Origin: Candidatus Heimdallarchaeota archaeon
GTDB taxonomy: Archaea > Asgardarchaeota > Heimdallarchaeia > JABLTI01
Reading direction: 5' to 3'
Assembly (NCBI GenBank): GCA_030614005.1
Contig: JAUWKS010000010.1
Coordinates: 36,350 to 68,349, forward strand
Length of the DNA: 32,000 bases
Below are positions 1-32,000 of this stretch, in pieces; within the stretch, counting starts at the first letter, position 1; the number at the start of each line of letters is the position of its first letter. The position numbers were made by a program, and so were the translations under genes. The notes beneath the pieces were generated by a model, which worked only from the letters and a program-made list of their open reading frames with translations, searched no databases and had not been told where the DNA came from.

Positions 1-2386
1 ATAGCAGAGTACCGTTATAATATTGAGTTGGGCCAATATATATTGATAAATTGTTGATTCCACTGCCAGAATCTAGACCATCTAAGTAAAATATCACTTG
101 GTCTGTTAGTATATCATTTTCAGCAGGACCAAAAACGCTCAACGTTGGATCGATGTCATCAAGTATTGTATAAGTATAATATGCTCCAGAATTATTATCA
201 GTGATATTATTTCCAACTGTATCGAACACCACTACGTAGTAATTGTATTGTGTACCGTATTCTGAATGGGGTATTAGCCCGCTGAAAATATTTTCTTCAA
301 TTGGTGTAGCTAATACTGGATACCAAGTTGTATCGTTCTGATAATAAATAACTACTTCAGCAATTTCATTTAATAGATCAGTTGTAGTAACTTCAATAAT
401 GGCATCATCATAGTATGTGGGACTATTTTCCAAGGTAACAGAAGCAATCTCAGGAGGTGTAGTATCACGGACAAAGTGAATGTCATCAAATAAAGTTTCT
501 ACCTCGCCACCTGCAGAATAGCAAGCGCTTCGTAATTCAATTTCAGTTACAATCAAATTGTCTTTTCCAAAAGCAGCAAACGAATCAATAGCAATATTTC
601 TTATGAGGTTATACCAAGTACCAGTTGAATTGTAATTATCTACTCTGTAGTAAACATTGATTGTATCATTTGTTAGAAATGACATACTAGCACTTGCTCC
701 CAGAAGGTAATACAGATGATAAGTATCATTAAGTTCTATATCAAATGCAGCATAATTATTGTCGTGCGAAGTTATTTCATCCAGTTTCCACCAAAAATCA
801 GTGTAAAGATTATTTTCAATAGGCAGGTACATTGATCTAGAGACTTGTGAATTACCATAGCTATTATACGATGAAACATTTGCAGCGTAATTTCCACTAT
901 GGGCATCTGAAGTTATGTTTGTGTATTGATGATTTCCAACATTATTCCAACCTATAACTGGATCATTTGGATGCCAACTATAGTCTAGTTCAAATGAAGG
1001 ATCGCCAGTAGGATATGTAGTTAAATCAAAATCATCAATTAAAAGTTGAGTTGTTGAATTTTCTTCATATCCTGCATTAACTCGGAATCCTATATTAGTT
1101 ATCGGCATTCCCAATACGTTTTCAAGAACAGATAGTTCATATAAATCTAGAGAAAATCTTTGCCAAGTATCTCTTGTCCCAAAACCATTTGCGCTAAAAT
1201 AGCGATAGTTATACGAAGAATTAGTATAATTAGATGAAGTTACTGTGTCTGTTTCCTGACCAAGATAATAATGAAAGTAATAGCTATAGGTACCATTTCT
1301 TCCATAAATATAAAATTGTGCATTTTGACTTGATCCGCCATTAAACGTATCTGAGTATTTCCAGTCAAAATTAAGCATAACATCTCCTGGTTGAACTGTT
1401 TGATAGCTTTTAGGAAAATAATTCCAACCCACAATTGTTGATCTTTCACAATAAAGACTACTGTAACTATTATCATAATAGGCTTCTGCTTGGAGATCAA
1501 GAGCACTTGTTCCTTCCGTATAATCATTCTGAGTTATTGTTACAGAAGTTGGTCCTTCTATATTATTTGACCAATAGGAACCATCACCAGTTTCAAAATC
1601 ACCATTTCGAATAAATTCGTCTGCTGTTTTATTTGTAACGGATACATCATCAACAATTAATTCAGTAAATCCTGTTGGTTCATTAGGAGAATATGATCTA
1701 AAGTAAATTGTTCTTATTTCTATATTTGGGTTTATAGGACCAATAGCTTCCTCGTAATCTTCAGTTACATTTCTGCTAAAATGAAACCACGATGAAAGAC
1801 TACCTCGCATATCATAATATCCATTAGTTGAATTAGCACTTAGAGAATCAAATCGTGAAAAATAATAGTAGATATTAACCCAACTTGTGCCTGTGTAGAA
1901 TCGAATATAAGTATAAATTTGACCACCTTCATTTAAGTCCGGATTTGCATATGGATTGTACCAAAAATCGACAGATATGGATTCAGTTAATCTAGTCCCA
2001 CTATCTATGCCCTGAGAGTTAGCAGCTGTTTCAGAAAATTGTGAGGTTCCTTTCGAAGCCATATAAGCAGAATAGGATCCTGCATGAACATCATCTTGAT
2101 ATGATGAATTAGTAATTGAATATGCACTTCCAACATAGTAGAATTCAGTAGGACCACCATTTGAATCTTCTTCATAGAAACCACCATCGGGTACAATATT
2201 CGATTTGAGGTATTCCTCTCCTCCAACAGCATTTGTTTCCCAAATGTCATCCATTTCTGGAATCGTTTGGTTGCTATCAATTTGATAGGTTAAATTAGTT
2301 TGATTGTTGTCAATAGCTCTTATTGAAATTGGCTGAGCAATCATAACAAATAATAGAAAAACAGTTAGTATTTTTTTAAATTGCAT
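1..2386 (-). CDS. Large secreted/surface glycoprotein, 3' end beyond the window: signal peptide, three CBM4/9-like (galactose-binding-like) domains, then Ig-like domains
   Basis: Manual translation from ATG at 2386 (MQFKKILTVFLLFVMIAQPISIRA...) is open to base 2 (795 codons); GAGGGTGA SD upstream. Three repeats start PDGGFYE / RNGDFE / GDPSFE and end LIVDDVSV / LLIDDFDL / TLFDDIHF; then DTTPPEI...DNNSGAYYTYTI Ig-like module; many N-x-S/T sequons. Omitted from the ORF track because it has no stop in the window. Confidence 0.9.
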   Translation of the reverse strand, partial: MQFKKILTVFLLFVMIAQPISIRAIDNNQTNLTYQIDSNQTIPEMDDIWETNAVGGEEYLKSNIVPDGGFYEEDSNGGPTEFYYVGSAYSITNSSYQDDVHAGSYSAYMASKGTSQFSETAANSQGIDSGTRLTESISVDFWYNPYANPDLNEGGQIYTYIRFYTGTSWVNIYYYFSRFDSLSANSTNGYYDMRGSLSSWFHFSRNVTEDYEEAIGPINPNIEIRTIYFRSYSPNEPTGFTELIVDDVSVTNKTADEFIRNGDFETGDGSYWSNNIEGPTSVTITQNDYTEGTSALDLQAEAYYDNSYSSLYCERSTIVGWNYFPKSYQTVQPGDVMLNFDWKYSDTFNGGSSQNAQFYIYGRNGTYSYYFHYYLGQETDTVTSSNYTNSSYNYRYFSANGFGTRDTWQRFSLDLYELSVLENVLGMPITNIGFRVNAGYEENSTTQLLIDDFDLTTYPTGDPSFELDYSWHPNDPVIGWNNVGNHQYTNITSDAHSGNYAANVSSYNSYGNSQVSRSMYLPIENNLYTDFWWKLDEITSHDNNYAAFDIELNDTYHLYYLLGASASMSFLTNDTINVYYRVDNYNSTGTWYNLIRNIAIDSFAAFGKDNLIVTEIELRSACYSAGGEVETLFDDIHFVRDTTPPEIASVTLENSPTYYDDAIIEVTTTDLLNEIAEVVIYYQNDTTWYPVLATPIEENIFSGLIPHSEYGTQYNYYVVVFDTVGNNITDNNSGAYYTYTILDDIDPTLSVFGPAENDILTDQVIFYLDGLDSGSGINNLSIYIGPTQYYNGTLL

Positions 2387-2703
2387 ATATTCACCCTCTA
2401 ATATTAACGCAAATAATAATACTAATTTTGTATCTCAGTTATACTCTAAAAATTTTTCCAATGAAATCTGAGAAAAAATAGATAATAAATGGGGGTTAAA
2501 AATTATTCTACCACCATTATTTTATTTGTTAACAATTAATTTTTCTTAAACCATCTTGCAATGGTGTAGATTCACAATGGCAAACCTAGGGTAAAAATTG
2601 AGTTATATTCTAAAATTTAAGGGGAATAACATGTGCAAATCTAAATATTAAAAAAGAAATAACTATCTGAAGAATCAGTCACAAACGTAAACAAGTGAAA
2701 TAA

Positions 2704-3123
2704 ATGACTCAAAAAACCGATGTTGTACTACTAGCTGCAGGAACTGACGATGAAGAGAATTTCACCACAGATCATTTCGGCTCATCGCACAATTTTTTAA
2801 TTTATTCATTTAACCTAAGAACGAAAGAAATAACTTTCGAGAAGAAAATTGTTAATTTAACTCCCGAAGAACGGCAATATGGAGATCCAGTAAAAGCTAA
2901 GAATATTTCGACTTTACTGGATGGTATATCCATTGCTATGGCAAAACGGATGGGTCCAAATATTGAACGTATTCGAAAAACCTTCATTCCTATTCTTTCA
3001 AATGAAAATCAAATTAAGCTTTCATTGACGATTTTGCCTACGCTAATTCCTGATATTTTAATCGAATTAGAAAAGCCTTCTGGCACTCCTAAAAGGATTT
3101 TAAGATTAAAATTAATCAAATAA
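2704..3123 (+). CDS. NifB/NifX-family (dinitrogenase FeMo-cofactor-binding-like) protein
   Basis: AAGTDD...DHFGSS..F.IY, later GD..KA..I...L, and MGPN motifs fit the Nitro_FeMo-Co family; no nif genes nearby. Confidence 0.8.
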   Translation: MTQKTDVVLLAAGTDDEENFTTDHFGSSHNFLIYSFNLRTKEITFEKKIVNLTPEERQYGDPVKAKNISTLLDGISIAMAKRMGPNIERIRKTFIPILSNENQIKLSLTILPTLIPDILIELEKPSGTPKRILRLKLIK

Positions 3124-3232
3124 ATCTCTTTTATTTTTAAAAAATAACCTTTTTTTTAGACTTTATTAACAACGTAAACTAAATTACAACTGGATAAGGA
3201 ATAAAATAAAAAGAATTTTTAGAAAGAAAGCA

Positions 3233-5191
3233 TTACACTCTCTTTCTCTTTACTGAAACAATAATAACAATAGTGAGTATTAATACTAATGTACCACCAC
3301 CAGCACCTAAAATAATATAGAATGTTGTTGACTGGAAGAAATTTGGTTCAGATGATGTTGTTGGTAAATTTTGTACAGTTATTGATATTGTATCTGATGA
3401 CGACAATCCAACATTGTCAAATAGAGTTACTTGTATTGTATATGTCCCTAATTCGTCTAAACTTAACAGATAAGTCGTAATTGGCATATTTACTGTAGCT
3501 TCCAATACAGAGTTCACTCTTACTTCTGCATAATCATATCCTGATGAGCTATCAACAAAGTTCCAATCGATTTGAACATCACCAGGTTCCATTACATAAT
3601 CATCATCTGGTGCAGTGATTATCACTGTAGGATTTGTTGAATCAATATTGATTTGGAAATGAACAGGATCTGCTATATTCCCTGCACCATCTAAAGTTGA
3701 AATATGAGCATACCATATTCCATCAGTTAACGTTGTTGATATACTACTTGATGATGTAAATGTACTGCTAATTGTTGGCACTGTTGATGGATTATGGTCT
3801 ACTACAATATAATACCCATTAACACCATTGACGTCAAATGGGGCATTCATGTTAAAAGTAGGACTTAGGTTAGTATACCATTCTGAAGGGTTTGCATGTG
3901 GTGTAACAGTTACGTCAGGTTGATAAACAGTACAATCATAATCTATTGTCAGGAAAGGATCACCTAAAATAACCATACCGTAAAACCATTCTAAATAATC
4001 AGATGGGGATACGGTTGTTATTGTTTGGAACCAATCTTCGAAAGCTTGACCAATAGTTTTGTCTAGAGCTAAAGGATCATAGAATGTTGCCCCGCCAAAC
4101 ATACCACCAGTTTTTGATGTGCCAATTACTGCTATTGAGCCGTTTCCTGAATAAAGATATGTCGTTGCTAAACAATCCGCAGCAATAGTATCTGCTCCTG
4201 AACAACAATACAAATTGTAAAAGTTTGCTGCAGGAATTGCTGCATGGATTTGAGCTGAAGTAACAGTTCCTTCACCAATACCTCCTGGACCAAAATAATG
4301 TTGAGCAGGCGATGAACCACTATGAACTGCAAGATGTACCCATTCATAATTTTGAGTCATCTTAGTCAACCAATCAGCAGCCGTTGTTAAAGTTGCTGGT
4401 GTATGGATATCTGTTCTTGTTGGGTAAGCATTATTCAACCAAGCGGGCCAATTGTCATATGTGCCATTTGCCCATGCTTGCCAATCATCATCGATATAGG
4501 TCATAGCTTGATGAGTTCTAGCATTAGTACCTATACGATAATTATGAATTTTAGTTAGTAAATTAACGATGTCTTGATCATTAGATAATCCACCTAGCGT
4601 TCTTGACGTAGCATCTATTCGTCCAAGATAAATTTCTGGATAAATATCACCTGTACCAGCTGAGTGTATATCATAAATACCATCTGGTTCGGTATCAGTC
4701 CATGTGCCGTCCAAATCAGTTAGAAATAATTCACATAGAAAAGTTTCAGCTGCCCAAGGAATTGTTCCAGTTTTTGCCGGATGGTAAAATAAAGCAGATG
4801 GCAAATTACCTATTAAAACAACACCTGATATGCCAAAATTAGTATACCAGAGAGAGATTTTAGTTTTTAATGCTACAATATTTGAAGCTCCTGTAGAATC
4901 TAAAACAACAGTATAACCAGTATAATTCAAATCTTGAGCATATTGGTTTATTGCTGCTTGTGCTGCAGGCACCACCCAAATAGAAGGGTCAACAATTATT
5001 CCTACAGTTTCACCATTGTAACCTGAAACTTGTTTTAGTAAGGCTTTGGAATCTATCTGCGCCCCAATTATTTCATTATGTAATGTAATACTCTCTGTTG
5101 ATAATGGCGTTTTAGCACTTGCAAAACTGAGTGAGGAGAGTATTAACAATGATAGTATAAGTATAAGAATTTTTGATTTAAATTTAGACAT
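3233..5191 (-). CDS. Membrane-anchored C25 (gingipain-like) cysteine peptidase with C-terminal Ig-like domains
   Basis: Signal peptide; GVVLIGNLP, LTDLDG, PEIYLGRI, VHS (His codon 4322-4324), YCCSG (Cys codons 4202-4207), AVIG, ILGDP; C-terminal TM helix followed by KRKRV. Confidence 0.75.
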   Translation of the reverse strand: MSKFKSKILILILSLLILSSLSFASAKTPLSTESITLHNEIIGAQIDSKALLKQVSGYNGETVGIIVDPSIWVVPAAQAAINQYAQDLNYTGYTVVLDSTGASNIVALKTKISLWYTNFGISGVVLIGNLPSALFYHPAKTGTIPWAAETFLCELFLTDLDGTWTDTEPDGIYDIHSAGTGDIYPEIYLGRIDATSRTLGGLSNDQDIVNLLTKIHNYRIGTNARTHQAMTYIDDDWQAWANGTYDNWPAWLNNAYPTRTDIHTPATLTTAADWLTKMTQNYEWVHLAVHSGSSPAQHYFGPGGIGEGTVTSAQIHAAIPAANFYNLYCCSGADTIAADCLATTYLYSGNGSIAVIGTSKTGGMFGGATFYDPLALDKTIGQAFEDWFQTITTVSPSDYLEWFYGMVILGDPFLTIDYDCTVYQPDVTVTPHANPSEWYTNLSPTFNMNAPFDVNGVNGYYIVVDHNPSTVPTISSTFTSSSSISTTLTDGIWYAHISTLDGAGNIADPVHFQINIDSTNPTVIITAPDDDYVMEPGDVQIDWNFVDSSSGYDYAEVRVNSVLEATVNMPITTYLLSLDELGTYTIQVTLFDNVGLSSSDTISITVQNLPTTSSEPNFFQSTTFYIILGAGGGTLVLILTIVIIVSVKRKRV

Positions 5192-5464
5192 GAAAAATAA
5201 TTATTCATTTTCAAATATATACGTATCCTATGCGACAATGCTAAAGTAAATGTAGTTATTATTTATGTTTTATTTAAAACCAATCAGATTGATTGTTTAT
5301 AGTTCAGAATATAGACATAACCTAGACTGTCTCCACATACAATTGTATTTTTATCTTTAACATCTAACCTGCTTTAAATGAAAATAATTTTATCGAATGG
5401 ACATATCTTGCTGTTATACTATTAATGTGCTTTGTTGTATGCCATTCGATTAGCAGCTAAAATT

Positions 5465-5489
5465 GAGGAGTAGTTTTAATTTACTCCTC
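5465..5489 (-). terminator. Perfect 8-bp inverted repeat overlapping the stop of the RelA-domain gene; possible terminator or stabilising hairpin
   Basis: GAGGAGTA (5465-5472) / TACTCCTC (5482-5489), 9-nt loop; only a short AATTTT tract follows on the minus strand. Confidence 0.35.
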
Positions 5490-7499
5490 GATAAATTTCT
5501 TTATTCCTTTTTCAGTATTTGGTACAGCAATTATTTCAGAAAGCATCGAATTTTTCTTATCAGGTTGAAGAGCAAGATTCCATTCCACATTCTGTAATAA
5601 ATAATCAGCAGAACCACCACTTTCAGCGACTAAACCAACTTGTGCACAAAGTAGAATTGCTAAACGATATTCAAAGGATGATATCTTTCCTCCAGCAAAA
5701 CCCAAAACCTTAACATCTTCAGGTTTGATTTTATTCTGCAGAATATTTTTCCAATAAGTTATTACTTGTCGAATGCTAAAATTATTACCAGTCGTTTTAA
5801 CAATCTGTGTGTACCTGGAATCTATCTGAACCTCTTCCGGAATATTCTCTGGAACAAATCCTATTGATTTAATGTTTTTAGCATATTTTTCTTGTAAATC
5901 TCCAACTATACCACAAACTCCACCTAACGTTCCACCTGAAATCAGTGTTCCTGTATACTTTGGAAATGATTTAAGCAATTTTTCTTTGAATAAATTGATA
6001 CTCTCATTAGATGAGATTGTTGAACTACCAGCTAATATGATAATTGGTAATTCCATTGAGAGAACATCAGTATTAGACTTTAGAAACTCATCTTTTATTT
6101 TTTGATTTCCAAATTTATACGCAGCACCTATTGTCAATAGGTCTTCAATAAATGATAAATCAGGTAATTTCTCTCGAACAACATCGAAAAGAGAGAGGGT
6201 TTTCAAAGTAGTAGCAATCATCCAACTTTCGCTGCTATACTTTATTGCTGCTAAATAATTATTATAAGCTACCTCGCTTTCCCCAATGAGCATGTGTAAA
6301 AGGCCAATATCAAAATATGCCCAAGGTAAATTGATTTTGTGATTTATTTGCTTTTGACATTTCTCTATCACTTTTCGAATGATTGAATACGTAAAACTAA
6401 TGAAACCCAAGCTTTTCTGTTTTTTTATTTCAAGTGCAAGATAGTTTGTTGTAGCATAAGGGTTAGAAGGTTCAATTTCGGATGCTTTGCGATAGTAATT
6501 CAAAGCCTTCTCTTCATCAATCTCTTTCCATTGACCACCAAGGACACAATACGTATCTGCATCTTCGGGATTAATTTCTAATGCTTTTTCTAAATAGCTA
6601 ATTCCCTTTTGATAATCTTCACTTTCTACTTCATTCTTTTTACACAATGCCAAACCAATTTCCCGCAAGATAATACTATTATTGCTATCAATAAAAGCAG
6701 ATAAAATCTCAATCATTTTATCCCATTTTTCCACGTATCTTAACAGATAGGCATAACGGATTACAGTGGAGATATCTGTTTGGTCAGCTTTAAACACAAT
6801 AGACATTTTTTCTAGCTCTTTTTCTAATTGCTCCCCAGATAGATATGCACCATAATTTTCCTGAAAATCAGTCATATCATTTATCATTTCTTGAAAGTCA
6901 TGATCAGTGCTTTCTAAAACAGCTGCCACTCGATAAGATTTTCTTTGTAAATGTTTAGGAATAGTGAAATCGCCTTTATATTGTGTATCATGTTGTATTT
7001 GAGCCCAACCATGCTGGAGAAGTGTTCGAATTTGAATTTCAATAGAAAAGTCATAAAACCGTTCCGGAAAGGTTAAACCATCAAGTAAAGAACTACCTTT
7101 TTTCAAGCGGATAATATAATGATTTGAAAGATAGCCAAATTCGCTGACACTTAGTCTTTCTAATTTATCTTCACTGTGTTCAAGACTAATAATAAAATTC
7201 TGCTCAATAACTTCACAAGTCTTCTTGACATCATCAATTGAATCAAGAATAATTCGTGATCCACAGAGATCAGTCATATCTTCAATGGGATTTGAGTATT
7301 TGTCTATTTTTCTAAAAATCTTCTCAGAAAAACTCGCAATTGTTTTTGCACGTGCTTGAATGATACCATGAAGAGAGTATTGTTTTAGCAATTTTGACAG
7401 TACTTTCTTTATCAATTCAGCATATTCTATGTAATCTCCTCTTTTTTCTTTAAAGAGAGCTATTTGTGTTTCAATAAAATCTTGCTGTTGTTTTATCAT
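5481..7499 (-). CDS. RelA/SpoT synthetase-domain protein fused to TPR repeats and a C-terminal SLOG (Smf/DprA-LOG)-like domain
   Basis: RAKTIASFSEK (50-60), DLCGSR (77-82), GYLSNH (122-127), EIQIRT..QH.WA..QHD..YK (154-175); TPR motifs (YLEKALEINPEDADTYCVLG, ALNYYRKASEIEPSN, WAYFDIG); SLOG-like IILAGS, LISGGTLGGVCGIVG, IGFVP, GFAGGKISSFE, ESGGSAD. Confidence 0.85.
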   Translation of the reverse strand: MIKQQQDFIETQIALFKEKRGDYIEYAELIKKVLSKLLKQYSLHGIIQARAKTIASFSEKIFRKIDKYSNPIEDMTDLCGSRIILDSIDDVKKTCEVIEQNFIISLEHSEDKLERLSVSEFGYLSNHYIIRLKKGSSLLDGLTFPERFYDFSIEIQIRTLLQHGWAQIQHDTQYKGDFTIPKHLQRKSYRVAAVLESTDHDFQEMINDMTDFQENYGAYLSGEQLEKELEKMSIVFKADQTDISTVIRYAYLLRYVEKWDKMIEILSAFIDSNNSIILREIGLALCKKNEVESEDYQKGISYLEKALEINPEDADTYCVLGGQWKEIDEEKALNYYRKASEIEPSNPYATTNYLALEIKKQKSLGFISFTYSIIRKVIEKCQKQINHKINLPWAYFDIGLLHMLIGESEVAYNNYLAAIKYSSESWMIATTLKTLSLFDVVREKLPDLSFIEDLLTIGAAYKFGNQKIKDEFLKSNTDVLSMELPIIILAGSSTISSNESINLFKEKLLKSFPKYTGTLISGGTLGGVCGIVGDLQEKYAKNIKSIGFVPENIPEEVQIDSRYTQIVKTTGNNFSIRQVITYWKNILQNKIKPEDVKVLGFAGGKISSFEYRLAILLCAQVGLVAESGGSADYLLQNVEWNLALQPDKKNSMLSEIIAVPNTEKGIKKFIEE

Positions 7500-7609
7500 G
7501 CGAGTTCACTTGGTATTTTATAGGTTCTCAAGAAAATTCACTATTAAAAATTCTTTTTGTTAATAACATAATCTTAAGATATAAAAAAAGGGAAAAAGTA
7601 AGAAAGAAA

Positions 7610-10600
7610 TCATCGTTTCTTTCTTATTAATGCTAGAGCTAACACTGCAACAATGGGTAATAGAGCAAGTAATGTAGTATTACTAGTTGAATGCGCGAGA
7701 ACTGTAAAGCTGTAATAAGCGCCTCCGTTGTCGTCTGTTGCGGTATTAGTATTTGGTGAATCATCTGTTGCTGTGATATAAAATTCAATTAAATCAGCAG
7801 CAGCAAATGTACCAATTGTTGTTTTGTATTGATCACCTGAAATGAGAAGCATTGTTGTTGTTGTCCAAGTTCCTCCGTTTGTTCTGTAGTGAAGAACAAC
7901 TGAACTGATTCCGTTTAGGTCACTCACTGTACAAGTGATATTTACTAAATCAGTATCAGAAGGTGCATTTGGATTATATTCAATGTCACTAATCGTTGGT
8001 GCTGTAACATCACTAGAAGCAATGGTGAAAGTGTAGTAATTTCCAGAATTATCGTCTGTAGCATTGTTGTGCGTTATATAAGAATCAGTTGCGTTGATAT
8101 AATATTCAATATCTGCAGCATAAGCAAAAGAACCGATTGATACTTCATAGGTACTTCCAGTGGTGAGGGTCATACTTGCATCTGTCCAAGAACCACTATT
8201 CACTCTATAATAGAGGGTAACGGATTGAACACCACTTAGATCAGTAACAGCGCAGCTAATAATTACGGTTTCTGCATCTGTAGGATTTGTGGGAGTATGA
8301 ACTATATCATTTATCGTTGGACCGGAAACATCACTTGCACCTATGGTGAAGCTATAATATGAACCACCATTATTATCGGTTGCAATATTGTGTGTTTCAT
8401 AATTGTCAACAGCTGTGATATAATATTCTATGAAATCTTCATACGCAAATAAACCAATAGTTGCATTATAGGTGCTATCAACAATATTCGTCATTGATAC
8501 ACTCATCCAATCACCGCCATCTATTCTGTAGTAGAGAGTAACGGATTGAACACCACTTGGATCTGTAACATCGCAGTTTATAGTTATAGTTTCAAGTTCT
8601 GTTGGTGTTGCTGGTTGGTGTAAAATGTTTTCAATTGTTGGTCCGTCAATATCACTCGCTTCAATGGTGAAACTGTAATATATGCCACTATTGTCATCTG
8701 TTGCTTCATTGTGGTTTGGAGAATCATCTACTGCGACAATATAGTACTCTATTTCATCATCATAAGCAAATGATCCAATTGTTGCTTCGTAGGTAGAACC
8801 AGATGTAAAGGTCATACTGACATCAGTCCAAGAACCACCATTGATGCGATAATATAATGTAACCGATTGAATACCATTAGCATCATAAACATCACAACTG
8901 ATTGTTATTGTTTCAGTGTCATTAGCTGGTTCAGGAGTCTGTGAAATAGCTGAAATGGTTGGTCCGGTAACGTCGCTTGAAACAACGGTGAAGCTGTAAT
9001 ATGCTCCTCCATTATCTTCTGTGGCAATATTAGGATTGATACATGAATCATTGGCTGAGATGAAAAATTCGACTAAATCATCATAGGTAAATGTTCCTAA
9101 ACTTACTTCATATTGATTGTCAATAGCCCATATCATGGTGATATTCGTCCATTCTCCACTATTAACACGATAGTGTAGAGTAACTATATCGAGACCATTG
9201 CTATCTGTAACATTGCAATAAACAAACACTTCTTCTAAATCGGTTGGAGAGGGGTCAAATACTACATCAGTTATTTCTGGTGCTGTTGTATCGACTTGGA
9301 AATTCCAAACATCGCTCCAATCACCCCAATTTTCAGCGCCGTCTTTTGCGCGAACACGCCAATAATAAACATCATCATCCAATGAAGTTATTGCAGTATA
9401 ATATGTATCAGTTGTGTATATAGCTATTGCTGTGCTCAAAAAGTCTGTGTCATTATCTACTTGCAACTGATAAAGTACCGCTCCAGTTTCAGAAGACCAT
9501 TCCAAGTATGGTGTTGGATCACTATCTATTGAATTATTGCTGGGTGTTAATAGTGTTAATGTTGCTGGTGGTGTAGTGTCAATTTCAAAATGCCAAGTTG
9601 TACTCCAAGATCCCCAATTACCTGCGGCATCTCGTGCTTGAACACGCCAATAATAGGTGTTTTCACCTAATGTCGTACAAGTGTAACTGCTAGAAGATGT
9701 ATAGTAATTAACATTTAGTGAGCTAAAATCAGCATTATTATCTACTTGAACATGGTATTGCGTTGCTGTAGCCACTGTTGACCAATCAAGATACGGTGTT
9801 TGATCATTAGTCATTGTTCCGTCTGTAGGTGCAAATAATGTCGGAATACCCGGTGCTATATTATCAATAGTGAAATATCTATAAGAACTAAAACTACCCC
9901 AAGATCCTCGATAATCTTGTGCACGAACGCGCCAATACCAAGTATCACTTGATAGTGTAAATGTGCGAGAAGTTCCTGCAAGGCTATAACTATATGGACT
10001 ACTGAAACTTGGGTTATCATCCACTTGAACATTATATGCTGATGCAGTTGATTTTGCGTTCCAACTTAAAGTTAAGGTGCTAGACTGTGTTAAGTATCCA
10101 TTATATGGTGAATTCAAAGATGGTGGTGTGGTGTCAACTCTGAAATATTTATAAGAACTATAACTGCCCCAATTTCCTAATGAATCTTGTGCACAAACAC
10201 GCCAATACCAATTTCTATTTGATAAAGCAGAGGACCAATAACAATAAGTATTTGATGTAGTTATAGTATTTGCACCAGTGAAACCTGAGTTATCAGCCAC
10301 TTGAAGCTTGTATAGTACTGCAGTTGAAGATGGACCCCAATCTAAATATGGTGTTGAATCATATATTGTTGATCCATACGATGGTGAATATAAAGTTGGT
10401 GGGTTTGGCCCTGTTGAATCAAGAGTGAAATGCCATTCAGAACTCCACACACTCCAAAAACCCCATTCATTATACGACCGAACTCGCCAATAATAAGTAT
10501 CATCATTTAAATGATCACATTCGATATAAGTAGTATATCCTGTACCAACATCTGTTATTTCATTAAATTCCATACTTGAAAAATCAGCATTATTATCTAC

Positions 10601-10867
10601 TTGGATTCGATAGCGAATTGAGTCAGATACATAATTCCAGTCTAATACTGGTGTGTCATCAATTATGGTTGCTCCATTAGAAGGACTATGCAGTGTTGGT
10701 GCGTCAATTAGGGGAGAAAAGCCAGGATTGTCACCAATTGGTTCTCCAAGGGCATCAACTTGAATATTTGATGCTTGTTCAGCGTTCACAGATAAAGTGC
10801 TAGGTAATGTCATACATAAAATAAATATTATTACCATTAGTTTTGTAAAAGGTATACTCTTCCTCAA
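7610..10867 (-). CDS. Cell-surface protein: signal peptide, 5 fibronectin type III repeats, 5 Ig-like repeats, C-terminal TM+RKKR anchor
   Basis: Five P.L..P...TP.L.W...Y..QV....F...YWRV.A....WG.WS repeats; five PTI....P...V.I.C.V.D..G...V.L.YR.N.G.W...M...Y...IG.F...E.YI.A.D...TDDN.G.YYSFT repeats; TTG start with GGAGTG SD. Confidence 0.9.
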   Translation of the reverse strand: MRKSIPFTKLMVIIFILCMTLPSTLSVNAEQASNIQVDALGEPIGDNPGFSPLIDAPTLHSPSNGATIIDDTPVLDWNYVSDSIRYRIQVDNNADFSSMEFNEITDVGTGYTTYIECDHLNDDTYYWRVRSYNEWGFWSVWSSEWHFTLDSTGPNPPTLYSPSYGSTIYDSTPYLDWGPSSTAVLYKLQVADNSGFTGANTITTSNTYCYWSSALSNRNWYWRVCAQDSLGNWGSYSSYKYFRVDTTPPSLNSPYNGYLTQSSTLTLSWNAKSTASAYNVQVDDNPSFSSPYSYSLAGTSRTFTLSSDTWYWRVRAQDYRGSWGSFSSYRYFTIDNIAPGIPTLFAPTDGTMTNDQTPYLDWSTVATATQYHVQVDNNADFSSLNVNYYTSSSSYTCTTLGENTYYWRVQARDAAGNWGSWSTTWHFEIDTTPPATLTLLTPSNNSIDSDPTPYLEWSSETGAVLYQLQVDNDTDFLSTAIAIYTTDTYYTAITSLDDDVYYWRVRAKDGAENWGDWSDVWNFQVDTTAPEITDVVFDPSPTDLEEVFVYCNVTDSNGLDIVTLHYRVNSGEWTNITMIWAIDNQYEVSLGTFTYDDLVEFFISANDSCINPNIATEDNGGAYYSFTVVSSDVTGPTISAISQTPEPANDTETITISCDVYDANGIQSVTLYYRINGGSWTDVSMTFTSGSTYEATIGSFAYDDEIEYYIVAVDDSPNHNEATDDNSGIYYSFTIEASDIDGPTIENILHQPATPTELETITINCDVTDPSGVQSVTLYYRIDGGDWMSVSMTNIVDSTYNATIGLFAYEDFIEYYITAVDNYETHNIATDNNGGSYYSFTIGASDVSGPTINDIVHTPTNPTDAETVIISCAVTDLSGVQSVTLYYRVNSGSWTDASMTLTTGSTYEVSIGSFAYAADIEYYINATDSYITHNNATDDNSGNYYTFTIASSDVTAPTISDIEYNPNAPSDTDLVNITCTVSDLNGISSVVLHYRTNGGTWTTTTMLLISGDQYKTTIGTFAAADLIEFYITATDDSPNTNTATDDNGGAYYSFTVLAHSTSNTTLLALLPIVAVLALALIRKKR

Positions 10868-10908
10868 TATACAACCACTCCATTAAACTAAATTTAAGTA
10901 GAGCATCT

Positions 10909-10928
10909 TTGCATTTAAACATATGCAA
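10909..10928. promoter_or_regulatory. Palindrome straddling the probable TATA box of the FN3/Ig gene; candidate operator
   Basis: TTGCAT-N8-ATGCAA; minus-strand TTTAAAT at 10919-10913, about 46 bp upstream of the TTG start. Confidence 0.3.
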
Positions 10929-11000
10929 CTTTTACTGTAACAAAAATTGTAAAGATATTTATGAGAACAGTTGATTTCCTATATTGTCTAAAATAGGTTG

Positions 11001-11975
11001 TTAAATTCTTTGTAAATCTACTTCAAATTGAGCTAGAGCAGTTGGTAAAACTTGTTCCTTGGTAATTTCTGCAAAAGCTGTACCAATAATACCTGTCAGT
11101 AATTCCCTATCGTTTTCAGCAGTATTCATATAAAAGAATCTGCCATTGGGTATTAACTTTGCATAGTTATAGAAAGTCATTCCAGTATGATATTTATCTT
11201 TAGGACCATGAAAAATAAAAACCTCATTTTCAATTTTCGGTAAATCAGGAACGAGATTCAGTTTTCTATTATTAAGACAAGCTTTCCGCCATTTAAAGGG
11301 AACAGCTCCTCGTACAAAATCCATGTTTCTCTCTTTCTGAGATTCGTTTTTCATTTTAGACATGATTAATTTTGCGAATACGAAACGGAACGCACCAATT
11401 ACAATTGGTGGCATTATTGGTAACACCCAATTAATCCAGAATTTTTCGTAGGTCCATATACAAACAGGATCTAACACAACTGTTGTTGGAGGATTAAAAT
11501 ATTGTTTAATTAGTCCTTCTATTGTTGCTCCGCCACAGTAGCTAGACCCAACCATCACATAATCTCTCTTATCTAAACCCAGATATTTTATCGCAACACC
11601 AATATCTTGAGCAGTTTTATTAATTGAAAAATCAGCTTTTCGATGTTTTCTTATATTACTAGATGCCTTTTCTCTTGTCTCGAGATGATAATATTCAGCA
11701 AAACCATGATGTGGTTTATGAAATTTCCTCCAAGTCCAGGGAGTAGTAGCAAATCCTGGAACAAAAAGAATTGGTCTTTTGGTTTTCGTTTTTTCAAGTT
11801 TGTGATGAAAAACCTTTATTTCTCCATCTTCTACTGGTACATAAATAATTTCACATTCTCCTTCATCATAAAAATTAGGAACATCTCTTCTCCCTGCATC
11901 TAATAATTTCTTAATTTCAGCTTCTTGCTTTTGTGTTAAAACAAATTCATTCTCGTTCTCAGACATTCTTAACAT
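11001..11975 (-). CDS. Alpha/beta hydrolase fold protein with non-canonical catalytic motifs
   Basis: ILFVPGF oxyanion region, VMVGSSYCGG elbow, IFHGPKD acid motif; start may be Met4. Confidence 0.8.
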   Translation of the reverse strand: MLRMSENENEFVLTQKQEAEIKKLLDAGRRDVPNFYDEGECEIIYVPVEDGEIKVFHHKLEKTKTKRPILFVPGFATTPWTWRKFHKPHHGFAEYYHLETREKASSNIRKHRKADFSINKTAQDIGVAIKYLGLDKRDYVMVGSSYCGGATIEGLIKQYFNPPTTVVLDPVCIWTYEKFWINWVLPIMPPIVIGAFRFVFAKLIMSKMKNESQKERNMDFVRGAVPFKWRKACLNNRKLNLVPDLPKIENEVFIFHGPKDKYHTGMTFYNYAKLIPNGRFFYMNTAENDRELLTGIIGTAFAEITKEQVLPTALAQFEVDLQRI

Positions 11976-12034
11976 AGTATATTAGTGTTATAAAAAAGTA
12001 ACTTTTATCTTATCTTTTAAATGAAATGAAAAAA

Positions 12035-12420
12035 TCAACAACTAGATGTAACACTTCCTTCTGTAGATATTGTTTCAGCTTGAGTCCAAGTACCATTTAA
12101 AAAACGCTGTGAAAATAATATATCTTCATCTCCACATTTCCAAGATAATTAGTTGAATCTTGCCAAACAAAATGAACATTATCTAAATGGTCAATAGCAA
12201 CTCTTGGTCTTAAAGATCTTAAATTACTCTCATTAGATAATACTTGAGCCGTTGCCCATGGATATTGCTCTTCAACACCCTCATTTTGAAATAGAGAAGT
12301 AGTATTTTGTTTATAGGACTCAGAGGAGTTACTAAGTAAAGAAGAAATCACTAGCAAGAAAGTAAAAAGTAGTAAACTTATTTTTCTTATTCTATTTTGG
12401 CAGTGCATATAGTAACCCAC
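12035..12420 (-). pseudogene. Frameshifted, truncated remnant of a secreted beta-propeller (sialidase/BNR-like repeat) surface protein
   Basis: Signal peptide and one repeat S.RP.VAID..DNVHFVWQD.TNYLG; after a frameshift near 12135 another frame continues GDEDILFSQRFLNGTWTQAETISTEGSVTSSC* to TGA at 12037-12035. Confidence 0.7.
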
Positions 12421-12569
12421 TTATTTTTTAAAATTAATATTTCAGTTTATTATTTGAATGTAAGATTAACTCTAAATGTAATATTAAGAGAAAGATTTTT
12501 ATCGAACTGTTTTTTCTAACATATCGTTCAAGCTCTAAATAACTTACTCGAAAAGTTGGATGAATAAAA

Positions 12570-13124
12570 ATGACTAAAAAAACGCTCAAAGTTAGTACTT
12601 TAATTATTGCTATTTCAATAGGGGTAATTGTTATTACAGGAACTAGCATTGGTATATGGTTAGGTATTAGAAATTCGATTAAAGATACAGAACATCCAGA
12701 CCAAGATTGGTCCTTTAAAATAAGTGGGAACATTGTTGGTGATGATTTCAATATTACTATCAAAGAGTTACTCAATATGCCTCAACATGAAGAAGAATAT
12801 ACAATTAAAGCATCACCGCCATATTTTGTAGGCATTTTTAAAGGAGTGGAAATTTCACACTTGTTCAACAATATAATTGAAATTGATCCAACTGCAACAG
12901 AGGTTACTTTTATTGCTTGGGACGGTTACTCACTGTTATTCTCAATTTCTGTTATTAGTAGTAATGATTCAAATATTCTAGCACATTCTCTAGATGGTGA
13001 ATATTATGAAAGCTATCCTAATGACGGGCATGGATATTTACGTTTAATCATACCTTCAAGTGGTCCAGATGATTTCAATGGTCAATATTGCATCAAAAGT
13101 GTAGTTGAAATATTATTTTCATAA
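12570..13124 (+). CDS. Membrane-anchored molybdopterin-dependent oxidoreductase (Oxidored_molyb)-fold protein lacking the metal-ligand Cys
   Basis: N-terminal TM; WSFKISG, FKGVEISHL, VTFIAWDGY, ILAHSLDGE, GYLRLIIP, CIKSVVEI. Confidence 0.75.
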   Translation: MTKKTLKVSTLIIAISIGVIVITGTSIGIWLGIRNSIKDTEHPDQDWSFKISGNIVGDDFNITIKELLNMPQHEEEYTIKASPPYFVGIFKGVEISHLFNNIIEIDPTATEVTFIAWDGYSLLFSISVISSNDSNILAHSLDGEYYESYPNDGHGYLRLIIPSSGPDDFNGQYCIKSVVEILFS

Positions 13125-13265
13125 TAGAGATTAGATTCACTTTCATAATCTCTTTTTTTTCTTCTATTTTCTTAACCAGAATATTCTTCTTCTTCTTAAA
13201 CTATATGTTGACCGACATGTTTATATGAACATATCGATAATATATTCACAAAATATTTTGAGGTT

Positions 13266-14405
13266 TTGATGATGAAGAAGAATAAAATTACTACAGTGTT
13301 AGCTTTATTGTCTTTAATGGTATTATCAACATTCTTTGTTGGGAATGTTAATACAGATGCAATACCAGTGAATACAAATGATGATTTCACCTATGACTCT
13401 GAAGCAATTATTTTAGACTATGAAGTTCCAGAATTACCTGATGAAGAAGTTCCAGAATGGGAAATTAATATCACAGGTATTGGAATTACTGAACTTATTA
13501 CGCTAAATCTCAGTTATTTAATTGATCAGATCAACACTAGCAATCTCAATGCATATGAAGAAACAGTAGATTACAAAGGCAGTAATCAAACTATAATCGG
13601 TTTTGATATTTTACAAGTTGTTCAAGATTACGCAGATGTTTGGTATGCTGGTGAATTCGAATTTATTGCTGAAGATGGATATTCCAAATCCTTAAACGCT
13701 ACAGATATTCTCTATAGTTATTATCCTCCAGCACTAGAAAATGCTGATATTAAAATTCTTTTAGCATTTGCTGTCAATGGATCCTATTTACCGAATAGTG
13801 ATTGGGCTCATAAAGGTGCTTTGAGGTTAGTTTGTCCGAGTAATCAAAAAAATGAATATCCAACTAGTTATTGGGTTGGAAATGTAACTGATATTTCAAT
13901 TACTGATAAATGGAAATGCAATGTTTTCGTTAATGGTGAATTGGAAACTTCAATACCAGTTGGTTTTCCAAGTGAATTTCCAGACTATGAGTATCTTTCA
14001 TATGATTTAACCTATCATTCTGAAAACATTAAATTCGAAGGACCAAGTATTCTAAGCATTTTCGAACACATTGGCGTAGACTTTGAAAATATTACTTTAT
14101 TCCAAGCAGAAGCACCAGATTTCCTTTCTACAATCGATAAAACAGAATTAACTGGAGAGAAACCAGCTATACTTGCATTAGCAGCAAATGATGAGTACTT
14201 TGGTTTTACTAAAGGTCCTATTCGATTAGTTGGTGGTAATCTTAACAGCTGGAGTTGGTTGAAGAATTGTTTTGCTATTCATATAACGGTAAGCACTGAA
14301 TCAACTACACCAACAAGCTCAACACCAGGATTTAGTTCTTGTCTAGTAATTTTGTCTCTATTAGCAATACCAATTACATACAACATTTCAAAGAAACGTA
14401 AATAG
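13266..14405 (+). CDS. Secreted protein with two tandem Oxidored_molyb-like domains and a PGF-CTERM-like anchor
   Basis: Signal peptide; domain 1 WEINITG...FIAEDGY...LLAFAVNG...GALRLV...WVGNVTDI; domain 2 WKCNV...FEGPSI...ILALAAND...GPIRLV...WLKNC; tail TPGF+TM+KKRK. Confidence 0.7.
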   Translation: MMMKKNKITTVLALLSLMVLSTFFVGNVNTDAIPVNTNDDFTYDSEAIILDYEVPELPDEEVPEWEINITGIGITELITLNLSYLIDQINTSNLNAYEETVDYKGSNQTIIGFDILQVVQDYADVWYAGEFEFIAEDGYSKSLNATDILYSYYPPALENADIKILLAFAVNGSYLPNSDWAHKGALRLVCPSNQKNEYPTSYWVGNVTDISITDKWKCNVFVNGELETSIPVGFPSEFPDYEYLSYDLTYHSENIKFEGPSILSIFEHIGVDFENITLFQAEAPDFLSTIDKTELTGEKPAILALAANDEYFGFTKGPIRLVGGNLNSWSWLKNCFAIHITVSTESTTPTSSTPGFSSCLVILSLLAIPITYNISKKRK

Positions 14406-14465
14406 AATATCGAGAGGATAAAATATTACATTTTATCCATCTTTACTCTTTTTTAAAATTTTATT

Positions 14466-15635
14466 TCATTTTCTAGCGAAGATAAGTGGAATTAGCATAT
14501 CTTCCCATTGGCTCCCACCATGAGTTCCTAAACGATAATCCTCTGCGGATTCACTTAGGTGCATGCCATGATCAGCAGAGATGATAATTAGAGTTTCATT
14601 ATCAACGTAATCCATTATTTCAGCAAGATAATCAAAAACTTGTTCGATTTTTGATAACCACTCAAATGAATAAGGTCCATATGAATGTCCAACATCATCT
14701 ATCCCATGAAAATGAGTAAATAGTAAATCAGCTCTACTGCTATTTAGTGATTGAATAGTTTTTTGAAAGATTTCATCATCATTGGAACCACTTTGATTTA
14801 TATCTGGTAACCATGATTCATAATCAGCATCGATAGCAAGAAATCCTGCAGACCCTTCTATTATTTCAGTAGTTAGATTATTCGCTCCTGCAACTTCAAA
14901 AATTGTATCAACATCCAAAATGTGGTTTTGACGAGTTGTAATACCTGTTGAAGCAGGCCAAAAACCAGAGAGCATCGATGCAGTAGCAACATTAGTTATA
15001 GATGGATAGGCTGTTAAAGCAGGTTGAGCAAATAGAATATTTAAATTCAGTTCGATTATTCCTAGGGATGTTAAATTCTCCCAGAAACGCCATCCAAAAC
15101 CATCTAGATGAATAAGCAATGTTTTGCTAAATCCAGAACTGTTAGAAAAACTAATTGGATTTCCTTCAGTTGACCAATTAGTAAACCCTAATAACTGATA
15201 CATTGTAGGTGCTATATCTACAATTGAATATTCAAAATCGATAGCAATACCTTGAACTGAATCAATTTCACAACTTTCAAAAGTGAGAAGAAATCCACTT
15301 TCGCCTAATTTAAGACTAACATCCACTAAATCATTTTTATAAAATATTTCAGAACCATCAATCGTCGATATGATAGTTATATGATCAAAATCGGTGATTT
15401 CATATATTTCAAGAAAGGATAATAAAGAAATTTCTAGACTTCTGTCAGTTAAATTAGTAAAATCAGTTACATTTACTAAAGCTAGATTTTCGTTTTCACT
15501 AATAACATACAATCTACTATCTAATGGGATATCAATTCTTGTTAATGTTGGAAGAAGTATTCCCAATGTTATACTTGTCATAATAACTAATACAACTATC
15601 AATGAGAACAATGCTTTTCTTTGATCTTTTATCAT
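14466..15635 (-). CDS. Membrane-anchored alkaline phosphatase superfamily enzyme (nucleotide pyrophosphatase/phosphodiesterase-like)
   Basis: LIHLDGFG, PSITNVATASMLSG (catalytic Thr), HFHGIDDVGH, SADHG, THG metal motifs; likely start ATG 15635 (MIKDQRK) directly before the TM helix rather than 15698. Confidence 0.85.
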   Translation of the reverse strand: MIKDQRKALFSLIVVLVIMTSITLGILLPTLTRIDIPLDSRLYVISENENLALVNVTDFTNLTDRSLEISLLSFLEIYEITDFDHITIISTIDGSEIFYKNDLVDVSLKLGESGFLLTFESCEIDSVQGIAIDFEYSIVDIAPTMYQLLGFTNWSTEGNPISFSNSSGFSKTLLIHLDGFGWRFWENLTSLGIIELNLNILFAQPALTAYPSITNVATASMLSGFWPASTGITTRQNHILDVDTIFEVAGANNLTTEIIEGSAGFLAIDADYESWLPDINQSGSNDDEIFQKTIQSLNSSRADLLFTHFHGIDDVGHSYGPYSFEWLSKIEQVFDYLAEIMDYVDNETLIIISADHGMHLSESAEDYRLGTHGGSQWEDMLIPLIFARK

Positions 15636-15679
15636 ACAGAAAAATAAATCGACTTGTATTAATAAACATAACGCTAATC

Positions 15680-15829
15680 TATGAAAGAATTTTTCCAATT
15701 GATAAAGTTGAAAATGAATTATGTAAACACTTTGAGATTATTGAAAAAGAGCTCCTTGAAGAAGATAAACGTATACGTTTCATTTGTAGGAAAAAACCTC
15801 ACATATCCCTATCCATACGAAAATATTAG
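15680..15829 (+). pseudogene. Possible orphan C-terminal fragment of a class I SAM methyltransferase
   Basis: YERIFPIDKVENELCKHFEIIEKELLEEDKRIRFICRKK resembles the last helix/strands of such enzymes; no credible 5' part. Recognition by eye only. Confidence 0.3.
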
Positions 15830-15871
15830 AAATAGTAAAAGCACTACTAGAATTGAAGGTTGATATTAAAA

Positions 15872-17239
15872 ATGGCAGATAAAAAAACAAAAAAAGAAAT
15901 TATTAAGAAAGCACTCCATCTTATTGATAATTGGTTTGATTTTCAAACATATATCAAAGAATTACCTAGTGTTGCTGTAGGAATTTTTGTTGAGGATGAA
16001 ATCATTTTCAAAAAAGAATATGGTTATGCAGATTTAGAGAATAAATCGAAACTAACAGATCAACATTTATTCAGAATTGCTTCACATTCAAAATTATTCA
16101 CAGCAACTGCGATAATGAAATTATATCATGAAGAAAAATTATCCATTGATGATAAAATATCAAAACACCTCCCCTGGTTTTCTTCGGAGAAAGACGAGAA
16201 CCTCCAACACATTCGAATCCGACATCTGCTAACACACTCAAGTGGTATGTCTCGAGATGGTAAAACCGCACATTGGACTACCTATGAATTTCCAGAATTG
16301 GAGCAGATTAAAAATCAAGTGACAGAAGGAATAAGCTTTTTTGAAGCAAATGAGATACTAAAGTATTCAAATTTTGGTTACACACTTTTAGGACAGATAA
16401 TTGAAACTGTTTCCGGAGAAACGTATTTTGATTATATTCAAAAAGAAATACTTGATCCTTTGGAAATGAATAATACTGTTACAGATGTAAACGAATCAAA
16501 TATTACTAGGCATGCAACTGGTTATAGAATTAAATATCCGAAAAAAGAACGAGGAACATTCGAGCATGTTCCAGCAAAGATTATGCATGCAGCAACAGGG
16601 TTGAGTAGCACTACTGAAGATCTAATTAAATTCTATCAAGCCCATTTTCTTGGAAATGAAATTCTCTTTCCAGATTATATTAAACGTGAAATGCAAAGAA
16701 TACAATTTAAAGCAAAATTGGCAGATTGGGGTTTAGGGTTCAGCATTACAACTTTACCGGATGGAGTAATTTATGGACATGGTGGAGGGTATCCTGGATT
16801 TATCACAAAATCAGGTTTTATCCAAGACAAGAAGATCATTGTTGTTGTATTAACAAGCGCTGTGGATGGGCCAGCAACAAATCTATTTTTAGGATTAAAT
16901 AAATTGATGTTTTACCTATCGAAAAAAGAAGAGAAATTTTCCTCAGAAAAGGAAGAACTTGACTTGAAAGATATAATCGGATTCTATGAATCAGATTGGG
17001 GAATATCATTATTTAGTCAAATAGGTTCCAAACTGGTTTTAATTGTACCCGGATTTGATAATCCTGCAGATGTAATACAAACCTATGAACATATCGAAGG
17101 TTATCGATTCAAAGCACCAAAAGATAAATCATTTTCCTCTCCAGGACAAGAAATCGAATTTATCGATGGACCTGATGGTGAAAAAAATTTCATTGATAGC
17201 CATGGTGGAGAAAATAGAAGGTTTAAATTCAGTTATTAA
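15872..17239 (+). CDS. Serine hydrolase, beta-lactamase/penicillin-binding-like family, no signal peptide
   Basis: FRIASHSK (SxxK), LLTHSSG, YSNFGY (YxN), AATGLSST..DL, GHGGG; ATG 15872 with AGGTTGA SD. Confidence 0.9.
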   Translation: MADKKTKKEIIKKALHLIDNWFDFQTYIKELPSVAVGIFVEDEIIFKKEYGYADLENKSKLTDQHLFRIASHSKLFTATAIMKLYHEEKLSIDDKISKHLPWFSSEKDENLQHIRIRHLLTHSSGMSRDGKTAHWTTYEFPELEQIKNQVTEGISFFEANEILKYSNFGYTLLGQIIETVSGETYFDYIQKEILDPLEMNNTVTDVNESNITRHATGYRIKYPKKERGTFEHVPAKIMHAATGLSSTTEDLIKFYQAHFLGNEILFPDYIKREMQRIQFKAKLADWGLGFSITTLPDGVIYGHGGGYPGFITKSGFIQDKKIIVVVLTSAVDGPATNLFLGLNKLMFYLSKKEEKFSSEKEELDLKDIIGFYESDWGISLFSQIGSKLVLIVPGFDNPADVIQTYEHIEGYRFKAPKDKSFSSPGQEIEFIDGPDGEKNFIDSHGGENRRFKFSY

Positions 17240-17356
17240 GAATTGAAAATGACTGAATTCATCTATTTTTTTCTTCATATGTTCAACATTGGCATCAATA
17301 TAATCCTTTATATTAATAATTACTAGAATAATTGATGAAAAGCTTCTTTTTAAAAT

Positions 17357-17812
17357 ATGATGTGTCCTAAAATGTCTAATAACAAGTACTGTCCTGATTG
17401 TGGCAAATTACAAAAAGAAGGAGATGTTTTTTGTATGGATTGTGGTACAAAAATCGATTCTTCAATAAATTCTACAAATAATGAATCAATTGATTCACAA
17501 CAACCAGATAATTCTATTGAATACGGAAAAACTGCTCAAACGCAAACAACATATATTGAACAATCAGGCTCAACTGAAAAGGAAAAGAATAACTTTGTTG
17601 GTATTGCATCAATTATTATTAGTGTTTTAGGAATAGGATTCATCATTCTTAATAACACCATTCTTGAATGGGTTGCTTTAGGTTTAGGAATCCTTGGAGT
17701 CATTATAGGAATATTAGCCTATTTTCAACCACATAAAAAAGCATTAGGATTTGTTGGTATACTTTTAGGACTAGTTGCAATAGCTGTTTGGATAACAACA
17801 AATTTCGGTTGA
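17357..17812 (+). CDS. Zinc-ribbon domain membrane protein (3 TM)
   Basis: CPDC...CMDC at the N-terminus, polar linker, three hydrophobic helices; start may be 17372. Confidence 0.8.
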   Translation: MMCPKMSNNKYCPDCGKLQKEGDVFCMDCGTKIDSSINSTNNESIDSQQPDNSIEYGKTAQTQTTYIEQSGSTEKEKNNFVGIASIIISVLGIGFIILNNTILEWVALGLGILGVIIGILAYFQPHKKALGFVGILLGLVAIAVWITTNFG

Positions 17813-18011
17813 ATACTATGTTTTTGCTACCGATGATTCACCAAACCAGAATGTTGCTACAGACGACAACGGAGGGGCCTATTATAGCTTTACAGCTTTT
17901 ACCCCTGCACCAACGATAACAACAACACCAACCAGTCAAACATCAATAATATTACTAATACCATTTATTGGAGCATTATTGGCAACAATAATTGTAAGAA
18001 AGAAACAGTAA
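17808..18011 (+). pseudogene. Start-less C-terminal remnant of an Ig-repeat surface protein with sorting tail
   Basis: VEYYVFATDDSPNQNVATDDNGGAYYSFTAFTPAPTITTTPTSQTSIILLIPFIGALLATIIVRKKQ*; matches the last repeat and tail of 7610..10867; in-frame TAA at 17793-17795, no start codon. Confidence 0.85.
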
Positions 18012-18239
18012 TTTCTTTCTTATTCTATTTTTCTTTATTCAATATTTCATCTCTAAAATTTTCAACTAGTTTCTCTATTCCTTTTATTAATGGTGCAATA
18101 GCTGTATCAAATCAAAATCTAATGGAGTTTCTTATATTAAAAATCTAATAACTTTAGAATTTGCTTCTTTTTAAATAAGTTTGAGAAAAGGGAATTTTTG
18201 ATAATTTATGAATAAAAAAAAGAGAGAGAAAAGGAAAAA

Positions 18240-20285
18240 TTACTTTTTCCTCTTTTTACGCATTAGTAGACCGATTACTGAAAACAGCACAAAACCGCCT
18301 ACAAATGAGATTAGACCAAAAGGTGTATCTTCAACTGAATATAGAAGTGGATTAGAAACTAAAATTCTTGTTCCATCTGCACCTTCAGCAAGGAAGATGT
18401 ATCCATTTCTAATTGCTAAAGATTTATGTGTTGCTAGGTCATCATATTGTCCTATTAACCGAGGATGAACAATGTTTTCAGTATCACAAACCATTAAACC
18501 TAAATTGCCGTCTATTAAATAGACGTATTGTCCATCTACTTTCAGAGTGTGTGGGTCTTCATAAGTAAAGAATTGTCCTACTTTTACTGGTTCAAGTAAA
18601 TCGGTAAGATCAATAATGTCAAAGCCTTCATCACATATGAAAAAGCCATGGTTATTTTGTATTTCTACACCCCAATAGTTTGCATTTGGACGTGTAAAAT
18701 TACCAATTTGTTCAGGATTATATGGATTTGTTACATCAACAACATGCATGTAATCTTCTGCTGCTAAGATAAGGTTGTCTCCAAACTTTTTAACTCCCCA
18801 TATCCACCCAAGTTCATCATATTGTAGTGATTTCATTGGATAATCTGGATAGTAGATATCGATAATTGCTAAACCATTCCATGCTTGAGCAACGTATGCA
18901 AACTCATCATCAACATAGATGTCCATAGACTGCCCTGTGAAAGAGATGTTCCCCTGATATACAGGATTGGCTGGATCAGTAATGCTTAAAATTACCATTA
19001 TTGAATCACCATGGTCTTCTTCTAGAAGGTAAATGTAACCATTTCTTACAAATAAATCAACAATTGGTCCACCAATTGAATAATCATGATAAGAACTTAC
19101 TTTGGTAACATTAGCAAGATTAGTAATATCCAATATTTCTAATGAGAAATGATCAGCAACAAAAGCATAATCTCCATCTAAGAATATCTTTTTAGTAATA
19201 CCATCAAATACTTCAAAGTAAGCAGATGTGATATTTACTGGATTAGAGATATCCAAAATCTCTACTGCATAAGTGCTATAAGCGAAAGCGTAATTTCCGT
19301 AGATATAAAAATCAAATATATCAATTTCAGCATCTGTGTATTCATAAGTGTATACTGGGTTCGTTTTATTTGTCCAATCAAAGATTTCTAATTTATCGCC
19401 TTCATTCACAAACAAGTGATTATTTCTTACTTCTATACCATAACTAGTGTCATTAAATAAAAATTCACTTAGATATATTAGGTTATCTTTTTCCGTTGCG
19501 TTTACTACACTAGCTCTAAACGGAGTAGCGTAATAAATGAAATTCTCAGAATAATAAACATACTTTGCTCCACCAGAACCTATAGTATCTTCACGAATCA
19601 TAGAAAATGGATCAGTCACATTATAGCAGCCTATAAATCCTAAAATATCAGCAGTATAGACATAACCATTAACATAATGCATTTCATCGATAAAAGCCAT
19701 AGTAGTCCAGATATCAACAGGATTATTTCTATCTGTAATGTTTACAACTATGAAATCATCGCTACTTGCCAAATAAACATAATTTCCATGAGCAGCGAGA
19801 GCAAATACACCATCAGGACTGAACCAATTACAAACCCATTCTGGATTAGCGGTATCGCTTATATCTACAACATTAAATCCTGTATCATTTGAAACAAAAA
19901 CGAGATCATCTTCGACGTAAATATTATTACAACTATAAAGATCCCATGATGTTACTAATTGGAGGTCTAAATCAGTAATGTCATAGACTCTAAATCCTTC
20001 TGTACCTAGTGCCAAATACATTCTATTCTCGATAACAAATAGATCTTTGATAGTACCATAATTGTCATCCCAAAAAGATAACTCTGTGATATTATTATCA
20101 GCAGAAGCAGCAGTCAGATCTTCACCGGGTGAAGGACCAACACTCTTAATTTCTATACTTTCCACAGCTTGTTCTTGACCAACAACCATTTTGGTACCAC
20201 CAAAAACAGTCATTGTAAAGAATAATGAAAAAATAACTAAGAAATTAAATAGTTTTCGACTTCGTAATAGATTTCTTACATTCAT
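18240..20285 (-). CDS. LVIVD-repeat (beta-propeller) surface protein with C-terminal TM+basic tail
   Basis: Repeated G..YAYVA...L.I.DI..P..P units; signal peptide from Met17 of the track ORF (ATG 20285, AAGGT SD); tail TPFG+TM+RKKRKK. Confidence 0.9.
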   Translation of the reverse strand: MNVRNLLRSRKLFNFLVIFSLFFTMTVFGGTKMVVGQEQAVESIEIKSVGPSPGEDLTAASADNNITELSFWDDNYGTIKDLFVIENRMYLALGTEGFRVYDITDLDLQLVTSWDLYSCNNIYVEDDLVFVSNDTGFNVVDISDTANPEWVCNWFSPDGVFALAAHGNYVYLASSDDFIVVNITDRNNPVDIWTTMAFIDEMHYVNGYVYTADILGFIGCYNVTDPFSMIREDTIGSGGAKYVYYSENFIYYATPFRASVVNATEKDNLIYLSEFLFNDTSYGIEVRNNHLFVNEGDKLEIFDWTNKTNPVYTYEYTDAEIDIFDFYIYGNYAFAYSTYAVEILDISNPVNITSAYFEVFDGITKKIFLDGDYAFVADHFSLEILDITNLANVTKVSSYHDYSIGGPIVDLFVRNGYIYLLEEDHGDSIMVILSITDPANPVYQGNISFTGQSMDIYVDDEFAYVAQAWNGLAIIDIYYPDYPMKSLQYDELGWIWGVKKFGDNLILAAEDYMHVVDVTNPYNPEQIGNFTRPNANYWGVEIQNNHGFFICDEGFDIIDLTDLLEPVKVGQFFTYEDPHTLKVDGQYVYLIDGNLGLMVCDTENIVHPRLIGQYDDLATHKSLAIRNGYIFLAEGADGTRILVSNPLLYSVEDTPFGLISFVGGFVLFSVIGLLMRKKRKK

Positions 20286-20493
20286 AATTAGTCTACCTTT
20301 CCAAAGAGTACGAATTTTACTATTCATACACAATCAATTCTTAAACCTACATTGTAGTAAAAAGTGTTTGCTTCGTAGCAATTCATAAAGTCGAGGGTCA
20401 TAATTGGTCATAACCAACATTTTTTGTGTATTTAAGACACATTAAGTGACCTCTTCTTGAGTCTTATTTTTGAGACTCTAAAAAGTGAATCCG

Positions 20494-20503
20494 CTTTATA
20501 TAT
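20494..20503. promoter_or_regulatory. TATA element readable in both directions between the LVIVD gene and the small-peptide pair
   Basis: CTTTATATAT: TTTATATA on plus (about 50 bp before ATG 20552), TATATAAAG on minus. Confidence 0.5.
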
Positions 20504-20551
20504 CAAACTGGTTGTATGTTAATTACGAATAAAACTCGGAGAACGAAAAAA

Positions 20552-20641
20552 ATGAACTTCAAAAAACAAAAAATCCAAAAACAAATCAAAAAGGACATTG
20601 AACAAATCAGAATACGAGTGAGCCTCTTATCTGGTTGCTAA
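20552..20641 (+). CDS. Small basic peptide 1 (29 aa) MNFKKQKIQKQIKKDIEQIRIRVSLLSGC
   Basis: ATG with GGAGA SD at 20538-20542, TAA stop; similar to the adjacent peptide 2. Confidence 0.7.
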   Translation: MNFKKQKIQKQIKKDIEQIRIRVSLLSGC

Positions 20642-20673
20642 AAAAACTGATAATAAAATAAAGGTGAAAAAAA

Positions 20674-20760
20674 ATGAACAAAAAATACAACCTAAAAAAG
20701 AAGATTATGCAGGATAAAGCAAAGGCAAGATTGAATTTCGCACTCATTAATGGTGTGTAG
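20674..20760 (+). CDS. Small basic peptide 2 (28 aa) MNKKYNLKKKIMQDKAKARLNFALINGV
   Basis: ATG with AGGTGA SD at 20662-20667, TAG stop; 10 identities with peptide 1 using one gap. Confidence 0.75.
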   Translation: MNKKYNLKKKIMQDKAKARLNFALINGV

Positions 20761-20821
20761 ATTTCAATCATCTTATCTTTATTCAGGAAGAATTTATTTT
20801 AAAAAAAGAGATTTAGAAACA

Positions 20822-20836
20822 CTCATTTTTAATGAG
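20822..20836. terminator. Short hairpin between convergent units
   Basis: CTCATT-TTT-AATGAG; T7 tract follows on the minus strand. Confidence 0.3.
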
Positions 20837-20869
20837 CATTTCAATCAGATTACAATTTTAATTGTTCAT

Positions 20870-21310
20870 TTAATGGTTAACCATAAAAGTATGGGTTAAG
20901 ACTTTACCATTATTATATTCGATTCTTATTTGTAGCATTTGTCCTTGTTCAAGTCCTTCTACATGATATTGGTAGGAGTAGTTCTGACCGTTTTGTATTC
21001 TGTGTCTGTATTGCCATTGATATTGTTCTTGGTAAAGTGTTACTTCAGTTGTACCATTTTTAATTTGGATCTGGTTCATGTATGCGTAATTGTGTTGGTG
21101 TTGATATTGATTACCTGCTGGTGTACCTGATTCTTCTTCACATGATAATACTATACTTACGGTATCGGTATCTGAATCAGCTGTTGCACTAACAACGGAT
21201 AATTCGCTGGCATCTGTTGGTGTTACAGCAAAATACACTCCAACTGAGGCTCCAGCTAAAACGACTACGATGCTTGTAACTAATATTGTAATGAGTACGG
21301 ATTTCTTCAT
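20870..21310 (-). CDS. Membrane-anchored hypothetical protein with Gln/Tyr/His-rich segments
   Basis: N-terminal TM; NQYQHQHNY, YQEQYQWQYRHRIQ, NYSYQYH. Confidence 0.8.
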   Translation of the reverse strand: MKKSVLITILVTSIVVVLAGASVGVYFAVTPTDASELSVVSATADSDTDTVSIVLSCEEESGTPAGNQYQHQHNYAYMNQIQIKNGTTEVTLYQEQYQWQYRHRIQNGQNYSYQYHVEGLEQGQMLQIRIEYNNGKVLTHTFMVNH

Positions 21311-21590
21311 GGTTTAAATCACATGCTAGTATAGTTCACAAAAATACTTAAACAATCTCAGAATATTGTTGTAAATTGGTCGCAATGGTTTAAAATAGGT
21401 TCAAGATGGGTTTACATTATCATTTTTTGCTTTCATTTCTTAAAATTCCACCGTTTTTCAAGATTTTTGGAACAATTTTGCTTCAAAAAATCGATTTCAA
21501 AAAAAACAAGTCCATTTTTTAATTAAATCTTGATTATATACCTTATGTTTATATAATTTAATGTCAAATAATTTCTTGGGATGTTTTAAT

Positions 21591-22301
21591 ATGCGCAAAT
21601 GTGAAAATTGTGGAACCGAGGTTTTAGATGACAACGTGTTTTGTCATAATTGTGGAACACAGATACATAGTAATACTGGCTTTAAGCAACCTGATCAAGA
21701 GTATCTAAATCATAACAAACAATTTATTGTGACCAAACAGCCTTTGATAGCTAGAAATTTCTGGTACTGGTATTTGTTATCAATTCTCTTAAGCCCTTTA
21801 ATGTATCTTTATCTTTACTACAATTTTGAGGATTTGAAAAATTTAGACGAATATGAGCGTCCTTCTGAAACTCCCCCAATGAATATAGATATGACTAAAA
21901 TATTGATTTTGGGTGCTATTGCAATATTTTGTGGATTAGCGGCTTTTATCATGCCATATATTTACTACTTAAAACTCGAAAAGTTGTATCAATATATTGA
22001 ATCGCAACCCTCAAAACAGCAAACTAGAACAGTTTCTGGAAAAAAATTTGCTGCTATATCTATAGTCTATTTTATTGCAATAATGATTTTATATGTCGTG
22101 ATGATGTTAGGACTCACTGTTTTTAATTTCAGTAGTGATGCAGGATTTATTGCTTTTAGTATGAGTTTATATGTATCTATATTTGTTATTATCATTGCTT
22201 TTACGATTTATAATATATTTCATTCAAATAAATGGCAAAAGGCATACAATGAAATTGCTTATTCTATCTGTCCTAAAACAATAAAACAAGATCTCTTCTA
22301 A
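21591..22301 (+). CDS. Zinc-ribbon domain membrane protein (possibly DUF4234-like)
   Basis: CENC...CHNC, about four hydrophobic segments, C-terminal WQKAYNEI; start likely ATG 21591. Confidence 0.75.
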   Translation: MRKCENCGTEVLDDNVFCHNCGTQIHSNTGFKQPDQEYLNHNKQFIVTKQPLIARNFWYWYLLSILLSPLMYLYLYYNFEDLKNLDEYERPSETPPMNIDMTKILILGAIAIFCGLAAFIMPYIYYLKLEKLYQYIESQPSKQQTRTVSGKKFAAISIVYFIAIMILYVVMMLGLTVFNFSSDAGFIAFSMSLYVSIFVIIIAFTIYNIFHSNKWQKAYNEIAYSICPKTIKQDLF

Positions 22302-22350
22302 AACAGATTAAATTGCTTTCCCGAACAAAATAACCGAATTGCTAGGGAAA

Positions 22351-23022
22351 TCATTCAATTTTCCGAAATACTAAACAATAACTGTGGTCATATCCATACC
22401 CGTAGGATCCGTTTGTTTTTTCTTCTTCCGGTGTTTCCCAATTGATTATTATCTCTCCTTGAAATGCTAATATTTCAGCTATTTTTTTACCTATATCCCA
22501 AGCTAGGGTTGTTAGTTTATCATCATTTTTTAGATTGGACACTTCAATTATTATATACGACCCTTTCCTCATAATTGATTTCAATTTAGTATAGATTGCT
22601 TGTATGAAATTTAAATAATCATGGTAGGTCCCTTTTTCAGTAAAACCAGTTAAAGGATTCTCTTGTTCAAATTCAGTCATATATGTGGGTGAAGAAAAGG
22701 CAAAATCCATCATTGGAAGGTTTAGTTTGTCTAAGTTTATTGAATTGTTATTATACAAAATTGCCTTGTTTGTAAGTTGATTCTTAACATATTCAAATCG
22801 ATCCTTTTCTAATTCAATGCCAAAAGGCACTCTACTCATTTCTTCTGCTACGAAAAGAGTAGTTCCAAATCCTGCGAAAATATCTATTATCCTATCACCC
22901 TGTTTCGTATATTCCTTAAGAAAGAGTTCAACTAGATTTTCAGGAAAACGATTATCATCGTGTAGGAACTTTACTGGTAATGAACGATTTTTCTTCATCT
23001 TTAAAGTAATCACTGTTCTCAT
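22351..23022 (-). CDS. Orphan amino-methyltransferase (DNA N4/N6 methylase or Trm11-like)
   Basis: IIDIFAGFGTT (motif I), GIELE, DFAFSSPTY (SPPY variant, motif IV); no nuclease adjacent. Confidence 0.8.
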   Translation of the reverse strand: MRTVITLKMKKNRSLPVKFLHDDNRFPENLVELFLKEYTKQGDRIIDIFAGFGTTLFVAEEMSRVPFGIELEKDRFEYVKNQLTNKAILYNNNSINLDKLNLPMMDFAFSSPTYMTEFEQENPLTGFTEKGTYHDYLNFIQAIYTKLKSIMRKGSYIIIEVSNLKNDDKLTTLAWDIGKKIAEILAFQGEIIINWETPEEEKTNGSYGYGYDHSYCLVFRKIE

Positions 23023-23284
23023 TTTCGGGATTCCTTAAATTTAACTATATTATATAATAAAATGGACAATGAGATTATTCATATGAATTCTTTTTCAATT
23101 GCTAGTTATAAATATCTGTATGAGCAAATCAATATCAATTGCTTATTTTAATTATTCCAATGTAAATTCTCTAAAGGAATATTATTGATTTATATTTCAG
23201 GCCTCTACAAGAAAAAGCTATATTGATCAACAAAACTATTCAAACGATGAAACAGCTATAAAAGAAAAAAAAGAAAATGAAAAA

Positions 23285-24565
23285 TTATGATGCTTTTATT
23301 ACATGAGCATCAAGGTCTTTCATAAAGATTGCCAATACAGTTGATATAGCAAAAAGGACTGTCATAATTATAAAATTGATGTATATAAAATCGGCATTTA
23401 GAGCTTCAGTTACCATTATACATCCAAGCAAAACTATTCCACTAACTTGTCCAATCCACATCATTAAACCATTTGATGTTTCTTCTGGTAGTGGATGCGT
23501 CATTTCCGCAGCATAAGTTAATCCGACTGGCAGTAAAGAAATTAGGAAGAAACCAGAGAAAAACGAAGTAATATATCTAGAAACATCAATATTGATAAAG
23601 TAGAATAATGGTAGAAGAATTGTTCCGGCACCCATGGCTATTATTATGAATAGTTTTCTTTTACGGAAGTGGTCAGATAAAGCTGAAATAATTACAGCTC
23701 CTATAATACCACCACCTACAATTAAACTACCAATAATTCCAGGTCTTGGGTCACCGATTGGATAACTAAATATGACATCAATTACAGCTGAAATTGCATT
23801 AAATGAACCAAACCCTAATAAGAAAATGGTAAAGAGTAAATTGAAATCTCGCTTTTTAAACATAGATCTGGTTCCTTTCAACGCTAATGTTTTACTTTTA
23901 TCGCTGTATGCATTTGGAGGAGTGGGGGGTTTGTCTCGTACAAAGATCAAGTAAAGAATCATTGATATTAATGCGGCAATTCCAAAACTCCAAGTGACCC
24001 AACTAATTGCTAAGTCAACACCGATTTTTTGCACAAGTAAAGGTGGAATTAGAAAAGCTGTTAATACACCAAGAAGCATAGACATTGTTCCTAAACCAGA
24101 GGCTAATGTTTTCTCTTGTTCAGGGAACCAAGCAGCAGCAAGTTTCGTAAATGAATTCAAAACAAAAGGTTGACCTATTGCAGTTAAGATTTGGAAAACT
24201 AAAAGCAAGGCGTAATTTTTCGTTATAATAGCGAATACTCTACAAAATCCAAAAACACCTGTAAATATAACACCTATACCAGTGCCCCATTTTAAGCCAA
24301 ATTTATCTATTGCCCAACAAGCTAGAAAATTGACTGGGACATAAGCAACCATAAAGATTAATGCAAGCACTAGAATTGCTATCTCTGACACGCCAAAAAA
24401 ACCTGCTGTTTCATCAACAATTACTCCATATGTCACCCAAATGACTTGGGTCATTGCTCCAGCAAACATAAACAAAATAAGCACTAACCAACGATACTTG
24501 TAAGCTTTAAATTCGGGTTCGTTGGTCTTCATAACTTTAATTTCACTTTCATTATTTTGAGCCAA
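23285..24565 (-). CDS. MFS transporter (resembles FLVCR/SLC49-type)
   Basis: About 12 TM; YKYRW.VL, WAIDKFG, LSDHFRKRK, EMTHPLPE.TSNG; TTG start with GGAG SD. Confidence 0.85.
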   Translation of the reverse strand: MAQNNESEIKVMKTNEPEFKAYKYRWLVLILFMFAGAMTQVIWVTYGVIVDETAGFFGVSEIAILVLALIFMVAYVPVNFLACWAIDKFGLKWGTGIGVIFTGVFGFCRVFAIITKNYALLLVFQILTAIGQPFVLNSFTKLAAAWFPEQEKTLASGLGTMSMLLGVLTAFLIPPLLVQKIGVDLAISWVTWSFGIAALISMILYLIFVRDKPPTPPNAYSDKSKTLALKGTRSMFKKRDFNLLFTIFLLGFGSFNAISAVIDVIFSYPIGDPRPGIIGSLIVGGGIIGAVIISALSDHFRKRKLFIIIAMGAGTILLPLFYFINIDVSRYITSFFSGFFLISLLPVGLTYAAEMTHPLPEETSNGLMMWIGQVSGIVLLGCIMVTEALNADFIYINFIIMTVLFAISTVLAIFMKDLDAHVIKAS

Positions 24566-24767
24566 TAATATCTTATCTCCTGTTTACCAACCATTTTTAA
24601 TTTTAGGTTATGACTCTCTACAATTAAAAAAGATTGTTCAAAAAAACCGATAAAATGAAACAATATCTGATGTAATTTACTTGGTTGTCACTAGTAAAAC
24701 AATATTGCTTGCAGTTTCAACCAAAAAATTCAATGAATAAATAAGAAAGTTATAGAATAAATTTCTA

Positions 24768-25292
24768 TCATTCTTTTTTATTTCTAAACCAGTCAATAAC
24801 TACTTGATCTTCAGTTGATTTAAGAAGATTACATTCTTTTGCTACTGCAACAGCAAATTCAGTAAATGCTTGACCCTTGGCAGTAATGATATTCTTGTCA
24901 ATTTCAACATCGGAATCTGTAAAAATTGCTTTTTGATAATATTTTTATTCATCTTCCGCAATTGATCCAGTGCAACGTTTATTATCAAGCAACCCTGAAA
25001 AAGCTAAAAAAGTTGGCCCACCACAGATTGCGGCAATTAATTTTTCTTGATCATTTAATTCTCGAAGTTTTTCAGTTAGAATATCTATTTTGGATTTTAA
25101 CTCTTCATTAGAAATGAAAAGTTTAGGTTCACCACCAGGAATTATAAAGACATCAATATCCTTTGTATCAAGATTCTCAATAGAGAAATCAACATGAACT
25201 TCTAAGTTACCAATTGATTTTACCAATCCTTCTTTGAAACCAAAAGTAATAAGCGGCAATTCTCTTAATAGTAAAAGTAATTGTTTTTTATG
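24768..25292 (-). pseudogene. DJ-1/PfpI family gene with missing 5' end and internal TAA
   Basis: IIPGG, AAICGGP (Cys nucleophile); after TAA 24947-24945 the same frame reads KYYQKAIFTDSDVEIDKNIITAKGQAFTEFA...WFRNKKE* to 24768; upstream in frame only HKKQLLLLLRE then a stop, so the first strand and Glu motif are absent. Confidence 0.85.
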
Positions 25293-25301
25293 TTATTCAA
25301 T

Positions 25302-25574
25302 TTAATCTGAATTTTTGGAAGATTCAGGCCAAAGATATTCCGAAATTTCTTCACCACACCTACTGCATTTAGCAATTTTAATAACTGCGGTATCAGTATA
25401 TTCAAAGTTGAATGTCAATCCAAGATCACAAAGAACATCTAAATTACAATATTCGCATCTATAATATTTTCTAGGTTCTTTTATATTCGCAGGCCACATA
25501 TAACTAGAACATGACATACAAAAACTGCGACTATCACACATTAAATGATTTCCTCTAACTGTCAATTCAATCAA
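25302..25574 (-). CDS. Small Cys-rich putative zinc-binding protein
   Basis: CMSC, CEYC, CSRC plus two extra Cys; alternative ATG at 25541 with AGAGG SD. Confidence 0.6.
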   Translation of the reverse strand: MIELTVRGNHLMCDSRSFCMSCSSYMWPANIKEPRKYYRCEYCNLDVLCDLGLTFNFEYTDTAVIKIAKCSRCGEEISEYLWPESSKNSD

Positions 25575-25689
25575 TCACTCTTGATGTATAAATAGTATAA
25601 TAACAAAAATATAAATAAATATTACTGAATGTAAAATATTTTTGTCATATTATTAAAGAAGCAAATATGATTTAAATTATGAAATTAAA

Positions 25690-28600
25690 TCACTTTTTCT
25701 CTGAACTTTTCTTCTCTTTTGGGAAATGAACAGAAATAGTTGTTCCTTTTCCTTTTTTACTATTTAATATCATCTTTCCATTATGAGCTTCAACAATTTT
25801 TAAGGCTATTAGCATTCCAAATGATTTATACTTTCTAGTTTTCCATGATGTTCTAATTTCATCTTGTTGCTTTGTAGTCATACCAATACCATCATCGCGA
25901 ATGTGAATAATGTGCTCTTTGTTGTTTTCTTCTGCATATATTTCAACTTTAGTTGCTTTTGCATGTTTTAGTACATTCATCATAATATTCTCAAACACTT
26001 GATTTAATTTAGTTGGATCTGATTTCAATGGCGGTAAGTCTCGAATAATAATTTCTAAATCAGGGTCAGCGGTAGAAATAGTTTTAGCTATCTTTTCAAG
26101 TAATTCATTCAAATTGACGACTGATAATTCACCCAATATTTCACCCTTCATTGCAAGAAGTAAAAGGTTTTCAAGGAGTGAAGATAAATCTTCTAATTGC
26201 TCAATCATCATATCGGTATACATCGTTTGATCCATTTCCGCCAGTGACATGAGAATCTGTATTCGTCCCTTTAGGTCATGAGAAACAGTACTAGAGAATG
26301 ATTCAAGTTCATCTTTTTGTTTTTGTAATTCTATTTGTTTAGTTTTAAGTCTGTCTTCTACTTGTTTGATTTCAGAGATATCAGTTATTACTGCAAATAT
26401 TCCAGATAAATTGCCCTCAGAATCATATAACATACTGGGTTTAATTAATGTTGGAACTTGTAAACCATTTTTCTTGGTCCAATACAATTGATAAGGTTCA
26501 GATAAACCAAGGCTCTTTTTTTTGCGTTCTTCTAAATTAATTTTCTTGTTTTTCTCGTCAAGAAAATCGACCACCTTAGATCCAATAATATCATCTCTAG
26601 AATAACCTAATATCTCACAAAGTTTATCGTTTGCATAAGTAATTTCACGATTCATATCTACAATGGCAAAACCATCATTCATAGAATCAACTAATCTACT
26701 ATAACGTATTTCACTTTGAACACGTTCTTCAATATCCTTAGAACGTAACAATGCAACTGAAATTTGATTCACAAATGTTTCAATTAACTCATAATTTCGG
26801 ATATCATTATCCTTTCTAAGTGCTATTATAATTCCACCCAACAATCTATCTTTATCCATAAGAGCAATTGTAAAGGCCTTCTCTATTTTTAGAGATTTGA
26901 TTAGAGAATTGCTAATCTTATTAGGAATATTTCCCTTGGTAATTTGCTCTAGATTACCCCCCAAAGGAATCAACTTCCTTTTTCGAAAAATTGTCATGGA
27001 ATCTTTTTGAATAGCAAAAGACATTTTTTGTGGACTTCTACCAAGAATCTTTGAAAGTATATTTAATTTATTACCTACTCCGAATAGATTTTCTATAGTA
27101 AATAAATTTGTAAGAGCATCATATGAATGAACTGCAATATATGAATCGCCAATTATTTCCTTCATTTTCAATCCAATAAAGTGATAAATCTCTTGTGCTG
27201 ATGTAAGCCCTACTAATTCCTTTACAGACTCAGAAAGAAATGTTAAATCATTGACACGCCTCCATTCTTTTTCTTGTGCAATTATTCTCTCTGTAATATC
27301 ACTAAACATAACAACAATTGAGCCAGGTTTATATTGAAATGCTCTCACTTCAAAAGACCCTGAAAAAGATTTATCATGGTAATCTACTCGATCAATCTCC
27401 CAAACACCACCGTTTTTAGCAACTTTCAAATATTCATCTGGAATGACAGTATCTTTCAAAGCTGGAAATGCTTGAAGAATAGTTTTACCTATGAATTTGT
27501 TATGATTAAAATTCATTATTTTATCTGCAGCTGGATTGCTTCCTTTGAAAATTAGATTTTCCTTTGAATCCAAATCATACATATAAATTCCAATAGGAGA
27601 TGAATCAACTATTTTTTGAAGATGCTCTTCTCTCCTGTGTAATTCTTGATTGATTTTAGTATGAACTTTCAACAATTCTTGAGCTTTCGTCTTTTCCTCC
27701 AGAAAACCAACATTCGACTTCTTTAGGTCTTCAATTAATCTAGCATTTTCAATACCAATAACTGAAACATTTGCGAAAGTTGTTAGTAAATCTAAATCTT
27801 TATCAGTAAATGATCTGGGTATAAAATTCTGAAAGATTAAAACACCTACTATTTCACCAGAAATTTTCATTGGAACATAAACTGCTGACTTTACATGTTG
27901 TTTGGATGCATCTGCTTGTGGTCCTTCAATTATCTCTCCTTTTTCATTAAAAGTATAGCGGGTTTTAACCTCAGAGAGATCTTTTTCTAAATCTTCAGGG
28001 TAGTATATTGCACCTGTGTGAATTACTCTACTCTGCGTACCTTTCCCCTTTTTTTCCAAAGGAATTGGAGGAAATTTGGAAACATCCAGCTCATTTCCTT
28101 CAGCTATTCCAAATTTTGCAGTGAACATTTTAGTCTTATTATCATATGATGAAACGATGAATGTTTTTGCATTCATAATTTTCAAAGAATAAGTGTATAT
28201 TGTTCGATATACTTCCTTGATATCTTGAGTTTCCCCAAGCACAATTGCTAATTCATTTATAGCCTCTTGCTGGTTAATCAATCTCTGATTAACACTTTCT
28301 TTTAATTTGAGACTTGTCAAGTCTACTAATGCAATTAATATTTTTTGAGGAGGAATAAAATTGCATTGAACTCTAATCCATCTGCTTTTATGAGCTCTTA
28401 AATCTGTATATTTAACTTCTTGACTGATTGCTGTTCTTTTACTAAAACATTTTTGAATTAGATTGAATAAAATAGGATTGTTCTTGTAATATTCCTTGCC
28501 GGTCATATTGAGAAGTTCTTCTTCAGGTTTATTTGTGATTTCAATTTCAATGTCATTGATATTCTTTAAATGGAAATCATTTCCAATTTTTTCCCACAGT

Positions 28601-29067
28601 GCCATTGGAATAGGAGAAGCTTTTATTTGCATTATATTCTGCATTTGGATTTCTTTTAAAGCATCCTCTGTTTGTTTTCTGGAAGCTGCACTTTCGATTA
28701 GATTAATCAATTCACGAAATTGTGTATCTGCTTCTCCAGCTTTGTGATGATAATAGGATGCTCCAAGGTTTAATGCTTGAATTGCAATTTCCTCTCGTCC
28801 TCTACCTGTAAAAATTATAATAGGAATATCACTATATAATTTCTTTACGTTATTAAGAAACTTTAAGCCATCCATTTTTGGCATTTGGTAATCAGAAACA
28901 ATGACATCAAAATGCTGTTTTTTGAGTATCAATAAAGCATCTATTGCAGAAGTTACAGTAGTTATTTTTAGATTCTTTCTAATTTTCATTAAACATAATT
29001 TTGTTAGCTTAAGAAAACTATTATCATCATCTACTAATAACAGTTTGATGTCTTCCAATATAATCAC
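25690..29067 (-). CDS. Cytoplasmic hybrid histidine kinase REC-PAS-GAF-PAS-GAF-PAS-HisKA-HATPase
   Basis: LVDDD, SDYQMPKMDG; PAS ends (DITE, DISE); GAF motifs (VPMKISGEIVGVL, MDKDRLLGG); SHDLKG H-box, FENIMMN N-box, DDGIG G1; GTG start. Confidence 0.9.
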   Translation of the reverse strand: MIILEDIKLLLVDDDNSFLKLTKLCLMKIRKNLKITTVTSAIDALLILKKQHFDVIVSDYQMPKMDGLKFLNNVKKLYSDIPIIIFTGRGREEIAIQALNLGASYYHHKAGEADTQFRELINLIESAASRKQTEDALKEIQMQNIMQIKASPIPMALWEKIGNDFHLKNINDIEIEITNKPEEELLNMTGKEYYKNNPILFNLIQKCFSKRTAISQEVKYTDLRAHKSRWIRVQCNFIPPQKILIALVDLTSLKLKESVNQRLINQQEAINELAIVLGETQDIKEVYRTIYTYSLKIMNAKTFIVSSYDNKTKMFTAKFGIAEGNELDVSKFPPIPLEKKGKGTQSRVIHTGAIYYPEDLEKDLSEVKTRYTFNEKGEIIEGPQADASKQHVKSAVYVPMKISGEIVGVLIFQNFIPRSFTDKDLDLLTTFANVSVIGIENARLIEDLKKSNVGFLEEKTKAQELLKVHTKINQELHRREEHLQKIVDSSPIGIYMYDLDSKENLIFKGSNPAADKIMNFNHNKFIGKTILQAFPALKDTVIPDEYLKVAKNGGVWEIDRVDYHDKSFSGSFEVRAFQYKPGSIVVMFSDITERIIAQEKEWRRVNDLTFLSESVKELVGLTSAQEIYHFIGLKMKEIIGDSYIAVHSYDALTNLFTIENLFGVGNKLNILSKILGRSPQKMSFAIQKDSMTIFRKRKLIPLGGNLEQITKGNIPNKISNSLIKSLKIEKAFTIALMDKDRLLGGIIIALRKDNDIRNYELIETFVNQISVALLRSKDIEERVQSEIRYSRLVDSMNDGFAIVDMNREITYANDKLCEILGYSRDDIIGSKVVDFLDEKNKKINLEERKKKSLGLSEPYQLYWTKKNGLQVPTLIKPSMLYDSEGNLSGIFAVITDISEIKQVEDRLKTKQIELQKQKDELESFSSTVSHDLKGRIQILMSLAEMDQTMYTDMMIEQLEDLSSLLENLLLLAMKGEILGELSVVNLNELLEKIAKTISTADPDLEIIIRDLPPLKSDPTKLNQVFENIMMNVLKHAKATKVEIYAEENNKEHIIHIRDDGIGMTTKQQDEIRTSWKTRKYKSFGMLIALKIVEAHNGKMILNSKKGKGTTISVHFPKEKKSSEKK

Positions 29068-29202
29068 TCACTTTGAGGTGTTATCATAGATTAAATAGTA
29101 TAACATTATTTAATTGATTTTGGTCTGTAGTATTATTCGGTAAATTATCTGCTATAAAATGGATGCTTTTTTGCTGGAAATTGAAAGTAAATATTCGAAA
29201 TT

Positions 29203-29553
29203 TCACAGATGATTGACATATTCTTTTATTTTTTCGATGAGAATGTTTTTTCTGATAGGTTTTTTTAGCACTTCTTGTGCGCCTGCCTCAAGAATTTCTT
29301 TAGATTTTGAGGAATATGCTGTTATAGCAGCGATTTTTGCATTGGAATTTATTTTTATTATCTCTTTTGTAGCTTCAATGCCATCCATCTCAGGCATGAG
29401 AATGTCCATAAGAACAATATCTGGAGAATATTTCTTATATAATTCAACAGCTTCTAAACCGTTCTTTGCTTCTATTGTTTCATATTCTTTCAAAATAAGT
29501 CGAAATATCGATCTCAACTTTTCATTATCATCTACAACTAAAATAGTAACCAT
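29203..29553 (-). CDS. Single-domain response regulator (CheY-like REC)
   Basis: VVDD, DIVLMDILMPEMDG, ITAY, KKP. Confidence 0.92.
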   Translation of the reverse strand: MVTILVVDDNEKLRSIFRLILKEYETIEAKNGLEAVELYKKYSPDIVLMDILMPEMDGIEATKEIIKINSNAKIAAITAYSSKSKEILEAGAQEVLKKPIRKNILIEKIKEYVNHL

Positions 29554-29694
29554 TTCTTTTCTTTCCTATCCTTTCCAGGTAATCAATATTCAAATCAATT
29601 GGTTAAAAGATATTTTGGAATATGCAAAGATTCAATTTATCAAGTAAAATGACATTTGTGAATAAGTTAACTAGGAGGGATTAAAAAATACAGA

Positions 29695-30453
29695 TCACTC
29701 ATTTTTTCGTTTGATTGATTTTTGATATTCATTGATTATGGATGTTAGAACATCTACTTGTTCTTTGATACGAACAGATGGTTCAGATTCTAAGGAAGAT
29801 GATGTTTGAAGAATAGTATCTAGTTTACCTTGCAAATCTTGAATAAATTTCGACGTTTGTTCATCGAATTGTTCTTGAATCTTTAGGATGTTCTCCTCAA
29901 GTTCTTTGCGCATTGAAATATCACGGATGATTCCAATATAACCAATTATTTTGTTATTTTGATTTCTCCGAACAACTCCGTTTACTAAAACATCAATTAT
30001 TGTTCCATCTTTCTTTTTCATTTTTAATTCAAAATCTTTCAGAAAACTTTTCTCTTCAATTGTTTTTTTGAATCTAATTCTATCTTTAGGGCTAGCATAT
30101 AAATCAGCAACATTTAATTTTAGAATTTGTGCTCTAGAATAACCAAAAAGTGTTTCACCCTTTAGATTAAAATCAACAATAGTTCCATCAGTATTGGTAA
30201 TGAAGAAAACTTCATCTATATGGTCAAAAATTTGTCTATAACGTATTTCACTTTCGACAATCTTTAGTTGAGAGGTTTTTTTATCTGTAATATCTAAATG
30301 AATTCCAATAGCTCTTAACGGATTTCCTTGCTTGTCTTGTTCAACTACTTTTCCAATACATAGAATCCATTTGATTTCCCCAGATTTACTTATCGCACGA
30401 TGTTCCACTCGAATTAGTTTCGTTATCTCTTTTTTGGAAGTTCCAAAATCAAA
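29695..30453 (-). CDS. Distal frame of the split multi-PAS protein: second half of a PAS_3 domain, one PAS, coiled coil with degenerate DHp
   Basis: Frame open from 30453; VEHR...GEIKWI...GKVVE.D..GNP.RAIG.H.DIT completes the PAS begun in the upstream frame. Confidence 0.8.
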   Translation of the reverse strand, partial: FDFGTSKKEITKLIRVEHRAISKSGEIKWILCIGKVVEQDKQGNPLRAIGIHLDITDKKTSQLKIVESEIRYRQIFDHIDEVFFITNTDGTIVDFNLKGETLFGYSRAQILKLNVADLYASPKDRIRFKKTIEEKSFLKDFELKMKKKDGTIIDVLVNGVVRRNQNNKIIGYIGIIRDISMRKELEENILKIQEQFDEQTSKFIQDLQGKLDTILQTSSSLESEPSVRIKEQVDVLTSIINEYQKSIKRKNE

Positions 30454-32000
30454 TCAGTAACACAACAATTGTCTTTATGAACAATTTTTCTCACTGATTT
30501 AATATTAGGTTCTAGTTCATCAAGAGAATATCCAAGCATTTCAACATAGGGGTTGTTGATAGTAAAATCACCAGTTTTGATATCCCAATCCCAAGTGCCT
30601 AAATTTGCACTTTCATGCAATAAAATTTGCTTATCAAGTATGCCTTTAATCATACTCTCAGACTCTTCTGAGGATTTTTTTATTGTAAATACAGATCGTG
30701 ATCGTTCCATTTCCCCTACATCATCATATTCTATTTTTCCATCAAAAGATACTGTTAATATTATACCATCTTTTGTGACCATATCAAAAAGGATATCATG
30801 AATTTCTCCATGTTTAATGAATTTTGGGAAATTCTCCTTAAACTTTTCAGTAAAATCAGGAGTTAAAAAATCGCCAAACCATTTCCCTAAAACTTCATCT
30901 TTAGTGTAACCAAGTTGTTTTAACCAGAACGCATTTACATCTAAAAAACATCCATCTTTATCTAAAGATTGATAGGGAAGGGGTGCTTGGTCGAACATTA
31001 ATTTGAAAAGTTTTTGTGATTCACTTAATTCCTTTTTATAGTTCATCTGATCAGTGACATCTCTTGTAACACCGATGAAACGAACAACTTTACCAGATTT
31101 ATCTTTTACTGGAGTTATAACTCTACTACCTATTCGTATCTCACCGTCTTTTCGTTTAATTTTTACTCTGCCTTTCCAAATCTTTCCGCTAAAAGTAGTT
31201 TTTGCAACATTTGCATAGTAATCATCATCGAATTCCTCATCAATATATCTCATTGAAGCGGGTGTTTGTCCGAGAGCATCCAAATATGAATAGCCAGTGA
31301 ATTTTTCAAAACCAGGATTAACAAAGACGATTTCACCTTTCCCATCAGTGATTAGGATGCTATCATTTATTTCATTAATAATTGTTACAAGAGGAGCTTG
31401 TTCTTCTTCTAGCTGCTTTAATTTAGTAATATCTTGAACAAATGACAAGTTATAGACTTCCCCCTTTTCTTGAAATCTTTTTATGTTTAGTAAAGCATCA
31501 TAAACTGTTCCATCTTGACGTAATAGTTTTGTTTCAAAATTTACAGCCATTTTATTCTTTTCAAGAATTTCTAGCAGCTTTTTTCGATCAACTTTATCAT
31601 CATAAAAAGTGTTTACAATATTATTTTCCAATAAAGCTTCTTTAGTATAACCAGTTATTTCTTGGATTTTTTTATTTGCTCTAATCACATTCCCAGACTT
31701 ATCTGAGATCCCAACTCCAATAGGTATATCTTCAAACAGTATTCTAAACTTTTTTTCGATTTCAATTAATTCACTGTGAATCGTCCTTCGCAAAGTAATA
31801 TCTAATCCTGAGCTCAATGAAGCAATAACATTTCCTTGATCATCTTTGAGATTGGAATTATGCCAAGAAATTAATTTTTCATCACCACGTTTAGTTAAAA
31901 CCAGATTTTCGTAATTCTCGACTATCATTTCCCCATCTAAAACTTGTTGAAAAGCACTTCTTGTAATCTCCCTTATATTTTCGGGTAGAAAAGTATCAAA
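30423..32000 (-). CDS. Proximal frame of a multi-PAS sensor protein, 5' end beyond the window
   Basis: Frame is open past the track's Met at 31928 to base 32000 (FDTFLPENIREITRSAFQQVLDGEM...); partial PAS, three PAS, then the first half of a PAS_3 (GTWDWDI...MLGYS.DEL...VH). Confidence 0.85.
   Translation of the reverse strand, partial: FDTFLPENIREITRSAFQQVLDGEMIVENYENLVLTKRGDEKLISWHNSNLKDDQGNVIASLSSGLDITLRRTIHSELIEIEKKFRILFEDIPIGVGISDKSGNVIRANKKIQEITGYTKEALLENNIVNTFYDDKVDRKKLLEILEKNKMAVNFETKLLRQDGTVYDALLNIKRFQEKGEVYNLSFVQDITKLKQLEEEQAPLVTIINEINDSILITDGKGEIVFVNPGFEKFTGYSYLDALGQTPASMRYIDEEFDDDYYANVAKTTFSGKIWKGRVKIKRKDGEIRIGSRVITPVKDKSGKVVRFIGVTRDVTDQMNYKKELSESQKLFKLMFDQAPLPYQSLDKDGCFLDVNAFWLKQLGYTKDEVLGKWFGDFLTPDFTEKFKENFPKFIKHGEIHDILFDMVTKDGIILTVSFDGKIEYDDVGEMERSRSVFTIKKSSEESESMIKGILDKQILLHESANLGTWDWDIKTGDFTINNPYVEMLGYSLDELEPNIKSVRKIVHKDNCCVTDLILELPKKR
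30429..30435 (-). other. In-frame A_AAA_AAG slippery heptamer at the junction of the two PAS frames
   Basis: CCA AAA AAG AGA TAA in frame 0; a -1 shift gives AAA AAA GAG ATA ACG AAA CTA ATT CGA GTG GAA CAT. Confidence 0.5.

What the first reader, a model, noticed from the sequence alone, without database searches (positions are those of the whole stretch)
5481..7499. RelA/SpoT synthetase-TPR-SLOG fusion: candidate one-gene nucleotide-signalling or defence system in an archaeon
Seen: all synthetase motifs intact (R50/K52/S56/K60, D77/G80/R82, G122/Y123/S125/H127, E154/Q156/R158, H170/Y174/K175); no HD hydrolase, TGS or ACT domain; central TPRs; C-terminal Rossmann-like domain with SGGT.GGV and GG.IS..E motifs; stand-alone gene with no hydrolase or antitoxin neighbour. 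Established: small alarmone synthetase domains make (p)ppGpp/(p)ppApp or pyrophosphorylate tRNA (toxSAS; CapRel is a fused phage-sensing form); SLOG domains bind or cleave nucleotides in conflict systems; archaea lack a canonical stringent response. Inference: TPRs sense a viral or stress protein, release the synthetase, and SLOG acts as in-cis receptor, effector or signal eraser.
Basis: partly seen in the sequence, partly recalled or inferred. Interest (0 to 1): 0.85.

Follow-up and report, generated by a model that had tools for sequence, protein, structure and literature searches.

The report
Alarmone synthetase fused to nucleotide sensor
A Heimdall-group Asgard archaeon carries an intact, selectively maintained gene that fuses a RelQ-like alarmone synthetase to a TPR sensor and a TRPM-type nucleotide-binding (SLOG) domain; it belongs to a widespread but untested accessory family that usually sits beside TIR-like immune genes, so it may be a new immune or stress signalling switch.

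Summary
Window 5481-7499, on the minus strand, encodes a 672-aa protein with three parts.

- **Synthetase:** RelA/SpoT domain with every catalytic motif intact. Its fold is closest to RelQ/RelP.
- **Middle:** a TPR-S domain.
- **C-terminus:** an LSDAT-type SLOG domain. The model has pLDDT 92, and Foldseek matches TRPM MHR1/2 at E 3.5e-8.

The gene belongs to a family with at least 571 hits among 185,579 species genomes, spread over many bacterial and archaeal phyla.
- Most members add a MutT-like NUDIX (fused, or the gene directly upstream), a C-terminal RyR domain, or a neighbouring TIR_2 or DUF4062-STAND gene.
- The seven other non-redundant Asgard-clade loci all have a TIR-type gene directly adjacent.
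- The window copy has none of these. It has its own promoter-like and terminator-like signals.

It is accessory. None of nine congeners has it, and one congener has both flanking genes with a 62-bp gap in its place. It is under purifying selection (dN/dS 0.15).

Best reading: a sensor-gated alarmone-type pyrophosphokinase of a conflict or stress signalling family. The chemistry, the ligand and any defence role are inferred.

The scan noted this same stretch before, in another window.

The parts
5481..7499 (-). Complete CDS, 672 aa plus TAA stop: RelA/SpoT synthetase - TPR-S - LSDAT/SLOG fusion (P0001)
   Evidence: ORF and translation. (Pfam). (full-length AF2 model, pLDDT 91.8, pTM 0.84). (dN/dS 0.15 against a 97% identical copy).
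6855..7499 (-). aa 1-215: small-alarmone-synthetase-type pyrophosphokinase domain. The Pfam RelA_SpoT core is aa 50-176 (nt 6972-7352). It has a long N-terminal helix and all catalytic motifs.
   Evidence: PF04607, E 2e-17. (NF053588, 54 bits). (invariant R50 K52 K60 D77 G80 R82 G122 H127 E154 Q156 K175). (closest to RelQ 5dec, TMt 0.82, rmsd 2.8 A, and to RelP).
6075..6854 (-). aa 216-475: all-helical TPR region. It includes the Pfam TPR-S 'sensor' match (aa 259-356) and canonical TPRs around aa 293-353.
   Evidence: PF20308, 34.4 bits, above the 27.6 cut-off; TPR_2 and TPR_8. (consensus-TPR structures). (helices 222-475).
5484..6050 (-). aa 484-672: SLOG domain of the LSDAT (TRPM-type) family, with Gly-rich motifs S521GGT..G527 and G603G..E610
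   Evidence: PF18171, 22.7 bits for this copy; 54 of 66 family members hit, best 7.8e-12. (model pLDDT 92.4). (TRPM8/2/4/3 MHR1/2, E 3.5e-8 to 1e-6; TM1055 TMt 0.75). (motif conservation).
7515..7522 (-). TATAAAAT, a TATA-box-like element 16-23 nt upstream of the ATG. It suggests an own promoter and a leaderless or short-leader mRNA (inference).
   Evidence: Read directly from the sequence. The 110-bp intergenic spacer separates it from the upstream 1085-aa gene.
5459..5489 (-). Terminator-like element overlapping the stop codon: a 7-bp stem (GAGGAGT / ACTCCTC) followed by a T-run (inference)
   Evidence: Read directly from the sequence. A 289-bp spacer separates it from the next gene.
5232..7575 (.). 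About 2.3 kb present in this genome and absent from the syntenic site of a congener. It holds exactly this gene with its flanking signals.
   Evidence: G234:C29 matches window 3176-5231 and 7576-10435, with only 62 bp between them; alignment of the empty site; no convincing terminal repeats.

Best explanation
The gene encodes a sensor-gated, small-alarmone-synthetase-type pyrophosphokinase. It belongs to an accessory conflict or stress signalling family whose general layout is [NUDIX]-RelA/SpoT-TPR-S-LSDAT SLOG-[RyR].

Proposed working:
- The N-terminal RelQ-like domain transfers pyrophosphate from ATP to the 3'-OH of a purine nucleotide, giving a (p)ppGpp- or (p)ppApp-like product.
- The TPR-S and SLOG domains form one compact regulatory module that keeps this activity conditional.
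- The SLOG domain binds a nucleotide ligand. This could be an ADP-ribose-type signal made by a TIR-type partner, as the gene pairing in Asgard relatives suggests, or the enzyme's own product.
- The TPRs supply a protein-binding or oligomerisation surface.
- The product then arrests or re-programmes the cell.
- In most relatives a MutT-like NUDIX, fused or encoded directly upstream, probably removes the nucleotide and sets a threshold.

The window copy lacks the NUDIX, RyR and TIR-type accessories. It is a self-contained transcription unit gained or lost as a single-gene cassette, so here it would act autonomously or with unlinked components.

Shown: the architecture, folds, conserved catalytic and ligand-pocket residues, phyletic pattern, gene neighbourhoods and purifying selection.

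Inferred: the substrate and product, the SLOG ligand, the direction of regulation, and the biological role.
For: Catalytic competence:
- All RSH synthetase motifs are present and invariant in 94 homologues.
- The fold matches RelQ/RelP at TMt 0.8, with sequence E-values of 1e-13 to 4e-6.

SLOG as a ligand-binding domain:
- It is LSDAT-type by profile (54 of 66 members) and by fold (TRPM MHR1/2).
- Published TRPM work says these domains bind ADP-ribose (PMC13143021, read).
- Thoeris ThsA uses a SLOG domain to sense a TIR-made cADPR isomer (abstracts listed).

The full-length model is compact and confident (pTM 0.84). That fits in-cis regulation.

Conflict or accessory nature:
- Full-length copies were found in none of 9 congeners and in 14 of 68 genomes of one Loki-type family.
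- There is a clean single-gene indel against congener G234.
- The family is scattered over many phyla, and archaeal members are interspersed among bacterial ones.
- TIR_2 or DUF4062 genes lie within the flanks of 33 of 83 loci, and their density falls from 7.9% of genes within 2.5 kb to 0% at 7.5-10 kb.
- All seven other non-redundant Asgard-clade loci with flanks have a TIR-type repeat protein directly adjacent on the same strand.

An eraser is plausible:
- NUDIX lies directly upstream in 35 of 83 loci and is fused in others. It is MutT/NudG/NudI-like.
- One NUDIX-fused member sits next to an HD_4 small alarmone hydrolase.

The gene is functional here:
- dN/dS is 0.15 against a 97% identical copy with the same neighbours.
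- The DNA recurs in sediment and cold-seep metagenomes from several studies.
Against: - No biochemical data exist for any member, as far as I could find.
- In this genome there is no adjacent TIR, NUDIX, RyR or hydrolase gene, no PADLOC hit among the neighbours, no TIR_2 hit genome-wide, and only one unrelated DUF4062 protein. The partner-signal version of the model has no visible partner here.
- The neighbourhood enrichment has only an internal distance control, not a genome-wide background, and related loci are not independent.
- The catalytic domain resembles non-toxic housekeeping SAS enzymes. That fits a physiological rather than an immune role equally well.
- A conserved Glu and Gly motifs in SLOG do not separate a sensor from a LOG-like enzyme.
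- The window copy differs from the family consensus at three conserved SLOG positions: Y548F, D585N and G618C.
Confidence: 0.5

Rival explanations
1. Thoeris-like receptor-effector that has lost its partner. In the Asgard clade the adjacent TIR-type protein makes an ADP-ribose-derived signal on infection. The LSDAT SLOG domain senses it and switches on the RelA/SpoT domain as a growth-arresting effector. The window copy is an orphan that depends on an unlinked or lost signal generator.
For: - Six Loki loci have one to three TPR-TIR_2 genes 40-64 nt upstream on the same strand.
- Locus L104 has DUF4062-STAND-TPR 32 nt upstream.
- The Heimdall 65% homologue has DUF4062-nSTAND1-WD40 104 nt downstream.
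- The SLOG fold equals the ADPR-binding TRPM MHR1/2.
- ThsA sets the precedent for a SLOG domain sensing TIR products.
Against: - The window has no TIR-type neighbour.
- The genome gave no TIR_2 hit and only one unrelated DUF4062 protein, yet the gene is under purifying selection.
- The similarity of DUF4062 to TIR was not confirmed here (hhalign probability 0.3%).
- Many family loci lack any TIR-like gene.
Confidence: 0.2
2. Physiological stress alarmone synthetase, not immunity. It would be an archaeal (p)ppGpp-type signalling enzyme whose TPR and SLOG domains integrate metabolic nucleotide cues, analogous to RelQ/RelP regulation by nucleotides.
For: - Its closest relatives in sequence and fold are RelQ/RelP.
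- There is no defence gene near it in the window.
- Generic MutT-like NUDIX genes elsewhere in the genome could degrade the product.
- Atkinson et al. 2011 note archaeal and eukaryotic SAS without a dedicated hydrolase, and a ppGpp-degrading Nudix enzyme (PMC3153485).
Against: - It is missing from all nine congeners searched and from the syntenic site of G234.
- The family is sparse and scattered (at least 571 hits among 185,579 species genomes).
- It recurs next to TIR-like and STAND genes.

These features are typical of accessory conflict genes rather than core physiology.
Confidence: 0.15
3. CapRel-like fused toxSAS. The synthetase pyrophosphorylates tRNA 3' ends to stop translation. The C-terminal TPR-SLOG part is an in-cis antitoxin that is displaced when the TPRs bind a viral protein.
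For: - The PADLOC candidate PDC-S33 matches aa 6-166 (E 7e-19).
- CapRel appears among the structural matches (7ztb, E 1.8e-5).
- It is a single-gene layout with a compact, confident multi-domain model.
- The upstream small NUDIX gene in relatives resembles an antitoxin-toxin arrangement.
Against: - CapRel ranks only 46th, behind some 40 RelQ/RelP chains.
- No CapRel, FaRel2 or Tas1 chain was found by sequence, even at E up to 10.
- The PDC-S33 match covers only 149 of 349 model positions.
- The C-terminal part is unrelated to the CapRel antitoxin domain.
- Nothing here identifies tRNA as the substrate.
Confidence: 0.1
4. The SLOG domain is an enzyme. It would be a LOG-like nucleotide N-glycosidase or processing enzyme that modifies or destroys the synthetase product, making the protein a two-step biosynthetic enzyme rather than a sensor-effector.
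For: - The second SLOG motif keeps a nearly invariant Glu (E610), and both Gly-rich loops are conserved.
- The LOG-like TM1055 is among the best fold matches (TMt 0.75).
Against: - The profile and the top fold matches point to the LSDAT/TRPM branch, for which only ligand binding is reported.
- A separate NUDIX 'eraser' is the common partner.
Confidence: 0.05

Closest known systems
RelQ / RelP small alarmone synthetases (Bacillus, Staphylococcus, Streptococcus; PDB 5dec, 6fgk, 6ewz, 2be3, 3l9d)
   Same: The N-terminal 215 aa have the same fold (TMt about 0.8, rmsd about 3 A, 21-25% identity) and all the donor, acceptor and Mg2+ motifs.
   Different: RelQ and RelP are single-domain proteins. This protein carries about 460 extra residues (TPR-S plus SLOG). 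It scores 54 bits against a 320-bit equivalog cut-off. It is an accessory gene in an archaeon.
CapRel(SJ46) and other toxSAS toxin-antitoxin or defence systems
   Same: An RSH synthetase is fused or paired with a regulatory part that could keep it off until a trigger arrives. It is a single-gene layout. The PADLOC candidate PDC-S33 matches the synthetase part.
   Different: - The regulatory part is unrelated to that of CapRel.
- CapRel is a much weaker structural match than RelQ.
- No antitoxin gene is adjacent here.
- The substrate is unknown.
Thoeris ThsA (SIR2 or TM effector plus SLOG sensor) with the ThsB TIR protein
   Same: A SLOG domain is fused to an enzymatic output. TIR-type genes are directly adjacent in the Asgard relatives.
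   Different: - The output is an RSH synthetase, not a SIR2 NADase.
- The SLOG domain is of the LSDAT branch.
- A TPR-S domain is inserted between them.
- The window copy and its genome lack a TIR_2 gene.
TRPM2-type channels (N-terminal MHR1/2 SLOG plus C-terminal NUDT9-like NUDIX)
   Same: These are the best structural matches of the C-terminal domain. The family-level pairing of an LSDAT SLOG with a NUDIX domain mirrors TRPM2 (PMC7306681).
   Different: - There is no channel.
- The NUDIX partner is MutT/NudG/NudI-like rather than ADPR-pyrophosphatase-like.
- The Asgard clade lacks NUDIX altogether.
- The sequence link to TRPM is sub-threshold (E 0.11-0.6).
Computationally defined LSDAT_prok (PF18171) and TPR-S (PF20308) conflict-system modules (Burroughs et al. 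2015; Burroughs & Aravind 2020)
   Same: The protein carries both Pfam domains. A preprint that cites those papers lists TIR, YpsA-SLOG, LSDAT, patatin and calcineurin as partners of a core TPR, and reports anti-phage activity for a TIR/TPR pair (bioRxiv 10.1101/2023.05.26.542521).
   Different: I could not read the two defining papers, so I cannot say whether this exact RelA/SpoT-TPR-S-LSDAT architecture is described there. From memory it may be. No experimental work on it turned up.

Membership tests
RSH superfamily, synthetase (RelA_SpoT, PF04607) domain | Profile match above the curated cut-off | tested here: met
   63.9 bits against a cut-off of 27, aa 50-176. It is the only such gene in the genome.
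RSH superfamily, synthetase (RelA_SpoT, PF04607) domain | Catalytic motifs RxKxxxSxxxK, DxxGxR, GYxSxH, ExQxR and HxxxYK | tested here: met
   All are present in the window protein, and invariant or at least 90% conserved in 94 homologues.
RSH superfamily, synthetase (RelA_SpoT, PF04607) domain | SAS-like alpha/beta fold | tested here: met
   RelQ 5dec: TMt 0.82, rmsd 2.8 A over about 205 columns.
RSH superfamily, synthetase (RelA_SpoT, PF04607) domain | ATP-dependent 3'-pyrophosphotransfer activity | not testable with these tools
   Needs an enzyme assay.
RelQ/RelP (YjbM/YwaC) equivalogs | NCBIfam equivalog score and single-domain architecture of about 200-250 aa | tested here: not met
   NF053588 scores 54 bits against a cut-off of 320. 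The protein is 672 aa with two further domains.
Long RSH (Rel, RelA, SpoT) | HD hydrolase, TGS and ACT domains | tested here: not met
   No such Pfam hits. TIGR00691 scores 22 bits against 499. No HD_4 hit anywhere in the genome.
toxSAS toxin-antitoxin modules | Adjacent, co-transcribed antitoxin gene (small protein or SAH hydrolase) | tested here: not met
   The neighbours are 652-aa and 1085-aa surface proteins, separated by 289-bp and 110-bp spacers holding promoter-like and terminator-like signals. Relatives often have an upstream NUDIX gene.
CapRel-type fused toxSAS | C-terminal CapRel antitoxin/sensor domain and the CapRel-clade synthetase | tested here: not met
   The C-terminal part is TPR-S plus SLOG. 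CapRel 7ztb is structural rank 46 and is not found by sequence.
SLOG superfamily, LSDAT family (PF18171) | Profile match above the curated cut-off | tested here: inconclusive
   The window copy scores 18.3 bits (full-length) or 22.7 bits (domain alone) against a cut-off of 25.4. However, 54 of 66 orthologous domains match, the best at 7.8e-12.
SLOG superfamily, LSDAT family (PF18171) | Rossmann-like SLOG fold resembling TRPM MHR1/2, with two Gly-rich loops and a conserved Glu | tested here: met
   The model has pLDDT 92.4. TRPM8/2/4/3 match at E 3.5e-8 to 1e-6, prob 1.0, and TM1055 at TMt 0.75. G517, G522, T524, G527, G603, G604 and E610 are conserved.
SLOG superfamily, LSDAT family (PF18171) | Nucleotide or ADPR-type ligand binding | not testable with these tools
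   Needs binding assays or a structure with ligand.
TPR-S sensor repeats (PF20308) | Profile match above the curated cut-off | tested here: met
   34.4 bits against 27.6, aa 259-356. It is the only such match in the genome.
Thoeris | ThsB-type TIR gene adjacent to a SLOG-containing ThsA with a SIR2 or TM effector | tested here: not met
   There is no TIR gene in the window and no TIR_2 hit in the genome, and no SIR2 domain. Asgard relatives do have adjacent TIR-type genes.
PADLOC candidate PDC-S33 | Full-length match to the 349-position model | tested here: inconclusive
   E 7.4e-19, but only model positions 27-175 are matched, that is, the synthetase part.

The most novel reading that the evidence does not exclude
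The Asgard clade of this family is the effector arm of an undescribed immune pathway that couples two nucleotide signals. A TIR-type sensor protein makes an ADP-ribose-derived signal. A TRPM-type (LSDAT) SLOG domain reads it. That switches on a RelQ-like synthetase, whose alarmone shuts the cell down. This would be a prokaryotic counterpart of the ADPR-sensing module of TRPM2, joined to stringent-response chemistry in the archaeal relatives of eukaryotes. The window copy would be a partner-less derivative that has become autonomous.
Probability: 0.2. Interest if true: 0.85.

Novelty: new variant of a known kind. Interest (0 to 1): 0.6.

Why it matters
Archaea are generally held to lack a stringent response, and RSH enzymes in them are rare oddities. 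This work shows an intact RelQ-like synthetase, under selection, in a Heimdall-group archaeon. It also places that gene in a large, uncharacterised family spanning bacteria and archaea, whose members wire an alarmone synthetase to a TRPM-type nucleotide sensor, a NUDIX hydrolase and TIR/STAND immune genes.

If the proposed logic holds, three things would follow:
- A new output, alarmone synthesis, would be added to SLOG- and TIR-based immune signalling.
- Prokaryotic LSDAT domains, the relatives of the ADPR-binding domain of TRPM channels, would get a biochemical function.
- (p)ppNpp signalling in Asgard archaea would become directly testable with one soluble protein.

If instead the gene is a metabolic stress sensor, it would still be the first multi-domain SAS regulated in cis by a nucleotide-binding domain.

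Tried and rejected
- **Defining papers:** Burroughs et al. 2015 (LSDAT/SLOG) and Burroughs & Aravind 2020 (TPR-S) are not held, so prior description of this exact architecture could not be checked.
- **Keyword searches:** searches for SLOG, RelA/SpoT, TPR, LSDAT, toxSAS and Asgard defence found no paper on this family. Two Asgard defensome papers mention no RelA, CapRel or SLOG systems.
- **PDB profile search with the SLOG alignment:** it gave only sub-threshold TRPM2 hits (E 0.11-0.6) and a spurious repeat match to the designed protein Tako8.
- **SPINDLY and OGT matches to the full-length model:** these are TPR-plus-Rossmann coincidences (TM at most 0.21, rmsd above 18 A) and were rejected.
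- **DUF4062 versus TIR_2:** hhalign on my own small alignments gave probability 0.3%. This is inconclusive, so DUF4062 is called 'TIR-type' only on Pfam's clan assignment as I remember it.
- **Unlinked partners in the own genome:**
  - There was no TIR_2, RyR or HD_4 hit.
  - The single DUF4062 protein (C77) is unrelated to the Heimdall homologue's partner.
  - The generic NUDIX genes on other contigs are not specific evidence.
- **PADLOC on ten window proteins:** the only hit was an unrelated DNA methyltransferase 15 kb away.
- **Indel ends:** I looked for terminal direct or inverted repeats and found only AT-rich chance-level matches.
- **tRNA and Rfam scans of the window:** nothing.
- **Sequencing runs:** no RNA holder is listed.
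- **Complex prediction:** not used, because the report claims no specific protein-protein binding.


Full report
**1. The observation.**

The stated coordinates hold a single uninterrupted 672-codon ORF. It lies on the minus strand; the plus-strand reading is full of stops.

Pfam finds three domains:
- RelA_SpoT, aa 50-176, E 2e-17.
- TPR-S (PF20308), aa 259-356, 34.4 bits, above its cut-off, plus canonical TPRs.
- A sub-threshold LSDAT_prok SLOG match, aa 485-638.

There is no HD, TGS or ACT domain. NCBIfam gives only a weak RelQ (YjbM) equivalog match, 54 bits against 320. PADLOC matches its candidate PDC-S33 over the synthetase part only.

In an alignment of 94 homologues, R50, K52, K60, D77, G80, R82, G122, H127, E154, Q156 and K175 are invariant. 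S56, Y123, S125, R158, H170 and Y174 are at least 90% conserved, as are the SLOG residues G517, G522, T524, G527, G603, G604, E610 and A614.

**2. The C-terminal domain is a SLOG domain of the TRPM (LSDAT) type.**

- Scanned alone, the domain scores 22.7 bits for LSDAT_prok. Of 66 orthologous domains, 54 match that model, the best at 7.8e-12.
- An AlphaFold2 model of aa 462-672, built on 66 sequences, has mean pLDDT 92.4.
- Foldseek against the PDB returns TRPM8, TRPM2, TRPM4 and TRPM3 N-terminal MHR1/2 domains at E 3.5e-8 to 1e-6 with probability 1.0. It also returns the LOG-like TM1055 at TMt 0.75.
- Published TRPM work equates MHR1/2 with the LSDAT family of SLOG domains and reports ADP-ribose binding there (PMC13143021; PMC7306681).

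The full-length model is confident and compact (pLDDT 91.8, pTM 0.84). Its N-terminal domain superposes on RelQ (5dec, TMt 0.82, rmsd 2.8 A) and RelP. CapRel appears only at rank 46. By sequence, only RelQ and RelP structures are found.

**3. The family.**

About 108 homologues were found in the large protein collection, and at least 571 loci in 185,579 species genomes.
- Archaeal hosts: Promethearchaeota (Loki), Hodarchaeota, Thermoplasmatota, Bathyarchaeia and methanogens.
- Bacterial hosts: Chloroflexota, Gemmatimonadota, Planctomycetota, Actinomycetota, Verrucomicrobiota, Bacteroidota, Desulfobacterota, Bacillota and Pseudomonadota.
- Nearly all are MAGs.
- One fungal protein, from Botryotinia, is also a member.

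The core RelA/SpoT-TPR-SLOG is often extended by a C-terminal RyR domain (52 of 83 loci) or an N-terminal NUDIX.

I clustered the neighbour ORFs of 83 non-redundant loci without prior assumptions. The recurrent neighbours were:
- A roughly 141-aa NUDIX gene directly upstream on the same strand, within 300 nt in 35 loci. It is MutT/NudG/NudI-like.
- TIR_2 or DUF4062 proteins, usually fused to TPR, WD40 or STAND modules, in 33 loci.
- TrkA_N-RyR proteins in 15 loci and AAA-RyR proteins in 8 loci.
- ClpB-like AAA+ proteins in 10 loci.

The share of neighbouring genes that are TIR-type falls with distance from the family gene: 7.9% within 2.5 kb, 6.0% at 2.5-5 kb, 2.6% at 5-7.5 kb, and 0 of 132 at 7.5-10 kb. 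This is an internal control only, and related loci are not independent.

One NUDIX-fused member is followed by an HD_4 small alarmone hydrolase. Of 55 loci with adequate flanks, only 3 lack all of NUDIX, a TIR-type neighbour and RyR.

**4. The Asgard clade and the window copy.**

A maximum-likelihood tree (quick search, SH-aLRT support) gives the following picture.
- The window protein pairs with the 65% identical Heimdall homologue.
- Both lie inside an Asgard-dominated clade (support 100) that lacks NUDIX and RyR.
- The sister group of that clade is a set of NUDIX-fused Planctomycetota and Woeseiaceae sequences.
- Other archaeal members are scattered among bacterial ones. That fits repeated horizontal transfer.

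In this clade, every other non-redundant locus with usable flanks has a TIR-type repeat protein directly adjacent on the same strand.
- Six Loki loci have TPR-TIR_2 genes 40-64 nt upstream, sometimes in two or three tandem copies.
- Locus L104 has DUF4062-STAND-TPR upstream.
- The Heimdall homologue has DUF4062-nSTAND1-WD40 downstream.

The window copy is the exception.
- Its neighbours are Ig/CBM surface proteins with no PADLOC hits.
- It has a TATA-like box 16-23 nt upstream of the ATG, and a stem plus T-run at the stop codon.
- The genome (90% complete) has no other RelA_SpoT gene and no HD_4, TIR_2 or RyR hit.
- Its single DUF4062 protein is unrelated to the Heimdall homologue's partner.

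**5. Accessory, but functional.**

- None of nine congeneric genomes has a full-length homologue. Within the phylum sample, full-length copies occur in 14 of 68 genomes of one Loki-type family only.
- Congener G234 keeps both flanking genes at 86% and 71% DNA identity. It has 62 bp where this genome has about 2.3 kb (window about 5232-7575). That stretch is exactly this gene with its signals.
- No terminal repeats mark the ends of the indel.
- A 97% identical copy from another sample has the same neighbours and differs by 34 synonymous and 21 non-synonymous changes, giving dN/dS 0.15.
- The DNA recurs in marine sediment and cold-seep metagenomes from several studies.

The gene is therefore real, maintained by selection, and dispensable at the genus level.

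**6. Mechanism.**

What the data support directly is a catalytically competent RelQ-like pyrophosphokinase, permanently tethered to a TPR-S plus LSDAT-SLOG module, in a family embedded in conflict-type neighbourhoods.

My preferred reading (confidence 0.5) has these steps:
- The TPR-SLOG module gates the synthetase.
- The SLOG domain binds a nucleotide, either a TIR-derived ADPR-type signal or the enzyme's own product.
- NUDIX, where present, erases that nucleotide.
- The alarmone-like product arrests or re-programmes the cell.

The rivals are:
- **Thoeris-like receptor-effector whose partner was lost here (0.2).** The Asgard pairing supports it, but the absence of TIR_2 in this genome despite purifying selection counts against it.
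- **Purely physiological stress alarmone synthetase (0.15).** The RelQ/RelP likeness and the bland neighbourhood support it. The patchiness and the family's neighbours count against it.
- **CapRel-like tRNA-modifying fused toxSAS (0.1).**
- **A catalytic, LOG-like SLOG domain (0.05).**

None of these can be separated further without biochemistry.

**7. Comparison and novelty.**

The protein is a member of the RSH synthetase superfamily and carries bona fide TPR-S and LSDAT-SLOG domains. It fails the membership tests for the following:
- RelQ/RelP equivalogs
- long RSHs
- toxSAS toxin-antitoxin modules
- CapRel
- Thoeris

The two non-catalytic domains were defined by comparative genomics of conflict systems. 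I could not read those papers, so the architecture may already have been listed there. I found no experimental study of it, and two Asgard defensome surveys do not mention it.

I rate it a new variant of known kinds, namely sensor-fused SAS enzymes and SLOG-sensor effectors. It is a good experimental entry point, but the window copy is the bare, partner-less form. Interest 0.6.

An earlier first-stage note on this same stretch (e1-5383130) also pointed to TRPM-like SLOG similarity. My fold search found that independently.

Noticed in passing
L104:3929-6031 (-), Loki genome G170 contig C38: Directly downstream of the full-length family gene lies a 700-aa paralogue with the TPR part, a degenerate SLOG (the SGGT motif is lost) and a C-terminal extension of about 150 aa. 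It has no RelA/SpoT domain and no Pfam hit. The same island holds DUF4062-STAND-TPR (1330 aa), TIR_2 (189 aa) and an LRR protein with a weak TIR-like match.
   Followed up: partly
Loci L030, L031, L034, L036, L038, L044-L046, L068, L073, L078, L089 and others: RyR-fused family members are often flanked by other RyR-domain proteins: TrkA_N...RyR of about 594 aa in 15 loci, and AAA_22...RyR of about 879 aa in 8 loci. The RyR domain may act as a homotypic adaptor linking the components.
   Followed up: partly
P0103 (Botryotinia convoluta, 629 aa): A fungal protein aligns over 92% of the query at 29% identity, with RelA_SpoT plus TPR hits. This may correspond to the unplaced 'divRel' SAS of Ascomycota noted by Atkinson et al. 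2011. It is a long branch in the tree, so its placement is unreliable.
   Followed up: no
window 11001-11975 (-): A 324-aa ORF without any Pfam or PADLOC hit belongs to a multi-copy family. DNA matches at 65-73% identity occur several times in every congener and on contigs C15 and C49 of the same genome.
   Followed up: no
window 7610-10867 (-) and own-genome contig C119:32453-34531: The 1085-aa Ig/CBM surface protein upstream of the gene has paralogous segments (up to 86% DNA identity) on another contig and in congeners. It is a diversifying surface-protein family that frames the indel site.
   Followed up: no
ESM Atlas clusters (no coordinates): Shorter RelA_SpoT plus TPR proteins of about 390-470 aa, without a SLOG domain, form several clusters that are commonest in Spirochaetota. 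They may be a truncated sister architecture.
   Followed up: no
L107-L111 (Loki-family genomes G147, G275, G206, G278, G254): A second family form of about 838-857 aa (33-37% identity) occurs in the same Loki-type family. Its C-terminal extension did not match my RyR profile, and no TIR or NUDIX gene lies nearby.
   Followed up: no

Follow-up and report, generated by a model that had tools for sequence, protein, structure and literature searches.

Two adjacent reading frames of 29 and 28 codons in a Heimdall-group Asgard archaeon, pepA and pepB, are, as judged from their conservation, real protein genes that gene finders have overlooked, and they belong to a multi-copy family of micro-proteins; their promoter carries a conserved palindromic site that also occurs ahead of bactofilin-like genes. 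The best explanation of this family, to which we assign a probability of roughly 0.6, is that its members are trans-acting micro-proteins that bind one shared partner and are expressed on command of a factor recognizing the palindrome. Eukaryotes have no closer known relatives than the Asgard archaea, yet gene finders applied to genomes of this group skip proteins under ~30 residues; to our knowledge, almost no transcription-factor sites are known experimentally from the group. The family adds ~10 unannotated genes to each genome, along with at least 62 unnamed clusters of public proteins, with clear signs of protein-level selection, as well as a defined cis-regulatory site and a recurrent association with genes for bactofilin-like (polymer-forming) proteins and exporters. 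It thereby offers a concrete candidate regulon to test and a candidate small-protein layer on an archaeal cytoskeletal system, and, even if the function is mundane, it corrects the annotation of every genome in the lineage.

The window, meaning the whole stretch of 32,000 nucleotides that was analyzed (contig C40:36350-68349), comes from a 3.6-Mb genome with 33.5% G+C; positions without a contig or locus name refer to the window, and the pair and its control elements lie on the plus strand. The A-type gene pepA (20552-20641; ATG at 20552, stop codon at 20639-20641) encodes a micro-protein of 29 aa with a net charge of +6, and the B-type gene pepB (20674-20760; ATG at 20674, stop codon at 20758-20760) encodes one of 28 aa with a net charge of +7. 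Both follow SD-like sites, GGAGA at 20538-20542, 9 nt before the pepA ATG, and GGTGA at 20663-20667, 6 nt before that of pepB, each leading into an A-run and ATGAAC. An initial annotation had reported two tandem small ORFs with such sites and 10 identities between their products, and both points hold, the alignment of the translations giving exactly 10 identities and one gap. Its scope was a single copy; the paralogous pair stands, but it is in fact one copy of a multi-copy family within a conserved regulon. No T-run occurs between the genes, and a T-tract beyond pepB (TTTATTTT, 20793-20800), read from the sequence as a putative transcript end, likely closes a bicistronic pepA-pepB transcript of ~280 nt. 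The pair is flanked by a gene with LVIVD repeats that is divergent from it (18240-20333, minus strand) and by a convergent gene for a 146-aa membrane protein (20870-21310, minus strand), and no regulator gene adjoins it. A tRNA scan and an Rfam search of the window gave no match, and a scan for bacterial-type promoters and terminators, not applicable here, returned nothing. Genes for N6/N4 DNA methylases lie near the window pair (22351-23022, minus strand) and near a bactofilin-linked cassette (L004:627-1418), maybe by coincidence.

A profile of the family recovered 10 ORFs from the same genome at E < 1e-3 and none from a reversed six-frame control, and the DNA of the pair region recurs there three further times, on contigs C121, C7, and C71. 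All 10 other genomes of the genus carry the family, with 2–15 matches each; the resulting catalog holds 83 members of 27–34 aa, mostly 29 or 28, and, because the genomes come from one genus, all counts across the 11 genomes are based on non-independent samples. An internal stop codon occurs in one of the 83 matches. Among 29 phylogenetically independent pairs, pN/pS was 0.32 in frame vs. 0.81 and 0.97 when the frame was shifted, and the differences at codon positions 1, 2, and 3 numbered 65, 50, and 110, respectively. The sense frame is open in all 78 distinct copies, whereas any antisense frame is open in at most 37 of the 78; an antisense ORF of 54 aa (20607-20771) was accordingly rejected as a gene. 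An SD-like site precedes 69 of 80 members, compared with 10% of random background ATGs, and the stop codon lies exactly one residue past a near-invariant Gly in 64 of 80. Arg20 and Gly28 are >90% conserved among 70 distinct sequences, with the near-invariant Arg ~9 residues and the Gly one residue before the C-terminal residue, and conservation of amino acids persists to 25–30% identity while the DNA has diverged. The purifying selection suspected from the two window peptides is thus evident as frame-specific constraint, and homologous loci retain codon-level conservation with next to no broken frames.

The peptides themselves are strongly basic (net charge +4 to +10) and very hydrophilic (mean Eisenberg hydrophobicity −0.38), and AlphaFold2, run with the family alignment, predicted one continuous helix spanning residues 3–32 (pLDDT 87.7). 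Their hydrophobic residues are gathered in the last ~8 positions ([FM]-A-L-x-x-G-x), within a conserved tail of the form R-x-x-[FM]-A-L-x-x-G-x-stop, and this C-terminal part is the most conserved in all paralogs. The basic helical N-terminal part and hydrophobic C-terminal end proposed initially agree with the predicted helix and the tail, but the membrane-binding or toxin-like role proposed with them does not: the helical hydrophobic moment averaged 0.17, with a mean z of −0.33 against shuffled sequences and significance in none of 76 members, so that an amphipathic membrane helix was rejected, and the peptides contain no transmembrane stretch or signal sequence. The same test of hydrophobicity and moment set cecropin, magainin, PSM-alpha3, SpoVM, and TisB apart from the family peptides, with values for cecropin, magainin, PSM, and SpoVM far above theirs. 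Modified-peptide precursors, another early suggestion, are likewise disfavored, as no modifying enzyme, protease, or exporter recurs beside family genes in ~15 different contexts; small regulatory or nucleic-acid-binding peptides, also suggested, would still be the best class. Many A-type peptides have C-x-x-x-G-C or S-x-x-x-G-C as their last residues (…CLLTGC; e.g., L011:1501-1587), giving some A-type members a C-terminal Cys pair, the first position of which is Ser in window pepA.

Two types of member are distinguished, A-type peptides of 29 aa with KK[DE]xEQxR and more basic B-type peptides of 28 aa with DKxxAR, and the A-type gene comes first and the B-type gene second in all 17 tandem pairs. 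Every one of the 17, like the window pair, stands alone and is followed by a convergent gene, with no co-directional gene downstream, and the peptides would therefore be the only products of the pair transcripts. Pairs occur, for example, between genes for a Ras-like GTPase and adenosine kinase or between SRP19-Gar1 and NAD kinase; the window pair occupies a third context, unseen in the 10 congeners and apparently species-specific. Its cassette (20436-20760) is a mosaic, in which the promoter and pepA are nearest to the SRP19-linked cassette (C121:9117-9443) and pepB is nearest to the GTPase-linked one (C7:7358-7671): window pepA shares 88.9% DNA identity with pepA of C121 and 62% with that of C7, and window pepB shares 79.3% with pepB of C7 and 58.6% with that of C121, which points to recombination or gene conversion between paralogous cassettes. 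Single members are found 6–36 nt upstream of genes for bactofilin-domain, coiled-coil/ArsR-HTH, GNAT, and TPR-aspartyl-protease proteins, such positions ahead of unrelated larger genes accounting for about half of the family, and the genes downstream of single members are preceded by SD sites of their own, spaced as in ordinary operons. Other single members are divergent from genes for ArsR-type winged-helix regulators.

The initial annotation had also given the pair its own promoter, and this was recovered as an archaeal TATA promoter module in which the operator, GAGTCT box, GTGAAT, and TATA are ≥90% conserved over the 17 tandem loci. In the window, the module begins with the operator-like palindrome GACAC-N5-GTGAC followed by CTC (20436-20453), which departs by one change in its left half-site (GACAC) from the consensus (A)GTCAC-N5-GTGACCTC. 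Next come conserved columns with an inverted repeat (20459-20478), consisting of the GAGTCT box (20459-20464) and a second, inverted-looking copy, GAGACTC (20472-20478), where short-form promoters have a single box only, and then a nearly invariant block at 20485-20503 comprising GTGAATCCGC and the TATA box TTTATATAT, which together make up the core archaeal promoter. The TATA box occupies 20495-20503, 49–57 nt before the pepA ATG, so the earlier placement of a box 50 bp upstream was about right. The same core block also precedes non-peptide genes that carry the operator, and other peptide subfamilies have different palindromes around their TATA boxes. Among three cassettes of the window genome, the coding part is less conserved than the promoter and 5′ UTR. 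For the exact palindrome GTCAC-N5-GTGACCTC, the 11 genomes of the genus yielded 49 sites vs. none for a reversed control; nine operator sites were counted in the window genome. Conservation among the paralogous loci begins only at the palindrome (20436), 20368-20435 not being common to them.

A site of similar build is known from the Thermococcales glycolytic motif, TATCAC-N5-GTGATA, which is bound by TrmBL1 and activates transcription when situated upstream of BRE/TATA (PMC4706686). The family palindrome resembles it in its TCAC/GTGA cores, its 5-nt spacer, and its position upstream of BRE/TATA, a resemblance only, and differs from it in the flanking bases and in the extra CTC…GAGTCT…GTGAAT module; the window genome has 11 TrmB-domain matches, none of them linked to the palindrome.

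As defined by the shared motif only, the palindrome-headed genes form one candidate regulon. Besides the micro-protein genes, three bactofilin-domain paralogs of ~390 aa are headed by the palindrome, as are genes for an exporter of the ABC-2 type and an MFS transporter, an esterase gene together with a beta-lactamase-family gene, deoxyhypusine synthase, and other micro-ORFs. The window genome encodes bactofilin-domain proteins at C71:140781-141923, C68:48870-50012, and C68:50187-51338. One peptide subfamily lies 6–36 nt upstream of a bactofilin-domain gene; within a second taxonomic family, f2, the palindrome stands ahead of a bactofilin-like gene in at least one genome, and bactofilin-like genes are widespread in the class (48 of 60 genomes). 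An unexpected member is found at C4:62540-63871 (L078), where the operator and TATA module are followed by a GTG-started micro-ORF of 28 codons and then by deoxyhypusine synthase (Pfam DS, E 2.6e-85). In L138 (C114:31990-32097, on the minus strand), a 35-aa micro-ORF (MSYNKK…AIGYI) follows the operator, and the esterase and the 602-aa beta-lactamase-family gene come next; an orthologous locus in another genome (L100 in G001) has the same micro-ORF, which may be a divergent member of the family.

The homologs found in the window genome and its congeners extend into public databases, where the profile, run against 1.84 billion representative proteins, retrieved 62 clusters, those looked up being unnamed or “hypothetical.” All were 27–58 aa long save two longer hits, apparently spurious or over-extended, and no credible fusion of the family to a larger protein was seen among the 62. 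The family had not been recognized when first described, and it has no match in Pfam (noise only, E ≥ 0.085), NCBIfam (0 hits), or the PDB, in which a profile search reached a best E of 3.5 and found no solved structure. A 41-aa extended ORF used as query returned no word-sharing protein, and a 31-aa member was found letter for letter in a protein atlas, without a usable neighbor. Across ~290 other Asgard genomes, the genus profile detected nothing beyond one contig in G206; this hit copies one subtype of the genus, on a contig of 4.9 kb from a bin with 5% contamination, is probably mis-binned, and was discarded. Following the operator reached further. In the sister genus, the same promoter module precedes a 32-aa ORF ending in …MALITGH, and in f2 (genus g7) 12 of 24 genomes have this palindrome ahead of ORFs of 32–34 aa, of which two types, ending in …ILLKGSL or …YYRGNL, stand behind the same promoter. 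The g7 ORFs each have T-rich sequence after them and are read as monocistronic; they are alignable with the genus family, a likeness by alignment alone, without statistical support for homology.

On the reading that we favor, one short transcript from the archaeal TATA promoter would yield both paralogous micro-proteins, and a transcription factor would probably control this promoter by binding the upstream palindrome. Each product would be a single hydrophilic, strongly basic alpha-helix with a conserved hydrophobic tail, the tail docking on a shared cellular partner and the helix contacting nucleic acid or an acidic protein surface. Action in trans on one shared partner is suggested because the pair transcripts would encode nothing else, the distant relatives look like independent genes, the two types are kept together, and the C-terminal tail is the part most conserved. 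That they probably work as an A/B pair we infer from the fixed A-then-B order in 17 of 17 cases and from the g7 genomes with two alignable types behind the same promoter; a complex prediction for pepA with pepB (alignments A4 and A5) scored 0.03, which weighs neither way.

The composition of the regulon, with its bactofilin-like proteins and exporters, leads to the most specific guess, that the peptides modulate a bactofilin-like system, and shared regulation and the one operon fusion make bactofilin-like proteins a tentative candidate for the partner. In its full form, which we likewise regard as doubtful, this guess would make the A/B micro-proteins partners dedicated to a bactofilin-like cytoskeleton in Heimdall-group Asgard archaea (as its tethers, caps, or regulators of assembly), held in one palindromic operator regulon that is kept in at least two taxonomic families, with a micro-protein gene as the first cistron of a bactofilin-like operon in one lineage. 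The basic helix would suit a nucleic-acid target equally, and the mixed content of the regulon (deoxyhypusine synthase, esterase, beta-lactamase-family protein) means that the bactofilin link is possibly incidental.

Trans-acting small proteins known from bacteria include SpoVM, MciZ, and Sda. AzuC of E. coli, of 28 aa, is a further example (PMC8915982). The family peptides share with these four a length of <50 aa, a history of being overlooked in annotation, and a single helix, and the four are under tight control and work through binding to a larger partner; the family peptides have no sequence relation to them, and, unlike AzuC and SpoVM, which are amphipathic membrane binders, they are hydrophilic, non-amphipathic, multi-copy, paired, and archaeal.

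Because about half of the members sit directly ahead of unrelated larger genes, a role as cis-acting leader peptides would fit too: the nascent chain, by its fixed length and its 10 conserved residues at the C-terminus, would stall the ribosome on or close to the stop codon and so set translation or transcription termination downstream. TnaC, SpeFL, and SecM are ribosome-arrest leader peptides, and the pattern of TnaC and SpeFL resembles that seen here, in which length is fixed (27–34 aa) and Arg and Gly lie at set distances from the C-terminus, with many single members 6–36 nt ahead of genes. We nonetheless hold such a role to be unlikely, since the window pair and all tandem pairs have no same-strand gene downstream to control (about half of the other members have one), the relatives in f2 look stand-alone, with T-rich sequence after each, and the downstream genes have SD sites of their own at ordinary operon spacing; two conserved paralogous types in a fixed order would also be unexpected of leaders. 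Most improbable of all the explanations considered is that the loci are a repeated promoter or RNA element in which the ORFs are incidental. The conservation of promoter and 5′ UTR beyond the coding part among the three cassettes of the window genome could be taken in this sense, as could the fold of the whole transcript (z −2.3 vs. shuffled versions), but the latter was set aside because the codon-level signal accounts for the conservation, and the frame-specific excess of synonymous change, the conserved positions of start, SD, and stop, the amino-acid conservation across divergent DNA, and the absence of an Rfam match all argue for proteins.

The tandem, paralogous, cationic, and leaderless character of the pair also recalls exported peptides, either a two-peptide antimicrobial resembling leaderless bacteriocins or a signaling pro-peptide with a conserved, active C-terminal octapeptide. 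Aureocin A70 and enterocin L50 are encoded by multi-peptide leaderless bacteriocin operons with tandem paralogous genes for cationic peptides of ~30–45 aa, a description that the pair fits (+6, +7), but these bacteriocins are hydrophobic or amphipathic and have dedicated exporter and immunity genes, and neither feature was found in the family, whose neighbors encode the LVIVD protein and the 146-aa membrane protein in the window and a GTPase, SRP19, NAD kinase, and others elsewhere. An ABC-2 exporter and an MFS transporter do carry the same operator, but the ABC-2 system shares it at another locus only, and no exporter or immunity gene recurs beside family genes. Half of the family loci adjoin ArsR-type regulators, as in regulator-peptide cassettes, in which small genes likewise neighbor those of DNA-binding regulators and a palindromic operator stands ahead of the peptide gene; in RRNPP systems (Rgg/SHP, etc.), however, the receptors are TPR proteins and the peptides leave the cell, whereas the regulators here are of the ArsR winged-helix type and the peptides lack both an export signal and a hydrophobic core. 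Low hydrophobicity, a moment no higher than that of shuffled sequences, and a C-terminal part that is most conserved across 10 paralogs per genome, the opposite of what a specific signal needs, further make export quite improbable. Small growth-arresting toxins or stress effectors under tight repression, in the manner of type I toxins, could be multi-copy, fast-diverging, confined to few related genera, and driven by strongly operator-controlled promoters, as the family is, and TisB and DinQ are type I toxins of similar size. Such toxins form a hydrophobic transmembrane helix, however, which is absent here, and there is no conserved antisense ORF and no evident antitoxin partner, and several members open ordinary operons as the first gene; we consider this role very improbable.

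The ArsR-type regulators adjoin family peptides as 19 copies in the congeners. In their alignment (A6), Pfam HTH_5 is matched by 19 of 19 members, and the alignment resembles PDB 1ULY (PH1932) over nearly its full length. A micro-ORF of 22–24 aa (e.g., MKETRKMKKEIKKELTPIMGKKKY) lies just upstream of eight regulator-linked members in congeners (L052, L053, L062, L048, L056, L054, L055, and L058), with the N-terminal K-x-QIKKE pattern of the family and without the hydrophobic tail. The window genome has copies of the same regulator family on contig C40 (C40:19858-20553 and C40:21269-21931) and also on C103 and C57, and the two C40 copies flank an operon of three micropeptides 15 kb upstream. These three micropeptides were rejected as family members, being undetected by the profile and having a loose N-terminal K-rich pattern only, and the regulators that flank them belong to the same ArsR-type family as those beside many members in the congeners.
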